Source: Dictyostelium discoideum (taxonomy: Eukaryota). Taken from it: a DNA stretch of 64,000 nucleotides. The position numbers were made by a program, and so were the translations under genes. This document shows, in pieces, positions 1 to 64,000 of the stretch. The notes beneath the pieces were generated by a model, which worked only from the letters and a program-made list of their open reading frames with translations, had not been told where the DNA came from and searched no databases. The stretch is from positions 1,696,001-1,760,000 of the forward strand of contig CM000152.2 in the NCBI GenBank assembly GCA_000004695.1. The letters run 5' to 3'. The first letter of the stretch is position 1. Every line of letters starts with the position of its first letter.

Positions 1-175
1 TGATGAAAAAGATGATAGAAACACTGAAAAATCATCAATCATTGAAACTGATTCAATCATTGAAGATTTAAATATTAATCAAGATGAATCTAATATTACA
101 AATGAAGATGGTGGTAAAATTGGTGATTATGAATCTGAATTATTATATGATCATCATCAACAAGGTGATAGTGAA

Positions 176-271
<96 letters not shown>

Positions 272-1393
272 GAACAACAAATTAATAATAGTGATACAGA
301 AGGTGATTCAGATTCAATTAAATCATCAAATTCAAATATTTACTCTGAAAAGAATATTAAATTATCAAAATTAATGGTATCAACACAACGTAAAGAGATT
401 AGAAGTAGATTTAAATTTGAAAAGAATGGTTATGAATTGAATATTTTCTGTTCATCTTATTATCCTGTACAATTTCATGCATTACGTGAATATATGTGTG
501 GTGATCAAGAGTTTATTCAATCATTAACTCGTTCCAAAATTTGGAATGCTAAAGGTGGTAAGAGTGGATCATCATGGAATAAAACATTGGATGATCGTTT
601 CATTCTAAAACAAGTTAGTAGAATTGAATTGGAATCATTCTTGGATTTTGCACCATTATATTTTGAATATATTTGTAAATCATTTTTAAATCAAATTCCA
701 ACAGCACTTTGCAAGATTTTAGGTGTTTTCACTGTACGTTGGAAGGACTCGAATGGTAAAGCCTTAAAGAAAGATCTCATTGTAATGGAGAATCTATTCC
801 ATAGTAAATGTATCTCCAAAACTTATGATCTTAAAGGTTCATTAAGAGGAAGATTGGTCAAAAATGAGTCTGAAGTTTTATTGGATGAAAATTTATTACA
901 AGCTTCTTTTGCCTCTCCAATTTGTTTAGGTGAATATGACAAAACTCGTGTTGCCTTGGCGGTTTGGAATGATACCGCTTTCCTTTCCTCTTTAAATGTT
1001 ATGGATTATTCTTTATTGTCTGGTATTGATAATCAATCGAATCAATTGGTAGTTGGTATCATAGATTATATGAGAAAATTCACATGGGATAAAGCATTGG
1101 AAATGAAAGTTAAACAATCTGGTATCATGGGTGGTGGTGGTAAAGTTCCAACTGTCATCTCTCCAAAACAATATAAACTTAGATTCAGAGATGCAATGTG
1201 GTTATATTTTACACTTTCTCCTGATAAATTCACAAAAGTTAAACATTTAATGCCATATGAAAAAAAGAAAAATAATAATAATAATTATAATTATAATAAT
1301 TTTAATAACAATAATTTTAATAATAATAATAATATTAGTAATAATGGTAATGGAAATATAAATCAAAGACAAGTCCAACAAATTAATAAATAA
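1..1393 (+). CDS. pip5k3: PIKfyve/Fab1-type 1-phosphatidylinositol-3-phosphate 5-kinase, C-terminal PIPK catalytic domain; 5' partial, gene begins upstream of window
   Basis: The frame starting at nt 2 is open from the window edge to TAA at 1391-1393. It contains PIPK catalytic-domain motifs (MENLFHSK, DLKGSLRGR, MDYSLLSGID, GIIDYMRKFTWDKALEMKVK). ORF-track ORF 84-374 is in another frame and is a poly-Ile artefact of the AAT repeat; the in-frame poly-N run is typical. Confidence 0.8.
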
Positions 1394-1545
1394 CAAAATT
1401 TTATATAATAAAATTTATTGTAAAAATAAAAAAATTTAAAGTTTATTATATATTTTCTTAAACTTTAACTCTTCTTTTTTTTTTTTTCTTTTTTTTTATT
1501 TACACTACTATATACATGTTATCATTATTATTATTATTATTATTA

Positions 1546-1577
<32 letters not shown>

Positions 1578-1578
1578 T

Positions 1579-1803
1579 TTATAAAACCTTTTTAGTTGTC
1601 ATTAATGATATGAATTCTGATTTATTTATTACACCATCGCCATCAGTGTCAGCAAATTCTATCATATCATACAAGTCACTATCTGAACATTCTTCACCAA
1701 TGTTAATTGCAACCTTTTTTAAATCTTTAAATGTAATTCCAGATCCATCTTTAACAAATAATTTAAATGCTTGTTCTAATGTTGACATACTATCTCTTTT
1801 GGG
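1579..1803 (-). CDS. Centrin/calmodulin-like EF-hand protein, exon 2 (encodes PKRDSMSTLEQAFKLF...DTDGDGVINKSEF...KKVL, stop at 1579)
   Basis: Canonical EF-hand loop DTDGDGVINKSEF. The acceptor is TTTAACATTTAAG, phase 0. The total product is 150 aa, matching the centrin EF3-EF4 region. Confidence 0.65.
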   Translation of the reverse strand, partial: PKRDSMSTLEQAFKLFVKDGSGITFKDLKKVAINIGEECSDSDLYDMIEFADTDGDGVINKSEFISLMTTKKVL

Positions 1804-1926
1804 CTTAAATGTTAAAAATGAAAATAAATAAAAAAAAAAATAAAAAAATAAAGTTAATATTTAAAATGGCCCAATATTTTTTTTTTTTTTTTTTTCACCT
1901 AAATAATAATTAATAGAAATACAAAC

Positions 1927-2154
1927 TATATATGGGGAAACCAATTCAAAAAAAGAATTAAATGATATTGATTTTTGACCTTTTTTCTTTATTAATTCTA
2001 AAGTTTCTTCTGTTATTTCACAACCTAATGCCTTAAATGCGTATTTTATTTGATCATTGTCCAATTTACCATTATCTGATTTAAACATATCAAATGATTC
2101 TTTAATTTCTGAAATTTGGTCGTCTGTTAATTTATTTGTATTTGTTTTTACCAT
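1927..2154 (-). CDS. Centrin/calmodulin-like EF-hand protein, exon 1 (76 codons, ATG at 2154)
   Basis: Translation MVKTNTNKLTDDQISEIKESFDMFKSDNGKLDNDQIKYAFKALGCEITEETLELIKKKGQKSISFNSFFELVSPYI. The exon ends at a GTTTGT donor. The spacing from FFEL to AFKLF (18 aa) matches centrins exactly once the 123-nt intron 1804-1926 is removed. Confidence 0.65.
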
Positions 2155-2726
2155 TTTCTCGTTTTTTAAATTTTAAAACTAATTAAAAGAAAATTTTAAA
2201 AAAAAAAATAAAAAAAAAATAAAAAAATAAAAATAAAATTAAACCCAGTTTTTTTGGGAAAAAAAAAAAAAAAAATAAATTAATTAATTAAAAATTTATT
2301 TAATATAAAAACAAATAAATCAAATTCCATTGTCTTTAATAAATAATTTGAAAAAATAATACTTTTTCAGAAAATTGATTAATTGATTTTTTTGTAATTA
2401 AATAAGTTTAAAAAAAAAAAAAAATTATTTTTAATATTTTTTTTTTTTTTGTGTGCCAAATTTCCAAATGTTTTTATTAATCATATAATTGATAAAATTT
2501 TTAAACAAATAGAGATAAATAAGTTAATGCATTATCTATTTTAGTTCACCAAATTTTCATAAAAGGTAACCAAGAAAAAAAAAAAAAAAATTAAAAATAA
2601 AATAAAAATTAAAAATAAAAATAAAAATAAAAAAAAAAAATAAAAAAATTTTAAATTTTTTTTTATTTTTTTTTTATTTTTGATTTTATCATTCGGTCGT
2701 CGTTTCAGTGTAATTAAAAAAAAAGA

Positions 2727-3164
2727 ATGTCAACAACCGAAAATCAACAAGCAACCATTGAAAATAACCAATCATTGGAAACAGAAAATAATAATAATAA
2801 TAATGATGAAACTTGTAAAAAAAGAACCTTAGAAGAAACTGAAAATAAAAATAAAAACTTTGTTAATAAAAAATTAAGAAAAGAACAAAAAAAAAAAGAA
2901 ACAAAAGAAAACAAAAAACAAAAAACATTAAATAATCAAGAAAATAAAAAAGAAAATGTAGATAAAAAAGATGAACAAGAAGAAGCCACTACAGATCCAA
3001 ATGATTATGATGAAAAGAAAGTAATTTTCAAAGGTAAATTTAAATCATGGAAAAAACATAGCAGATTATTCGCAACTGATGAAGTTGTAAAAGGTTTATT
3101 AGTTTGTTGTGACTCAATGAGAGAGGCAAATAGTATTGGTGAAATGTTACCATTACTAAATATC
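2727..3164 (+). CDS. thumpd1: THUMP domain-containing protein 1 (THUMPD1/Tan1 homolog), exon 1
   Basis: ATG at 2727. K/E-rich N-terminus, then FKGKFKSWKK...LLVCCDSMREANSIGEMLPLLNI. GTATGT donor at 3165, phase 0. Confidence 0.7.
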
Positions 3165-3258
3165 GTATGTATTATACTCTATCATCATCATCATCATTAT
3201 CATCATCATTATCATCATTATTATTTATTAATTAATTAATTAATTTTTAATTATATAG

Positions 3259-3644
3259 TTTGCAGATAAATATTTCCCAAAAGAAGAGAAAGAAGAAGAA
3301 ATGAAGACAGAAAAAGTGAATTCATATTATGGTACAAATGAACAAAAACAAGAGGGTACAACAGATGTTGAACCATCAGAATTAAAGAAAAGAAAAAGAT
3401 TTGAATTAATTAATTCAGGTTGTGGTGGTATCTATTTCATTAGTATTCCAATTGAAAATGTTGATCCAATTGATTTTATGAATTGTATATTTGTTGATAT
3501 TTATAAACGTCAAATGGTAAAAAAGAATCTTTCAACTGATTTCATAGATAATGATATCATTAAAAACTTTCCAGAATCAACTAAAAAAATGTTAGAAAAT
3601 GCAAATCAATCCATTTTCATAGCAGATAAAGTTTTAAATAGAGT
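3259..3644 (+). CDS. thumpd1: THUMPD1 homolog, exon 2
   Basis: The acceptor TTATATAG ends at 3258 and gives an in-frame join. TAG at 3256-3258 is the frame boundary. The exon ends at a GTATGT donor at 3645, phase 2. Confidence 0.65.
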
Positions 3645-3736
3645 GTATGTTATTTTAATTGATTACATTTTTATACACATACACACAAACCCTTATATAT
3701 ATTAATATAAAAATAAAAACACACACACTATTTTAG

Positions 3737-4268
3737 AATTTTTACAAGTAAAGTGTTACCAATTTTAAGAACATTCCGTGCATCAGAAGTTGATATGTAC
3801 CCAATTATGAGAGAAGTGATTAAAGAGAATTTTAAGAATGCTCAAGGTAAGACTTTTGCAATTGAATTGAGAAGTAGAAATAATAGTTCATTAGAAAAGA
3901 ATAAAGTTATTAAAGATATTGCTGAAATGGTTGATCCAAGTATTAAAGTAGATCTTTCAAATCCTGATCTTGTCATTGTCATTGAGATTATAAAATCATC
4001 TGTTGTAACCTCCGTAATTCCACAATATAAAAAATTATTTAAATTAAATCTTAGAGAAGTTATCAAATGTGAATTAGATAGAAAACCATCTCAATCAAAA
4101 CAACAATTAAAAGATGAAAAAAAACAACAATTAATTAAAAAACAAGAACAATATTTAAAAGAAAAAGAAGAAAAAGAAAAAGAAAAAGAAAAAGATCAAC
4201 AACAAAAACAAGAAGAAGAGGAAGGTAACTTAAAAACTGAAACTGATAAAAATAATGAAAATAAATAA
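3737..4268 (+). CDS. thumpd1: THUMPD1 homolog, exon 3 (THUMP domain; stop 4266-4268)
   Basis: Acceptor TTTTAG ends at 3736. SKVLPILRTFRAS...GKTFAIELRSRNNSS...KVDLSNPDLVIVIEIIKSSVVTSVIPQYKKLFKLNLREVIK aligns residue-by-residue with the human THUMPD1 THUMP region (KVDLTNPQYTVVVEIIKAVCCLSVVKDYMLFRKYNLQEVVK). Confidence 0.75.
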
Positions 4269-5021
4269 AATCTTTAAAAAGAATAATATTTTCTATTATT
4301 ATAAAATTTTTTTTTTTTTTTTTTTTTTTAAACGGAGCATTCATGAATGATCTAACAACAATAATTGGAATTTACACCATAATTATTGTTATGTTCAAGT
4401 TTTGGACGTTTACCATGTTTTGAAATTCTAATTTTTTGGAGAAAAAAAAAAAAAAAAGCAAAAGGAAAAAAGAATTAAAAAATTATTACACCCTTGAGTG
4501 TTATTATTAATTAAATTATTTTTTTGGAAAGAAAAAATAAAAAAAAAAAAAAATTTGAAAATGAAAAAAAATAAAAATATCAACTGAAAACCACTTGTAA
4601 ATATTCACATAAAAAAAAAAGATACTTATTAATAAATCTTATACTTTTATATATTTATTTATAGAACAATCAAATTTCATTCCTTCCATATTTATATAAA
4701 AAAAAAAAATTTTAAAATAAAAAAAATTTAAAAAAAAAATTAAAAAACCATAAAAAAAAAAAAAACTGAAAAAAAAAGTTTTTTTTTTTTTTTTATTTTT
4801 GTTTCATAAAAAAAAAAAAATTTAGCACTTCAAAAACCAACTATAAAAAGAAAAAAAAAAAAAAATAAAAAAAAATAAAAATATTGAAAAAACCAAAAAT
4901 TATTAAACAAATAAAAACACAAAAATAAAAATAAAAATAATAATCATATATATATATATACATATAGGTAGAAAATAAAAAAAAAAAAAAAAAAAAAACA
5001 AAATAAAATAAAAATAAAAAG

Positions 5022-5276
5022 ATGATTGAATCAGTATGGTCAATTAAGATAATGGAGGGAGTATCAGAAGATTTTTATGATTCAGGACCAACATTTCAAT
5101 ATCCAAATCCTCTATCATCAATTTATGATAAATCCATGAACATTGATTTAATGAATCATTATCATCCATCTACATCACTAATAACAAATAGTAATAACCC
5201 ATTCTATGAATCATTGAGTGATACAAGTAGTGATGATTTAAATAATGAAGATAATAGTAATAGTAATAATAATCAA

Positions 5277-5318
<42 letters not shown>

Positions 5319-5981
5319 CAAAATAGTAATAATAAATTATTAGGAATTGAAAAACAATTACAATCAATAAATTTATTAACAAATAAAGTGGATTGGAGTG
5401 ATTACCATCAACAAGTTTATCATGGATGTTCAAATGAGAATAGTCAATTAATAAGTTGGTCAGTGGATAACCAAATAGCATTCACAATGAATTTCAATAA
5501 GAATCAATTCATTAAACAAGAGCAACAACAAATCTATATAACCAGAGTAGAGTATCCACATGAATATGTCGTTATAAAGACATCACATACCAATAGTATA
5601 AAATGTTTAGAGTGGTCAACTCAGTCACCTTCAAATTTATTATTATCATTTGATCAATCTGATAAATTATGTCTTTGGAAAACTAAAGATAATTGTTCAG
5701 ATGATTGGTATTGCTTACATATTTTCCCTTTTCAATATTTATTACTTTCAAAATGGTTACCATTACGTTCAACTTATACTCCAATTTTTGATCCTTTTAA
5801 TTTAAATAATACCAACAATAATAATAATAATACTACAAATATAAATAATAATAATAATAATAATAGTAATAATAGTAATACAAGTACGAATACATTTAAA
5901 TCACCATTTGAATCATTAATAACTGATAATCATATTGATAATTCTTTTCAAACTTTTATAAGTATAACTAAAGATGGAAAG
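5022..5981 (+). CDS. med16: MED16-like protein (N-terminal WD-repeat region), exon 1
   Basis: ATG at 5022. Poly-N run, then WD-like segment [36 protein letters not shown] donor at 5982, phase 0. Confidence 0.5.
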
Positions 5982-6058
5982 GTAATTATTATTATTAATT
6001 AATTTATTATAATAATTAAATATTAATGTATGTATGTATATATATATATATTTTATAG

Positions 6059-6260
6059 ATTTATATAGGGTATTATGGTATAGTTGAAAGTTGTTGGAAA
6101 TATATTATTGGACAAATTCCATTACCATTTTATCATACGATTGATTGTGTTGATATATTTCCAACTCAAGAACCAGATTCACTTTTAGTTACAATCTATT
6201 CAAAGAATATAGGATTAGCTTTAATAGTTTATCATATTAATTATAATATTCATACAAGTG
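6059..6260 (+). CDS. med16: MED16-like protein, exon 2 (not in ORF track; no Met)
   Basis: The acceptor TTTTATAG ends at 6058. The open frame reads [73 protein letters not shown] donor at 6261, phase 1. Confidence 0.5.
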
Positions 6261-6376
6261 GTATGTTTAAATTTATTATTTAATTTTTTTTTTTTTTTCT
6301 TTAGTTGAATATTTATTAATTATTTCATTTTTTTTATTATTTTTATTTTTTTAATGATTTATTAAATAATTTATAG

Positions 6377-7971
<1,595 letters not shown>

Positions 7972-8065
7972 GTAAGTTTTTCTTTTAAAAAAAAAAAAAA
8001 AAAAACAAAACAAAATTTATATTTATTTATTTTACTAACTATAATTTTTTTATAAAAATTTATAG

Positions 8066-10006
8066 ATTAGTTTTTTATGTGACTTTAATTTATTATTTGT
8101 AATATTTGAATTAATGAATATAAGTAAATTATTTAAAGAAAAGACATCAACATCACAGTCAAAAGTTAAATTTAAAAAATCAAAAGAGATTGATTTCTTT
8201 TTAGAGTATTTTACAAAGATTATAAAAGTTTTATGTAAAGAGGTAGTTTCATCATCATCATCATCAAATAATAATAATCCAGATGAAATTAATAATACAT
8301 TGGGATTAATTGATACTTATCTTAGTACTTTCTATGGATTTTTAAGTGAAGATAAATTAGATCAAGTTATAACACCTCCAGCTATTGAATGTAAAGGTTC
8401 TCATATGAATTCAATTATTGCAATAATGAAAAAATTCGATTCAATCATACCTTCTGAAGTCATTGCTGATACAAATGATATTTCAATTAATATCTCTTAT
8501 TCAATTTTAGATTTAGATCCACCTTTAGATGGTTTCTTAGATCAAAATCCAATAACTTCTTCTTCATTGTCAACAATACAACAACAACAACAACAACAAC
8601 AACTTGGAAATAGTAGTAACAATAATAATTATAACAATAATAATAATAATGATACTAGTGGTAATGGTTCAGTAATATTTAAATATTCACCAAAGAGTAC
8701 TGAATATATGGGAATTGTTCATGATATTATCACAAGAATACCAATTGCACCAAGAATTGATAAACCATACAAAAAATGTATTAGATGTCATAGAATTACT
8801 GTGATGTTACGTACCTCTATGTTTTGGTCTGATCGTTGGTCAATGGCTTGTCCAATTTGTGGTGGAAAATGGAAATCTTATCAATCTTCCTCTTCTTCAT
8901 ATTCTTCTTCCTCCAATACTCATGATATTGGTGCTCCTATTCAACAACCTCAATCACAACCGCAATTGAATCCACCACAATCCCAAACTCAAAATCAAGC
9001 ACAAACACAATCCCAAACTCAAAACCAAAACCAACCACAAACTCAATCACAAACACAAACTCAACCACAGACACAGACACAACCCCAAACACAAACTCAA
9101 CCACAGATCCAATCGCAACAAACTCCACAATCACAAATACAAACTCAAACTCAACCACAAAACCAAACTCAATCACAAAATCAACCACAGATCCAATCGC
9201 AACAAACTCCACAATCACAAACACAAACCCAACAATCACAAAACCAACAAACCCAAAATCAAAATCAAAATCAAAACCAAAATCAAAACCAAAACCAAAA
9301 CCAACAAAACCAAAACCAAAACCAACAAAACCAAAACCAACAAAACCAAAATCAACTAAATCAAAACCAACAAAATCAAAACCAACAAAATCAAAACCAA
9401 CAAAATCAAAACCAACAAAATCAAAATCAAAACCAAAACCAAAACCAAAACCAAAACCAAAACCAAAACCAAAACCAATATCAAAATCAGAATCAAAACC
9501 AAAATCAAAATCAAAATCAAAATCAAAATCAAAATCAAAATCAAAATCAAAATCAAAATCAAAATCAAAATCAAAATCAAAATCAAAATCAAAACCAAAA
9601 TCAACAAAGCCAACAACTTCAACAGCAACTTTTACAACAACAACTACAGCAGCAACAACTTCAACAGCAACTATTACAACAGCAACAACAACAACAACTA
9701 CAACAACAACAACTACAACAACAACAAATACTACTTCAACAACAGCAACAACAACAAAATCAACAAACACCTCAACAAAACCAACAAACACCTCAACAAC
9801 ATCCACCGACACCACAATCACATATTAATCAACAGAACTTGAACCACACCCCACAACAACATCAAGAACCTGTTCATACTCCACAACAACATCCACCAAC
9901 ACCACANNNNNNNNNNNNNNNNNNNNNNNNNNNNNNNNNNNNNNNNNNNNNNNNNNNNNNNNNNNNNNNNNNNNNNNNNNNNNNNNNNNNNNNNNNNNNN
10001 NNNNNN

Positions 10007-10054
<48 letters not shown>

Positions 10055-11306
10055 GGCTGCTTTACTACTACAACAGCAACAACAGCAAGCTGCTCAACAA
10101 GCCGCTTTACTTCAACAGCAACAACAACAACAAGCTGCTCAACAAGCTGCTGCTCAACAAGCTGCTCAACAAGCTCAGCAAGCTGCTTTACTTCAACAAC
10201 AACAACAAGCTGCTCAACAAGCTCAGCAAGCCGCTTTACTTCAACAACAACAACAAGCTGCCCAACAAGCCCTGCTCCAACAAAAACAACAAGCTGCTGC
10301 TCAACAAGCTCTACTCCAGCAACAACATCAACAAATTCAAAATATGAAAAATCAACAAGCAACTTCACCTCAATCACCATTATCAGGAGTACCACACCAT
10401 AATCAAATTACCCTACAACAACAACAACTACTACAACAACAACAACTACAACAACAGCAGCAAGCCCAGCAACAGCAACAACAGCAACAACAACCTAATC
10501 AACAAATGAGTCAAGGACAACATCCAGTCCCTCAACCAAATCAATTTGCAATGGCAAAACCACCAATTCAAAATCCACAACCCCATTTAATACCAAACCC
10601 ACAACAACCATCCGTACCAAATCCTCATGGCGCCAGTGTCGCTTCACCCCAAACCCCTTCTACAATTCAACAACATTTCCAAAAGAATCATGCTGCGCTT
10701 GCTCAAAATAATGCAAATATCAACACAAACTCACAACAACAAGCGGCACTTAAACAACAGGCTACAAACATTTCATTACAAATCTCTCAGCAACAACAAG
10801 GAAGTCCTCAACAATTGCAATTAATGCAACAACAACAAATGGTACTTTCCCAAATTACTCAATTGCAGCAACAACACACTAAACTTACTCAAACCCATAA
10901 TTATCTTCAACAACAAACTCAATTTCTTATTCAACAATTACAGTTACATCAACAACAACAACAACAACCACAACAACAAAACCAACAACAACAGCAACAA
11001 AACCAACCACAACAGCAACCACAACCACAACCACAACCTCAACCACAACCACAACCACAACCACAACCACAACCACAACCACAACCACCACAACAACAAA
11101 ACCAAAACCAACCACAACAGCAACCAAACCAACCAAACCAACAAATAACAAATCAACAAGTAAATCAACAACAGAATCAACAAATGTCTTTGAATGCTTT
11201 ATTACAACAGTTGCAACAACTTCAACAACTAAGCCAACAAGGTCAATTAACACCACAACAAATTCAACTACAGCAACAAATTATATCACAACTACAACAG
11301 AATTAA
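8066..11306 (+). CDS. med16: MED16-like protein, exon 4: conserved C-terminal Cys4 module ([35 protein letters not shown]) followed by a >700-aa Q/N/P-rich tail; contains the 100-N gap 9907-10006
   Basis: Splicing 7971 to 8066 is in frame with no stop ([26 protein letters not shown]...). An N-terminal WD propeller plus C-terminal Zn-ribbon-like CxxC...CxxC is the MED16 architecture. The frame after the gap cannot be tied to the frame before it. The post-gap frame (that of ORF 10344-11306) runs to TAA at 11304-11306. Confidence 0.4.
9907..10006. other. Assembly gap (100 N)
   Basis: Exact N100 inside the MED16-like poly-Q coding tail. Confidence 1.
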
Positions 11307-12044
11307 ATTCAGCAACACCAACGCCAACAACTAAATCAACAACAACAACAAAATCAACAACAAAATCAACAACAAAATCAACAACAAAATCAACAACAAA
11401 ATCATCAAAATCAACAAAATCATCCAAAAACCCAACCACAACAAAATCAAAATCAAAATCAACAATTCCAACAAAATCAACAAAATCAAAATCAACAAAA
11501 TCAACAAAATCAACAAAATCAACAAAATCAACAAAATCAACAAATAAATCAACAATTAAACCAACAACAGCAGTTTTTTCAAATGATACAAAATCTTAGA
11601 ACAACTGACCCACAGCGTTATGAGCAATTGAGACAGCAACAATTACAATTACAACAACAGCAACAACAGCAACAACAACAGCAACCACAACAACCACAAC
11701 CTCAACAACCACAACAACCACAACAACCACAACAACCACAACAACCTCAACAACCACAACAGCAACCTCAACAAAACCAAGTTCCCCAACAATTCCAACA
11801 GTTCCGTCCACAGCAACTCACTGTTCAACAAATACAACAGTTGCAGCAATTTCAACAACAACAGCAACAGCAACAACACCAACCAACCCAACAACAATTT
11901 CAATTAACTCCTCAACAAATCCAACAATTCCAACAACTAAATCCACAACAAGCTTTTCAATTACAACAACAATTGCAACAACAACAGTTGCAACAGCAAC
12001 AACAACAACAACAACAACAACAACAAAACCAAAATCCACAATAA
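11307..12044 (+). other. Q-rich open frame continuing the MED16-like tail in the same frame after a single TAA
   Basis: Frame 0 is open from 11307 to TAA TAA at 12042-12047. It carries the same LTPQQIQ(L/Q)FQQL motif as the upstream tail, and only one stop codon separates the two. Confidence 0.3.
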
Positions 12045-12173
12045 TAAAAGTGTACATAAATTATTTATTCATTCTATTGATTATTAATAAATAAAAATAA
12101 AATTAAAAAGACTGAGAATCTATTTTTGTTTTAAATAATATTATTTTTTTTTATTTTATATTAAAAAAAGAAA

Positions 12174-14150
12174 TTAATGTAAAAGTTTTCTTAAAACATA
12201 AGATAAGATACCATTATTTGCCCAATATTCAACTTCGATTGGAGTATCGAAACGAAGGATAGTTTCAAAAGATTTACCACAATTAGTGGTAACCTTTACG
12301 GTTTGACCAGTTTTAATGAGGGATTTATCAGTTGGTAACTCGATATTGAATTGTTCTTTACCAGTGAGACCCAAAGTAGAGGCATTTTGACCTGGTTGGA
12401 ATTGCAATGGGATAATACCCATACCAACGAGATTGGATCTATGAATACGTTCAAATGAGATGGCAATGACACACTTAATTCCTTGAAGGTATGGACCTTT
12501 GGCAGCCCAATCTCTAGAACTACCAGAGCCATAATCACTACCAGCCAAAACAATGAGTTGATGACCTTCTGATTGATATTTTTCTGCAGCATCTGAAATA
12601 AACATTAACTCACCAGTTGGTACATAGGTTGTTTGTGGACCAACGGCTGGAGCCAATTTATTAACAATACGAGTATTGGCAAAGGTACCTCTAACCATAA
12701 TTTCATCATTACCTCTACGAGATCCATAGGTGTTAAAATCTTCTGGTTTTACACCTTTGGACTCTAAATAACGAGCGGCTGATGATTTTCTATTGATGTT
12801 ACCGGCTGGTGAAATATGATCAGTGGTAATACTATCACCAAGATTCAAAAGACAATAAGCATTTGTAATGGCAGGTCTCTTTGAAACGGTTAATTCCATA
12901 GTCTTAAAGAATGGTGGATTATGGATATAAGTTGATTTTTCATCCCATGGGTAAAGTAAACCAGTTGGTACCTTTAATTCATTCCAACTTTTATTACCAT
13001 CGTTTACATTTGAATAAACTCTTTCATACATATCTGGAAGAACACTTGATTTAATGGTTTGTTGAATCAAATCTTTTGATGGCCAAATATCACGAAGGAA
13101 TACTGGTTGACCAGTTTTTTTAGAGACACCCAATGGAGTGGTTTCAAAATCGATATCAACAGTACCAGCCAATGCATAAGCAACTACCAATGGTGGGGAA
13201 GCTAAATAATTGGCTCTAAGGAGTGGATGAATACGACCTTCGAAATTACGATTACCAGAGAGTACACCGGCGACAACCAAATCCTCTTTGGTGATTGCTT
13301 CTGCGAGTGGTTCGGCCAATTCACCACTATTACCTATACAAGTCATACAACCGTAACCAGTTAAATCGAAACCCAACTTATTAAGTGGTTCTTGAAGGCC
13401 ACTATGAGAAAAGTATTCAGTGACAACACCAGAACCTGGTGATAAACTAGTTTTAATGTATGGAGCAACCTCTAAACCATGTTCAACAGCATTCTTTGCT
13501 AATAAACCTGCACCCAACATTACTGATGGATTACTTGTATTGGTACAACTTGTAATTGCTGCAATGGTAACTGCACCATGACCAATGGTATATTGTTTAT
13601 CTTTGAATGTGAAAGTTGCTTTCTTTTGAATTTGATCAGCAGTTAAACCAAAACCTTTAAAACCTACTGGTGATGAGAGACAACTATTGAAATCTTGTTT
13701 CATTGAATTGAGTGAGATACGATCATGTGGTCTCTTTGGTCCTGATAAACTTGGTACAACGGTTGATAAATCCAATTCCATAGTGGTGGTAAAGATTGGA
13801 TGTGATTGTGACTTATAGTTACACATTAAACCTTGTGATGATAAATAGTTTTTAATATATTCAATCTTTGTATTTGAACGACCAGTTGAGGCTAAATAAT
13901 CAATAGTATTCTCATCAGCTGGAAAGAAACCCATAGTTGCTCCATACTCTGGTGCCATATTTGAAATGGTTGCTCTATCTTGAACTGATAATGTTGATAC
14001 ACCTTCACCATAAAATTCTACAAATTTACCAACTACACCTTTCTTTCTTAATTCATTGGTAACTGTTAAAACTAAATCAGTTGCTGTTGCAATATCTGGT
14101 AATTTACCTACAAATTTATATCCAACAACTTCTGGTAATACCATTGACAT
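12174..14150 (-). CDS. aco1: Aconitate hydratase, exon 5 (658 codons to stop; Fe-S cysteines, SGNRNFEGR, swivel domain)
   Basis: [11 protein letters not shown]... to ...YVLRKLLH is collinear with human ACO1/IRP1. The five exons sum to 894 aa, against 889 aa for human. Confidence 0.9.
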
Positions 14151-14229
14151 CTAATAATAAAAAAAAAAAAAATTAATAAATTTTATAAATAAAATTATAT
14201 AAAAATGAAATTTTATTTATAAAACTTAC

Positions 14230-14530
14230 TGGTTGACCAAGCATAACAGCTTCAGCTTCAATACCACCAACACCCCAACCACAAACACCTAAACCATTAA
14301 TCATTGTTGTATGAGAATCAGTACCAACAACACTATCCGGATATAAGAGGTTACCAGTTCCATTCATAACTTCTCTTGCAATATACTCTAAATTTACTTG
14401 ATGTACAATACCACTTCCAGGTGGAGCAATAAATAATCCATCAAATGCTTGAGCACCCCATTTTAAAAATGAAAATCTTTCATGATTTCTATGGAATTCA
14501 ATCTTTTGATTTTGCTCTAAAGCATCAACA
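14230..14530 (-). CDS. aco1: Aconitate hydratase, exon 4 (ends ...[30 protein letters not shown])
   Basis: Contains the invariant aconitase-family segment. GTAAGT donor, phase 0. Confidence 0.85.
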
Positions 14531-14613
14531 CTTTTTTTTTTTTATATAATTTTTGGAAATTGGATATGTTAGTTTTTTAATATTAAAAAAAAAAAAAAAA
14601 AAGAAAAACTTAC

Positions 14614-14751
14614 GTTCTTGATACATCAACTTGAACAGAGTGATCAATAACTAAATCAACTGGAACAAGTGGGTTAATTTTTGCTGGATCACCACCTAAT
14701 CTTTTCATGGCATCTCTCATTGCTGCAAGATCAACAACTGCTGGTACACCA
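14614..14751 (-). CDS. aco1: Aconitate hydratase, exon 3
   Basis: [51 protein letters not shown] donor. Confidence 0.8.
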
Positions 14752-14755
14752 CTTT

Positions 14756-14801
<46 letters not shown>

Positions 14802-14848
14802 TAATTAGATTACCTTTTGAAAATAATAAGGAAAAAAATAATACTTAC

Positions 14849-15014
14849 GTAAAATCTTGTAATAATACTCTTGCTGGTTTGAAAGGAATTTCAACTTTAT
14901 TTGCAGTGTTTTCCCAATTTAAGATATTTTCAACATCTTTTTCGTGTACTTCAAAGTTATCACAATTACGAACTGCTGATTCCAAAAGAATTCTAATGGA
15001 GTATGGTAATTTTT
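14849..15014 (-). CDS. aco1: Aconitate hydratase, exon 2
   Basis: [66 protein letters not shown] acceptor, GTAAGT donor. Confidence 0.8.
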
Positions 15015-15158
15015 CTATAAATAAGAAAAAATAAAAAATAAAAAAATTATAATAAAAATAATTATAATAATAATAAAAATAAAAAAAAAATTTATTAATT
15101 TACTTTTTTTTTTATTTTTTATTTATTTCTTTAATTTTTTTAAAATAAAAAAAATTAC

Positions 15159-15261
15159 CAATTCTTGGGTCTTGAAGTTTTGAAAGATTATAAAAATTAT
15201 AAGTTTGATCTTGTGATTTTAATACATCCTTTACTTTATCAAATGGATTATTTGTTGTCAT
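15159..15261 (-). CDS. aco1: Cytosolic (IRP-type) aconitate hydratase, exon 1
   Basis: ATG at 15261. MTTNNPFDKVKDVLKSQDQTYNFYNLSKLQDPRI aligns with the human ACO1 N-terminus. GTAATT donor, phase 1. Confidence 0.8.
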
Positions 15262-15867
15262 CTTTAAGTAATAAGGTAATTTATATAAATTAAAATTAAT
15301 AAAAAAAAAAAAAAAAAAATTTTAAAAAAAAAAAAATAATTATTAAATTGAAAAAAAAAAAAAAAAAAAAAATGAAAAAAAAAAATAATTATTAAATTGA
15401 AAAAAAAAAAAAAAAAAAAAAAATGATGTGATTTATGTCAAAAAAAGGTTAAATTTGAAAAATGAAATTTAAAAAATTTAATTTAATTTTTTTTTGATTT
15501 TTTTTGGATTTTTTTTTTATTGAGTGTATTTTTCACTATTATGGTAATAATCTAATTTATAATTATTTTATTTTAATTTTGTTTTCTTATTTCATTATTA
15601 TTTTTTTATTACTACTTTTATCATTATTATTATTATTTTTTTTTTTTTATTTTGTTTGTATGTGCAAATATAAAAATTTCGTGTTAAAATTTAAAAAAAA
15701 TAAAAATCTAAATTTTACCACTGTACAATATTTTTTAATTATTATTCAAATTGTTTATTGGTATTTTTATTTTTTTTTTTTTTTTTTTTATTATCTATTT
15801 TTTAAATTTTTCTATATATATATTTTTTTTATTTTTATTTTTAATTTTATTTTTATTTTTAATTTCA

Positions 15868-15900
<33 letters not shown>

Positions 15901-15903
15901 GAA

Positions 15904-16440
15904 ATGAATAATAATAAAATTAAAATATCAATAATTTCATTTCTTATAATTTTGAATTTTTTATACTTTCCTTTTGAAAATAATAATAATATAAATATAC
16001 ATTACTATAATTACTTTTATAAAAATCAAAATAATAATAATAATAATAATTTTTATAATAATAATTATAATAATAATCTAGAGAAACCATTGAAAATATT
16101 TTTAATTCCAGATTCATTTAATTCATTATCAATCAATTTTAGTTGTATTTCAATAGATTCAAATAAATTAAAAATAAAAAATGAGGAAACCATTATAATT
16201 TTTGTGGAATATTTAAAACAATTATCAGAATTAAAAAAATCAAATCAATTGATTATACCTATAAATGAAAAATCAAATAATATTATATTAAATACTAAAC
16301 AAAGAAAACAACAATATGATTGGTTAATTTCACAAATCTTTGAAAATAAACAAATTTTCAATATTAAATATATAATCTACATTCAAACACTTGATGAAAT
16401 AATAAAAAATAAAAATTCATTGAAAATAGATATTATTTAA
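15904..16440 (+). CDS. Hypothetical small N/I-rich protein with hydrophobic N-terminus
   Basis: 178-aa ORF of low-complexity composition with no recognisable homology. It could be a chance ORF in an AT-rich region. Confidence 0.25.
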   Translation: MNNNKIKISIISFLIILNFLYFPFENNNNINIHYYNYFYKNQNNNNNNNFYNNNYNNNLEKPLKIFLIPDSFNSLSINFSCISIDSNKLKIKNEETIIIFVEYLKQLSELKKSNQLIIPINEKSNNIILNTKQRKQQYDWLISQIFENKQIFNIKYIIYIQTLDEIIKNKNSLKIDII

Positions 16441-16572
16441 TCTTTTATTTTTTTTTTTTATTTTAAAAAAAAACGAAACTCTTTTTTAGGAAAAAAAAAA
16501 AAAAAGATTTAAATGTGTGAAAATAATTTATTATTTTAAATATTATTTGTGAAAAAAAAGGGGGTAATAAAA

Positions 16573-17439
16573 TTAAGAACAATAAAGATATTTATAATAA
16601 GCAATTTGATCATTACTATTAGTTACTGTGAATGGTTTATCTTGCTTTTCCAATTTAATTATTTGTTGTTTTTCATTTTCTGGTTTTGACCAACCCTCAC
16701 CAGTGTATGAACCAGTTGAGCCGCCAGATGTAGCACATGAGCTACCAGAAGTGCAACAAGTTGGACAAATGGAAGTGATACTAGAATCACCGCTGGTATT
16801 ATAGAATGGTTGGGTTGCAAAACAATGTGGTTGGTTTTGTGATGGTGGTGGATTGCATTCTGATGGATAGTCGGCACAAAATTGAGTGACTGGGAAATGT
16901 GTATTTGGATCGCAATAGTAGAGATAGGAAGATAGGTTTTTAAACAATCTAGTATCATTGAGATAGTATTCCAATGCGACAATGTTATTTGGTGAGCATT
17001 GTTCTCCCATATAAGTGTAAATAAAACTATTTTGTGCAATGTATGGGGTTGATGATGTTGTCAATTTATAGTAAAATGGGGTGTTTGTCTTACCAGAATT
17101 CATGTTAATATAAACAGTGCTTGATTGAATACATGAATTAACTGGATATGAAACAGATGGTGAATTTGGCAATGTACAAGTTTCACCTTCATAATAGTTA
17201 TTTTCATAACTTCCCCATGAAACTTCACCACTATCAACAGTAAATAAGAAATTATTAATATAATCTAGTGTTGTACAAGTTTTAGTTGCCATTGAATAAC
17301 CAAATCCATTTAATGCGGGTGTTAAGCATTCGGAATCACTAAATGCAACAAAGTTTACATATTCATCGGAAATTTGGGTGGATCTAGTTAACCCAATTAA
17401 TGATAGAGATAAAATTATTAAACATAAATTTAATTTCAT
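16573..17439 (-). CDS. Secreted cysteine-rich protein (signal peptide MKLNLCLIILSLSLIGLTRS; Cys-rich C-terminus CPTCCTSGSSCATSGG)
   Basis: The real start is ATG at 17439; the ORF-track start at 17574 lies in an upstream poly-F artefact. The non-repetitive 289-aa ORF has about 20 Cys and several N-x-S/T sites. Confidence 0.6.
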   Translation of the reverse strand: MKLNLCLIILSLSLIGLTRSTQISDEYVNFVAFSDSECLTPALNGFGYSMATKTCTTLDYINNFLFTVDSGEVSWGSYENNYYEGETCTLPNSPSVSYPVNSCIQSSTVYINMNSGKTNTPFYYKLTTSSTPYIAQNSFIYTYMGEQCSPNNIVALEYYLNDTRLFKNLSSYLYYCDPNTHFPVTQFCADYPSECNPPPSQNQPHCFATQPFYNTSGDSSITSICPTCCTSGSSCATSGGSTGSYTGEGWSKPENEKQQIIKLEKQDKPFTVTNSNDQIAYYKYLYCS

Positions 17440-17526
17440 TTTTGTTTTAAAAATTAAAAAATAAAAAAAAAAATAAAAAAAAGAATTGGATTTAAGGACA
17501 ATTTTTTTTTTTTTTTTATTGGTTTT

Positions 17527-17564
<38 letters not shown>

Positions 17565-18082
17565 AATTTACCATTTTTTTTCTGCATATGCTCGGAAAAA
17601 ACTAAAATCTTTTTTTTTTTTTTTTAAAAAAGAAGTGGGTTAATAAACGAATTACCTCGTTGGAATTGAAAACCAACCTAAAAAAAAAAAAAGATATTTT
17701 TTAAAATTGAAAAGTAATTTCTAATTTCAATAAAAAAAATAAAAAAAATAAAAAAATAAAAAAAATTTTTTAATGATTTCGGGAATTTGGATTGATATTT
17801 TAAGATTTTTTTTCTACTAAAAAAAACCAGGTTTAAAAAAAAAAAAAAAAAACACCAGCAAAATGATCGTTCACATAAAAAAAAGTTTTTACTTTTTTTT
17901 TTAACCACAAAAAAAAAAAAAAAAAAAAAAAATAATAAAAAAAAAAAAAAAAAAAATTCTGCACACGGCCATATAATCATTTTGTTTTTATTTATTTTTA
18001 TTTTTTTTAAAAAAAAACCTTTTTATTGATTTTTTGAATTGAGCTTTCGAGGGTTAAACTGAAAAAGGAAAAGTATTTATTA

Positions 18083-18141
<59 letters not shown>

Positions 18142-18495
18142 AAAATAGCTTCAATTTATTTATTTTATAAATCATTGAATAGTATTTTTTTTTTTTTTTT
18201 TTGTTCTTTATTTTCTTCTAGTTTTGACCTTCACTAGATAAAACTAGTGCCACTTTTAGAATTATAGGCTACTGACACAGTATTGTAATGCAATAATATG
18301 GTTTTTTGAACATTATTCTCTTAGTTTTATAAATTTTTTAATATCTTTGATAGAATGTATGGTGTTGATGATGATGAAGTTGCTTATATAAATCCTTTCA
18401 TTTTTATTTTTTAATACTTTAAAAAGTAAAAATTAAAAAAACCAGTTCGGCAATTTTTATCTCTTTTTTTTTTTTTTTTATTAATTTCCCAAAAT

Positions 18496-18526
<31 letters not shown>

Positions 18527-18880
18527 CAAATTTTTTTTTTTTTATTTTTTTTGCATAAATAGCGTCCAAAAAATTTTAATTTTTGAGAGACAAAGGTTGA
18601 TTCATATTATCTTTTGTCACCATATATATTTATATATTTTTTTTTTATTTTTTTTTATTTTTTTTTTTTCACTCTTTATTTTTTTATTTTTCAATCTTTA
18701 TTTTTTTTTTATTAATATTTTTCTCTTCTTTTAATTTTTTATTTATTTATTATTTAAATACATAATTTTCAAAAAAAAAAAAAAAAAAAAAAAAAAAATA
18801 AAATAAAATAAAAAAAAAAAGCAACCTTTTTTTGGTTATTTAATATTATAATATTTATTTAAAATTTATCAAATTAAAAT

Positions 18881-19652
18881 ATGGACGAATTGGATGAATT
18901 ATTGTCAAATCCAAACGTAAATGTAGATGATGAAAAGTACAAACAAATTCACAATCTTTTTAGCTCACCCCAACCNNNNNNNNNNNNNNNNNNNNNNNNN
19001 NNNNNNNNNNNNNNNNNNNNNNNNNNNNNNNNNNNNNNNNNNNNNNNNNNNNNNNNNNNNNNNNNNNNNNNNNNNTACACAACAGCCTCAAGCTCAACAG
19101 CAACAACATCAACATCAACAGCAACAACAGCAACAACCACAAGCTCAACAACAACAAGCCCAATCTCAACAACCACAACAACCTCAACAAGCAACACCAA
19201 AACCTCAACCTCAACGTACAGTTATTACTTTAACTCAACAACAACAACAACATTATTTAACATTGACAAATCAACAAGCACAACAACAATATTTACATCA
19301 AATAAGAGCACAACAACAACAGGCCGCTCTACTATTACAACAACAACGTTTACAACAACAACAACAACAACAACAACAGCAAGTACAACAACAGGGTCAA
19401 CCAAACCCACTAATGGGTGGTGCAGCAAAAACTATATATATGTCAACTCAACAAGGTGTTCCACAACCACAACAAAATACTATACAAAAGATGCCTCCAA
19501 ATGTAGGAACAGCCCAAATGAAACCAATGCCACAAAATCAACAAATGTACTCACAACAAACAGGTGTCCAACAACAACAACAACAACAACAACCACAAGT
19601 TATGAATATTGCAAAACCACAACCAACTGTACAACCCCATCCTCAAGCATTA

Positions 19653-19683
<31 letters not shown>

Positions 19684-20873
19684 AACAACAACCTCAAACA
19701 TTACAACAACAACAACAACAACCAAGACCAATGGTTGGTGTAAACTCTCCAACTCCAATTACATCATCTACAACAATTAACGCAAAACCAATGGCAACAA
19801 CTACAGCAACAACCAATCCTCAAATTACTCAAGCACAATTACAATACCAAAAACGTCAACAACAACAATTACAACAGCAAATGCAACAACAACAAAGTGC
19901 AGGAGGTGTAGCTCAACAATTACCATCGTCAATCCCACAACAACCACCAAAACCACAAATCCCAACTCAAGTAACAACACAAACTCAACCATTACCAAAT
20001 ACACCAACAACAACAACAACGACCACTGCAAGTACCCCACCAACAACCACTACCGCCACAGCAACAACAACAACAACAACAACAACCACACCAACAATAG
20101 CACCAATAACACCATTACCAACTCCAACACTCCCAACTCCACAATCACAGGTTCAGGCACCAACTATTCAACAACAAATACAAAATATTCAACAACAACA
20201 ACAAGCAGCAGCAGCAGCAGCGGCACAAACTAACACCACATCTCAACCTGTACCAGAATCAAAACCGGTTGATATTCAAGCAAAAGTTCAAAACCATTTC
20301 AATGCTTTAGCATTGGCATATAGAAATCAAAAAATCGATAAAAATATTTTGATGGAACATTTGGTTTTGTTGTTTGGTAATAATAACGCATTGAACTATG
20401 CCAAGAAAATTGATGATATTCCAACTGAAAAAGTTCCAGCTCTACCAAGAGATTTCGATTTAGATAATATTCTCAGAAGAACATCCGAACTTCGTCAATT
20501 AACTTTACTCTATCAAAAAACTAGTCAAAGTGGAACAAGTAAGCCAGCAGCCGATGGTCCAAATGCTACTCCCCCCGCTGCAAATGGAGCCCAACCAAAA
20601 CTACCACAACCAAATGGTACTACACCTGCACCATCCAATGCACAACTTTCAAAAGAACAAAAGAAAGAATTGGCAAAACAAGAGAGAATGAAAAAGAAAG
20701 AATTAAAAGAAGAGAAAAAACAAAGAGAGAAAAAAGAAAAAGAAGAAAAAAAACTTCAAGCTCAAATTGCTTTACAAGAACAAAAAACAAATCAAGAAGC
20801 AGAGAATGAAGATGATAAACAAAATATTAAAGATTTAAATGATGTTACTAAAATTGCAAATATTGATATGAAA
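18881..20873 (+). CDS. taf4: TAF4-like (TBP-associated factor 4), exon 1: MDELDELL..., poly-Q/P/T-rich region, TAFH-like segment; contains the 100-N gap 18976-19075
   Basis: The frame after the gap (ORF 18927-20885) is continuous to the GTAAGT donor at 20874, phase 0. Extreme Q-richness is typical of TAF4. Confidence 0.6.
18976..19075. other. Assembly gap (100 N)
   Basis: Exact N100 inside the TAF4-like Q-rich exon 1. Confidence 1.
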
Positions 20874-20971
20874 GTAAGTTTCTAAATTTTTTTTTTTTTT
20901 TTTTTATTCTTTTTTTTTTTTTTTTTTTTATATATTAATTTTTATTTATTTTTTTATTTTTAAAAATAAAG

Positions 20972-21952
20972 AATGAATCAGATCACTTTTTACCAGATAC
21001 AAATGAAGAAGAAGAAACATATACACCAGAAACTGAACCATTATTTTTAAATTCATATCCATTAAGAAAGAAAATTCAAGCGATTGCAATTAAACATGGA
21101 TTGAAATTAAGTGAAGAGAATCTTTTAGAGTTTGTATCATTGGCAACTCAAGATCATCTAAGAACGATTTTAGAGTTTTTAATTAAAACATCTAAACAAC
21201 GTGTTGAGATGCAAAAGGATGATTTAATACCAACCATTATCACTAGTGATGTTAAAAAGAAATTAAATGCAATTGAAAAGAGAGAAAGAGAGGAGAGAAC
21301 TAAGAAAGAGAATGAAGAACAAGAGAGATTATTAAGGGAAGCAAAGGAGCAAGAGGTAACATCGTCAAAAAAGAAAATTCCCATCATTGACGATAAAAGT
21401 AGTAATGCATTAAAGGAGAAGTATGCAAAATTTCGTTTGGAGAAAGAAGAGAGAGAAAGAACATCCGCTGCTAATTCAACAGCACTTCTCGCAGTTGGTA
21501 ACATTGGTAAGAAAAAACCATTGTCTGCTCCATTCATGAAACCATCCATTTTCTCTTTAGGTGCAAATCCTCAAAATATTCAACCACCAATTCCAAGTTC
21601 ACAATTGATCAGTTTCCAACAATTAATCAAAGAAGGTAAAACTTTAACTTCAGAACAAGAGGTACAATATCAACAATCAAAAGAAAATCATGAAAATCTT
21701 TTAAAGCAATATCATGAAAAAATTGGTACAAAAGATTATCAACCAATGGATGTCGATTCAAATTCTACTTCATCAACAAATCCTTCCTCAACCGTTGGTG
21801 GAAGAGCAGGTATTAATAACAAACACCCAAATCGTAAAATCACTAAAAAAGATTGTTACTTTTCTCAAAAACATATTGGTTATAATGTACTCCAAAAATA
21901 TGAACTTTTAAAACTTAGAAAAAGATTTAATCCTCAAAATTTTCCATTTTAA
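20972..21952 (+). CDS. taf4: TAF4-like, exon 2 (conserved C-terminal histone-fold-associated region)
   Basis: The acceptor AAATAAAG gives an in-frame join. IQAIAIKHGLKLSEENLLEFVSLATQDHLRTILEFLIKTSKQR matches TAF4 region CII (HGI....DV..L.SHATQ.RL.NL.EK). The C-terminus RKITKKDCYFSQKHIGYNVLQKYELLKLRKRF resembles the human TAF4 C-terminus. Confidence 0.65.
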   Translation, partial: NESDHFLPDTNEEEETYTPETEPLFLNSYPLRKKIQAIAIKHGLKLSEENLLEFVSLATQDHLRTILEFLIKTSKQRVEMQKDDLIPTIITSDVKKKLNAIEKREREERTKKENEEQERLLREAKEQEVTSSKKKIPIIDDKSSNALKEKYAKFRLEKEERERTSAANSTALLAVGNIGKKKPLSAPFMKPSIFSLGANPQNIQPPIPSSQLISFQQLIKEGKTLTSEQEVQYQQSKENHENLLKQYHEKIGTKDYQPMDVDSNSTSSTNPSSTVGGRAGINNKHPNRKITKKDCYFSQKHIGYNVLQKYELLKLRKRFNPQNFPF

Positions 21953-22125
21953 AATTTTTTTTTTTTTTTTTTTTTTTCCTTCTTAAAAAGTAAATAAATA
22001 AAATAATATTAAAAATAATAATAATAATAATAAAAAAAGATTTTATTTTTAAATGAAATATATATTTACAAAATAATAATAAATTATTTATCATTTTTAT
22101 TATTATAATTTTTTATTTTTTTTCT

Positions 22126-23093
22126 TTACTTTTGAACTAAATATTGACCAGCATTTAAACAATGCACTATTTGATTGGAGACTAAAATTGAGATATTACT
22201 ATTTGGATCATTGGTAATTGTTGAGATATCTTCACCAGGTTCTACACCTTTTTTCTTTATGAGTAAAAGGTGAGTTATATTATTACTATAAAGTTGTTTG
22301 AGATCAATTGGGTAATCAACTTCAATCACTTCTGCATCACCACATAATAAAATCTTTTTCCAAGCATCAATATTCTTATTAATTTTAAAATAGGCAATTC
22401 TTGCACCTTCAAATATTTTTCTACCACCATTTTGAGCCACTAATCTTTGACAAATGACTGCTGATTGTGTCCAAATATGTTCTTGACTCTTTGGGTCAGT
22501 ATTAGTTTTTGGGACCCATTGATGGGCAGGTTCATCTGCAAACCTTCCACTATTTGACGAGGCAGTGAAATAGGAAACTTGTAAAATCCATGCACCTGAT
22601 GCGCAACCACCCATAATTTTCTCTGATCTTGAAATTTGTTTTGTAACGACATGAGTTACATTCTTTGCGATGACAGCCTCAAACAATCCTCCCAATCTTG
22701 AAATTATATCTTTGACTTGATTTTGTTCGGCGTCATCAGTGATACCAGAAATTGCAAATACATATTTTTTTGAACGAGATTGTTGTTGTGGTGATGGGAA
22801 ATTATCATATAGATTGCCTCTTCTATTTAACATATTTAATAAACTTTGTTGAGCATTATCATTACTTAAAAATGATTGATTAGCATTTGATTTTGAAAAG
22901 AAATTTGATTCCATTAATTTCTCTTTCTTTTTTTTTTCTGTATCTTCACCATATGTGATCATTTGGGAACTTGTTTCACTATATGATGAAGTTGCATAAT
23001 AATTATTTAAATCATTTTCTTCATCATCATAACTTTCACTTGGATTATTACCAAAAGTATTTCCACTATTTCCACTATTATTATTACTAAAAC

Positions 23094-23145
<52 letters not shown>

Positions 23146-23518
23146 GTTATCATCATCCGATTCTATATCTTGTTCTTTTTCAGATTCATTACCAATTAGT
23201 GCTGATATATTTACAAAGGGTTTATTTGGTTTTTGAGGCATTGACATATTATTTTGTTGATTATTATAAAAGTCAATACTTCTTTTTTGAAATGAAATTT
23301 TTGAATGAGATTTCATACTATGATTATTATTAATGATATTGCCATTTGGTGGAAATGATGATAATATTTTAAAAATTGTATCCATTCCACTTGGTTTTGT
23401 TGTAGTTGTATTTGTAGTTGTATTAATAGTGGTAGAAGTTATTGTTGAACTTTTATTTATTTCTTCACTTTCTTCTATATCTTTATCTTGTTCATCATGG
23501 TCAATCATTTTTTCATCA

Positions 23519-23574
<56 letters not shown>

Positions 23575-24082
23575 TTCCTCCTCATCGATTTCTAAAGGTT
23601 TCATTTCAATTGTGGGTTCCAATTCTTCTGGTTTTTGTTTTTCATTATTATTATCATTATTTTTATTAATATTATTATTACCATTGTTATTGTTATTATT
23701 TATAGCATTGAATAATTGTGAAGGTGTTTTTGTTAATGATTGAATAGTTGGAACATCACCATCATTCTCATTTGAAATAGCTTTCAATGGTTGGAATTCA
23801 GACTCTAATAATCTTTTTCTTGAGGACCAACATTGTTCTAACCAATTAGGGTGAACTTGAAAAAAGTTTGTATCAACAAAACCTGGTGTTTCTGTATTAT
23901 CAATTTCATTCGTTATATAGTGTGTAATTTTATCAAAACCTGATGTTGTATATGTACCACCCAATTCTTTAATATATTTAATATAATTTAATGATTCTAA
24001 TGATCCATTTAATTTACTTGAAATAAATAAAACTAAATCTTTAAAAATTATTGATTCATTATTTATATTATTATTATTATTA

Positions 24083-24131
<49 letters not shown>

Positions 24132-24773
24132 CATTATTATTATTTATAATTGAATCAACTATTAATAATTTATTAAAAAGATATAAATTTTCATCCAATT
24201 TAATACCAGAAGAAGCACTACTATATAACCATTCTGGTGTTACAACCGGAATACCAATTGATATGGCCATATCATATTTTGGACCTTTCATACAGGTTAT
24301 CAAATGAGTAGTGGTTGTTGGATATAATTTTGATGTGAATTTGGCACCTAATAATTTTGATGTACTCCTAATGAAAGAAGTTTCATTCTCGGGAAAACCT
24401 TCTGTTGTAATTGAATAGTTCTTTAATAGGGATAAATTTGGTAATGGTTTAAAAATAACACATTCATCGGGTTCATAGAGTGTATTGTTGTTTAAACATT
24501 TATCAAACCAATCAATTGTAACCTTTGGTATATTTTCAAATCCACTATCAAACTGTGTTGTAACTTTCTTTCCATGTGGTACAATAATATAATGAAAATC
24601 AAATGTTGTTGAAGTCCATTGACTAGCTATAAAATTTGAATCTACTACATTTGATGCATACTTCATTACATGCTCTTTTATCCTTTCTGTTTCCTCAGTA
24701 TCAAATCCTTTTATCAATATATTCTTTCCATTAAATAAATGAATTTCATTTGTTGCTTCTTCTAACATCATTA

Positions 24774-24810
<37 letters not shown>

Positions 24811-26079
24811 ATTATTATTTGGTTGACGATTCTTGTTATTATTATTACTATTATTATAATAATTATTATTAATATTATTATTATTAAAATTTGTTCTTGA
24901 ACTTTGAGCTTTGCTTGGCATTGGTGTTGGCCTTATATAAGATTTTGTATTTGATAAACTACTAGTTGTACCACTAAAGGTATTTTCAGGCTGAACTGGT
25001 AAAGATTGTAACTGTTGCTTTTGTAATTGTCTGTGACGTGTTTGTTGAATAAATTGTTGTTGTTGTTGTGGTGGTGGTTGTTGAAATTGTAAACTATTTG
25101 ATTGATGTTGTTGTTGTTGTTGTTGTTGATTTTGTAAAAGATAATCATTTTCATTTTGATAAATACCAGATTGAATAGTTGCTCTAAACCAATCTATAGT
25201 CACTACAGGTATACTCCAAATTTCAGCCTTAACACATTTTTCACTAATTGCACCACTTGAAATTAATAAAGAACAAAAATGATTTAAATCACCTGAAAAC
25301 ATACCACCACCTTTTTTAACTTCTCTTTCAATTTCTTTTCTTTCCAAGGAAGTGAAACCAGTTATGCAAATTAAGCAACCAAAAAACAAAGGTATTAAAT
25401 AATTTCTTTCATCCACTCTTTTACCATTACCCCAACAATCTTGTAACCAACCTGATGTTACCATTGGTATACCCAATGCTCTAGCTTGTCTAGTTCTTTT
25501 TGAACCAGATGCATCTGTGTTTGTTATTACATGTGTCACTTTTGTTGATAGTGTGTATTTAAATTCACCACAAAGTTGTTCTATACATGTTGACATATTT
25601 GATTTAATTTCATCATTGAACCCACTTGTACAAATTACACAACCCTTTAAACAATCGGAATAAATTGGATACTCTTTGATCAATGAAAAATCTAATGGAC
25701 TATTCTTTTTGGCACATTCATAAAGATAGGTTATACTTATTATAGGTTTTTTAAATAAACGAGCTGTTTCATAGGCATCTCCCATAAAATCTTGAAATAA
25801 GAATATACAATCATCACTCTCTGAAAATATCCTCTTTCCACCATGTTTTTGAATTAATTTTGTTACTTTTTCTGAAATACCTTGTTCATTTTGTATAAAA
25901 TCACCTTGAAGATAAAATTTTAAATCTTGAAATATTGGTTGTTGAACTATTATATTATTATTATTATTATAATTATTATTATTATTATTATTGTTACTAT
26001 TATTATTATTATTGTTATTTATAAAATTATTTGAGGAATTAGATTTTTGAAATGCTATTGCTGGTTGTGAATCTACCAT
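22126..26079 (-). CDS. TopBP1/Dpb11/Cut5-like multi-BRCT-domain protein (1317 aa, single exon)
   Basis: Repeated BRCT signatures (GG....S...D..TH.I, W.......G....E..Y) occur at the N-terminus, in the middle and as a C-terminal tandem pair. Poly-N/Q spacers separate them. Confidence 0.7.
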
Positions 26080-26503
26080 ATTTTTAAAATAATATATTTT
26101 TTATTTTTTTTTTTTTTATTTTATTTTTACTATCTTTTTTTTTTAAAAAAAAATAAAAATTAAAAAAAACTTGTAAAAACCCAAATAATAAAACAGATAA
26201 GATATTTTAATTGAACAAATATTTAAATAAAGAAAAAAAAAAAAAAAAAAAAAAATTTTGAAATGAAAAAATTAAAAAATAAAAAATAAAAAAAAATAAA
26301 ATTAAAAAAAAAAAAAAAAATAAAAAATATATAAAAAATAAAAAATAAAATAAAAATAATAAAAATAAAAATTAAATAAAAATAAAAATTTCCAAGAATT
26401 TTTTTTTTACTTAAGTTCTAAAAAAAGATTCCAAATTAAATAACTTTTTTTTTTTTTTTTTTTTTTTTAATTTTTTTTTTTTTATTTAAATTTTTTTTTT
26501 TGT

Positions 26504-28413
26504 TTATTCGAACCAACTTTGATGTTGTTTATCATTTTTATGATGATAATGTAAAGCAGTACCATCGGGACGAGCAACAAAAGCCTGAGTACCTAAAAAT
26601 ATTTTATTACAAATTGGACAAGTTAAATCTTCAGTGATTTTAATGACACCAGTTTTAAGTTGAGAAAGTTCATCTTTGATTTTAAAGTTTTCAGATTTGA
26701 AAAGATTTTTTACGATTTGATTATCTCTTTTGGTTTTGGTATTATCTCTAATGACCGATTCAAAGAAAGGATAGAGTTGATCGATTGGAGTATTTAAAGG
26801 TAAAAGTGACAATGCTTTTGGAGTATTGATTGAACGATAATGTTTGTTTAAAAGTTTTAAAGCGGGATCTAATAGTGGAGATGTATTTGCATCGGTTGGT
26901 TTTAAATAAACATTTAACAATGATAAATAAACATCTCTACTCTCTTCAGAGTCCTTATTGTAATGACGATCGCAATATTCCTCTGCCATGGCGAAATTTT
27001 TTAACTTGTGAGCATAGATTGCCAATGCTTGCTCGTGACGACCAATTTTACTTAATAGGATAGCTCTCTCTTCGTAGAGATCATTCGAAGGGAAACGTGA
27101 CAACATTTTCTCTGGTAAATAGTATTTTGAGTTTTCCAAGAATTGAATGATCTTTGTTCTAAGTTCACCCAACTCGCCACTCTCCTTACCGGCTGGTATT
27201 AAACCAGGTTCACGTACAATTGCAGAGTTTGGTGTTTGTTTAATTAATTCCAATATTGAGCCTAAATATTCGAAAACCAATTGATTGTGATATTCTGGAT
27301 TCTTATTTGGTGAGATTGGATCATTGATGATATGCTCCAAGTAAGGACGTAACAATGAGGGTGCACATTGTTTCAAATGTGGAATTACATCATCTGGTGA
27401 GAGTGGATCCTTTCTATCGACTGTGAAAATCTTTAAAGCATCCTCTGGACACTTTTGTAACACCCATTTGGAATGCTCTAAAATGATGCCAATATGTTTT
27501 TCACCCAATTGTGAGAGATAGGAAATGGTATCGTTTGGTGATATATTACTACTCTTTGCCAATAGTGTCAATGCCTTTCTGTGAAGATCCTTTGATTTAT
27601 AAAATAGAATTAGTTCTGTCAACTTCTTCTCTTCCAATAACACACGTTCCGACTCTTCAATGTGGCAATGATTCTTGAGATGGAAAAAGTGGGGAATCAA
27701 AGACGCCTTGTGCTTAATATAAACCTTTAAAAGTGTAGTATCCACCAACTCTTGTAATGTATAGCCAGAGTTTAATAGTTCGGGTGGTGATGAATATTCG
27801 ATTTTATTCTTTCTAAATTCGACCAAGTAATGCTCCAACTCTGGTAATGCTCTTGGATTGTTTTCAATATCACGTATGTTGAATGGTGTTGATAGTTTAT
27901 CCTGTAAATGTGCTGGTAGCAAGCCAGGATACAATGAAATGATTTTCAATGGATCAACTTGTGCACTTATAAAATAACCCATTGCAGCTTGAAATTGTTC
28001 CTTTGAAAAGAGATGATAGGCTGCCGATGTTTTAATCTTTATCAATCTCTCCTTAATTCCTGGTATAATATCTTTTGAAGTTTGTAATAAATTAATTGCT
28101 GTCTCATACTCTTGTTTCGTCACCATTTGATCCACCAAATCTAATATTGGCAATGGTTGTAATCTCCAAATACTCGTTGCTGATGAAACATATATATCCC
28201 TCTTGGCACTAATCGATTTGCATGCTGGTAAAAACAACGATTGTGATATTGTCTTTGGATCATTTGGATCCGGTAAAATTTGAACTTCAACTAATCTTGG
28301 TTCTATACTAATTGCAAATGGTTGATAAATTGACATTGAACTTGGTGCATCTTGCCATGTTATAGAATGTCTTCTAACTGGATTACCAGCTGTATTTATA
28401 AAAAATGACATAC
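26504..28413 (-). CDS. vps39: Vps39, exon 3 (clathrin-heavy-chain-repeat region and C-terminal zinc-finger CPICNKIFLGTQAFVARPDGTALHYHH)
   Basis: NHCHIEESERVLLEEKKLTELILFYKSKDLHRKALTLL matches human NNHCHIEESEHVLKKAHKYSELIILYEKKGLHEKALQVL. The C-terminus matches CMVCKKKIGNSAFARYPNGVVVHYFC. The summed length is 851 aa. Confidence 0.85.
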
Positions 28414-28496
28414 CTTTTTAAACCAATATATATATATATTAATAAATATTTATTTATTATGCAATATATACAATATATAGTTTAAAATATACTTAC

Positions 28497-28958
28497 TTCC
28501 TTTAACCATTAAAAATTCATTTTCTTGTAAAAATGTTGTAAAAGTTAATTTATCAGCGTCAACATTTATAACTGACCCATCTTGAGTATTTATGATATTA
28601 TAAACTTTTTTAAAACAAACTATAATGAAATTACCACGATAATCGATATGTTTTGCTATGTCTGGCATATTGAATTCTTTTAATTCATAGAAATCTGAAC
28701 CATCCCAACCATATAATACTAATTTCTTTTTAACTGCTGCTACTAAACTTAATGAACCAGGTTGATAACTAACTGCATATGTACTACATCCTTTTGCTTT
28801 CATTAATGTTATTCCTGTTGTTACATCAAATTGAATCAAATCATATACCTTTAAATCACCATCTGTTAATACTAATAATTTATTATAATCATCAAATATA
28901 CTCATTTGTGTAATTGGTTTTTTTGATACTAATTTTGTATCTCTAATTATAACTGAAA
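28497..28958 (-). CDS. vps39: Vps39, exon 2 (acceptor ambiguous: TTTTAG at 28959 or TTTCAG 6 nt downstream)
   Basis: LKVYDLIQFDVTTGITLMKAKGCSTYAVSY...KKKLVLYGWDGSDFYELKEF matches VPS39 (LLTFQQITTVSKAKGASLF...KKKLQLYFWKDREFHEL). GTAAGT donor. Confidence 0.7.
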
Positions 28959-29049
28959 CTAAAATAAATAAATAAAAAAAATAAAAAAAATAAAAAAAAA
29001 AGTAAATGTTAATATATATATAAATATATATGTATATATGTATACTTAC

Positions 29050-29233
29050 CTTGAATATTACCATGTTGATTCTCTTTTTCAATAACATCATATACTAAAA
29101 CATGACCTTCTGTAGTTCCAATGAATAAATGTTTCTTTCCTTTATATTCCCATTGTTCAATACATTCTATTCTTTGTGGAAATTTGTCGAATAGATTTTG
29201 TGATACAAAAGCGTTCATATCAACTTTATTCAT
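29050..29233 (-). CDS. vps39: Vps39/Vam6 (HOPS subunit), exon 1
   Basis: MNKVDMNAFVSQNLFDKFPQRIECIEQWEYKGKKHLFIGTTEGHVLVYDV aligns with the human VPS39 N-terminus (CNH domain). GTAAGT donor, phase 1. Confidence 0.8.
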
Positions 29234-29471
29234 TTTTGATATTATATATACAATTATTACTCTTTAAGAGCAATATATAAAGAAATTTGAAAAAATAAAA
29301 AAAAAAAATAAAACACAAATAAAAAAAAAAAATAAAAAAATGGTGTTGTGACGATAGTGCTTAAGATATTTTATTTTTTAAAAAAAAAAATAAAAAATAA
29401 AAAAAAAAAATAAAAAAATGTTTTTTTATAAATTTTTTTTTTTTTTTTTTTTATGAAAATTTTTTTTTAAC

Positions 29472-29507
<36 letters not shown>

Positions 29508-29632
29508 TTACATCAACTTCATTATTTTTAATATTTAAAAAAAAAAAAAAAATAATAAATATTTTTATTTATAGTAATAATAATTCAAAAAAAACACACA
29601 TATAGGATTATATATATATATATTTAGTAGAA

Positions 29633-30064
29633 ATGGAATCATTAATTGAATTACCATTTAATTTTTTAAAATGTCCAAAAATGAAATTAAAAGTACCAAA
29701 TATCAGTAAACCATCACCAATGACAATGTTTTCAGTAATTTTCTTTTCATACTTTTTAGTATCAAGTGGTATTATTTATGATTTAATTCAAAACCCACCA
29801 TCAATTGGTTATGAAAGAGATGAACGTGGTAATTCAAGACCAGTAGTATTCCAAATGTATCGTATCAATGGTCAATATATTATCGAAGGTCTTTCAGCAG
29901 GTTTCATATTTTTATTGGGTGCTTTAGGTTATATCATTTTAGATTTAAATGCCAAGAAAAACAACTCCTATCTTTTTGCCATTGGTTTAGCTTTAATCGT
30001 TGCAACTTATAATATTGCCATCGTTTTCATTCGTATGAAAATACCAGGTTATTCTCCATTTTAA
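29633..30064 (+). CDS. ostc: Oligosaccharyltransferase complex subunit OSTC/DC2
   Basis: MESLIELPFNFLKCPKMKLKVP...YRINGQYIIEGL...IRMKIPGY is collinear with human OSTC ([22 protein letters not shown]...YRVNGQYIMEGL...MRMKLPGY) at 143 aa. Confidence 0.85.
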   Translation: MESLIELPFNFLKCPKMKLKVPNISKPSPMTMFSVIFFSYFLVSSGIIYDLIQNPPSIGYERDERGNSRPVVFQMYRINGQYIIEGLSAGFIFLLGALGYIILDLNAKKNNSYLFAIGLALIVATYNIAIVFIRMKIPGYSPF

Positions 30065-30505
30065 GAAATAAAATAATAATAATAATAAAAAAAATGGGCA
30101 GAAAAAGAAAAAAAAAAAAAAAAAAAAGAAAAAAAATAAATGGTATACAACACCCCTTAATTATGTATAAAATAAAATCTTAATCATAGATTTTTAAAAA
30201 ATTGAAATCTATGAAAAAAAAAAAAAAAAAAAAAAAAAACCCAATTATACTGTTTTGGAAATAATTAAATAATTATTTTATTATTACTTCTTTTATAATT
30301 TTGTTTTTTATAATTATTTTTATTTTTTTATTTTTTTTCAAATTCATTCATTTTTTTTTTTAAAAACAAATAAATAAATAATAGATAGAAATGAATAATA
30401 ATAATAATTATAATGAATATATAATATTTTTATTTAGAATATCTTAGAGATAGAAATGACCAATTAAATGACCAAAATTTATCACTATTTAGAATTATTT
30501 ACGAT

Positions 30506-31110
30506 ATGAGGGAGTTGATGGTAAAATTTTATAATTTCCCTAAAAAAGAAAAATATTTACTTTCAGAATTAGATTCAAAAGATATTGAAATTCAAGATAT
30601 AAAAAACGTATGTAAAATTAATATTACAATTATAGTTTTTTTTTTTTTTTTAAAAAAAAATAATTAATTTTTTAAAAAAAAAAAAAAAAAGAAATTGAAT
30701 CAAGATTTAATTAATTTAGAAAAAAAATTAAATCAACAAATTGAAAAAGAAAATAACGAAAGTAAATCAAAACAAATATTAATTGATGGATTACAAAAAA
30801 CAATTCAAGATATTGAATCACAAAAATTTATTGATAATAATGAATATGAAAATAGAATTCAAGAATATAAAATTAAAATTCAAGAATGTTTGTATAATTT
30901 TTTTTTTTTTTTTTTTTTTTCTTTTTAACATTTTAATTTATTTTAATAATTATTAAATAGATCAAGAAAAACTTAATGATCGATTAAAAAGTGAAACAAG
31001 GTTAAAGGATGAATTACAATTGGTACTAAATTCTAAAAATGATGAAATTATTAATTTAGAACAAGGTGTATGTAATTATATCTTAATTTAGAATAAATTT
31101 TAAATACTAA

Positions 31111-31144
<34 letters not shown>

Positions 31145-31273
31145 CTGATTAAAATAGAAAAAAGAATTTGAAAAGCAAATTGGGGAAATAAATAGAGAAA
31201 ATGAACAATTAAAAATAAAATTATCAAACTATCAACAAAAGATATTACAATACCAACAACGTCAACATCAGCC

Positions 31274-31363
<90 letters not shown>

Positions 31364-31571
31364 GCAACAACAAAATCAACAGCAACAATATCATCAGCCA
31401 ATAGTTGTACAAAACCCTCTACATCTAAATAATAACAATAATAGTAATACGCCAAATGCCAACAATAATAATAGTGGTGGTGGTGGTGGTAATGGCAATC
31501 ATTTGAATAACTACGGTATCAGTGTCCCAATTAAAAAATCATCCTTATCAACAAGGAAATCATTTAATTAA
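30506..31571 (+). CDS. Q-rich coiled-coil protein, about 4 exons (approx. 30506-30607, 30692-30887, 30961-31067, 31158-31571)
   Basis: The exons carry GTATGT, GTTTGT and GTATGT donors and AG acceptors. The last exon includes a (CAA)45 poly-Q run and an N/G-rich tail. The 5' end and one acceptor are uncertain: my reading of an A-run near 30720 disagrees with the ORF track by 1 nt. Confidence 0.4.
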
Positions 31572-31719
31572 AATAAATAAATAAATGATTGATTTTTTTA
31601 ATATATATATTATAATACAATTTATTTAATTTGAGTTTTTCTTTTTTTCTTTTTTTTTTTTTTTTTTTTTTTTTTAATCTTTAAGATCCATTATTCATTT
31701 TGAAAGTGGTATTAACAAT

Positions 31720-31823
31720 TTATTCTTGTACAGTCTTGAATGTTGCTTCTAAATAATCAACTTGTCTATCTAAAATGGTTAATTTTTCATTGAGATCTGA
31801 TAATTTATTTCTAGTTGATAATT
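31720..31823 (-). CDS. brk1: BRK1/HSPC300, exon 2 (ELSTRNKLSDLNEKLTILDRQVDYLEATFKTVQE*)
   Basis: TTAATATAG acceptor with a 74-nt intron. Matches human [27 protein letters not shown]. The total product is 68 aa. Confidence 0.7.
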
Positions 31824-31897
31824 CTATATTAAAATTGATTAGTTATGGTCAAACAGGAGGGGTTATTAAGAAAAGTGGTTAAAATATAAACACTTAC

Positions 31898-32000
31898 CAA
31901 ATTTATTTAAAAATTCAACAATCTTTTGAATATTAATGCTCATATCTTCAATAAATTCTCTTTGTTCCCAATCTTTTTGAATATTTGTTTTTGTTGACAT
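31898..32000 (-). CDS. brk1: BRK1/HSPC300 (SCAR/WAVE complex small subunit), exon 1
   Basis: MSTKTNIQKDWEQREFIEDMSINIQKIVEFLNKF matches the human BRK1 motif DWANREYIE....IKKIADFLNSF. GTAAGT donor, phase 1. Not in the ORF track because the product is under 60 aa. Confidence 0.7.
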
Positions 32001-32294
32001 TTTATATTATATTTATTAATAAAGTTTTTTTTTTGATTATTTTTGTGTGAATGTAGCGACTTTTATAGATTTTTTTAATTTTATTAAAAAAAAAAAAAAA
32101 AAAAAAAATTTGAAAAAAAAAAAAAAAATATTTAATTTTTATTTTTTTTTTAATTATTATTATTTTTTCATTTTTTTTTTTTTGTTTTTTTATTTTATTT
32201 TATTTTTTTTAAAAATTCAACACACACAAAATTTTAACTATGCATTCTTTCAATTTAAACAAATAATTTTTTAAAAATAGATAATATAGATAAA

Positions 32295-33798
32295 ATGGAA
32301 ACAAATGAAATTGAACTTCAAAAAAGGATATCGCATTTAAAAAATTTAATAAATTCACATAAACAACAACAACAACAACTGCAACAGCAACCACCGCAAC
32401 AACAAATTTCAATACAACAACCAATAAAACCAATTTTTAATAAATTACCTCCAAACCACTTAAAAACACAACAATATAAACCAACTCCAACATTTAATAA
32501 AAAGATTATTCAAAAACCAGTTAATAAAACAGTAAATTACAATTTAATTCCTCAAACTTCACCAACATTTAAACAAACACCACCTGTGGAACCACTTGTA
32601 AATACAATTCAACCTATTACAGCAATAACAACAACAAAAGTGATAACCACCCCAACTAAAACAAACAATGTTATATTTAGTGGATATAAACCAAAAGAAA
32701 GCTTAAATAAAATTAATGCAGTTAAACCACCACCACCATTATCATCCCAATTGAAATCGTCAAATGTAATATTTAGTGGTTTTAAACCACCATCTTTCAA
32801 AACACAAAATAAATTATTTACATCCCGTTCTACCACTATTGGTAGTAATAAATATTATCCATCACCATCATCACCATCATCGAGAATATTTTTAAAGGCA
32901 CCAATGATTACACCAAAAAGATTAACATTTAAACCTACAGCATCAGCAATAGCATTAAAAGTAAAAAGACAACAAATCCTAAAGAATAAACTATTAGCAC
33001 TTAAAAAAATTAAACAAAATAAACCATTACAATCAAATAAAGTAATGAAAGCGCCATCTACAATCTCACCAAAAGTTATAGATTCTATATTCATAAAGAA
33101 AGGAAATAGTTTAGTTAGAAAGAAACTTGATGATAATTATATAACAATTGGAAATAAATTAATTAGATCTAATACAGCCACGACAACAGCAGCAGCAACA
33201 ACAACAATCAATATACCAATATCTCACTCTAAATTATCGATAGTACCAAAACCAATAGTAAGAAGACCAATTATAAAACCACCATTATTAATTAATAATA
33301 AAATGAAAATTAGTGAAAAGATTAAAGAAGCGATAAATAAAAAGAAATTAGAAGTTAGTGAAAAGAAAAAAAAGAAGAAACAATATTGTTTATTTTTTAA
33401 TAGATTTGGTAAATGTAATAATGGAAATGATTGTAGATATGAACATGAACCAAAAAGAGTTAGAATATGTCCTAAATTTATAGCGGGCAACTGTGATGAT
33501 CCAGATTGTAAACTTCAACATTCCCTTGATTTGGATCTAATGCCCATTTGTCATTTATTCCTCAACAGAATGTGTACAAATGATAATTGTCCATATCTTC
33601 ATGTCAATCTTTCAAAAGATACAGAAGTTTGTCCAGATTTTATAAGTGGATATTGTCCGAAAGGTTCAAAATGTGAATTAAAACATACTTATACAAAGAA
33701 AGAAAAATCAAATGATAATAATATTGATAATAATAATAATAATAATAATAATACTACTAATACTAATAATAATAATAAAAAGAATAATGGTGAAGATG

Positions 33799-33833
<35 letters not shown>

Positions 33834-34100
33834 TTCGATAACAGCGATTATAATAAAACTCAAGATTCATTTTTTGATGATATGCATAAATTTTATGAAT
33901 TAGATAATGTAAGTAAATATGATGACGATAATAATGATAATAATAATGATATTGATAAAAATAATAATAATGATGATGATAATGATGAAAATGATCATGA
34001 TAATTATCATAAAAAAGATATTTATGAAATTAATACCCCCAATAAAATGGAAGATATTCACTCATTTATGCCTGTTGTAAATAACTTTAAAAAAAAATAA
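32295..34100 (+). CDS. CCCH-type zinc-finger protein (ZC3H3-like), 601 aa
   Basis: Three consecutive C-x7-8-C-x4-6-C-x3-H fingers: CLFFNRFGKCNNGNDCRYEH, CPKFIAGNCDDPDCKLQH and CPDFISGYCPKGSKCELKH. The flanks are Q/P/T-rich and N/D-rich. Confidence 0.7.
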
Positions 34101-34457
34101 TAATCAAAAAATAAAAATAAAGAAAAAAAAAAATAAAAAATAAAAATAAAAATAAAAAAAAAAAAAAATAAAATAAAAATTTAATTTTCGATGGTCCCTG
34201 GGCAAATCCATAACCGAATTTTTTAGGTTTTGTGTGAGTTTTTTAATATTTTCATTTTCTTTTTTTTTATTTTCACTTTTTTTATTTTTTATTTTTTATT
34301 TTTTTTTTCTAAGCAAGAGTTATTATTAGTAACCATTCCAATACGTATGTTAATTACAACACATTAATTGTTTATAATTTTTATTTTTATTTTTATTTTT
34401 TTTTTTTAATTGTTTTTTTTTTTTTTTTTTTTTTCTTTTTTTTTTTAAAATTAATTT

Positions 34458-34488
<31 letters not shown>

Positions 34489-35084
34489 TTAATTTGTTTT
34501 ATTTCATTTTTTTTAAACACACTATGATTGTGTGAAATAAAAAAAAAAAAAAAAAAAAAAAACAAAAATAAATAAAAAATAAAAATAAAAATAAAAATAA
34601 AAATAAAAAAAAAAAAAAAAAAAAAAAAATATATCCAGAGCTAGACAAAATGCTTTTGACAGTGTGATATCAGCAACTGAAAATATCCGCCAACGCTTTT
34701 TTTTTTTTTTACTTTTTTTTTTTTTCTATTTTTTTTTTATTTTTTTTATTAATTTTTTCTATTTTTTTTTTTATTTTTTTTTTGGTGTTTTTTTTTCTTT
34801 TTTTCTGTTATTTATTACAATCAATTTAATCGTTCATCAGCCTATAAATCGTATATATCCAAAGAAATATTGTTTACATTTTAATATAAATATCAAAAAT
34901 TATATATCATATAAAATATTAATATCTTTTTATTTATATCTTAAAATAGGTGTTTAGAAAAAAAACAAAAAAAAAAAAAAATAAAAAAAAAAAAAAAAAA
35001 AAAAAAAACAAAACAACAAAACACAATTTTTTAAAATTTTTTTTTTTATTTTTTTTTTTTATTTTTTTTTTTTAAACCAAAGAT

Positions 35085-35241
35085 ATGGGTAAAGAAACTA
35101 AAATCGATAAATTTGAAAAAAGTAAATATAATAAACGTTACAATGAACCAAATGATCCTTTAGAAATCGATTATATGAGAGGTTATCAAACAACCACACT
35201 CTCAAATATTTTACATTATGGTTTAATTATATTATCAGCAG
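35085..35241 (+). CDS. P5B-type P-type ATPase (ATP13A2/Ypk9-like), exon 1
   Basis: ATG at 35085 (MGKETKIDKFEKSKYNKRYNEPNDPLEIDYMRGY...LIILSA). GTAATG donor, phase 1. Confidence 0.6.
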
Positions 35242-35370
35242 GTAATGTATAATTTTTCATCATCATCATCATTATTATTATTATTGTCATAAAAATCAAA
35301 ATTTTAATATATTTAATAATTATTATTATTATTATTATTATTTTTATTTTTATTTTTTTTTTATTTATAG

Positions 35371-38300
35371 GTTTATTATTATTAGTTTATCATTGGGTAC
35401 CAAGATGGGGTATTAAAATGAGATTTAAAGAATGTAAATTAAATGATGCAAATTATGTTTATGTTAAAGCAAAAGATAAGAAATATGAACTTAGTCAAGT
35501 GAAACATGTATTAATTGGAAAGAAAGATTTAGAATTTTCAGAAAGTGAAAAGAAGGATAAATATATTGAATTCAAATTCACTCGTTTATTCTATAATGTA
35601 GAGAAAGATTTATTCATTAGACCAATTAGTAACACTGATTATCATAGAAGTAAAATCAATGAATTGGTGAAGACCGGTTTATCAATGAATAAATATCAAG
35701 AGGGTAGAGATCTTTTTGGACCCAATTTAATTAGTGTGCCATTGAAATCAATTCCATCATTGTTGTTAGACGAGATTTTACATCCATTCTTTATCTTTCA
35801 AATTTATTCAATCATTCTTTGGTGTACAGAAGATTATTATGTTTATGCAGGTGCAATTCTTTTCATTGCTTTGGTTACTGCCATTTTCACATTACGTGAG
35901 ACTCGTAATAATCTCTTGCGTTTAAATGAGATCGCCACCTATAGATGTGATGTGACAGTGTTAAGAGATGGTAAACTTCAAGTGGTATCCTCAGAGACAT
36001 TGGTTCCAGGTGATATTATCGAAATTCAAAAATCATTGGTACTTCCATGTGATTTTTGTTTATTAACTGGTACTGTAATTCTCAACGAGTCAATGTTAAC
36101 AGGTGAATCGATCCCAGTTACAAAGTATTCATTGGAGGAGTGTTCAGGTGATCAATTGTCTGTGGACCCATTGGTGAATAAACGTTGTGCAATGTCTGGT
36201 GGTACAAAGGTTGTTAAAACTCAAGCCAAAGAGAAGGATGCTAAAATCTTTGCAATGGTTACCAATACAAGTTGGTTAACTACAAAGGGTGGTTTGGTAT
36301 TGTCAATGTTGTATCCAAAGGAATCTCATTTCAAATTCTTTGAACAATCTTTGAAATTCTTGGGTGTACTTTGTTTCATTGCATTGATTGGTTTCGGTGT
36401 TTCAGTATGGAGATTAATTAAAGCAGGCGAACAATTAAGTGAGGTAGTTACCAAAGCATTGGATTTAATTACAATTGTTGTTCCACCAGCTTTACCAATG
36501 GCACAAAGTGTTGGTACAGGTTTCAGTATCGTACGTTTAAAGGCAAATAAAATCTTTTGTATTTCACCACCAAGAGTTAATATGGCAGGTAAAGTTGAAG
36601 TCTATTGTTTCGATAAAACTGGTACACTCACTGAAGATGGTTTAGATTTGTTTGGTGTATTACCATCCCATCAAGATAGTAATAATAGTGGTGGTTTTGG
36701 TACAGTAATTAAAACCGATTTAAATCGTATGACAGGTCCATTATTTTTAACAATGGCCACCTGTCATACTTTGGCTCATATCGATGAACAAGTTAGTGGT
36801 GATCCATTGGAAGAGAAGATTTTCACTGCAACAAATGCAAAGTTAAATGATAATGGTGAATTTGGTTTTTGTGCATCAATTCAATTGTCAAAAGTTGATA
36901 ATATCTCTATGGTTCATCAAGAATATCCAATCTCTACAGTGGATGTTGAAACCTCTGATCAAATTGCATTGGTTGAACGTTTCGAATTTCAATCTGCACT
37001 TCAAAGAATGAGTGTTGTAATTAGAGGTATTAGAGCAACCGATGGTTCAACTCAAAGTAGTAAAGATTTGGCAATTGTTAAAGGTTCACCAGAGATGATT
37101 AAAAAACTTTCAAATCCAACTTCAATTCCATCCGATTTTGAACATGTTCTTAGCACCTATACAAAGAAGGGTTATCGTGTATTGGGTTGTGGTTATAAAG
37201 AATGGGATCCATCAGATTCAATTGGTAAAACAAAGGATGAAATTAGATCAATGGTTGAGAGAGATTTAATGTTTTTAGGTTTCATTATTATGGAGAATAA
37301 AATTAAACCAGAGACTGCTGGTGCATTAAAGGTATTAAAGGATGCAAATATTCGTATCATTATGGTCACTGGTGATAATGTTCTAACCGCAGTTAGTGTT
37401 TCAAGAGAATGCGGTCTAGTCACTAAAGAGAAAACAATATTCTCGTCACAATTGGTTAATGATCCTGTAACTGGTAAACCAACAATGGTAGAATGGTTTG
37501 ATGTTACCTCACCTGAAGAATCAATTCCATTCACTTTGGACCCATACACTTTAACAATTAATAATGCTGGTGGTGGCAGTAATTACGATGATGAGTATAG
37601 TTTGGCTGTCACTGGTGATGTTTGGAAATATTATTATGATCAATTCAAAGCAAATGGTCAACCAACCATTTGTTTCAATCAAATCTTAAGAAAAGGTCAA
37701 GTGTTTGCACGTATGACACCAGATCAAAAACAAAATCTTATCGAGGAACTTCAAGTATTAGGACTCTATGTTGGCATGTGTGGTGATGGTGCAAATGATT
37801 GTGGTGCATTAAAAGCTGCACATGTTGGTATTTCTTTATCTCAAGCTGAGGCATCTATTGCCGCTCCATTCACTTCAACCATTACCAATGTAACTTGTAC
37901 CTATAATCTAATTAAAGAGGGTAGAGCATCATTAACAGTGTCATTCAAACTTTTCCAATTCATTGGTATGTACTCATTGATTCAATTTTGTCAAGTTATT
38001 CTATTGTATTTCGATGGTTCCGTATTGAATAACTATCAATATCTCTATCAAGATCTTTGGGTAATTTTCCCATTGGTAATTTTCATGGGTCGTACTGAAC
38101 CATGTAGTAAACTCTCCATCAAAAGACCATCCTCTCGTTTAATTAGTTCAACAGTTATTGGTAGTTTACTCAGTCATGTCACATTAACATTTGTTTTCCA
38201 ATTATTGGTTTACATTTTCGTACGTCGTAATTCATGGTATAAGGATTTACCCGACACAAGCTCCAATGAAAATGAACCAAGATTAGATCATTTATTGGCA

Positions 38301-38690
38301 TCCCTTTTCATCTATGGTAATATGCAATACTCTGTCATGTGTTTCATTTACTCTTGGGGTAAACCTTTCCTTAGACCAATTTATACCAATCGTGCATTAT
38401 TCATCTTCTTTTGTGTAACACTTACAACTTCTTCATTATTATTATTGTTGCCTGTTTCCATTAGATTCTTTGGTACAACATGGTTAATGGATTTACCAGT
38501 ACGTTGGAGAGTTGAACTCTTAATTCTCTTTATTATCAATGCTGCTCTCGCTATGGCTGCCGAATGGATTATCATTGTCTATCGTGAAATCAGATCAAAA
38601 TCAAAGAGAAAATTAAAACAAAAACAAAATTCCGATCCAAATATTATTGCAAAAAATACTGTTAATGAAAGATATACTAGTTTAAATTAA
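35371..38690 (+). CDS. P5B-type P-type ATPase, exon 2 (PPALP M4 motif, DKTGTLTEDGLD phosphorylation site, TGDNVLTAVSVSRECGL, GDGANDCGALKAAHVGISL)
   Basis: The acceptor TTATTTATAG ends at 35370 and joins in frame. The PPALP variant, instead of PEGLP, is diagnostic of P5B ATPases. The total is 1158 aa. This is the same ATPase class as Dictyostelium Kil2; whether it is that gene cannot be decided here. Confidence 0.8.
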
Positions 38691-38897
38691 ATTTTAGTAT
38701 TTAAAAAATTATTAAACAGTATAATAATAAATAAATAAAATAAAATAAAAATAATAACAATAAAATATAAGATCATTTTTTATTTTTTTTTTTTTTTTTG
38801 GTCAAAAACTGGACTTGTTTTTTTTTTTTATTTTTTTTTTTATTTTTTTTTTTATTTTTTGGTTTATTTTTAGTTTTTCATTTTTCAACAAAACAAA

Positions 38898-39165
38898 ATG
38901 TCAAACAAAAATGATTTAAAAGAGTTGATGAAAGCTAAAACTAAAGAAAGAGAGAAGAATTTATTATCATCACAACAAACAACAAATAGTTTAAATACAT
39001 CTACTACCAATAGTAATAATGATGATGGAAAACAATTTGCAAAGTATAATAGTCAAAAACAATTATTGTGTTCTTTATGTGAAGCAAAAGTATTAAGTGA
39101 TTCAATGTGGAAAGCTCATTGTAACTCTAAAAAACATAAAGAATTACTAGAAGTTTATCGAAGAA

Positions 39166-39260
<95 letters not shown>

Positions 39261-39426
39261 GATAAAAAGAAAAGAGAATTGGAATTTTTAATTACAGAAT
39301 CACAACCTTCCAAAATAATTAAGACAACAGAAGAAGAGGAAGAGGAAGCCTTAAAAGAAGTTTCAACAATAAGTAGTTTATTTGGTGCTTATAGTGACGA
39401 AGATGATGATGATGATAATAATAATA

Positions 39427-39477
<51 letters not shown>

Positions 39478-39679
39478 TTGAAATAAATTCGAAAAATAAT
39501 AGTTTTCCAAGTGGTTTTTTTGATAATCCAGAAGAAGAAAAAAAATCAATTATAAACGATGATTCAGATTTAGAGGTTAATGATAAATTACCAAAAGGAT
39601 TCTTTGATAATGATAGTATAAGGAAGAATGAAGATATTGATAAAGAAGAAATCGATGAAATAACAGAAGAGGAATTAAA
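38898..39679 (+). CDS. ZNF830/CCDC16-like U1-type C2H2 zinc-finger protein, exon 1
   Basis: QFAKYNSQKQLLCSLCEAKVLSDSMWKAHCNSKKHKELLE matches human ZNF830 ([41 protein letters not shown]). GTAAGT donor at 39680 overlaps the ORF-track stop. Confidence 0.65.
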
Positions 39680-39820
39680 GTAAGTTTTGTTTCAAATAAA
39701 AATTAAATTTTGTTTTGAATTTAATTAATTAATAAAATTGGTTGATATAGTACTAATGCAAAAAAAAAAAAAAATAAATAAATAAAATAAAAATAAATTA
39801 ATTATTAAAATATTTACTAG

Positions 39821-40319
39821 TAAACAACTTGAACAATATAATAATAATATTATTGATTCCACAACTACAACTATTGTTGAAAATGAAAATGATTATATTA
39901 TTAATAACGATAACAATAATAATAATAATAATAATAATATTAATAATATTGAAGAGGTAGATGATAAAAATAGTTATAAAGAAGAAAATGTTAATAGTAA
40001 TAAAGAACAACAACAACAAGAACAAGAACAAAAGGTAGAAAAAGAAGAAAACCTAATAAAGAAAGTTGATAAAAAAATAAATGAAAATGTTTTAATTGGA
40101 CGAGTTTTGAATAATTTTGAAAAAAAGGTTTTAGAATCAAAAATTGATGAACTTGAAAATAAGAGAAAAGATTTGAAATTAATGATTCATTCAAAAAATA
40201 ATATTAATGAAAAGGAGAACAAAAAAGAAGAAAGTGATGACGATGGTGATGATGATTTTAATTTCGATGAAGATGTCCAAATGTTGGACACTAGATCAAT
40301 ATTTCAAAAAAAGAAATAA
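39821..40319 (+). CDS. ZNF830-like, putative exon 2 (acidic/coiled-coil C-terminus)
   Basis: The acceptor TTTACTAG ends at 39820. The frame shared with ORF 40107-40319 is open from 39822 with no stop, and the join restores the codon. The model rests on frame continuity only. Confidence 0.45.
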
Positions 40320-40761
40320 AATTGTAAATAATTTCTCTAAACTTTCATATTTTTTTATTATTTATTTTATTTTATTTTATTTTTGTTTTGGATTACTCAA
40401 AATTAAAAAAAATTTTAAAAGGTTTTAATCAATATAATATGGAAATAAATTAATCTTACTTTTTTTTTTTTTAATTTTTTTTTTTATCATTTTCATCTAT
40501 AGTTTTAAAGTTTTACATTGTTAAATATATAAATTTATTTATTTCTTTTTTATTATTATTTTTTTATTTTTCTGGTGGTTACTTTTTTTGGCCTTCTCGG
40601 TGTTGGTATTTATTTTAAAAATCTTGGTTGGTTAATTTCTATCATAAATTAAATAATTTTAAAAATAGGTTTTATAGGGTTATCTTTGTCTAATTAATAT
40701 CTAGATAAAATGGGGTGTTATTGTTATGGTTTCAATTCCAAAAAATAATATTAAAAAAAAT

Positions 40762-41809
40762 ATGGACATTNNNNNNNNNNNNNNNNNNNNNNNNNNNNNN
40801 NNNNNNNNNNNNNNNNNNNNNNNNNNNNNNNNNNNNNNNNNNNNNNNNNNNNNNNNNNNNNNNNNNNNNNTATGATGAAGATGGTTATGATGAAAATGGT
40901 TATGATAAATATGGTTATTTTTTATGTAAAAAAAACATCTATGATGAAAATGGCTATGATCAATATGGCTATAATGAATATGGTTATGATAAAGATGGTT
41001 ATGATGAAGATGGTTATGATGAAGAGGGTTATGATGAAGATGGTTATGATAAAGCTGGTTATGATAAATGTGGTTATAATGATGATGGTTATCATCAAGA
41101 TGGTTATAATGCATTAGGTTATTATGAAGATGGTTATAATATAAATGGTTATAATGAAGATGGTTATGATAAATATGGTTATAATGAAGATGGTTATGAT
41201 GAAGATGGTTATAATGAAGAGGGTTATGATAAAGATGGTTATCATATATATGGTTATAACAAATATGGTTATAATAAATATGGTTATGATAAATATGGTT
41301 ATGATAAAGATGGTTATGATAAAGACGGTTACGATGAAGATGATTATGATAAAAATGGTTATAATCCATATGGTTATGATAAAGATGGTTTTAATAAAAA
41401 TGGTTATAATAGAGATGGGGTTTATATAAAAAAAAAAAAACTTAACAAAATCACTAAAAAAAGCAAATTAGTTTTGAAATCATTAATTCCATATAAAGGT
41501 ATTCTTGCAAATAATTTAACAGATTTTAAATCAACTGAAAATGATTTCTTTTTAAATGTAGTGTCTCTTTTGTCACGTGAACGCCATATTACATTTATAT
41601 CTAGTGGTAACTTTGACAACAATTTCAACAATTGTTTGAAAATATCGCCGGAATTCTCAAAATGGAATAGTAATAAAGGTGAGGTAGAAATAAGTTCCTT
41701 TCCAACTTATGCTATAGATACAAAGGGTTCTAGAAGACTGACCTTTTATTTTTTTTCAATGAATAGTAAGTCTTTTTTATTAATTATAATTAACAATATT
41801 TTAAAATAA
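40762..41809 (+). CDS. Pentapeptide-repeat protein: about 55 tandem (D/N)GY(D/N)(E/K) units, then a 130-aa non-repetitive C-terminal domain; interrupted by the 100-N gap 40771-40870
   Basis: 15-nt DNA period (GATGGTTATGATGAA) built from preferred codons. The plus-strand frame runs out of the repeat into unique sequence (...FLNVVSLLSRERHITFISSGNFDNNFNNCLKISPEFSKWNSNKGEVEISSFPTYAIDTKGSRRLTFYFFSMN*). The ATG at 40762 is the presumed start, but the frame across the gap is unknown. Confidence 0.5.
40771..40870. other. Assembly gap (100 N)
   Basis: Exact N100 at the start of the pentapeptide-repeat coding region. Confidence 1.
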
Positions 41810-41837
41810 CCCCACTTGGTACTAATATAAATTAAAC

Positions 41838-41981
<144 letters not shown>

Positions 41982-42399
41982 CCAATAAAAGTCCAAACAT
42001 AATCATTATTTTAGAATTTAAATTTTTTCATAAGACTAATTCAATTTTCAGTTATTTTCTTGACGTAAAAAAAAGACCAACACTAATTACATTGATTTCT
42101 TTGAATCTGCCAAAGATCAAATATTCACAATGACTCAGAGAATTCTAGATGTATCAAAAAGTGTTGACAAAGAATATCAAATAATTAATTATCTCATATT
42201 TGGATATAAAGATATTTCAAAATTAAAAACTAGACCCCAAAGGATTGCTGATTTTGGTTTTGATATTTATTTAATTGATGCTGTTACTAAGGAATCAACG
42301 AAAATTCATAATTAAACAAAAATAAATATCCACTCCATGAAGGTCAAAAACAATAACAACAAGAGAATTAAAAAATAAAATAAAATAATAAAATTAAAA

Positions 42400-42502
<103 letters not shown>

Positions 42503-42529
42503 ATAAAACTATCAATTACAATATCCATT

Positions 42530-42701
<172 letters not shown>

Positions 42702-42753
42702 ATAAAAAGTTACAGGAATAATTTATTTAAACTATTGTCTGAATTATGGGTCG

Positions 42754-42784
<31 letters not shown>

Positions 42785-43140
42785 TTTTATTTTCCAAATA
42801 CATTGGCCAATTCCAATAATTATTGTTTTTTGTGTGTGATAATCATTGCTGCAAAAATTAAAAAAAAATAAAGATAAAAATAGAAAATTAAAGATAGAAA
42901 AAATAATTATTTAATTTATTTTTATTTTATTTTTTTTTTTTTTTTTTCAAAAAGGTTTTTTTTTAAAGGGGCCAAATTTTTTTTTCACTTTAGTAAAAAA
43001 AAAAAAATTAAAATGGAATTTTATTAATCATATTCTAATTTATTAAAAATAAAACAAAATTTATTTAGATAAATAACACTTTTAAAAAAATTCTGTAGAG
43101 TCAATTAGTCTAAAAATAAAAATTACTTGTTCAATTTAAA

Positions 43141-43216
43141 TAATTAATTGGATTTTGATCTCATTTTAAAAACATTTAAAATTTTATTTTTAAAATGAGA
43201 TCAAAATCGAATTAAT
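43141..43216. repeat. 31-bp inverted repeat (AATTAATTGGATTTTGATCTCATTTTAAAAA / TTTTTAAAATGAGATCAAAATCGAATTAATT), 1 mismatch, 14-nt spacer
   Basis: The reverse complement of the right arm equals the left arm except for G/C at one position. It lies in an intergenic AT-rich region. Confidence 0.8.
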
Positions 43217-43469
43217 TATTTAGACAGAAAGAACAAATTATTTTTATTTCAAAAATTAATGTACTCGATAATAAAAAAAAAAAAACAATAACAAATTTGG
43301 CGCAATTTATGCTCGTAAATCATAACACCATTCTCATTCAAAAAAAGAATGGAAACAAAAATTTTAAAAAAAAACAGTTTTTGAAAAAAAAAAAAATAAA
43401 ATAAAATAAAAAAAATAAAAAAATAAAAAAAATAAAAATCTTTGCAGTTGATTTCGTTTAATCTGAATC

Positions 43470-43504
<35 letters not shown>

Positions 43505-44047
43505 ATTAAAAAACTAAATTTAATAAAAAAAAAAAAATTAAAATAAAATAAAAAAAAAAATAATAAAATAAAAACTAAATTTAATAAAAAAAAAATCAAA
43601 AAAAAACAAAAAAACTAAAAAAGAAAAGAAAAAAGAAATAAAAAATTTTAAAATTTTATAATAAAAACGTAGAAATATCTATACACTTTTCAACATTGTT
43701 TTTATTATTGGTCGAATTTTTAAAAAAATAAAATAAAAAATGAGAAAAATTATGGTAGCCACCAACCGTTTTGAAAAATCTGATAACAATTCACGAAAAA
43801 ATGCAAAGTTTTCAAAAATAAAAAATATCTTTTTTTTTTTTTTTATTTTTTTTTTTTTTATAAAAAGATGAAATTTTTGAGGAGGTTAGAGAATTTTCCA
43901 ACTACTTTTGACTCTAAAATTTTTTTTTAAAAAATATTTTTTATTTTTTTTTTTTTTCCAAACGATTCGGTATAAAAAGTTTTTTTTAAAAAAATTTAAT
44001 CATTATCTTAATCATCCAATTATTTTTTAAATATATATATAAATAAA

Positions 44048-45378
44048 ATGAAAGTTTTATCTGCCTTATGCGTTTTATTAGTCAGTGTTGCCACTGCCAA
44101 ACAACAATTATCCGAAGTTGAATACAGAAATGCTTTCACCAATTGGATGATTGCTCACCAAAGACATTATTCATCAGAAGAGTTCAATGGTCGTTACAAT
44201 ATCTTCAAAGCCAATATGGATTACGTCAATGAATGGAATACCAAAGGTAGTGAAACCGTTTTAGGTTTAAATGTCTTTGCTGATATCAGCAATGAAGAAT
44301 ACAGAGCCACCTATTTAGGTACCCCATTCGATGCTTCATCCCTCGAAATGACCGAATCCGATAAAATCTTCGATGCTTCCGCTCAAGTCGATTGGAGAAC
44401 TCAAGGTGCTGTCACCCCAATCAAAAATCAAGGTCAATGTGGTGGTTGTTGGTCATTCTCAACTACTGGTGCCACTGAAGGTGCTCAATACCTTGCCAAC
44501 GGTAAAAAGAATTTAGTCTCATTATCCGAACAAAATTTAATCGATTGTTCAGGTTCATACGGTAACAACGGTTGTGAAGGTGGTTTAATGACCTTAGCTT
44601 TCGAATACATCATCAATAACAAAGGTATTGATACTGAAAGCAGCTACCCATACACTGCTGAAGACGGTAAAAAATGTAAATTCAACCCAAAGAATGTTGC
44701 TGCTCAATTATCATCATACGTTAACGTTACCTCTGGTTCAGAATCAGATTTAGCTGCCAAAGTTACTCAAGGTCCAACCTCAGTTGCCATTGATGCATCC
44801 AACCAATCATTCCAATTGTACGTTTCAGGTATCTACAATGAGCCAGCTTGCTCTTCAACTCAATTAGATCACGGTGTCTTAGCTGTTGGTTTCGGTACTG
44901 GTAGTGGTTCATCTGGTTCCCATGGTGGTTCCCAATCACAATCTGCTGGTTCAGATTCACAATCTGCTGGTTCAGAATCATCCCAATCTGAATCCGGTTC
45001 ACAATCACAATCTGAATCCGGTTCACAATCACAATCACAATCTGGTTCTCAATCATTCTCTGGTTCCTTATACTCTGGTTCATACTCTGGTTCCCAATCT
45101 GGTTCCCAATCTGGTAACAGCGGTGCTGCTGTTAAACAAACTGGTGCTGGTTCAGGTTCAGGTTCAGGTTCAGGTTCCGGTTCCGGTTCAGGTTCAGGTT
45201 CAGTCTCAGGTTCAGCTTCAGGTTCCGCCTCAGGTTCCGCCTCAGGTTCATCAAGTGGTAGCAATAGCAACGGTGGTGTTTATCCAACCGCTGGTGACTA
45301 CTGGATCGTTAAAAACTCATGGGGTACCTCATGGGGTATGGATGGTTACATTTTAATGACCAAAGGAAATAACAATCA
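44048..45378 (+). CDS. Papain-family cysteine proteinase (cathepsin L-like) with C-terminal Ser/Gly-rich insert, exon 1
   Basis: Signal peptide [17 protein letters not shown]. Propeptide ERFNIN-like ([21 protein letters not shown]). Active-site [11 protein letters not shown] and H ([10 protein letters not shown]), N...W (NSWGTSWG). A roughly 120-aa (GS/QS)n insert sits before the C-terminus. GTAAGT donor, phase 2. It resembles the Dictyostelium CP4/CP5-type proteinases (cprD/cprE class) that carry Ser-rich GlcNAc-1-P domains. Confidence 0.85.
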
Positions 45379-45480
45379 GTAAGTACATAATATATAAAAT
45401 AATTTATATACATATTTATAATAAAAATAGAAATACTAACTAATTTTTTTTTTTTTTTTTTTTTAAATTTTCCTTTATAG

Positions 45481-45532
45481 ATGCGGTATTGCAACAATGG
45501 CCTCACGTCCAACTGCTGTTGCATCACTTTAA
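45481..45532 (+). CDS. Cysteine proteinase, exon 2 (QCGIATMASRPTAVASL*)
   Basis: The acceptor CCTTTATAG ends at 45480. It encodes the canonical papain C-terminal CGIA..AS.P. Confidence 0.8.
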
Positions 45533-45813
45533 ATTAACGATACATATATATACATATTTATATAATTTTATAATTAATAAAAAATAATACGAAAACATAT
45601 AAAATTTATATGATAAATAAATAAAAAATATTTGTAATATATAAAAATTAATTTTCTTTTAATAAAGTTGTTTTAAGTTCTCTTTTGTAAAATTTGTCTT
45701 TTTAAAAAAATTTTTTTTTAAATAAACGCCAATATCTTTTTTTAAAAAATTATAAATAAATTATTTTATTATTATAATTTTTTTATTTTATTTTATTTTA
45801 TTTTATTTTTTTT

Positions 45814-47031
45814 TTAATTATCTTTAATCATTTTTAAAATTTTAAAAAATATTTTCATGTGTTTCTTATAAAGTATTAAAAAATAATTTAAACAAAACCA
45901 AATTGTTAAACGTGGAATTGTAATTGAAATATAATCATTTAAAAATGAAGGAAATATTGAAAGGAATAAAAGTGAAAAAGATTGAATAAAGAAAACTAAT
46001 GTCCAAGTTTCATAATAATATTTTTTAAAAAATAATTTTAATTTTGAATTATATTTTAAACTTGATAAATTAACTTGTTTTCCTTTGATAATTAATTTCT
46101 TTACAGTTAATGGAATTAATCTATGATCTAATTTTATATATCTTTTATTTTTGAAATCACTAAATTCAATGATTTCAACACCAAATGGAATTGAACCATA
46201 ACAAAGATTTGAAGCAATATATTCTCCATTGAAATGATCAATAATTTTCAATTTCTTAACAGATGATGGTATTACATTCTTTTCAATTCTTGTTTCAAAA
46301 CTACAAAATGAAATTGTTAATTTTCTAACTGATGATGGTATAAATCCTGGAATTAATTGCGGTTGAAAATATTTTGGACCCAATACAAGTTTTGTAACTG
46401 ATGATGGTATAAATCCAACTAATAAATTAATATTAAAACAACCATCGATAATTAAGGTTTTAATTGATTTTGGTATATCATTAATAGTTAAATCCATTCT
46501 ATTGAAAAAATTGAATAGTTTTAATTTGGTCACAGTTTGTGGAATTGTATGTGGTTTATTAAAAATACCACCATATTCAATGGATGTTACAGATGGTGGT
46601 AAAAATTCAAATGATTGATTGAAATGATATCCAAATCTTAAAGTTTCGCATGTTGGTGGAATTACACCTTTATCAATTTTAAAATTAAAAAATTGACCAA
46701 CATAAATTGTCTTTACTTTTGGTGGTAATGATCCAATTATCAATGGATATGAAAATACATTACTCAACTTTAATGACCTTACTGAATGTGGTATTGCTCC
46801 AACTGGTATCGATGAATTCTTTAAAAATTTACACTTCTTTATATAATATGAATTCTCTAAACCATTCAATTTGCTACAATCTTCAAAAACTTTAATTTTA
46901 TTCATTGAATATTTTTTAATTTGATGAAAAATTCTAAATCTTAAAAATTTATTTCTCCAAACTTTAAAAAATAATATTTCATTTAAATTATTATTATCAA
47001 TTATTAAATTAATTTTATTATTATTATTCAT
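45814..47031 (-). CDS. FNIP-repeat protein (Dictyostelium FNIP repeat family), 405 aa
   Basis: Tandem units of about 22 aa: IP.SV..L.FG..FNQ.., (V/F)IP.SV..L..G. The non-repetitive N-terminus is MNNNNKINLIIDNNNLNEILFFKVW. Confidence 0.7.
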   Translation of the reverse strand: MNNNNKINLIIDNNNLNEILFFKVWRNKFLRFRIFHQIKKYSMNKIKVFEDCSKLNGLENSYYIKKCKFLKNSSIPVGAIPHSVRSLKLSNVFSYPLIIGSLPPKVKTIYVGQFFNFKIDKGVIPPTCETLRFGYHFNQSFEFLPPSVTSIEYGGIFNKPHTIPQTVTKLKLFNFFNRMDLTINDIPKSIKTLIIDGCFNINLLVGFIPSSVTKLVLGPKYFQPQLIPGFIPSSVRKLTISFCSFETRIEKNVIPSSVKKLKIIDHFNGEYIASNLCYGSIPFGVEIIEFSDFKNKRYIKLDHRLIPLTVKKLIIKGKQVNLSSLKYNSKLKLFFKKYYYETWTLVFFIQSFSLLFLSIFPSFLNDYISITIPRLTIWFCLNYFLILYKKHMKIFFKILKMIKDN

Positions 47032-47965
47032 TTTTTTTTTTTTTTTTTCTTTTTATTTGAATTAAAATTTTCAATATGATTATTTCATATTCCTTTATTT
47101 AACAATCATATATAATAAAAATAAAAATAAATAAAAAAAAAATAATAATCAAAAAAAAAAAAAAAAAATTATAAAAAAAAGAAAAAAAAAAAAAAAAAGA
47201 AATTTTTTTGTGAATAGGGTTAAAAAAAATTTTTTTTTACCCCCTGCAACTGTATTTTTTTTATTTTTTTCTTTATTTTAAAAAAAAAAAAAAATACAAT
47301 CAAAGTATTGTTTCTATATCTAGTTTAGTGGGGGTTAAATTTTAATCTTAAATAACTTTTTTTTTTTTTTTTTAAAAAATAGGGTTTATGGTTAAAAAAA
47401 AAAAAATTAATCCATAAATAGGCTAACAATATTTTAAGTTAAATTACCACCATTCTGTGGGAAAGCCAAATGTGATGAAAAATGTACAATAAAACCATTG
47501 ACATAATATAATCATGTCAAATAATTACCATGGTAAAAACATAAAATAATAAAATCAATTTTAATATAGCATTATTTTATTTTTTAAAACATTAATTATT
47601 TTTTTTAATTCTTAAAAAGTTATTAAAAAAACATTTAAAATAAAGTAATATAAAAGAAGTTGGATAAAAAAAAATTAAAGTAAATTATTAAAATGTTAAA
47701 TTAATAAATATAATAAATGTTAAATTAATAAATATAATAAAATTATTAAATTTCCAAACTAATTTTTCAATGTTTTTTGATTATCACAGCCAGAGGTAAT
47801 TCAATTTCAAATCTCTTTCAATTTAAATAAAAATATTAAATAGATTTCTTTATAGTTTTAAAAATGTTTATTATTTATTTCTTTTCTTTCCTTTTCTTTT
47901 CTTTATTTAATTAATAATTAACTCTAATAAATATTAAGTAATAGTAGTTTTCTTATTATTATTAT

Positions 47966-48003
<38 letters not shown>

Positions 48004-48008
<5 letters not shown>

Positions 48009-49772
48009 CAAAGTTTAATCTTAATTTTAAAAGATATTTAATTCTACATTGAGAATTATTATAGATTACATATTCATTGGGAGTAAAAAATGTTACAATA
48101 CTACCAGTTTCAATGATGGGACCTTTTAATACTGAAGATGGTATAAATTCATCTTTATCTTGATAGCAACCATTCAATTGGTCATAGAGAGCTGGTTGTC
48201 TTTTACCCAAGGCTTTTGTACTTAGATATCCTAATTGTGGTTCCTCCATGTAGGTATCATGGTATAATGCGGCGCTATTACCCAAAGCAACGTCACAAAT
48301 GGCGATAATAGCGGTTGGATTCTCTTTTGTGGCACCAGTGTATAAACCTGATAAAGAAATGCAATCAGCTAGATAGACACCTTTACCAAGACGATAGCCA
48401 GATTTTGGAGATAATGGTGAGGCGATCTTTAAACCATTTGGAAGAATACTACACCAAGATTGAATTCTACTACCATGGAATAATAACATTCTATTGTGAT
48501 TTGATTCCCATTGAGAAAATTGATCATCACCAATTCTATCAACCTTGAAAACATCCAATACATCGATACTATAACCCAAACTTGGATCAACGGTAGAAAG
48601 TGCAAACTCTTCAATATTACGAAAGAGAAAAGAATCTCTTTCCAATGGTTTAATATCGGCCTTTAAGAGATTATAGTTGTCGTCGGTTGAATTACCACTG
48701 GTGGATGTACTTAATCTTTTCAATTGATTTACGACCTCTATTTCACTTAATGCATCTACCAATCTAATACATTTGACCAAGAGTTCTTTATTATCGATTG
48801 GTGGTATTTTACTCATGAGACCACCCTCGAAACGATGTGGAATATGTGTATAGAATTTTGAAGACTCTGCCATAATTTCACTTTTAATATTGTGTTGGGC
48901 AGTTGGTGACAATGGTTGTAATGGTGATTGTTTTTCAATGGTTTCTAAAAGCTCTTGAATTCTATTCAATACTTCATAGGCTTTATTAATTTGATTCTGT
49001 GATAACTTTCCCAATGGCATCTTTTGTACATCAAATTGAAGTGATGTTAATGATTTCTTCATTAATTCTGAATCAAATAATGTATTTACAAGTGATTGAA
49101 CTGGTTGTAATAATTTTGATGGTTTTGTATTAACTGGTGCAACAATTGGTGCTTCTACTTCATTATCACCACCACTACTAAATTCACCAACATTCTCTTC
49201 TAAATCGATGATTGCATATTTACCATTTTGTTTCTTATATTTACCTCTATCATTCCATTCAATACCAGTTTTATCAGTGAATCTTTCACCAAATTCTTTT
49301 AATGCTTTGTTTAATGATGTATGACTATGTTGCATTGTACCGCCATTACTAACACCAATACGACCCCATTTACAATATACCCAATACGATGTATCACCAG
49401 TTTTAATAATTTGTAAAATATAATATGAATTATTATTATGAATTAAATCAGTTAAATTCATTAAAACATTATATGCAACATAACCATAAACATCATCTTC
49501 TAATACTAAAATTTCACCTTTATTTGCATTACTAAATGATGGATCAACTTTTAATAATGTTGAATTTTTTTTAATTGGTGATTTTTTATAAAAGAAACTA
49601 TTATTATCATCATCATTATTATTATTATTATTATTATTACTACCATTATCTTTTGAATCTGAAATTGATAAAGCTGAAAATGTTGGAATTTCTGTTTCTT
49701 TAGTACTATTTATACCTTCTGTTTCTTTATATTCTAATACTTCATATGGATGAATTTGTGAAAATGTATAAC
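48004..49772 (-). CDS. PARP, exon 3 (WGR domain WGRIGVSNGGTMQHSH, regulatory helical domain, catalytic domain HGSRIQSWCSILPNGLKIA...GKGVYLAD...YNEYVIY)
   Basis: The acceptor CTCAAAAAG ends at 49773 with phase 1. Catalytic H-G-S, Y and E residues are present; the PARP signature is on the minus strand at about 48390-48560. Confidence 0.8.
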
Positions 49773-49854
49773 CTTTTTGAGTAAAATAAAAAAATTAATT
49801 AGTATTAAATAAATAATTATTATTATTATTAAAAAAAAAAAAAAAAAAACAAAC

Positions 49855-50181
49855 CTTTAAAGAAAGAAGTTTTTGGCATTAATTCCTTTGGAATTATGAA
49901 ACGATATCTTTTAACCTCTTGACCATGCCAAGTACAACGAGAAAATGAACTTGAGAAACCCCTACAATAATAATTTTTACCATCATATAAAACAGTTAAA
50001 CCATTACAAGATGGACATGGACCAATACGACCATATGATAAACCATCGGCCAAAAAGTGAAGATAATAACTTGGTGATAATGAATCCAATTTTGGATAAA
50101 ATTCTAAAAATAATTTTTTAATAATTGCTGGTTTTAATTCACTAATTAAAATATCTTTAATTCTCCAAACTTCATTATAAT
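49855..50181 (-). CDS. PARP, exon 2 (PADR1/zinc-ribbon: VWRIKDILISELK...LADGLSYGRIGPCPSCNGLTVLYDGKNYYCRGFSSSFSRCTW); apparent -1 frameshift near 50096-50100
   Basis: The TTTTTAG acceptor and GTTTGT donor are clear. The two halves of the exon are both PARP-like but sit in frames differing by 1 nt in my reading of the A-run ATAAA at 50096-50100: the sequence needs GAATTTTATCC but shows GAATTTATCC. Confidence 0.5.
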
Positions 50182-50279
50182 ACTAAAAATAAAAAATTTT
50201 TAAAAAAAAAAAAAAAAAAAAAAAATTTAGTATATTAATTATTTTTGAAAATTAAAATAAAAAAAAAAAAAATACATAC

Positions 50280-50597
50280 AGTTGATAAAGCTAAATTTAA
50301 TCCATCATCAGTTTGACCTAAAATTTTTCTAATTTTTAATTGATCATCCCATCTTAATAATTCATAATGCTTTAATTGATTAATATAAAAGATTTTTAAC
50401 TTTGGGAAGTCCATACAACTTAAATGGTAATATTTGACATCGTAACCATCGAAAACACGTGACGGTGTCTCTGTTCCAACTCTAATTGTATCCATTCCAA
50501 TTGTTCCTTTACATTTCTTGCAAGATGATCTGGCTGATTTTGAATATTCGACTGTTTGTCTTAACCCTTCATGTGATGTAAATTTCTCTTTTTCCAT
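50280..50597 (-). CDS. Poly(ADP-ribose) polymerase, exon 1 (zf-PARP zinc finger)
   Basis: ATG at 50597. SRSSCKKCKGTIGMDTIRVG...FDGYDVKYYHLSC is a PARP-type zinc finger. GTATGT donor, phase 0. Confidence 0.7.
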
Positions 50598-51298
50598 TTC
50601 TTAAAAATATGTGTAAAAGTAAAAATATATAAATATATATATATATATATATAAATGTATTCAAATACAAAAATAATGTTTTAAAGAAAGAAAATAATAA
50701 TTTTTTTTTTTTTTTGTAAGAAAAAAAAAAAAATTGCGCCTTGAAAAAAAAAAAAACAAAATAAAATAAAAAAAAATTAAATTTAAAAAATTGATTTATT
50801 TTCGAGGTAAAAAAGGGTTTCTCCAAAAAAAAAAGAAAAACAAAAAAAAATCTTTTAAAAAAATCTTTTTATAAAAAAGGAAATTCGATATTTTTAAGAT
50901 ATTTTATTTTTATCTTTTGAATTCTAGTAATATTTGGATTTAAATTTTGGATTTCTTATTTTTAATAATTTTTTTTATCTTTTTTATCTTTTTTCACTTT
51001 ACGCAGAAATAAACTTTTATTAACTTTGAAGGATTATTTATTTTTTTTTTTTTTTTATTTTTTTTTTTTTTTTTCATTATCTATGTATTTATTTTGATGA
51101 AGAAATAAACTTTTAAAAAAATAAATATTTATTTTAATATTTTTTAATAAACTTTTTAATATTTTCTTTTAAAATTAAATTGGAAGGATTTTTTTTTTTT
51201 TTTAAGAATCTTTGGTTTATTTTTTTTATTTTTTTTTTTTTAGTCTTGGATTTATTTATTTATTTTTTTATTTATTTTTTTTTGTTTTTTTTTTTTTT

Positions 51299-52849
51299 TT
51301 AGAATCTCTTTCTTTTTGAGGTAGAGGATTTCTTTGGTTGTTTTGAAGGAGTTGATTTTTTAGATGGTGGTGCAGCAGATGATTTTGAACCTTTCTTTTT
51401 GTATGACGATTTACTATTTGAACTACCAGATTTTTCTAACATTTCAGCAAAATCATCAGCATCCATGAAAGCATCATTATTTTGCATTGATTTAAGGAAG
51501 TCTGATTTTTCTTCATCTTCTTCTTCTTCTCCTTCTCCATCCTCTTCACCATCATCCTCATCACCAAAATCTGGAGTTTGAACATCATCGTCTTCTTCTT
51601 CTTCAACTTCTTCATCACCAAAATCTGGTGTATCGACATTTGTACCATCCTCATCATCGAAATCTTCTTCATCTTCATCAATATCAACATTGTCTTCTTC
51701 TTCCAAATCTTCATCTTCTTCCAAATCTTCACCATTATCTTCATCATCATCATCGTCATCATCTGGAATGGAATCTAAAAATTCTTCATTATTTAATGAA
51801 GCGAATTCTTCATCATTAACATCAAATTCTTCATCATCTTCATCATCATCATCATCTTCTTGAGAATTTTTAGTTGATTTTTTAGTTGATGGAGCAATTG
51901 GTTTTTTTGATTTTGGAATTTCAGATTCAAATTCTTCATCATCGAAATCGGAAGCTTGCAAATCTTCATAACTATATTCAGCATCTAAATCTTCCAAATC
52001 TTCATCTGAATCATTTTCATCTTCTTTATAACCCAAAACTTTATCCATTTCTTCATTATCAGTAACGAATTTAACAACATTTGATCCTTTCTTTTTATTA
52101 ATAACACCACTGGCATTTGAAATATCACCAAATGTTTTTAAGAATTGTTCTTCTGGTCTTGTGAAAGTTTGTTTTTCTTCTTCTTCCTCCTCCTCTTCTT
52201 CAGATTCATCTTCTTTATCATCATCTCCTTCTTCGTCTTCATTATCATTATCACTATCCATACCATATTGTTCAGCGATTTTAGATTTTGAAACTTTTAA
52301 TGAACTTTTTAATTTTCTATTCTTTTGTCTTGATAAAACGAATTTTTCAAGGAAAGCACTTAATGTAAATAAAACAGTTGGATTACCTTTGAATTTAATT
52401 GGATTTGATCTTAAAAGATCATTTGCCATTGAACTAATTGTTGGATGTTGATGAATTGAATATAATGTAATCTCCCAAAGACATGATAAATGAGCATTTG
52501 CTTGAACTGGATCATGATGTAATGGATTATATAATGATTCTGATGATTCTTCTTGTTCTTGTTTTTCTTCAGTTGATTTTTTTTCGATATCAGTTATCAT
52601 TGTTCCAAAAATTGGATTAAATTTAATTAATTCTGAAACTAAAATTAAAGTTGCAGCAGAGAATGAAACTATTTGGTGGAATGAAAATTGTATTAATCTC
52701 TTTAAAACTGCCATTGATCTTGAAATATTATCATCATGTTTAATTGCTCTAAATACTAAATTCAAAAATGATGTTTGATCAAATTGTGATAATTTCTCCA
52801 TTCTATTTAAAGTATGATATAAATTTGAATAAAAGTCATTTGCAATTTC
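51299..52849 (-). CDS. Noc1/CEBPZ-like, exon 5 (helical repeats, then long acidic D/E-rich tail and basic C-terminus)
   Basis: The acceptor AAAAAATAG ends at 52850. EIANDFYSNLYHTLNRMEKLSQFDQ... leads into ORF 51299-52801. The acidic tail is typical of Mak21/CEBPZ. Confidence 0.7.
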   Translation of the reverse strand, partial: EIANDFYSNLYHTLNRMEKLSQFDQTSFLNLVFRAIKHDDNISRSMAVLKRLIQFSFHQIVSFSAATLILVSELIKFNPIFGTMITDIEKKSTEEKQEQEESSESLYNPLHHDPVQANAHLSCLWEITLYSIHQHPTISSMANDLLRSNPIKFKGNPTVLFTLSAFLEKFVLSRQKNRKLKSSLKVSKSKIAEQYGMDSDNDNEDEEGDDDKEDESEEEEEEEEEKQTFTRPEEQFLKTFGDISNASGVINKKKGSNVVKFVTDNEEMDKVLGYKEDENDSDEDLEDLDAEYSYEDLQASDFDDEEFESEIPKSKKPIAPSTKKSTKNSQEDDDDDEDDEEFDVNDEEFASLNNEEFLDSIPDDDDDDDEDNGEDLEEDEDLEEEDNVDIDEDEEDFDDEDGTNVDTPDFGDEEVEEEEDDDVQTPDFGDEDDGEEDGEGEEEEDEEKSDFLKSMQNNDAFMDADDFAEMLEKSGSSNSKSSYKKKGSKSSAAPPSKKSTPSKQPKKSSTSKRKRF

Positions 52850-52928
52850 CTATTTTTTAAAATTTTAAATATTAATATAAATAATAATAAATGATAAATA
52901 ATAAATAATAAATAAATAAATTACTTAC

Positions 52929-53034
52929 TGGTGTATGTTGTTTAATTTCAAAAATAAGACATAAAGTTTGAATAACTTTATTAATTGTACTCTTTCTACA
53001 TGATTTAAATAATGATTTAAGTTGTTCTGGTTCA
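52929..53034 (-). CDS. Noc1/CEBPZ-like, exon 4 (EPEQLKSLFKSCRKSTINKVIQTLCLIFEIKQHTP)
   Basis: TATTTTACAG acceptor, then GTAAGT donor, 35 codons. It lies downstream of the intron holding the (AT)n tract. Confidence 0.65.
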
Positions 53035-53070
53035 CTGTAAAATAAAAATAATAAATAATAAATAAGTTAG

Positions 53071-53439
<369 letters not shown>

Positions 53440-53470
53440 TTTTGTTTTAAATAATATTTAAATTACTTAC

Positions 53471-54052
53471 AAAACTGTAGATTCTTTAGTAATTGAATAA
53501 GCTTTTCTAATACCAAAAATTAATAAAGTGATGGCAGATGAATTAATATTTGATTTATTTGTGAAAAATGTGAAATAAAGTTTAATTAAACGATGTGACA
53601 TATCTTTCATTTCGACTGAACTAGTGCCATCTTTATCACAAGCTACTTGAAGTTTATTTAAATAGTATAAAGCATTGTATTGTGCTTTATTTGAATTATT
53701 TGGTCTGTATAAGAATAATTCAATCTCTCTAATTACAACTAATTTCATAGCTGGATGAGCTTCTAATAATTTCTCGAGTAATTTAACAGCTTTACCTGCA
53801 TTGCTACCATCTTCATCACCCAATTTATTAACTAATAATGTTAATAAAACTTCTTCTTGTTCTGGTTTTTTCAATAATAAATATTGAACTGTTGATGTTG
53901 CAATTGCACGAATTCTTGCAACTGTATCTTTTGATAAAATTTCCAATAATCTAATATATGCTTGATATCTAGATTTTAATAAATCTTCAAAATACCATTG
54001 AACTAATTCAACTGGTTTACTATCTTGAATATTTTCTCTTTCAATAAAACGT
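53471..54052 (-). CDS. Noc1/CEBPZ-like, exon 3 (CBF domain: VLLTLLVNKLGD...KAVKLLEKLLEAHPAMKLVVIREIELFLYRPN)
   Basis: Phase is consistent with ORF 53467-53946. GTAAGT donor at 53470. Confidence 0.7.
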
Positions 54053-54139
54053 CTATTTTTTTTAAAAAGAAATAAAAAAAAATAAAAAAAATTTATTAAT
54101 ATTTAATAATATAATAATAATTATTAATAATAAACTTAC

Positions 54140-54379
54140 TTTAATTTTGTATTTGGTAATAATGAATTTACAAATAAATCTTTTAATGAATTAATAGCAA
54201 ATTCTCTTTCTCTTTCAGACTTTTTAGCAGCAAGATTTATAAGGATATCAAGAGATGCTAATCTATACATTGGTGCCTTTTGAATTAAAAGAGTAATAGC
54301 AGAAATTCTATCTCTAATTGTACCAGTATGTTGAATTTTCTCTTTCCATTGATCATCACGAGAACCATTTTTTTTAAAA
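54140..54379 (-). CDS. Noc1/CEBPZ-like, exon 2 (approximate +/-1 nt)
   Basis: DFKKNGSRDDQWKEKIQHTGTIRDRISAITLLIQKAPMYRLASLDILINLAAKK... between an ATTTTTTTAG acceptor and a GTAAGT donor. My manual phase bookkeeping is off by 1 nt in this exon. Confidence 0.45.
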
Positions 54380-54501
54380 TCTAAAAAAATAATTTAAAAA
54401 AAAATAAAATAAATAAATAAATAATATAATGAATTAATTAGAGATTAAAAAACAAATAATAAAATAATAATAATAATAATAATAATAATAATTTTACTTA
54501 C

Positions 54502-55183
54502 CAATAAGATATTCTTCAACTTTTTTATTATATAAACCTTGAGCTTTTGAAAAAGTTGGATTCTTTGAAAATGAATTTTCAATTTTAATATCATCGGAAT
54601 CTTTAGATGATTCGGTGGTAGTTGATTTATCTTTTTTAATTTCAAATTTTTTTTGATATGGTTGAGTAGTTTCTTTCTTTTCAAATGGTTGTTCTCTTTT
54701 TTGGAAAGATGATGATGATGTTTTTGGTTCAGTGGTAGTAGTTTCTTTTTTATCTTTATTTCCAAAGAATTTCTTTGAAAATGTATCTCTACTTGATTCT
54801 GCTTTTGTTTCTTTATTAAATGATTTTTTGTTATCATTTAAAAATTTACCATTATTTTTATTTTCTGGTTTTTTATATTCTGGTTTTTTATTATTATTTT
54901 CATTTTTCTTAATTTCTGGTTTCTTATTATCTTGTTTTTTATTATCTTGTTTCTTTTCTGTTGGTTTTTCAGATGTTTTTGGTTTGGTTGTTGTTGGTGC
55001 TGTTGATACTTTAGCTGGTGCTGCTTTTGCAACTGTTGTTTTTGTTGGTGGTGGTGTTGTTGTTTTTGGTTTAGTTGTTGGTGCTTTAGCAACAGTTGTT
55101 GGTGCTGTTGCTATTTTAGCTGGTGCTGCTTTTGCAACAGTTGTTGGTGTTGTTTTTGTTTTTGATTGAGCAGGAACAACCAT
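54502..55183 (-). CDS. Noc1/Mak21/CEBPZ-family (CBF) nucleolar protein, exon 1 (K/T/P-rich N-terminus)
   Basis: ATG at 55183. GTAAGT donor, phase 1. Lysine-rich low-complexity N-terminus as in CEBPZ. Confidence 0.65.
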
Positions 55184-55241
55184 TTTTATAACTTTTGTAA
55201 TACGACTAGAATATCAGTATCAACAAATTAAAAAGTTTTTG

Positions 55242-55284
<43 letters not shown>

Positions 55285-55732
55285 TCGTTTTTTTTTTTTT
55301 TCGTTTATGAAATTTTATTTTATTTTAATTTTTTTTATTTTTTTTTTTTTCCATAACATAATCCTATAATTATTTTTTTTTTTATTCCAAAAATTAATTT
55401 ATTAATTATAGGATTTTTTGTCTGATTGAGTTTTTTTTTTTTTAATCTTTTATTTTTTTCTTGATTTAATTAATAATTTTTAACTTGAGTTTTATTTTTA
55501 TTTTATTTTATATAAATTTTGGAATTAAAAATATATTAAATGGGTGGTGGAAAAAAAAAAAAAAAAAAAAAAGAAAGTCAAAAAGAAATAATTATTAATT
55601 ATTATTTTTTTTTTTTTTTTTATATTTTTTTTTTTTTATATTTTTTTTTATTTTTCTTTTTTAAATAAGACAAATTTGGATAATCAAAGGATTGCGATTG
55701 AACCATATTAGCCACCACTCTTTTAAATTAAT

Positions 55733-56215
55733 TTATAATAAAAGTTCGTATTTGACTGGTTTGACTTCAACGAATTCAGTGTTTCTTGGGTTGACAAAGA
55801 AACCGTCCTTTGGTGCAGCTGGGTTACGTCTAACATCGACCCATTTACCGGCTTTCTTGGCTTCAACGACAGCTTTTTTGTTTTCTTGGATACGTTTTAA
55901 GTGAGCAGCCATGGAGTTTGATGGTTTGACGTGTTCAGTTCTGACGTGGATTTTCTTGGCAATGATTCTTGGACCAACACGTTTGTTGATGATGACACCA
56001 ACAGCACGTGGAGTAACATTCCAAACACGACCGGTACGACCGTGGTAGAATTTGTGTGGCATACCTTTGTGTACATTACCGGTGGCTTTGATATCAACGT
56101 AATCACCTAAACGGAAAGTTCTTAAGAAGGTGGTGGTTTGTAAGAGACCATGGTTTCTGAAACCACGAGAGAACAAGTATCTGGTACGAGCACGGAGACC
56201 GAATGAGTGAGGCAT
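55733..56215 (-). CDS. rpl21: 60S ribosomal protein L21e
   Basis: MPHSFGLRARTRYLFSRGFRNHGLLQTTTFLRTFRLGDYVDIKATGNVHKGMPHKFYHGRTGRVWNV... is collinear with eukaryotic RPL21 at 160 aa. Single exon. Confidence 0.9.
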   Translation of the reverse strand: MPHSFGLRARTRYLFSRGFRNHGLLQTTTFLRTFRLGDYVDIKATGNVHKGMPHKFYHGRTGRVWNVTPRAVGVIINKRVGPRIIAKKIHVRTEHVKPSNSMAAHLKRIQENKKAVVEAKKAGKWVDVRRNPAAPKDGFFVNPRNTEFVEVKPVKYELLL

Positions 56216-57570
56216 TTTCTAAAAAAAATAATTATAAATAAATATTAATATAATTATAATTTTTTTTCAAATCATTTGATTTATGCTATCAATTATTTTT
56301 TTTTTTATTTATTTTTTTATTATTATTATTATTGGATGACAAAATTATTGAGGGAGATTTTAGTTGAATTTTAATTTTATCCCTATATAGTTTTGTTGGG
56401 GAAAAAGAGAAATAACATCCAAAAAAAGTATCTAGTTTAACGTTTAAAAATCCTAATTTCCATATTTTTTTTGTTGACCAATATTACTATTATTATTATT
56501 TTATATACCTATAAATTTACTCTTTATTTGATGTTGTGATTGTGGGAAATAAAAAAAAAAAAAACGAATAGAGAAAAAAAAAAAATTTTTTTTGATTTTT
56601 TTTTTTTTTTTTGATTTCGAAAATTTTTTCCGTAAAAAAAAAAAAATAAAAATCAAAGTAAATCTGTAACACTACTAAATTTGTTTGATGCTATTTTTTT
56701 ATTTTATTATCTAATTCTATTTATTTAATGAGCAATACATTTTGATAATTTTAAATTGAATTTGAAATTTTTTTATTATCTTTTTTTTTTTTTTTTTTTT
56801 TTCTTAAAAAAAAAATAATAATTCCTCTTTATTTAATTTCTCCTCTTTAATTAATTGTCATCCATCAAATTTTTATTTTTATTTATTTTTTATTTTTATT
56901 TATTTATTTATTTATTTATTTATTTTATTTATTTATTATTTTTTATTATTATTTTTTTTTTTAATACAACGAAAGTCATATAAAAAAAATTGTATGTTAT
57001 CACATCATACCTTAAAATTTAACTAGAAAAACAGAGAAAAAAGTTTTTTTTTTTTTTTTTTTCACATAGGCCCTCTTTCAAAATTTTTAAAAAAAAAAAA
57101 TTGAGCTTGTGCGGTTCGATTTTTATAATTTTTCATACATAACTTTTACATTCCAATGTAAAATTTTTTTTTTTTTTTTTTTGAAAAATTCAAAAAATAA
57201 AAATAAAAAAATAAAAAAAAATAAAAAATGAAAAAACTATGAGATTGTTTAAATCTAAAATAAAAATTAGATGGTATTCTAATTTTAGATTAAAAACCGA
57301 ATTTAATATTTAATTTTAAATAAAAGCATGATTTTTTTTTATTTTTTTTTTTTTATTTTTTTATTTTTAATAATAATATTTTGGTGGCAGTATTCGACTA
57401 TAAAATATTTAAATATATAATTTAAAATATAAAATTTTTTTTTATTTTTTTTTATTTTTTTTTTATTTTTTTTCAATTCCTTAAAAAAAAATAAAATAAA
57501 AAAAAATATAAAAAAATAAATTAAAAATAAAAATAAAAACAATCAAACTCTTTAGGATTATGTAATTCTT

Positions 57571-57655
57571 TTATTTAAAATGTTTATCAGTAGCTTCTTT
57601 AATTTTATCAAATTCTCTTAGACCTCTATAAGGTTTGGTTTCTCCTTCATCAAAA
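57571..57655 (-). CDS. Thioredoxin-fold protein copy A, exon 3 (FFDEGETKPYRGLREFDKIKEATDKHFK*)
   Basis: The acceptor ATAATAG ends at 57656. The total product is 132 aa. Confidence 0.6.
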
Positions 57656-57734
57656 CTATTATAAAAAAAAAAAAAAAGTTAGAAATTTAAAATTTGAATA
57701 AAAAAAAAAAAAAAAATTTAAAGCCAAAACTTAC

Positions 57735-57908
57735 AAAACTAAAGATGGATAACCTGTAATATTATATTTTTTACAAATTGAGTCATCCCCTTCACAATGA
57801 ACTTGCGCCACTTTAATTTTTGAATTTTCAATGTCGCTGTTGTAATGTTGAGCTAGATTTTCAAGTACAGGTTGAAATTTTTTACAATGTCCACTCCATT
57901 TTACACCA
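57735..57908 (-). CDS. Thioredoxin-fold protein copy A, exon 2 (FGVKWSGHCKKFQPVLENLAQHYNSDIENSKIKVAQVHCEGDDSICKKYNITGYPSLV)
   Basis: PDI a-domain pattern (LVKFYAPWCGHCK...VDC....C....V.GYPTL.FF) but with SGHC in place of CGHC. GTAAGT donor. Confidence 0.65.
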
Positions 57909-58033
57909 CTTTTTTAAAATTTATAATTATAAGGTTTTAAATAATTTAATAAATTAAATAATAAATTAAATAATAAATTAATAAATTAATAAATAAAAAA
58001 ATAAATAAAAAATTAACATAATTTAATTCATAC

Positions 58034-58173
58034 AATTTAACTAACCAATTTCCATTTAGGATTAAATCTAAATTATCATTTGTAATAACAATAATTTGGG
58101 AAGGTTGGTTTTGGGAAAAGGCAACACAAAATAATAAAAAAAATAAAATAAATAAAGTAAATATTTTTTTCAT
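58034..58173 (-). CDS. Secreted thioredoxin-fold (PDI a-domain-like) protein, copy A, exon 1 (signal peptide MKKIFTLFILFFLLFCVAFS)
   Basis: ATG at 58173. GTATGA donor, phase 2. Confidence 0.65.
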
Positions 58174-58248
58174 TCTTTTTAATTTTATTATATTGTTTTT
58201 TTTAGATTTCTAAAATTTTTTTTAAAAAACAAAAGAAAAAACCAAAGG

Positions 58249-58279
<31 letters not shown>

Positions 58280-58311
58280 ATTATTGATACTGTATAAGTT
58301 GTTAAAAAAAG

Positions 58312-58318
58312 TGAGTCA
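58312..58318. promoter_or_regulatory. TGAGTCA (AP-1/GCN4-type bZIP palindrome) about 140 nt upstream of the copy A ATG
   Basis: It sits inside a conserved block, GTTGTTAAAAAAAGTGAGTCATCTTTTTTTT, that is shared with copy B. Confidence 0.35.
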
Positions 58319-58599
58319 TCTTTTTTTTCTGAAAAAAAAAAAATTATATAAAAAAAAACAATCAACAAAGACAAAAATATTTTGATTTTTTTGAAAATTC
58401 ATAAAATATTTACATCGTTCCAAGTTGTATATATCAGTGTGGTGTGTTTGAAATAATATTTTTTATTTTTTTTTTTTATTTTTTTTTTTATTTTTTTTAT
58501 TTTTTTTTTTTAATTCTTCCAAATTTCAATAAAGAATAATAAATAAATAAAAAAAAAAAAAAAAAAAATATAAGATTATGACCAAAATGAAACAATTCT

Positions 58600-58684
58600 T
58601 TATTTAAAATGTTTATCAATAGCCTCTTTAAAATTTTCAAATTGTCTTGGGCCTGTATAATGTTTGATTTGGCCTTCATTAAAA
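58600..58684 (-). CDS. Thioredoxin-fold protein copy B, exon 3 (FNEGQIKHYTGPRQFENFKEAIDKHFK*)
   Basis: Same 85-nt exon as copy A. Confidence 0.6.
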
Positions 58685-58768
58685 CTATAAAAAAAAAAAA
58701 AAAAAGTTAGAAATTTAAAATTTAAAATATTTGAATAAAAAAAAATATATTAAAAAGTTAAAACTTAC

Positions 58769-58942
58769 AAAACTAAAGATGGATAACCTGTAATATTATA
58801 TTTTTTACAAATTGAGTTATCCTCTTCACAATGAACTTGCGCCACTTTAACTTTTGAATTCTCATTGTCACTGTTGTAATGTTGAGCTAGATTTTCAAGT
58901 ACAGGTTGTAATTTTTTACAATGTAAACTCCATGCTGCACCA
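58769..58942 (-). CDS. Thioredoxin-fold protein copy B, exon 2 (GAAWSLHCKKLQPVLENLAQHYNSDNENSKVKVAQVHCEEDNSICKKYNITGYPSLV)
   Basis: Same 174-nt exon as copy A; the active-site motif is SLHC. Confidence 0.6.
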
Positions 58943-59012
58943 CTTTTTTAAAAATTTATAATTATAAGATTTTAAATAATTCAATAGATTAAAAATAAAT
59001 TAATTAAAAATT

Positions 59013-59052
<40 letters not shown>

Positions 59053-59137
59053 TAAATAAAATAAATTAATTAATAAAAAAAACAATAAATTAATAAATAA
59101 AAAAATAAATTAAAAATTAACATAAATTAATACATAC

Positions 59138-59268
59138 AATTTAACTAACCAATTTCCGGTTAAGAGTAAATCTAAATTTTCATTTGTAATAACGATTATT
59201 TTGGAAGGTTGGTTTTGGGAAAAAGCAACACAAAATAATAAAAAAAATAAAGTAAATATTTTTTGCAT
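59138..59268 (-). CDS. Thioredoxin-fold protein copy B, exon 1 (MQKIFTLFFLLFCVAFS...)
   Basis: ATG at 59268. Not in the ORF track because the product is under 60 aa. GTATGT donor. Confidence 0.6.
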
Positions 59269-59343
59269 TGTTTTTAATTTTATTATATTGTTTTTTTTAG
59301 ATTTCTAAAATTTTTTCTAAAAAACAAAAGAAAAAACCAAAGG

Positions 59344-59388
<45 letters not shown>

Positions 59389-59424
59389 ATTATTGATTAA
59401 TACTTTGTAAGTTGTCAGAAAAAG

Positions 59425-59431
59425 TGAGTCA
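59425..59431. promoter_or_regulatory. TGAGTCA about 157 nt upstream of the copy B ATG
   Basis: Conserved block GTTGTCAGAAAAAGTGAGTCATCTTTTTTTT. It is absent at the equivalent position of copy C. Confidence 0.35.
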
Positions 59432-59699
59432 TCTTTTTTTTTTTTTCTGAAAAAAAAAAAAAAAAAAAAAAAAAAACCATAACAAAGAAAAAACTATTTT
59501 TGATTTTTTTGAAACTACATAATATTTACATCGTTCCAAGTTGCATATATCAGTGTGGTGTGTTTGAAATAATATTTTTTATTTTTTTTTTTTTATTTCT
59601 TTATTTTTTTTTTTTTAATTCTCCCAAATTTCAATAAAGAGATATGCACTTTCAAATTTATAATAATAAATAAATATTTTTTTTTTAAAAAAAAAATAT

Positions 59700-60330
59700 A
59701 TAAGATTATGACTAAAACGAAACAATTCTTTATTTAAATGTTTATCAATAGCCTCTTTAAAATTTTCAAATAGTCTTGGGCCTCTATAATGTTTGATTTC
59801 GCCTTCATCAAAACTGAAAAAAAAAAAAATATAGAAAAAGTTAAAACTTACAAAACTAAAGATGGATAACCTATAATATTATATTTTATACAAATTGATT
59901 CATACTCTTCACAATGAACTTGCGCCACTTTAACTTTTGAATTCTCATTATCACTGTTGTAATGTTGAGCTAGATTTTCAAGTACAGGTTGTAATTTTTT
60001 ACAATGTCCACTCCATCCTGCACCACTTTTTTAAAAATTTATAATTATAAGGTTTTAAATAATTCAATAAATTAAAATAAATAAAAAAAACAAAAGATTA
60101 ATAAATGAATAAATAATTAAATAATTAAATAAATTAATAAATAAAAAAACAATAAATTAATAAATAAAAAAATAAATTAAAAATTAACATAATTTTAGAC
60201 ATACAATTTAACTAACCAATTTCCGTTTAAGATTAAATCTAAATTATCATTTGTAATAACAATTATATTGGAAGGTTGGTTTTGGGAAAAAGCAACACAA
60301 AGTAACAAAAAAAATAAAATAAATAAAGTA
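59700..60330 (-). pseudogene. Thioredoxin-fold protein copy C, degenerate/divergent copy (exon 2 at 59852-60025 encodes GAGWSGHCKKL...)
   Basis: The signal-peptide exon has ATG replaced by ACA (TIKKIFTLFILFF). A 1-nt deletion before the normal stop (CATTTAAATAAAG vs CATTTTAAATAA) extends the frame. The upstream TGAGTCA element is lost. The only in-frame ATG is far upstream at 60413, inside a poly-F tract. Confidence 0.4.
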
Positions 60331-61139
60331 AATATTTTTTTAATTGTTTTTAATTTTAATTTATTGTTTTTTAAAAAAAAAAAAAAAGAGAAAAAAAAAA
60401 AAAAAATTATCACTAATACTTCCTTAAAAAATGTTATTCATCTTTTAAGGCACCCCATATTTTACTCATTAAAATACAAAAAAATATAACTAATTTTTGT
60501 TTTTTGAAGTCATATATATATTTACATTGTTCCAAGTTGTTAAGGTGTGGCTGAAATTATTTTTTTTTTTTTTTTTAATTCTCCCAAATTTCAATAATGA
60601 GCGATATACTTTCTGATTTACAATATCAATATTTAAATATTTTTTTTTAAAAGTAAAATAAAATAAAGTAATTTATTTATTTAATATTACTTTTAAAAAA
60701 AATAAAAAAAATTATTTAAATACTTATTCTTTTTTTTTTTGATTTTTTTGATTTTTTTTTTTTTTTAATATTGTTTGGAAAACTGAATAATAATTCTTTT
60801 TTGTGTTTGAGTAGGGAAGAAAAAAAATTCCTTTACTTTATAAAATATTCTTAAATTTAACAAGGCTAGGCCGCCACCTGCTTTAATTAATCCCTAATTA
60901 TTATTTCTCAAATTTTTAAGATAGTTTTTTTTTTCTTTTTTTTTTTTTTAACAAAATTTATTCTAACAAACCCTCAAACATTATAATATAATTTTTTAGT
61001 AAAAAAAATTCAACAATAAACTATTTTAAATCTATTTTTTTTTAACATATATTACAAATAATTTTTTATTTATTGTTTAGTAAACTTTAAAAATCTTTTT
61101 GGTATTTTTTATTTTTATAAAATTATATAAATTTTTAAT

Positions 61140-61200
61140 TTAATTCCATTTTGATTTTGGAATGGCTTGTGGGATTGAAGCCATAGTAGCAATACCACAT
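61140..61200 (-). CDS. Cysteine proteinase paralog 2, exon 2 (QCGIATMASIPQAIPKSKWN*)
   Basis: The acceptor CCTTTATAG has the same structure as paralog 1. The intron is 135 nt. Confidence 0.75.
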
Positions 61201-61267
61201 CTATAAAGGTGAAGTTAAAATAAAAATTAAAAAAAATTTAAATAAATGATTAGTTAGTAACTCTATC

Positions 61268-61302
<35 letters not shown>

Positions 61303-61335
61303 TTTTTTTTTTTTTAATATATTATGTGTACTTAC

Positions 61336-62579
61336 TGATTATCCTTATCTTTACTCATTAAAATGTAACCATTAATACCCCAGTCAAGACCCCATGAGTT
61401 TTTAACGATCCAATAGTTACCATCAGTTGGGTAATCACCAGAGTTACTATTACCACCATTTGATGAACCTGAGAATGAACTTGAACCAGAGGCTGAACCT
61501 GAACCAGAGACGGAACCTGAACCTGAACCTGTACCAGCACCAGTGAAACTATTGGAACCTTGAGATTGAGATGATTGTGACCAACTGTTTGAATCTTGTG
61601 ATGATTGAGATTGAGATGATTGTGACCAACTGTTTGAATCTTGTGATTGTGATGATTCTGACCAATTGTTATTTGATGATTGTGATTGAGAACCAGCAGA
61701 TTGTGATTGAGAACCAGATGAACCACTACCGAAACCAACAGCTAAGACACCGTGATCCAATTGAGTTGAAGAGCAAGCTGGTTCATTGTAGATACCAGAT
61801 GAATAAAATTGGAATGATGGTTGAGATGCATCAATAGCAACTGAGGTTGGACCTTGAGTAACTTTGGCAGCTAAATCTGATTCTGAACCAGAGGTAACGT
61901 TAACGTATGATGATAATTCAGCACCAATGTTACTTGGGTTGTATTTACATTTTTCAGTGTTGGCAGTGAATGGGTAACTGCTTTCAGTATCAATACCTCC
62001 GTTATTGATGATGTATTCGAAAGCTAAGGTCATTAAACCACCTTCACAACCGTTGTTACCGTATGAACCTGAACAATCGATTAATTGTTGTTCAGAGACT
62101 GATGTTAAATCTGAATCACCATTGGCAATGTATTGAGCACCTTCAGTGGCACCAGTTGCTGAGAATGACCAACAACCACCACATTCACCTTGATTTTTGA
62201 TTGGGGTGACAGCACCTTTAGCTCTCCAATCGACGGAATTAGCTTGGACACCACCAAATACTTTTTCAGATGGAGTCATTTCGAGTGATGATGCATCGAA
62301 TGGGGTACCTAAATAGGTGGCTCTGTATTCTTCGTTGGTGATATCAGCGAAAACATTTAAACCTAAAACGGTTTCACTACCTTTGGTATTCCATTCATTG
62401 ATGTAATCCATATTGGCTTTGAAGATATTGAAACGACCATTGAACTCTTCTGATGAATAATGTCTTTGGTGAGCAATCATCCAATTGGTGAAAGCATTTC
62501 TGTATTGGAGTTCAGATAATTGTTGTTTAGCAGTGGCAACACTAACTAATAAAACACATAAAGCAGATAAAACTTTCAT
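61336..62579 (-). CDS. Papain-family cysteine proteinase with Ser-rich insert, paralog 2, exon 1
   Basis: The N-terminal 300 aa are nearly identical to the gene at 44048 ([23 protein letters not shown]...), with [11 protein letters not shown] and [10 protein letters not shown]. The insert is SQSQSSNNNWSESSQSQDSNSWSQ rather than (GSQS)n. GTAAGT donor. Confidence 0.85.
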
Positions 62580-62911
62580 TTTTAATTTATTTATTTATTT
62601 ATTTTGAAAAATATTAATAAAGATTTGAATAATTGAAAAAAAAAGAAAAAAAATTCTCCTTTTATAATGTTTTGAAAATAAAAAAAAAAAAAAAAGATAT
62701 ATAAGAAAAAAAAAGAAAAAAAAAAAAAAGTTAATGGAAAAGAAAAAAAAAAAGTGAAAGGAAAAATAAAATTTTAAATCCTATTGAAAATTTAGTTTTG
62801 TAAAATTTAATAAGAATTTTAAAGACACATCATAAATGATATGATATCCAAAAAAGATATTTTTTTTTTTCGACCTCGAAAAGTAAACAAAAAACTTTTT
62901 TTAATTTTTTT

Positions 62912-62942
<31 letters not shown>

Positions 62943-63155
62943 GAATTGACTTTTTCCAATCGATTTTCTTTTTTTTAAAAAAAAAAAAAAATATCTAATC
63001 AAAAATTGCTTAAAAATTAATTCTTTGATTTTCGTTGTAATAATGGATATAATTTTACACCATTCAATGGATATAATTTTTGTAATTGTTTTTTTTTTAA
63101 AAAAAAAAAATTCATATATTAAATATCTTTATTTATAAATTAATATTTGATTTTC

Positions 63156-63188
<33 letters not shown>

Positions 63189-63543
63189 AATTAAAAACTT
63201 CATACATTAATAAAAAAAAAAAATTGTTTAAAAAAGGAATTAAAAACACAAAATGATTATTTATTTTATTTTATTTAATAATACATTTTGTTTATTAATT
63301 TTTTTTTTTTTATTTTTTTTTTATTTTCCATTATAATTAACTAAAAAAAAAAAGTTGGAAAAAAAAAAAAGGAAAATTTTTGGTGGTATTAAAAAATTAA
63401 AAACAAGAAAATAAAAAACCATAAAAAAATAAATAAAAATAATAATAAAAAAAAATAAAATTAAGTTTTGTTCAATTTTAAAGTTTAAATATAATTCTAT
63501 TTATTTTTAAAGAAAGATTTTATTTAATTGATCAGATAAAAAA

Positions 63544-63576
<33 letters not shown>

Positions 63577-64000
63577 TCAAAAAAAAAAATAAAAAAAATA
63601 AAAAATAAAAAAATTTTTTTTTTACATTCCAATGTAAAAACTATGTCAATTTTTTACGTTTCTCAGGTTTTTTTTTTTGAGGCATGCCAAATTTTTTTTG
63701 TGTGACTCGGGCTAAGAAAAAAAAAAAAAAAAATTATCATCTTTCTTTTTTTACGAGTACATACAAAAGGTGTGTGATATCTATTTTATTTTTTTTATTC
63801 ATATTATTTGTTTGTTTTCAAAAAAAAAAAAAAAAATAAAAAAAAAATAATAAAAAAAAAAAATAATAATAAGAGAGATAAAAAAAAATAAAAAAAAATA
63901 CAGTTATTAGAGATGAAGTTTATAAATAAATAAAATCAAATAATTAAGACACACAATATTTTCAATTTTATAATTATAAAGAATTTTTTTTTTTTTATTG

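Follow-up and report, generated by a model that had tools for sequence, protein, structure and literature searches.

The in-frame TAA at positions 11304-11306 of the window, by which we mean the entire 64,000-nucleotide stretch of chromosome 3 of the Dictyostelium discoideum AX4 reference analyzed here, is very probably an error in that reference. The true sequence at this site would be CAG ATT AAA ATT, which the reference gives as CAG AAT TAA ATT, and the gene that appears to end there would instead continue through a single med16 terminal exon of ~4.16 kb to the TAA TAA at 12042-12047. We infer that the discrepancy arose in base calling or finishing rather than by mutation in the sequenced clone. 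In either case, the TAA does not constitute a biological feature; it is almost certainly a reference artifact and, failing that, no more than a variant private to the clone that was sequenced. Our literature search found no report of this site.

A long open frame follows the TAA

The TAA is in the frame with codon starts at multiples of 3, where it is preceded by ...IISQLQQN, and this frame remains open for 245 codons (735 nt, 11307-12041) past the TAA until it reaches the double stop. The first-pass annotation had described both the TAA and the continuing frame, and both are confirmed. The 4-kb frame to which it referred corresponds to exon 4 (8066-12041, 3976 nt), a length that includes 100 N at 9907-10006. 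Because these N lie inside the exon, continuity of the frame across them is not demonstrable from the window alone.

The other two frames over the 735-nt stretch contain 7 and 3 stops. In-frame extensions after other stops in the window, counted for ORFs outside CAA tracts, are 0 to 25 codons long, making an extension of 245 codons an extreme outlier. Because the DNA is CAA rich, however, openness by itself is not strong evidence; ~4% of shuffles of the 735 nt that preserve dinucleotides lack a stop in a given frame, so that openness alone is weakly significant. The codons after the TAA match the upstream tail in codon-position composition and in the codons that are preferred. It had also been observed that segments free of CAA are in frame after the TAA, and this was borne out, as the nonglutamine islands there are indeed in frame. 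Reuse of the motif LTPQQIQ had been pointed out as well. QLTPQQIQ does occur both before the TAA (11241-11300) and after it (11898-11969), but composition-corrected BLASTP detected no significant similarity between the two halves. The recurrence is thus not evidence of duplication, and we rejected duplication of the QLTPQQIQ segment.

The interrupted gene is a med16 ortholog

The exons upstream of the disputed site splice into one open protein (Table 1). Dictyostelid orthologs were recovered in a full HMMER scan against 1.84 billion representative proteins, among them Cavenderia fasciculata XP_004362024.1, annotated as "putative mediator complex subunit 16" (phmmer E value, 2.5e-37). The Pfam domain Med16_bridge (PF20718) matches at 6409-7970 (E value, 2.7e-06; 27.9 bits versus a cutoff of 24.1). 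A C2-C2 zinc finger, CIRCHR...CPICGGKWK, is encoded at 8777-8875 and is conserved in orthologs P0001 and P0003; a C-terminal C2-C2 zinc finger has been described for MED16 (PMC2475620). Similarity to the dictyostelid orthologs in tblastn stops at 8875. Pfam gave no WD40 match in exon 1, and the N-terminal region aligns to the dictyostelid MED16 orthologs. Judged from these matches, the gene is clearly med16, the ortholog of the annotated C. fasciculata MED16.

Word-index protein searches with the zinc finger region, the X-masked tail, and the clean bridge region returned no matches; the index is apparently unable to reach such eukaryotic proteins or is swamped by low-complexity words. Exact look-up in the protein collection of the 153-, 320-, 432-, and 245-aa ORFs, the 658-aa aconitase ORF, and the 333-aa neighbor likewise gave none, and the reconstructed 2304-aa and 1532-aa MED16 models were absent from the collection as exact strings.

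Table 1. Features at the med16 locus, in window coordinates
Feature	Positions	Strand	Evidence or description
med16 exon 1	5022-5981	+	ATG at 5022; uninterrupted spliced protein; tblastn match to dictyostelid MED16 orthologs P0001-P0003
med16 exon 2	6059-6260	+	GT/AG boundaries; ortholog matches
med16 exon 3, with Med16 central bridge domain	6377-7971	+	Pfam PF20718; boundaries of spliced model
Intron after exon 3	7972-8065	+	GTAAGT...TATAG; ~91% A+T (measured over 7971-8075)
med16 exon 4, portion upstream of the gap, with the C2-C2 zinc finger (8777-8875) and the beginning of the Q/N-rich tail	8066-9906	+	
Assembly gap, 100 N inside exon 4	9907-10006	.	L001 has 279 frame-keeping nt instead
med16 exon 4, continued: Q-rich tail up to the disputed site	10007-11300	+	Open frame; collinear with L001 at 99.4% identity
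Apparent stop, AAT TAA (Asn-stop)	11301-11306	+	ATT AAA (Ile-Lys) in L001-L006; TAT AAA in L007
Last 245 codons of med16 tail, coding	11307-12041	+	Inside a single annotated gene in 7 genomes; purifying selection
Reference-only differences	11318-11324	+	CAC, CGC (His, Arg) in window; CAA, CAG (Gln, Gln) in L001; poly-Gln in relatives
Second reference-only cluster	11421-11444	+	HPKTQPQQ in window; HQNQQFQQ in L001 and wild strains; net length change zero
Island A, FFQMIQNLRTTDPQRYEQLRQQQLQ	11574-11648	+	Protein identical in D. discoideum, D. cf. discoideum, D. citrinum, and D. firmibasis; 1-6 synonymous and 0 nonsynonymous codon changes
Island B, QNQVPQQFQQFRPQQLTVQQIQQLQQFQQ	11772-11858	+	Codon-change comparison; invariant positions
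Island C	11898-11969	+	Codon-change comparison; invariant positions
Predicted true med16 end, TAA TAA	12042-12047	+	Followed by AT-rich 3' flank; AATAAA at 12043, 12086, and 12096
Cytoplasmic aconitase gene DDB_G0279159, 5 exons, convergent with med16	12174-15261	-	Spliced product exactly matches XP_641837.1 (D. discoideum AX4)

Other genomes have sense codons at the TAA site

The aconitase gene served as the anchor for fetching the med16 locus, as 22 to 24 kb around the gene, in seven genomes, here called L001 to L007. The 90% cluster of this aconitase includes aconitases from recent long-contig genomes, namely, those of other D. discoideum assemblies, D. cf. discoideum, D. citrinum, D. firmibasis, and D. 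dimigraforme. L001 is chromosome CM142509.1 of assembly GCA_054883475.1, L002 to L006 comprise two wild D. discoideum strains, D. cf. discoideum, D. firmibasis, and D. citrinum (L006), and L007 is D. dimigraforme. In all seven, the gene convergent with aconitase is one med16 model of 2301 to 2409 aa that ends ~110 to 150 nt from the aconitase stop. In the L001 annotation, med16 is one gene of 2304 aa, and 129 nt separate its end from the aconitase stop; because this is exactly the distance between 12044 and 12174 of the window, the annotated gene ends at the distal TAA TAA.

Comparison with orthologous Dictyostelium loci had been put forward as a check in the first-pass annotation. Run on the seven genomes, it revealed a sense codon at the TAA site in every one: no stop is present at the codons homologous to window 11301-11306 (0 of 7). 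The reference reads CAG AAT TAA ATT CAG CAA CAC CAA CGC (N * ... H ... R), versus CAG ATT AAA ATT CAG CAA CAA CAA CAG (I K ... Q ... Q) in L001. The codons ATT AAA (I K) are also found in the two wild D. discoideum strains, D. cf. discoideum, D. firmibasis, and D. citrinum, and D. dimigraforme has TAT AAA (Y K). AATTAA in the reference and ATTAAA in L001 consist of the same letters, with one A shifted across TT; in the longer context, the alternative readings at the site are CAGAATTAAATT and CAGATTAAAATT. The window states across 11290-11450 include CAGAATTAAATT and CACCAACGC. No match to the junction sequence, written with Y in place of the stop, was obtained in a metagenome scan.

The fetched loci also differ in their neighboring genes. 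At 8653-11977 of the D. citrinum locus, aconitase is annotated as a 658-aa protein with a separate 314-aa gene just upstream, which looks like a split model of the 894-aa enzyme. A CfaA_B_C-family gene (PF11912) near aconitase is present in three tandem copies in D. dimigraforme (3005-8423 of that locus) and in one copy in the other six genomes.

Differences from a near-identical assembly are clustered

Across window positions 2353-9906, L001 shows 2 mismatches and no indels in 7554 nt, and 19076-24957 is 100% identical (5882 nt). The two other D. discoideum assemblies are 91 to 95% identical to the window, with many repeat-length differences. Given its near-identity, L001 probably shares the AX4/NC4 lineage of the window. 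At the gap in exon 4, the 279 in-frame nt of L001 encode more HTPQQ and QAALLQ repeats. Because this fill keeps the frame, the postgap sequence belongs to med16, in agreement with the earlier assignment of that stretch to a MED16 tail.

The substitutions that separate the window from L001 lie at the edges of this gap (9835, 9866, and 10034), in two clusters within med16 (11302-11324 and 11425-11439), and in two further clusters (17837-17968 and 18412-18451), the latter of which is upstream of the second gap. In med16, two differing bases at the TAA site and ~12 others amount to ~14 differences within 140 nt. A second pair of alternative readings, CATCCAAAAACCCAACCAC and CATCAAAACCAACAATTCC, falls within 11250-11480. 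The reference states in the two med16 clusters (N*, H, R, and HPKTQP) are found in no relative, and the wild strains have the same states as L001. On this comparison, the clusters look like low-quality stretches of the reference, and 11421-11444 is probably another patch of bad base calls. The TAA would thus fall within one such patch of the 2005 reference, a brief region of poor sequence that lies ~1.3 kb away from an assembly gap.

AATTAA versus ATTAAA amounts to a pair of homopolymer-length changes, and long-read assemblies also make homopolymer-length errors. Two observations answer this objection: six additional, independent assemblies are in agreement, and the nearby differences are of a nonhomopolymer type. 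Neither med16 cluster alters net length. This is a little surprising if the errors are random, although spacing is usually retained in Sanger base calls of low quality.

Outside med16, the window has two further gaps of 100 N each (18976-19075 and 40771-40870), and L001 fills the first of these with 441 nt. The cluster at 17837-17968 lies in an AT-rich region away from any gap, and either the window or L001 may be at fault there. The same is true of the long A/T homopolymers whose lengths differ at 14758, 17528, 17909, and 18085. A second CAA-rich ORF at 18927-20885 is broken by a 100-N gap; no lone in-frame stop like that of med16 was seen in it, and its long "extensions" are alternative frames of the same CAA-rich tract.

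The sequence after the TAA is conserved as protein

Three islands that are not Q rich lie downstream of the TAA (Table 1), and their codon changes reveal selection on the protein. Between D. citrinum and L001, islands A to C have 12 synonymous and 0 nonsynonymous changes in 74 codons, and between D. firmibasis and L001, islands A and C have 11 and 0, respectively, in 45 codons. The neutral expectation in D. discoideum is ~3.3 nonsynonymous changes to 1 synonymous change (PMC7466956). Judged by the absence of nonsynonymous changes against this ratio, the sequence after the TAA is coding and under purifying selection, and it is neither a 3' untranslated region (UTR) nor a second gene.

In the D. 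discoideum species group, the tail as a whole (window 8876-12041), which follows the zinc finger, comprises ~1,080 to 1,255 Q-rich residues. Of its nonglutamine positions, 203 of 546 are invariant among the seven genomes; the invariant islands include HTPQPIHSTPTQHPHTPQP, AKPP.Q..., and FFQM.QNLRTTDPQR, and the repeats between islands differ freely in length. The med16 gene ranges from 7202 to 7539 nt among D. discoideum assemblies, a variation that fits the repeat variability reported for D. discoideum (PMC3460934). Only ~75 to 100 residues follow the zinc finger in C. fasciculata MED16 and in the dictyostelid protein P0001, so the long tail is a lineage-specific expansion. In our model, the terminal exon would encode, after the zinc finger, a glutamine-rich and presumably disordered tail of ~1,100 residues containing short non-Q-rich islands that selection has kept across the D. 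discoideum group, three of them after the false stop. Such a tail may serve the Mediator tail module as a disordered region for interactions.

Alternatives to a reference error

Three explanations had been offered for the TAA without a choice among them. A sequencing error is the one that our comparisons favor, a separate Q-rich gene is contradicted by them, and a nonsense mutation is tenable only if it is private to the sequenced clone. In this last form, a real nonsense allele would cut 245 residues from MED16 in the AX4 clone and would be too recent for the downstream sequence to have decayed. The TAA is, after all, in the deposited sequence, and the downstream frame is intact despite 170 single-base routes to a stop, as it would be if the event were very recent or had never occurred. 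However, the near-identical L001 assembly has a sense codon at the site. The change is also not a single CAA-to-TAA transition, since the two base differences are accompanied by the ~12 others nearby and the resulting residues are found in no relative. The base-substitution rate in D. discoideum is 2.5e-11 per site per generation (PMC7466956), and at this rate a laboratory clone is not expected to acquire ~14 genuine changes clustered in 140 nt. We therefore regard a private nonsense allele as very unlikely, and a little more doubtful still is the specific proposition that the AX4 stock sequenced in 2005 truly carried AAT TAA. If it did, laboratory AX4 would have a MED16 that lacks the 245 C-terminal residues and, with them, three motifs that show strict conservation throughout the species group, and this would provide a natural test of whether those motifs can be lost during axenic growth.

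Alternatively, ribosomes might bypass a real TAA by programmed readthrough at a useful rate, yielding short and long MED16 isoforms. Conserved in-frame sequence downstream of a stop is the classic comparative signature by which readthrough genes are found, and the sequence after this TAA is both in frame and conserved as protein. A possible cause of readthrough in Dictyostelium has been proposed as well, namely, ERF3 aggregation (PMC11537047). Under this explanation, however, the stop itself should be conserved, yet each of the seven genomes has ATT AAA or TAT AAA in its place. The context of the stop, TAA-A (TAA ATT CAG CAA), is neither UGA-C nor stop-CAR-YYA, and TAA-A is a strong termination context. 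A tRNA scan found no tRNA gene in the window and hence no local suppressor tRNA. The sequence following the TAA consists of G-poor CAA repeats, which offer few base-pairing partners for RNA structure, and our literature search found no documented natural readthrough gene in Dictyostelium. We consider readthrough highly improbable.

The possibility that med16 ends at 11306 and that an independent Q-rich gene begins at the ATG at 11583 has a negligible likelihood. An ATG-initiated ORF of 153 aa does exist at 11583-12044, but the interval between 11307 and 11582 contains no AT-rich intergenic or promoter sequence, and conservation extends upstream of that ATG (e.g., QQFFQ). Moreover, one uninterrupted gene of 2301 to 2409 aa spans the region in all seven other genomes, and the 153-aa sequence matches no protein on record by exact look-up.

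Equally hard to credit is an overlooked intron, for which GTAAAT at 11160 and CAG at 11310-11312 would form a frame-preserving GT...AG pair (11160-11312, 153 nt) whose removal would eliminate the TAA: this candidate falls short of a Dictyostelium spliceosomal intron, for which an A+T content of at least ~85 to 90% is expected together with a donor resembling GTAAGT and an AG acceptor. Its A+T content of 69% resembles that of the surrounding exon rather than the 91% of the gene's real intron, it contains a conserved coding motif, and no intron is needed once the stop is gone.

Implications for the AX4 gene model

With a reference error as the preferred explanation, the main value of these results lies in curation of the AX4 gene model. 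The med16 model in the reference would be broken in three places, namely, the gap, the false stop, and the scrambled stretch at 11421-11444. The true MED16 product would be ~2,300 aa long, and users of the AX4 reference would obtain a truncated tail or split models, with consequences for knock-ins, proteomics databases, and surveys of prion domains. Substitutions clustered near gaps in CAA-rich exons may mark other false stops in the reference. A more modest biological point is the greatly lengthened MED16 tail of the D. discoideum group, in which short motifs are under strong purifying selection.

Comparison with known systems

The window gene shares the Med16 bridge domain (PF20718) and the C-terminal C2-C2 zinc finger with MED16 (Sin4/TRAP95), a subunit of the Mediator tail module. 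In the MED16 proteins of the more distant dictyostelids examined, the tail is more than 10 times shorter than in the D. discoideum group. With the Q/N-rich prion-like tracts of the D. discoideum proteome, the tail has in common CAA-encoded poly-Q and NQ repeats of strain-variable length, and it is unlike them in that strictly conserved nonrepeat motifs are embedded in it.

The long, conserved in-frame extension after the stop resembles the readthrough extensions of Drosophila hdc and kelch and of yeast genes, the latter reportedly treated by Namy and colleagues in 2003. Unlike in those genes, the med16 stop is present in no other genome and its context is not leaky. The closer parallel is with in-frame stops that result from errors in draft or early Sanger references, with which med16 shares a single stop in a conserved ORF, proximity to a gap, and clustered discrepancies. 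Like the TAA of med16, reference-error stops elsewhere are absent from a same-lineage reassembly and from all relatives. Compared with these known cases, there is nothing unusual about med16, and its CAA-rich context makes the broken frame easier to spot.

Follow-up and report, generated by a model that had tools for sequence, protein, structure and literature searches.

Judged from its alignment with orthologues, the locus that opens at position 40762 of the window (the whole 64-kb stretch of D. discoideum AX4 chromosome 3 analysed here) is a Dictyostelium-specific two-exon gene in which a tandem array of pentapeptides is joined to a nuclease-like C-terminal domain, and of which the AX4 copy is, from its reading frame, probably non-functional. 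The intact form, represented by the protein P0001, would be a cytosolic protein made of two modules: a methionine and a few further residues would lead into a G-Y-(D/N)-(K/E)-(D/N/Y) array, followed by a Lys-rich linker and a PD-(D/E)xK domain of about 220 residues. The most likely mode of action is that this domain would cut nucleic acid in a metal-dependent manner, while the array would be a non-catalytic accessory, serving either as an acidic, turn-rich spacer or as a binding or regulatory scaffold. Taken as a whole, the reading of the gene product as an effector carrying an accessory array, that is, a nuclease-like C-terminal domain combined with a non-catalytic array, is considered moderately probable. 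The accessory role is proposed by analogy with the arrays found beside HEPN/DUF4145, DarT, HIRAN, RIIB and amidoligase domains in other proteins, and it is also by analogy that we infer what the array does and a context of conflict or defence.

Nuclease folds of this type and pentapeptides in tandem arrays are both known already as kinds. What is new is a genus-restricted PD-(D/E)xK-like family, hereby defined for Dictyostelium, a widespread class of arrays that is uncatalogued, the fusion of both in an amoeba and a correction of the AX4 annotation.

Gene structure across an assembly gap

One tandem array is detected at the site by Tandem Repeats Finder (40871-41418), with a 15-nt period, 36.9 copies, 79% matches and the consensus unit TATGATAAAGATGGT. 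The visible G-Y-(D/N)-x-x array occupies positions 40871 to 41416 of the plus strand and comprises 35 clean units when read in the GYD frame. Gly is kept in 33 of these 35 units, Tyr in 34 and Asp or Asn in 31, and the units vary only at the first base of codons 3, 4 and 5, where the residue alternates between D/N, K/E and D/Y/N, respectively. The two-unit pattern GGNTAYRAY-N6-GGNTAYRAY occurs 21 times, always inside the array, and not once in 100 shuffles. The sole interruption is an insertion of about eight residues (FLCKKNIY) located after unit 3, near the array start, which moves the register of the array. This shift and the 79% matches are at odds with the perfect codon-level regularity described by the first-pass annotation, which had also counted about 55 units; no more than about 36-37 can be seen, the gap being nothing but a placeholder, and the orthologues carry about 25-26. 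Its description of a highly acidic and tyrosine-rich array agrees with the composition of the visible part (Tyr 25%, Asp 21%, Gly 18%), which bears a net charge of -36 over 185 aa.

The assembly gap lies inside the repeat, as had been noticed from the letters, and consists of exactly 100 N (40771-40870). It is one of three such 100-N placeholders in the window and has no size meaning. The ATG and the frame following the gap stand 109 nt apart and would be out of frame if the 100 N were literal, a calculation that is meaningless for a placeholder. On the other side of the array, the ORF runs in frame into non-repetitive sequence up to a stop codon at 41807-41809, and P0001 contains both parts in one protein, so that the earlier view of the repeat as truly coding, and joined to a C-terminal domain free of repeats, is upheld. 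Other frames of the array, namely the MMKMV... frames of the plus strand and the HNHLYHNH... ORF of the minus strand (40701-41369), were discarded as mechanical by-products because the GYD frame is the only one that enters the conserved domain and matches the orthologues. The window has a G+C content of about 22% and is rich in CAA/AAT tracts; no tRNA gene was found within its 64 kb.

A search with the array and the C-terminus together returned two Dictyostelium proteins, P0001 (364 aa, intact), from an isolate labelled 'D. discoideum' (locus L001), and P0002 (241 aa), from 'D. cf. discoideum' (locus L002). L001 and L002 are syntenic, with a P5-ATPase gene, a gene of 417-422 aa, the array gene, a gene of 455-458 aa, an FNIP gene and a PARP gene, and their flanking DNA matches the window at about 93% identity. 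P0001 and P0002 are thus orthologues from diverged lineages. The AX4 start codon belongs to the three codons ATG GAC ATT (M-D-I) at 40762-40770 of the plus strand, and its context, AATATGGNNATT, is common to AX4, P0001 (MEIKVIY...) and P0002 (MGIKKKVIY...). The N-termini of the orthologues read MEIKVIYYEFGYN in P0001 and MGIKKKVIYDKYGYD in P0002, and the array is entered after about six residues. Neither a signal peptide, nor a transmembrane segment, nor a hydrophobic leader was found in these two orthologues, which answers the earlier suggestion to look for an N-terminal signal peptide; the AX4 N-terminus consists of MDI followed by the gap.

The gene model was built on a three-way DNA alignment of AX4, L001 and L002 and on a conceptual repair of the AX4 sequence. 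The exon-1 part of the C-terminal domain (41417-41765, plus strand), delimited by alignment with P0001, P0002 and P0121 and by the secondary structure of an AF2 model, includes a KKKK linker, helices with a conserved ENDF, strand beta-1 (GEVEIS) and a GSRR[PD]LLFFF strand. It is followed by a 226-nt intron, GTAAGT...AAAAG (41766-41991, plus strand), where the P0001 model has an intron of 113 nt at the same site. The AX4 intron contains an (AAC)50 tract at 41835-41985, which accounts for its greater length, as well as the stop codon of the literal ORF (41807-41809). Exon 2 (41992-42315, plus strand; stop codon at 42313-42315), drawn from the three-way alignment, the repair and the AF2 model, carries the IIIILEFKFF strand, with ExK at 42014-42022, a long ESAK helix, strand beta-4 (ILGYK) and the C-terminus. 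P0001 extends past the stop of the AX4 ORF in the same way (...GSRRPDLLFFFKEY, then PKIIIILEFKFFHK...TKIHN). According to the orthologues and the D. purpureum homologue, the true C-terminal domain is encoded by two exons and is about 220 aa long. The 130-aa domain delimited by the first-pass annotation corresponds to a non-repetitive domain that does exist; its boundaries were wrong, as the domain continues in exon 2 up to 42315 and the last ~23 residues of the earlier version (LTFYFFSMNSKSFLLIIINNILK) are frameshifted sequence and intron read-through.

The plus-strand ORF at 42130-42315 is annotated in AX4 as a 61-aa hypothetical protein, DDB_G0279197 (XP_641717.1, Q54X60), which is identical to P0122. 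By its position in the alignment, DDB_G0279197 is the last piece of the array gene. The annotation is corrected accordingly: the 61 residues end a longer gene or pseudogene, of some 400 aa or more, whose 5' part spans the gap and for that reason is unannotated.

The C-terminal domain and its relatives

Searches of Pfam, NCBIfam and PDB sequences with the AX4 ORF or with the C-terminal domain returned nothing meaningful. In Pfam at E<=10, the domain gave only spurious matches, to Clp1 and PycTM; phmmer and profile searches of the PDB gave nothing relevant, and no match at all came from a word-indexed search for homologues of the truncated AX4 C-terminus taken by itself. When 1.84 billion representatives were scanned in full with HMMER, only P0001, P0002, P0122 and P0121 were recovered as relatives of the domain, and a profile made from four C-terminal sequences likewise recovered only Dictyostelium proteins, three in number and all from this set. 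P0121 (F0ZTU9) is a D. purpureum protein of 225 aa labelled 'expressed protein'. It shares 38% identity with P0001, lacks the array and lies at a non-syntenic locus, and its gene has an intron at the same position, between PD and ExK.

Four segments are kept between P0001, the repaired AX4 protein and P0121, i.e., ENDF in a helix, ExEI, GSRRPD[IL]LF and II.IE.KFF. Read as a sequence pattern, these conserved positions are the classic E...PD...(D/E)xK signature. The AF2 model obtained with a five-row alignment is of medium confidence, with a pLDDT of 58.9 (70-80 in the C-terminal core), a pTM of 0.64, values below 50 for residues 56-108 and poor results for four of the five models; the prediction from a single sequence (pLDDT 41.8) was too poor for use. 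In the model, PD opens one strand and ExK lies in the next one, followed by a long helix and a further strand. The model shows the core alpha-beta-beta-beta-alpha-beta fold of the PD-(D/E)xK superfamily, beta-2 beginning with the putative catalytic Asp and beta-3 carrying (D/E)-x-K, both of which are conserved among the homologues. The structural neighbours of the domain are SfiI, SwaI, BglI, EcoRV, Hjc and the Wolbachia CinB; Foldseek with the domain model gave no significant match, nor did searches of Pfam or the PDB, by sequence or by profile, link the domain significantly to a catalogued PD-(D/E)xK family.

From the conserved motifs and the model, it is likely that the C-terminal domain belongs to the PD-(D/E)xK fold, in which it would form a new family restricted to Dictyostelium, and its putative activity would be the metal-dependent cleavage of nucleic acids. 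Alternatively, PD...ExK might occur by coincidence in an alpha/beta module of some unrelated kind, such as a binding domain, that is not a nuclease. This is improbable, as the acidic and Lys residues of the motif belong to the small set of positions retained between species at 38% identity and, in the predicted structure, sit on the expected strands.

State of the gene in AX4 and related lineages

The AX4 sequence lacks one base relative to both orthologues at two sites of the plus strand. The first frameshift (41738-41739; AGAAGA-CTGACC versus AGAAGACCTGACC) falls exactly in the Pro-Asp codons and destroys the PD motif. As D. purpureum retains GSRRPDILF, the AX4 state is the derived one. The second (42064-42065) reads GAC-GTAAAAAAAAG versus GATGGTRAAAAAAAG. 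In the literal AX4 frame, PD is lost and ExK is out of frame; the spliced frame ends with ...FYFFSMN-IQT-stop and the unspliced one at 41809, so that, going by the assembled sequence, the nuclease domain cannot be made from AX4. Because the two single-base deletions break the nuclease-like domain, the AX4 allele would be a pseudogene or would at best encode the array and half a domain. Unless the deletions are sequencing errors, a pseudogene or a truncated product is probably what the frame describes. Indeed, the locus combines frame lesions relative to intact orthologues with relaxed constraint, as in a pseudogene, sequencing error being a caveat.

Between AX4 and L001, the C-terminal domain has a dS of 0.104, a dN of 0.079 and a dN/dS of 0.76, whereas three neighbouring genes have dN/dS values of 0.12, 0.22 and 0.31 at similar dS. 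Downstream of frameshift 1, the ratio is 1.1. For the exon-1 part of the domain, synonymous and non-synonymous changes on each branch amount to 4:6 in AX4, 3:11 in L001 and 5:21 in L002, the neutral expectation being about 1:4. The three-way DNA alignment places a 1-nt deletion and an 83-nt deletion in exon 2 of L002, by which the D. cf. discoideum orthologue is damaged independently of AX4. The array itself differs in length, with at least 37 units in AX4, ~26 in L001 and 25 in L002. The units of L002 are 93% identical in DNA, which points to recent slippage or unequal exchange, and Gly has been lost from 6 of the 26 units of L001. On sequence grounds, all this suggests that the locus evolves fast, is dispensable and is undergoing decay in L002 at least, and probably in a second lineage; the intact L001 copy is also near-neutral and has lost Gly residues, and the whole locus may be decaying in the clade.

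That the AX4 gene is intact, both deletions being errors of the reference assembly near the gap, and that the full array-plus-nuclease protein is made, is a real possibility, against which we lean somewhat. Collapse of G/C doublets in AT-rich DNA is a typical Sanger compression error, and both sites collapse doublets (CC to C and GG to G) in an AT-rich context, at 0.9-1.3 kb from the unresolved gap. AX4 also has the lowest ratio of non-synonymous to synonymous changes of the three lineages (6:4), and its protein, once both bases are restored by conceptual repair, aligns end to end with P0001 without stop codons. Nevertheless, finished sequence would seldom contain two independent errors inside 330 bp, the unambiguous 83-nt deletion and the 1-nt deletion in the same exon of the sister lineage L002 argue for real decay at the locus, and dN/dS reaches 1.1 past frameshift 1. 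An exact-protein look-up of P0122 and a metagenome pattern scan yielded no independent D. discoideum sequence over the frameshift sites.

Pentapeptide arrays in other organisms and comparison with known repeat systems

The search with the array and the C-terminus returned 375 proteins of bacteria, phages and protists at E <= 0.001; the E-values of the array matches range from 1e-20 to 1e-50 in HMMER and are driven by periodic composition, hence inflated for repeats of five residues. The survey of the array family covers the best 120 of the 375 matches, of which 118 are non-Dictyostelium proteins, including those of Candidatus Delongbacteria, Desulfamplus, Wolbachia (P0102) and Entamoeba marina (P0017). 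Their consensus is G-[Y 77%/F 23%]-[D 60%/N 40%]-[K/R/E]-[D/N/E/Y], repeated over 12-33 units, and the array sits N- or C-terminal to one other domain. With 35 units, AX4 falls into this class, defined by at least 12 five-residue units having Gly, an aromatic residue at +1 and Asp or Asn at +2. No Pfam or NCBIfam model for the repeat matched the AX4 protein or the array proteins, and, within the set of papers searched, none has such array strings and none is relevant to the GYD repeat or to DDB_G0279197. The earlier remark that the repeat is not a described family therefore stands as far as catalogued models go; the array is not rare, since 375 bacterial, phage and protist proteins carry it. 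No solved structure containing the array was found by PDB sequence search, where a bacterial array gave only a non-significant match to the decapeptide repeats of DotG/IcmE. A tblastn search of phage genomes with the array gave no match, probably owing to low-complexity masking, and P0055 matches phage rIIB genes over its non-repeat part only.

Domains that target nucleic acids or are of a defence type are recurrent partners of the array. Among the 118 proteins, Pfam partners include DUF4145 (5 proteins), Amidoligase_2 (3), HIRAN (2) and phosphoribosyltransferase (2), as well as DarT, DnaJ, DUF6273, DUF413, RBR/IBR and methyladenine glycosylase domains, seen once each. PHROGs assigns RIIB to 3 of the 118, and PADLOC reports DarT, PsyrT and the candidate systems PDC-M03B and PDC-M16A. 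Examples are P0013 and P0014 (array and DUF4145/HEPN), P0029 (array and DarT), P0031 and P0108 (HIRAN and array), P0055, P0064 and P0106 (RIIB and array), and P0044, P0085 and P0098 (array and amidoligase). DUF4145 is a HEPN RNase family, shown experimentally to act as an abortive-infection RNase in RAZR (PMC3710099, PMC13017515). As for gene context, one array gene immediately follows a prophage baseplate and endolysin module, and a HIRAN-plus-array gene lies upstream of a DEAD/ResIII helicase; a third example (P0008), surrounded by unannotated genes and acetyltransferases, is uninformative. Some members have signal or lipoprotein leaders (P0003, P0038, P0092) and others have transmembrane anchors, a variety suggesting that the array is a general-purpose module tied to no single compartment. 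The units of bacterial arrays are 63-72% identical in DNA, and persistence of the pattern despite this divergence argues that it is held at the protein level.

These arrays might constitute an undescribed class of structural repeat, such as a new solenoid or a beta-turn spiral, and might bind Ca2+ or mimic nucleic acids as polyanions; the Dictyostelium array may bind Ca2+, mimic DNA or behave like an elastomer. The further proposal that G-[YF]-[DN]-x-x arrays form an undescribed structural class acting as a portable sensor or regulatory module for the effectors of biological-conflict proteins is speculative and rather doubtful. If it were true, the Dictyostelium gene would be a eukaryotic example undergoing loss in laboratory as well as wild lineages; more generally, an array with a defined structure or ligand would provide a new module for the annotation of defence and counter-defence proteins.

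The resemblance between the arrays of Dictyostelium and of bacteria could be convergent: the two sets of proteins share no non-repeat anchor, and the D. purpureum homologue has the domain without the array. In that case, slippage or unequal exchange would have multiplied an AT-rich unit of 15 nt at the 5' end of a Dictyostelium gene that is itself older, a frequent event in the Dictyostelium genome, and the array would be a young, functionless coding minisatellite. We regard this as unlikely, though it has to be taken seriously. It fits with the spread in copy number between closely related genomes (at least 37 units, about 26 and 25), with the Dictyostelium units being 79-93% identical in DNA versus 63-72% in bacterial arrays, with the Gly losses of L001 and with the nearly neutral evolution of the locus. 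It fits less well with the AX4 array, where Gly and Tyr are kept almost throughout, variation is confined to three codon positions and all five positions agree with the consensus of 118 unrelated proteins; moreover, retention of the pattern in bacteria after divergence of the unit DNA argues for selection on the pattern itself. The adhesive or extracellular-matrix role put forward by the first-pass annotation, in which a secreted, acidic and Tyr-rich protein would bind Ca2+ or metals or be cross-linked, is very improbable. The composition (Tyr 25%, Asp 21%, net charge -36) would suit such a protein, as would the signal peptides and lipoprotein signals of bacterial members such as P0003, P0038 and P0092. 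However, the Dictyostelium orthologues lack a signal peptide and a transmembrane segment and pass from M-E/G-I-K straight into the array, the fused domain is nuclease-like rather than matrix-like, and the motif, as we read the sequence, runs D-x-D-G-x-D and does not share the register of canonical DxDxDG Ca2+ loops. An effector with an accessory array remains the favoured reading.

The canonical pentapeptide-repeat proteins (PF00805; Qnr, MfpA), built on A(D/N)LXX units forming a right-handed quadrilateral beta-helix, offer a system for comparison. Both have a strict five-residue period, tens of units, an acidic surface and frequent DNA-related functions. They differ in the consensus, which is G-[YF]-[DN]-x-x with an invariant Gly in the arrays, where D/N comes after rather than before the large hydrophobic residue, and neither the AX4 protein (E<=1) nor the 118 array proteins (E<=0.001) matched the pentapeptide models PF00805 and PF13599. 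Rhs/YD repeats are units of about 20 residues containing Y-D-x-x-G. The arrays have this turn motif in common with them, but their period is 5 residues versus about 20 and they have no shell-forming context; no match to RHS_repeat or YD_repeat was obtained in Pfam or NCBIfam. The closest likeness is with the bacterial and phage arrays, which have the same five-position consensus, a comparable array length (12-33 units) and one globular domain alongside, often an enzyme acting on nucleic acids. These partner domains are unrelated to the Dictyostelium C-terminal domain, bacterial arrays are older in DNA than the Dictyostelium one (63-72% unit identity), and many bacterial and phage arrays bear periodic G-I-H-K-x-T-G-T-K-Y-D insertions. 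As for the C-terminal domain, neither sequence nor profile comparison reveals a similarity to the catalogued families of PD-(D/E)xK nucleases and, unlike its putative relatives in that superfamily, it occurs only in Dictyostelium (the D. discoideum clade and D. purpureum) and is found fused to a pentapeptide array.

Annotation and alternative reading frames

The AX4 gene DDB_G0279197 (window 42130-42315), annotated as a 61-aa 'hypothetical protein', is a fragment comprising the final 61 codons of the array-plus-nuclease gene and begun at an internal Met. Long stop-free ORFs also cross the GYD array in alternative frames, on the minus strand (HNHLYHNH..., window 40701-41369) as well as in other frames of the plus strand (MMKMVMMK..., window 40872-41429). 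These were rejected as genes, being by-products of the 15-nt periodicity.

Divergence between orthologous loci

The gene is flanked by a P5-type cation ATPase (window 35418-38690; dN/dS of 0.12 versus L001, the orthologous locus of a 'D. discoideum' isolate) and by a papain-like cysteine protease that carries a long insert rich in Ser and Gly (window 44048-45382; dN/dS of 0.31 versus L001). The stretch immediately 5' of the gene in AX4 (window 40424-40761, compared with L001 7157-8000) does not align with the orthologous loci, and this intergenic stretch spans about 340 bp in AX4 versus about 845 bp in L001. The promoter region has thus undergone remodelling.

The inferred intron includes an AAC microsatellite (window 41835-41985) of 50.7 copies in AX4 versus 12.7 in L001, and it is essentially absent from L002, the D. 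cf. discoideum locus. Judged from these copy numbers, the tract expanded in the AX4 lineage. In L002, exon 2 carries two deletions, one of 83 nt and one of 1 nt (L002 about 9150-9250; columns 776-858 of the three-way alignment), and the splice donor reads GTAGGT instead of GTAAGT. The annotated 241-aa model of the L002 protein, P0002, ends at a TAG overlapping this donor site.

Assembly gaps and tandem repeats

Three assembly gaps, each of exactly 100 N, are found in the window: one within the GYD array (40771-40870) and two adjoined by CAA/ACA-rich tandem-repeat tracts detected by TRF (9907-10006 and 18976-19075). They are placeholders, and the real length may differ from 100 nt. Window 8969-12026, roughly 3 kb with strongly negative GC skew, is made up of CAA/ACA-rich tandem repeats whose periods range from 3 to 84 nt; these presumably correspond to a Gln/Thr/Asn-rich coding region, as is typical of Dictyostelium.

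Similar arrays in other proteins

The database proteins P0066, P0073, P0086, P0087, P0094, P0095 and P0111-P0113 form one family, in which a G[YF]N-type array occupies the centre of the protein and the tail is conserved (…LKILTPQQMLARLPILLAQIKAGNNSxELKNEIRQLLYSLYRSKQISKTVYKNLIATI). They sit on very long ENA contigs of 0.5-3 Mb, and the family may have a eukaryotic source.

In many bacterial arrays, including those of P0004, P0008, P0018, P0020, P0022, P0028, P0083 and others, a longer variant of the unit recurs at intervals, G-[IV]-[HN]-[KR]-x-[TN]-G-T-[KR]-[YF]-D. At least ten of these proteins have in common a C-terminal domain, uncharacterised and about 150 aa long, with the motifs …LGLLxKAEKLAxGEMSIEEY…KPTExDVDxCIEYL….

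Follow-up and report, generated by a model that had tools for sequence, protein, structure and literature searches.

Does a tandem array of small thioredoxin-fold genes whose active sites lack the first cysteine of CGHC encode working redox proteins, and where did such genes come from? The question is raised by a 64-kb window of Dictyostelium discoideum DNA (the whole stretch analysed), in which three head-to-tail units of ~1.1 kb, each containing one 3-exon thioredoxin-fold gene, occupy the minus strand between ~60655 and 57571. The first-pass annotation described this layout correctly: neighbouring copies lie 1076 and 1095 nt apart, start to start, a repeat-family listing places three copies at spacings of ~1030–1130 nt, and identity among array members is 84–88% over whole units and 90–91% over the genes including introns, far beyond chance expectation. 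The array, its parts and its neighbours are:

57571..60655, minus strand: whole tandem array, three units, each with upstream blocks and then the gene
59615..60344, minus strand: copy A, pseudogene, WSGHC; exon equivalents 60344-60205, 60025-59852 and 59813-~59730
58600..59268, minus strand: copy B, intact, WSLHC; exons 59268-59138, 58942-58769 and 58684-58600
57571..58173, minus strand: copy C, intact, WSGHC; exons 58173-58034, 57908-57735 and 57655-57571
starts 60595, 59635 and 58530, minus strand: upstream block ATTGAAATTTGGGAGAATTAAAAA, common to all three units
starts 60539, 59543 and 58427, minus strand: upstream block CAACTTGGAAC, common to all three units
60434..60442, minus strand: degenerate motif counterpart GATGAATAA, 5' of pseudogene A, adjoining a deletion of ~50 nt
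59425..59433, minus strand: GATGACTCA (TGASTCA, a bZIP/AP-1-type site), 163 nt 5' of the copy B ATG
58312..58320, minus strand: GATGACTCA, 145 nt 5' of the copy C ATG
61140..62579, minus strand: upstream neighbour, open reading frame of a cysteine protease of the papain family (C1) containing a Ser/Gly-rich insert
55733..56215, minus strand: rpl21, downstream neighbour

The three copies share a 3-exon plan with GT..AG introns at identical positions. The exon sizes first proposed, 131–140/174/85 nt, describe copies B (131/174/85 nt) and C (140/174/85 nt); copy A agrees in its first two exons (140/174 nt) but not in its third, because a 1-nt deletion removes the stop. In a Pfam search the array copies match PF00085 with E-values of about 4e-18 (copy C) to 5e-20 (copy B), in keeping with the thioredoxin fold originally assigned. 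The length of ~130 residues given at the outset is that of the precursors (129 residues for B, 132 for C), not of the thioredoxin domain proper, which spans ~100–110. The active-site motifs were read correctly, with serine in place of the first cysteine. AGT encodes this serine in all the copies examined at the DNA level, 11 genes across 6 assemblies, and is therefore not a base-calling error; a D. dimigraforme copy from a seventh assembly, seen at the protein level only, reads WSAHC.

Contrary to the first reading, the triplication has not left three working genes. Copy A is a pseudogene that has lost its start and stop, has a damaged promoter and retains an intron 2 of just 38 nt, as compared with 84 nt in copy B and 79 nt in copy C. 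Its start codon position (60344-60342) reads ATT instead of the ATG of B and C, and no in-frame ATG exists upstream or anywhere in the frame. A 1-nt deletion just 5' of the stop (CATTTAAATAAA vs CATTTTAAATAA) lets the frame continue for another 41 codons, ending at 59615. Both lesions recur in an independent assembly of 99.5% identity. The unit alignment shows that ~50 nt of proximal upstream sequence common to B and C is absent from copy A, and the ICKKYNITGYPSLV core, thought to be conserved throughout, reads ICIKYNIIGYPSLV there. The dN/dS ratio between A and B is 1.6, with 9 nonsynonymous and 2 synonymous changes on the A lineage since the A/B split (a small count, 11).

Copy B, the ‘type 1’ protein, keeps its open frame, yet appears to evolve as if unconstrained: its lineage has accumulated 11 nonsynonymous changes and 1 synonymous change since the split (again a small count, 12), and the core of its signal peptide carries a 9-nt in-frame deletion. 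The Gly-to-Leu replacement in its motif, a radical change, required substitutions at two neighbouring nucleotides (GGA to TTA). The exact copy B protein was not found in the public protein collection. Copy C, the ‘type 2’ protein (GVKWSGHCKKF...GLREFDKIKEAT), is identical to NCBI KAM9949225.1 and has a dN/dS of 0.43 relative to orthologues from other strains; it is a conserved and presumably working gene.

The family's closest canonical relative is DDB_G0293378, which, with its dictyostelid orthologues (e.g. DICPUDRAFT_93483), is an uncharacterised TMX3-like membrane PDI of 417 residues. An a domain of this type scores 101 bits, and all other canonical domains score ≤69 bits. Family proteins are colinear with its residues 1–131, covering the signal peptide and a domain, at 47–53% identity; both introns agree in position and phase, as does exon 2 in length (174 nt). 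The family C-terminus falls exactly at the residue encoded at the parent exon 3/4 junction, and family exon 3 consists of the 81 nt of the parental exon 3 followed by 4 nt from the start of intron 3, so that the parental donor AA|GTAA, read through, gives the family's AAA TAA with its stop codon. The two also share a VxC...xC cysteine pair, a GYP cis-Pro loop and a TGACTCA ~140 nt 5' of the ATG (at −137 in DDB_G0293378). Unlike the family, which ends after exon 3 with an S-x-H-C motif, the parent combines CGHC with a Thioredoxin_6 (b-type) region and a C-terminal transmembrane segment; its F-A-P-W sequence is altered in the family, where the aromatic residue is Gly and the Pro is usually gone. 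These gene structures and alignments identify the family as a 5' partial duplicate (exons 1–3) of DDB_G0293378, an origin that the first-pass annotation did not see.

The course of events can be outlined. An ancestor of the D. discoideum/citrinum/dimigraforme clade duplicated the DDB_G0293378 promoter and exons 1–3, encoding the signal peptide and catalytic a domain. Because no downstream exons were left, the intron-3 donor is read through as AAA TAA, which supplies both the stop and an AATAAA next to it. The codon for the nucleophilic cysteine changed from TGT to AGT before those species diverged. On the ancestry of the SxxC state, a check proposed at the outset, Ser is present in every copy examined, the family is confined to this clade, and the parent is CGHC.

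A protein search places the family in D. discoideum, D. cf. discoideum, D. citrinum and D. dimigraforme and nowhere else; scores drop from 181 bits for the last member to 79 bits for the next protein, which is canonical (CGHC). We used rpl21 as the anchor for retrieving the present site (locus 1) from other strains and species. A second site, locus 2, adjoins an HSP20 gene and carries the ancestral copy; in the D. discoideum complex, a secondary copy arrived between rpl21 and the cysteine-protease gene. The locus-1 array is specific to that complex, where it has undergone repeated tandem duplication and decay: strains carry 1, 2 or 3 copies plus relics, and pseudogenes and relics are present in three strains. 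Our database search turned up no AX4 or UniProt entry, so the AX4 protein set apparently lacks the family, as judged from that search rather than from the AX4 annotation itself. A review of Dictyostelium lists pdi1 and pdi2 only (PMC6025073). The array proteins are not a described Dictyostelium family, as was first suspected.

The TGASTCA element upstream of copies B and C has 3 matches in the window against 0.31 expected. It precedes 9 of the 11 intact family copies examined, at both loci and in three species; a motif scan found none upstream of copy A. We regard it as only a conserved footprint, a putative regulatory site.

Could the whole family be debris, partial copies of a PDI gene that no longer function and whose frames have stayed open by chance? 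The truncation, the missing catalytic nucleophile, the apparent lack of annotation in AX4, the relics and the tally of 20 nonsynonymous to 3 synonymous changes in A and B since their split all lean that way. We nevertheless consider this improbable. Across two loci, D. discoideum, D. cf. discoideum, D. citrinum and D. dimigraforme preserve intact frames of 129–134 residues, all four splice sites and the surroundings of the stop, despite an inter-locus dS of 0.35–0.57. Family dN/dS is 0.3–0.6 (about 0.45) rather than 1, which indicates purifying selection, although values of 0.4–0.6 amount to moderate constraint only. The upstream element, which contains GC, is conserved within an otherwise highly AT-rich spacer, and 48 positions are invariant, including Gly48, W51, S52, H54, C55, K56, the cis-Pro101 loop and the Cys85/Cys92 pair. 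Variable positions include the residue between Ser52 and His54 and the two preceding Trp51. Together, the purifying selection and the invariant motif, cis-Pro and Cys-pair residues point to continued use of the former active-site face.

The predicted structure and targeting of the protein agree with the initial description of small single-domain PDI a-type proteins bearing a secretory-pathway signal. An AF2 model of copy C (pLDDT 88) has a thioredoxin fold with β-α-β-α-β-α-β-β-α topology. The best Foldseek matches in the PDB are the Trx domains of ERp46/TXNDC5 (target-normalised TM-score ~0.9, rmsd 1.4 Å; per-domain sequence match E 1e-13), and the human domains (PDB 3UVT, 3WGD, 3WGX and 8EKY) are the best match by solved structure and sequence together, at 24–33% identity. 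The family and these domains have in common the K of L-V-K-F and a conserved pair of cysteines following strand 3; ERp46, however, is an active oxidase with three CGHC domains and a KDEL signal, whereas the family has a single domain with neither nucleophile nor retrieval signal. The signal peptide has a Lys-rich n-region and a hydrophobic core with a mean Kyte-Doolittle value of 2.9–3.2 over 13 residues, and A-F-S precedes the predicted cleavage site; the Kyte-Doolittle profile contains no second hydrophobic stretch. The product is predicted to enter the secretory pathway and, since it has no membrane anchor, b domains or K/HDEL retrieval signal, is probably secreted or else transported past the ER. 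ERp18/TXNDC12 and AGR2/AGR3 also combine a signal peptide with one Trx domain, and the AGR members of this group are secreted, with a motif that is degenerate. Unlike the family, ERp18 (CGAC) and AGR2 (CPHS) keep the N-terminal cysteine and have ER-retrieval-type C-termini; these proteins are not among the closest matches of the family.

Thiol-disulfide exchange by the thioredoxin fold begins with attack by the N-terminal cysteine thiolate, and an S-x-H-C protein should therefore be unable to act as an oxidase, reductase or isomerase. CxxS variants keep this nucleophile, and with it isomerase activity and the ability to trap mixed disulfides. It was this behaviour that had been wrongly assigned to SxxC proteins when they were said typically to be isomerases, chaperones or mixed-disulfide trapping proteins. 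That the array encodes three working secreted oxidoreductase variants, acting through the motif in either of these ways, is unlikely, slightly more so than debris, even though the fold, the motif His, the second cysteine and the cis-Pro loop are all conserved. Copy A is untranslatable from an AUG, and PDI SxxC mutants have no detectable oxidase or isomerase activity, forming and rearranging no detectable disulfides (PMC4059736). Among natural SxxC proteins of this fold, the single-domain EtPDIL of Eimeria tenella is inactive in the scrambled-RNase assay (PMC4059736), and E. coli CnoX (YbbN) lacks oxidoreductase activity, its mixed disulfides involving another cysteine that lies outside the motif (PMC6282202). 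Published work thus predicts neither oxidase nor isomerase activity for a protein without the nucleophilic cysteine. Both proteins are related to the family by fold alone; EtPDIL has no signal peptide, and CnoX is cytoplasmic with a TPR domain. A favourable precedent is PDILT (testis PDI-like; SKQS/SKKC), also a natural SxxC protein of the PDI family in the secretory pathway, which is described, where PMC4059736 cites it, as lacking oxidoreductase activity yet engaging in disulfide-dependent interactions and complexes. PDILT differs in being metazoan, ER-retained and built of four domains (a-b-b'-a'), and it lost its cysteine independently, with no orthology to the family.

The most likely role of the family protein is that of a secreted, redox-dead module for binding, escort or decoy, and by analogy with PDILT its single unpaired Cys55 may form one disulfide to a partner. 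We put the probability at roughly 0.8 that the array belongs to a young family of truncated PDI-gene copies under birth-and-death evolution that encodes such a redox-dead secreted module. It is a case of gene birth and decay rather than a new kind of biology.

A less probable alternative again is an active one-cysteine enzyme, in which Cys55 would be a peroxidatic or otherwise reactive thiol hydrogen-bonded by Ser52, like the T/S-x-x-C site of peroxiredoxins. Ser52, His54 and Cys55 are invariant while the residue between Ser52 and His54 and the two before Trp51 vary, and Ser is kept without drift in every copy examined; Copley et al., in 2004, reportedly held the peroxiredoxin site to derive from a CxxC thioredoxin-like ancestor. 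However, the second cysteine of the thioredoxin fold is normally buried, the P-x-x-x-T/S-x-x-C signature is absent (the invariant Gly48 lies four residues before Ser), and the one conserved Arg in the vicinity (Y-x-G-x-R) has given way to Ile or Lys at locus 2 of D. citrinum and D. dimigraforme. This loss of Arg fits the loss of catalysis proposed for the redox-dead module and is silent on any positive function.

The cysteine-protease neighbour lies outside the thioredoxin-fold family and marks the position of locus 1. In a near-identical strain, an NCBI automated model of 603 residues (Peptidase_C1 plus two Thioredoxin matches) merges it with copies A and B, and a 501-residue equivalent exists in another strain. 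That A and B are C-terminal exons of a protease-thioredoxin fusion gene, as these models and the missing ATG of copy A might suggest, is scarcely credible: the final protease exon and its stop are present inside the window, other strains carry the protease as a separate gene of 428–432 residues with its own stop, copy B is equipped with a separate ATG, signal peptide and set of promoter blocks, and the ancestral locus 2 has no protease neighbour. The same annotation pipeline merged two adjacent Trx copies into a 168-residue chimera, so the protease fusion points to a prediction artefact.

The tandem array lies on the minus strand between approximately 60655 and 57571 of a window of eukaryotic DNA that is very AT-rich. 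The repeat families resolve into three head-to-tail copies with a spacing of 1030–1130 nt, here called A, B and C in transcriptional order. In a multiple alignment the units are 84–88% identical overall and 90–91% identical over the genes including introns. Every unit is composed of common upstream blocks followed by a 3-exon gene with GT..AG introns at identical positions. There are no matches to Rfam families or tRNAs in 56500–61500, so the conserved spacer blocks do not correspond to any known RNA gene, and the plus strand of this interval contains nothing credible. The chromosome record CM142509.1, from the D. discoideum assembly GCA_054883475.1, is 99.5% identical to the window.

Gene models of the array (window positions)
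60344–60205, 60025–59852 and 59813–..., minus strand: exons of copy A, no start and no stop
59268–59138, 58942–58769 and 58684–58600, minus strand: exons of copy B, product of 129 aa
58173–58034, 57908–57735 and 57655–57571, minus strand: exons of copy C, product of 132 aa

Peptides expected from the predicted array products include IIVITNDNLDLILNGNWLVK, VAQVHCEGDDSICK and FQPVLENLAQHYNSDIENSK. All three copies match the Pfam Thioredoxin family (PF00085) with scores of 65.7–71.9 bits (E 4e-18 to 5e-20), compared with a curated threshold of 23.5 bits. The active-site motif is W-S-G-H-C in copies A and C and W-S-L-H-C in copy B. The core of the first-pass annotation, which described an array of 3-exon thioredoxin-fold genes with an SGHC/SLHC motif and proposed the PF00085 search, is therefore borne out by the repeat families, the gene models and Pfam.

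As judged from its exon structure, the family to which these copies belong is a DNA-level partial duplicate of the promoter and exons 1–3 of DDB_G0293378, a gene for a 417-aa, TMX3-like membrane PDI. The D. purpureum orthologue of this parent, DICPUDRAFT_93483 (408 aa), scores 101 bits per domain against the family, whereas no other CGHC domain exceeds 69 bits. Its TMX3-like layout begins with a signal peptide and a CGHC a domain, continues with a Thioredoxin_6 region and closes with a C-terminal membrane segment. Over their whole length, family proteins can be aligned with residues 1–131 of DDB_G0293378 at 47–53% identity, and the alignment stops exactly at K131. The predicted signal peptides are part of this alignment (LFLLVCVAFS in the family against FFLLFCVAFS in the parent). 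Both introns share their position and phase with those of the parent. Exon 1 ends in ...GTT GAA TT/GTAGGT in the parent and ...GTT AAA TT/GTATG in the family (the slash marks the exon end). In family and parent alike, exon 2 measures exactly 174 nt and finishes two codons past G-Y-P-x, in the same phase. The parent's exon 3, of 81 nt, closes with TCA AA/GTAAAT; the 85-nt exon 3 of the family closes with AAA TAA, and ATAAA comes next, so that the poly(A) signal overlaps the stop codon (family stop context, TAAATAAA). This comparison indicates that the family stop codon derives from what was the intron-3 donor, now translated as part of the last exon. The shared introns, the 174-nt exon 2, the donor-derived stop and the score of 101 bits against ≤69 together show common descent with the parent. 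PF13848 and the C-terminal hydrophobic segment are found in the parent and its D. purpureum orthologue but not in the family.

The path of the family can be followed step by step. A partial duplication carried along, as it seems, the promoter, and with it the predicted signal peptide and one domain, and the stranded splice donor supplied the stop codon and the poly(A) signal. A single-nucleotide change abolished the catalytic nucleophile, and tandem birth and death followed, with copy number diverging between strains.

An upstream element, GATGA(C/G)TCA (GATGACTCA), is located 87–167 nt upstream of the ATG in 9 of the 11 intact family copies examined, at both of the family's loci and in three species; these copies include those of the comparison regions L004, L005, L012 and L013. 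The parent has TGACTCA 137 nt upstream of its ATG, and its promoter seems, from these sequences, to have come along with the duplication. The window contains three matches to GATGASTCA against 0.31 expected, two of which are the promoter sites of copies B and C; upstream of pseudogene A the element is missing through mutation.

GATGA(C/G)TCA elements of the array
59425–59433, minus strand: element upstream of copy B
58312–58320, minus strand: element upstream of copy C

The element contains G and C and resembles sites of the bZIP/AP-1/GCN4 type; Dictyostelium has 19 bZIP factors. No UPR transcription factor is known in Dictyostelium (PMC6025073).

The same region was fetched from other genomes using rpl21 and the family proteins as anchors. 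Locus 1, between a C1 cysteine protease gene and rpl21, varies in copy number from none to three; DDB_G0279203 is located near this interval.

Family copies at locus 1
Window and its near-identical twin: three copies (A dead)
D. discoideum strain ACTFIW: two intact copies
D. discoideum strain ACTFIR: one copy
D. cf. discoideum ACTFIZ: one intact copy and a relic fragment with a stop
D. cf. discoideum ACTFIY: one intact copy and a pseudogene with two stops
D. citrinum, D. firmibasis and D. dimigraforme: no copy

Locus 2 has the gene order GTPase, large gene, HSP20, thioredoxin-fold gene, membrane protein, aquaporin; in strain ACTFIR the two loci are 290 kb apart. Locus 2 holds one family copy each in D. 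discoideum, D. citrinum and D. dimigraforme. Because locus 2 is occupied in all three species and locus 1 is empty in D. citrinum and D. dimigraforme, locus 2 is ancestral. The window array is, on this distribution, an innovation of the D. discoideum complex that is still duplicating and decaying. Two sequence types are found at locus 1. Type 1 (GAGWSGHC...GPRQFENFKEAI) comprises copies A and B and the first ACTFIW copy, and type 2 (GVKWSGHCKKF...GLREFDKIKEAT) comprises copy C, the second ACTFIW copy and the sole ACTFIR copy. Their spread over strains shows that the first duplication is older than these strains. The A/B duplication is, by its sequence divergence, recent (dS = 0.04).

Two observations on the comparison genomes can be added. 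Although labelled D. discoideum, ACTFIR and ACTFIW are only ~91–94% identical to the window across the syntenic region, against 99.5% for ACTFIT, and the species label seems to span lineages that are fairly distant from one another. At locus 2 of one D. citrinum strain (L004, 10565–10600) the family stop TAA reads GAA and the annotated protein is 170 aa; in the other D. citrinum strain the family protein ends five residues further on (...YFNEKEFH). The C-terminus made by donor read-through is therefore not fixed.

The three array members have had different fates. Copy A is a pseudogene. Its start codon is ATT rather than the ATG of B and C, there is no in-frame ATG upstream or elsewhere within the frame, and a 1-nt deletion two codons ahead of the stop adds 41 codons in frame. 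Intron 2 is 38 nt long in copy A, compared with 84 nt in B and 79 nt in C. Copy A also lacks ~50 nt of proximal upstream sequence common to B and C, in addition to its mutated upstream element. Both coding lesions recur in the independent, near-identical assembly, and are therefore real and not sequencing errors. The reading of the locus as a triplicated gene thus holds for three copies, but not for three working genes.

Changes since the A/B split were polarised with an orthologue from another strain. The copy A lineage has accumulated 9 nonsynonymous and 2 synonymous changes, and the copy B lineage 11 and 1. Pairwise dN/dS for A and B is 1.6, compared with 0.3–0.6 elsewhere in the family. 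Copy B has also lost 9 nt in frame from the core of its predicted signal peptide, and its Gly-to-Leu change in the active-site motif consists of two adjacent substitutions (GGA to TTA). The change counts and the dN/dS of 1.6 describe a gene that is intact but whose constraint is not evident. Copy C, whose dN/dS in comparisons with its orthologues is 0.43, appears to be the array member that is maintained. Exon 1 of copies A (60344–60205) and C (58173–58034) shares the derived states Asp34, Asn41 and an LFI segment that are found neither in B nor in other strains, which suggests some gene conversion between these non-adjacent members.

In word-indexed and exhaustive HMMER searches the family is confined to D. 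discoideum strains, 'D. cf. discoideum', D. citrinum and D. dimigraforme. At its edge the score falls sharply, from 181 bits to 79 bits for the following protein, a CGHC PDI of the canonical kind. The motif is S-x-H-C throughout, as SGHC except in copy B (SLHC) and in D. dimigraforme (SAHC), and no member has a C-x-x-C redox motif. The serine codon is AGT, one step from TGT, in all copies examined at the DNA level. This uniformity answers two questions raised in the first-pass annotation: the serine is ancestral to the family, and a base-calling error is refuted.

No AX4, UniProt or dictyBase protein of the family is found among the search matches. The same protein database does contain the AX4 products of the parent gene and of the array's neighbours, and the family therefore seems, as judged by this absence, to have been left out of the AX4 reference protein set. 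The only PDI-family genes named in a review of the Dictyostelium ER are pdi1 and pdi2 (PMC6025073). Literature searches for Dictyostelium SXXC proteins, the peptide WSGHC and DDB_G0293378 gave nothing relevant, and a broader search on Dictyostelium PDIs returned only plant papers. There are no transcript-derived (Logan) entries for the family; even rpl21 lacks such an entry, so this absence is no sign of silence. Automated NCBI gene models at locus 1 are unreliable. In GCA_054883475.1 (L001/L006) the cysteine protease is fused with copies A and B into a 603-aa protein. Other mis-models, in the comparison regions L003, L007 and L011, include a 501-aa protease–thioredoxin fusion and a 168-aa chimera of two adjacent copies, and an intact family copy at L011 7994–8618 has no gene call whatever. 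A conserved small gene family that is seemingly missing from AX4 and mis-modelled by pipelines should be useful to Dictyostelium curators.

The AlphaFold (AF2) model of the family protein has a pLDDT of 88 and the β-α-β-α-β-α-β-β-α order of the thioredoxin topology, preceded by a low-confidence N-terminal helix that corresponds to the signal-peptide region. Foldseek matches it to structures of ERp46, PDI and thioredoxin. Among solved structures, the three thioredoxin domains of human ERp46/TXNDC5 fit best (target-normalised TM-score ~0.9, rmsd 1.4 Å). A HMMER search gives 8042 matches, mostly to PDI-family proteins, and the closest solved relatives by sequence are TXNDC5, ERdj5, PDIA4 and PDIA3. 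The cis-proline, Pro101, is invariant in the family. The mature protein contains three cysteines, Cys55, Cys85 and Cys92. Cys85 and Cys92 align with the conserved pair of all three TXNDC5 domains and of the parent and probably form a structural disulfide, a pairing that leaves Cys55 unpaired. The N-terminus, which is homologous to the parent's signal peptide, has an MKK n-region, a 13-residue core with a mean hydropathy of 2.9–3.2 and A-F-S ahead of the predicted cleavage site. No second hydrophobic segment or K/HDEL signal is present in the family product, which ends ...DKHFK, and on this basis it is predicted to be soluble and exported. Dictyostelium can also retain PDIs by means other than K/HDEL or a membrane anchor, as described for Dd-PDI (PMC6025073).

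The family product has the thioredoxin fold and belongs to the PDI family by descent; as judged from sequence it fails the CxxC definition and is without the architecture of its TMX3-like parent. By its predicted function it groups with the natural SxxC non-catalytic class, which includes PDILT, TMX2, EtPDIL and E. coli CnoX and likewise has serine for the first cysteine and keeps the second. This class is functional and not a clade, each member representing an independent loss. The family shows no orthology to any of these four proteins, and no SxxC protein from outside the clade is found among its close matches; it is most closely related to the Dictyostelium CGHC parent and to TXNDC5-like domains.

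Thiol–disulfide oxidoreductase and isomerase activity is predicted to be absent from the family, because the nucleophilic cysteine is lost and published SxxC proteins are inactive. Published results clearly make the N-terminal cysteine a requirement: oxidase and isomerase activity is undetectable in SxxC mutants of PDI, and EtPDIL, a natural single-domain SxxC protein, is inactive (PMC4059736). E. coli CnoX has no oxidoreductase activity (PMC6282202). The suggestion in the first-pass annotation that SxxC proteins typically act as isomerases or mixed-disulfide traps fits CxxS proteins instead. A Glu-to-Lys change in L-V-E-F was considered as a mark of lost catalysis and set aside, lysine being found here in TXNDC5 and in many active CGHC domains.

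Residues W51, S52, H54, C55, K56 and P60, the cis-proline and the cysteine pair are invariant in the family. The aromatic residue and proline before the motif are replaced (F-A-P-W-C to G-x-x-W-S), and the arginine of the catalytic cycle (Y-x-G-x-R) is not conserved in D. citrinum or D. dimigraforme. From this combination of an invariant motif, cis-proline and cysteine pair with an altered pre-motif segment and an unconserved arginine, we think that the old active-site face persists as a binding surface. Cys55 may be able to form one disulfide, as reported for PDILT. Peroxiredoxin-like chemistry at S-x-x-C is conceivable, but the peroxiredoxin motif P-x-x-x-T/S-x-x-C has a proline where the family has the invariant Gly48, and the unconserved Y-x-G-x-R arginine leaves no equivalent of the activating arginine.

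It is improbable, in our estimate, that a secreted a domain lacking the nucleophile has acquired a new function, specific to this lineage, beyond that of a redox-dead binding module. Were this so, the protein could be a decoy or regulator that occupies partners or substrates of the parent membrane PDI, or those of extracellular thiol enzymes, without turnover. Alternatively, free Cys55 could sense extracellular thiols or form adducts there. The quick turnover of copies and the fast protein evolution seen between D. discoideum strains would then reflect social or microbial conflict.

Retention of a binding surface without redox chemistry is the reading we prefer, and the function of the family is one we infer from its sequences. 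For biochemistry, a natural single-domain SxxC member joins the short list of non-catalytic PDI relatives and offers a simple system in which to study the role of the thioredoxin active-site face in the absence of redox chemistry. For evolution, it provides an unusually clean worked example of the birth of a small protein with predicted secretion. The value of the family lies in its apparent annotation gap, legible origin and strain-variable copy number; current understanding is not overturned by it.

A functional link with the neighbouring cysteine protease was considered and rejected, since at the ancestral locus the neighbour is an HSP20 gene and the gap between the protease (or its position) and rpl21 is empty in D. 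citrinum, D. firmibasis and D. dimigraforme. The protease gene itself (62579–61140, minus strand) has a nearby paralogue in inverted orientation, as indicated by a second papain-family protease sequence at ~44028–44902 (plus strand) with ~90% DNA identity. At 61332–61700 (minus strand) a long low-complexity insert rich in Ser, Gly and Gln (SGSQSQS... repeats) separates segments of the protease's catalytic domain.
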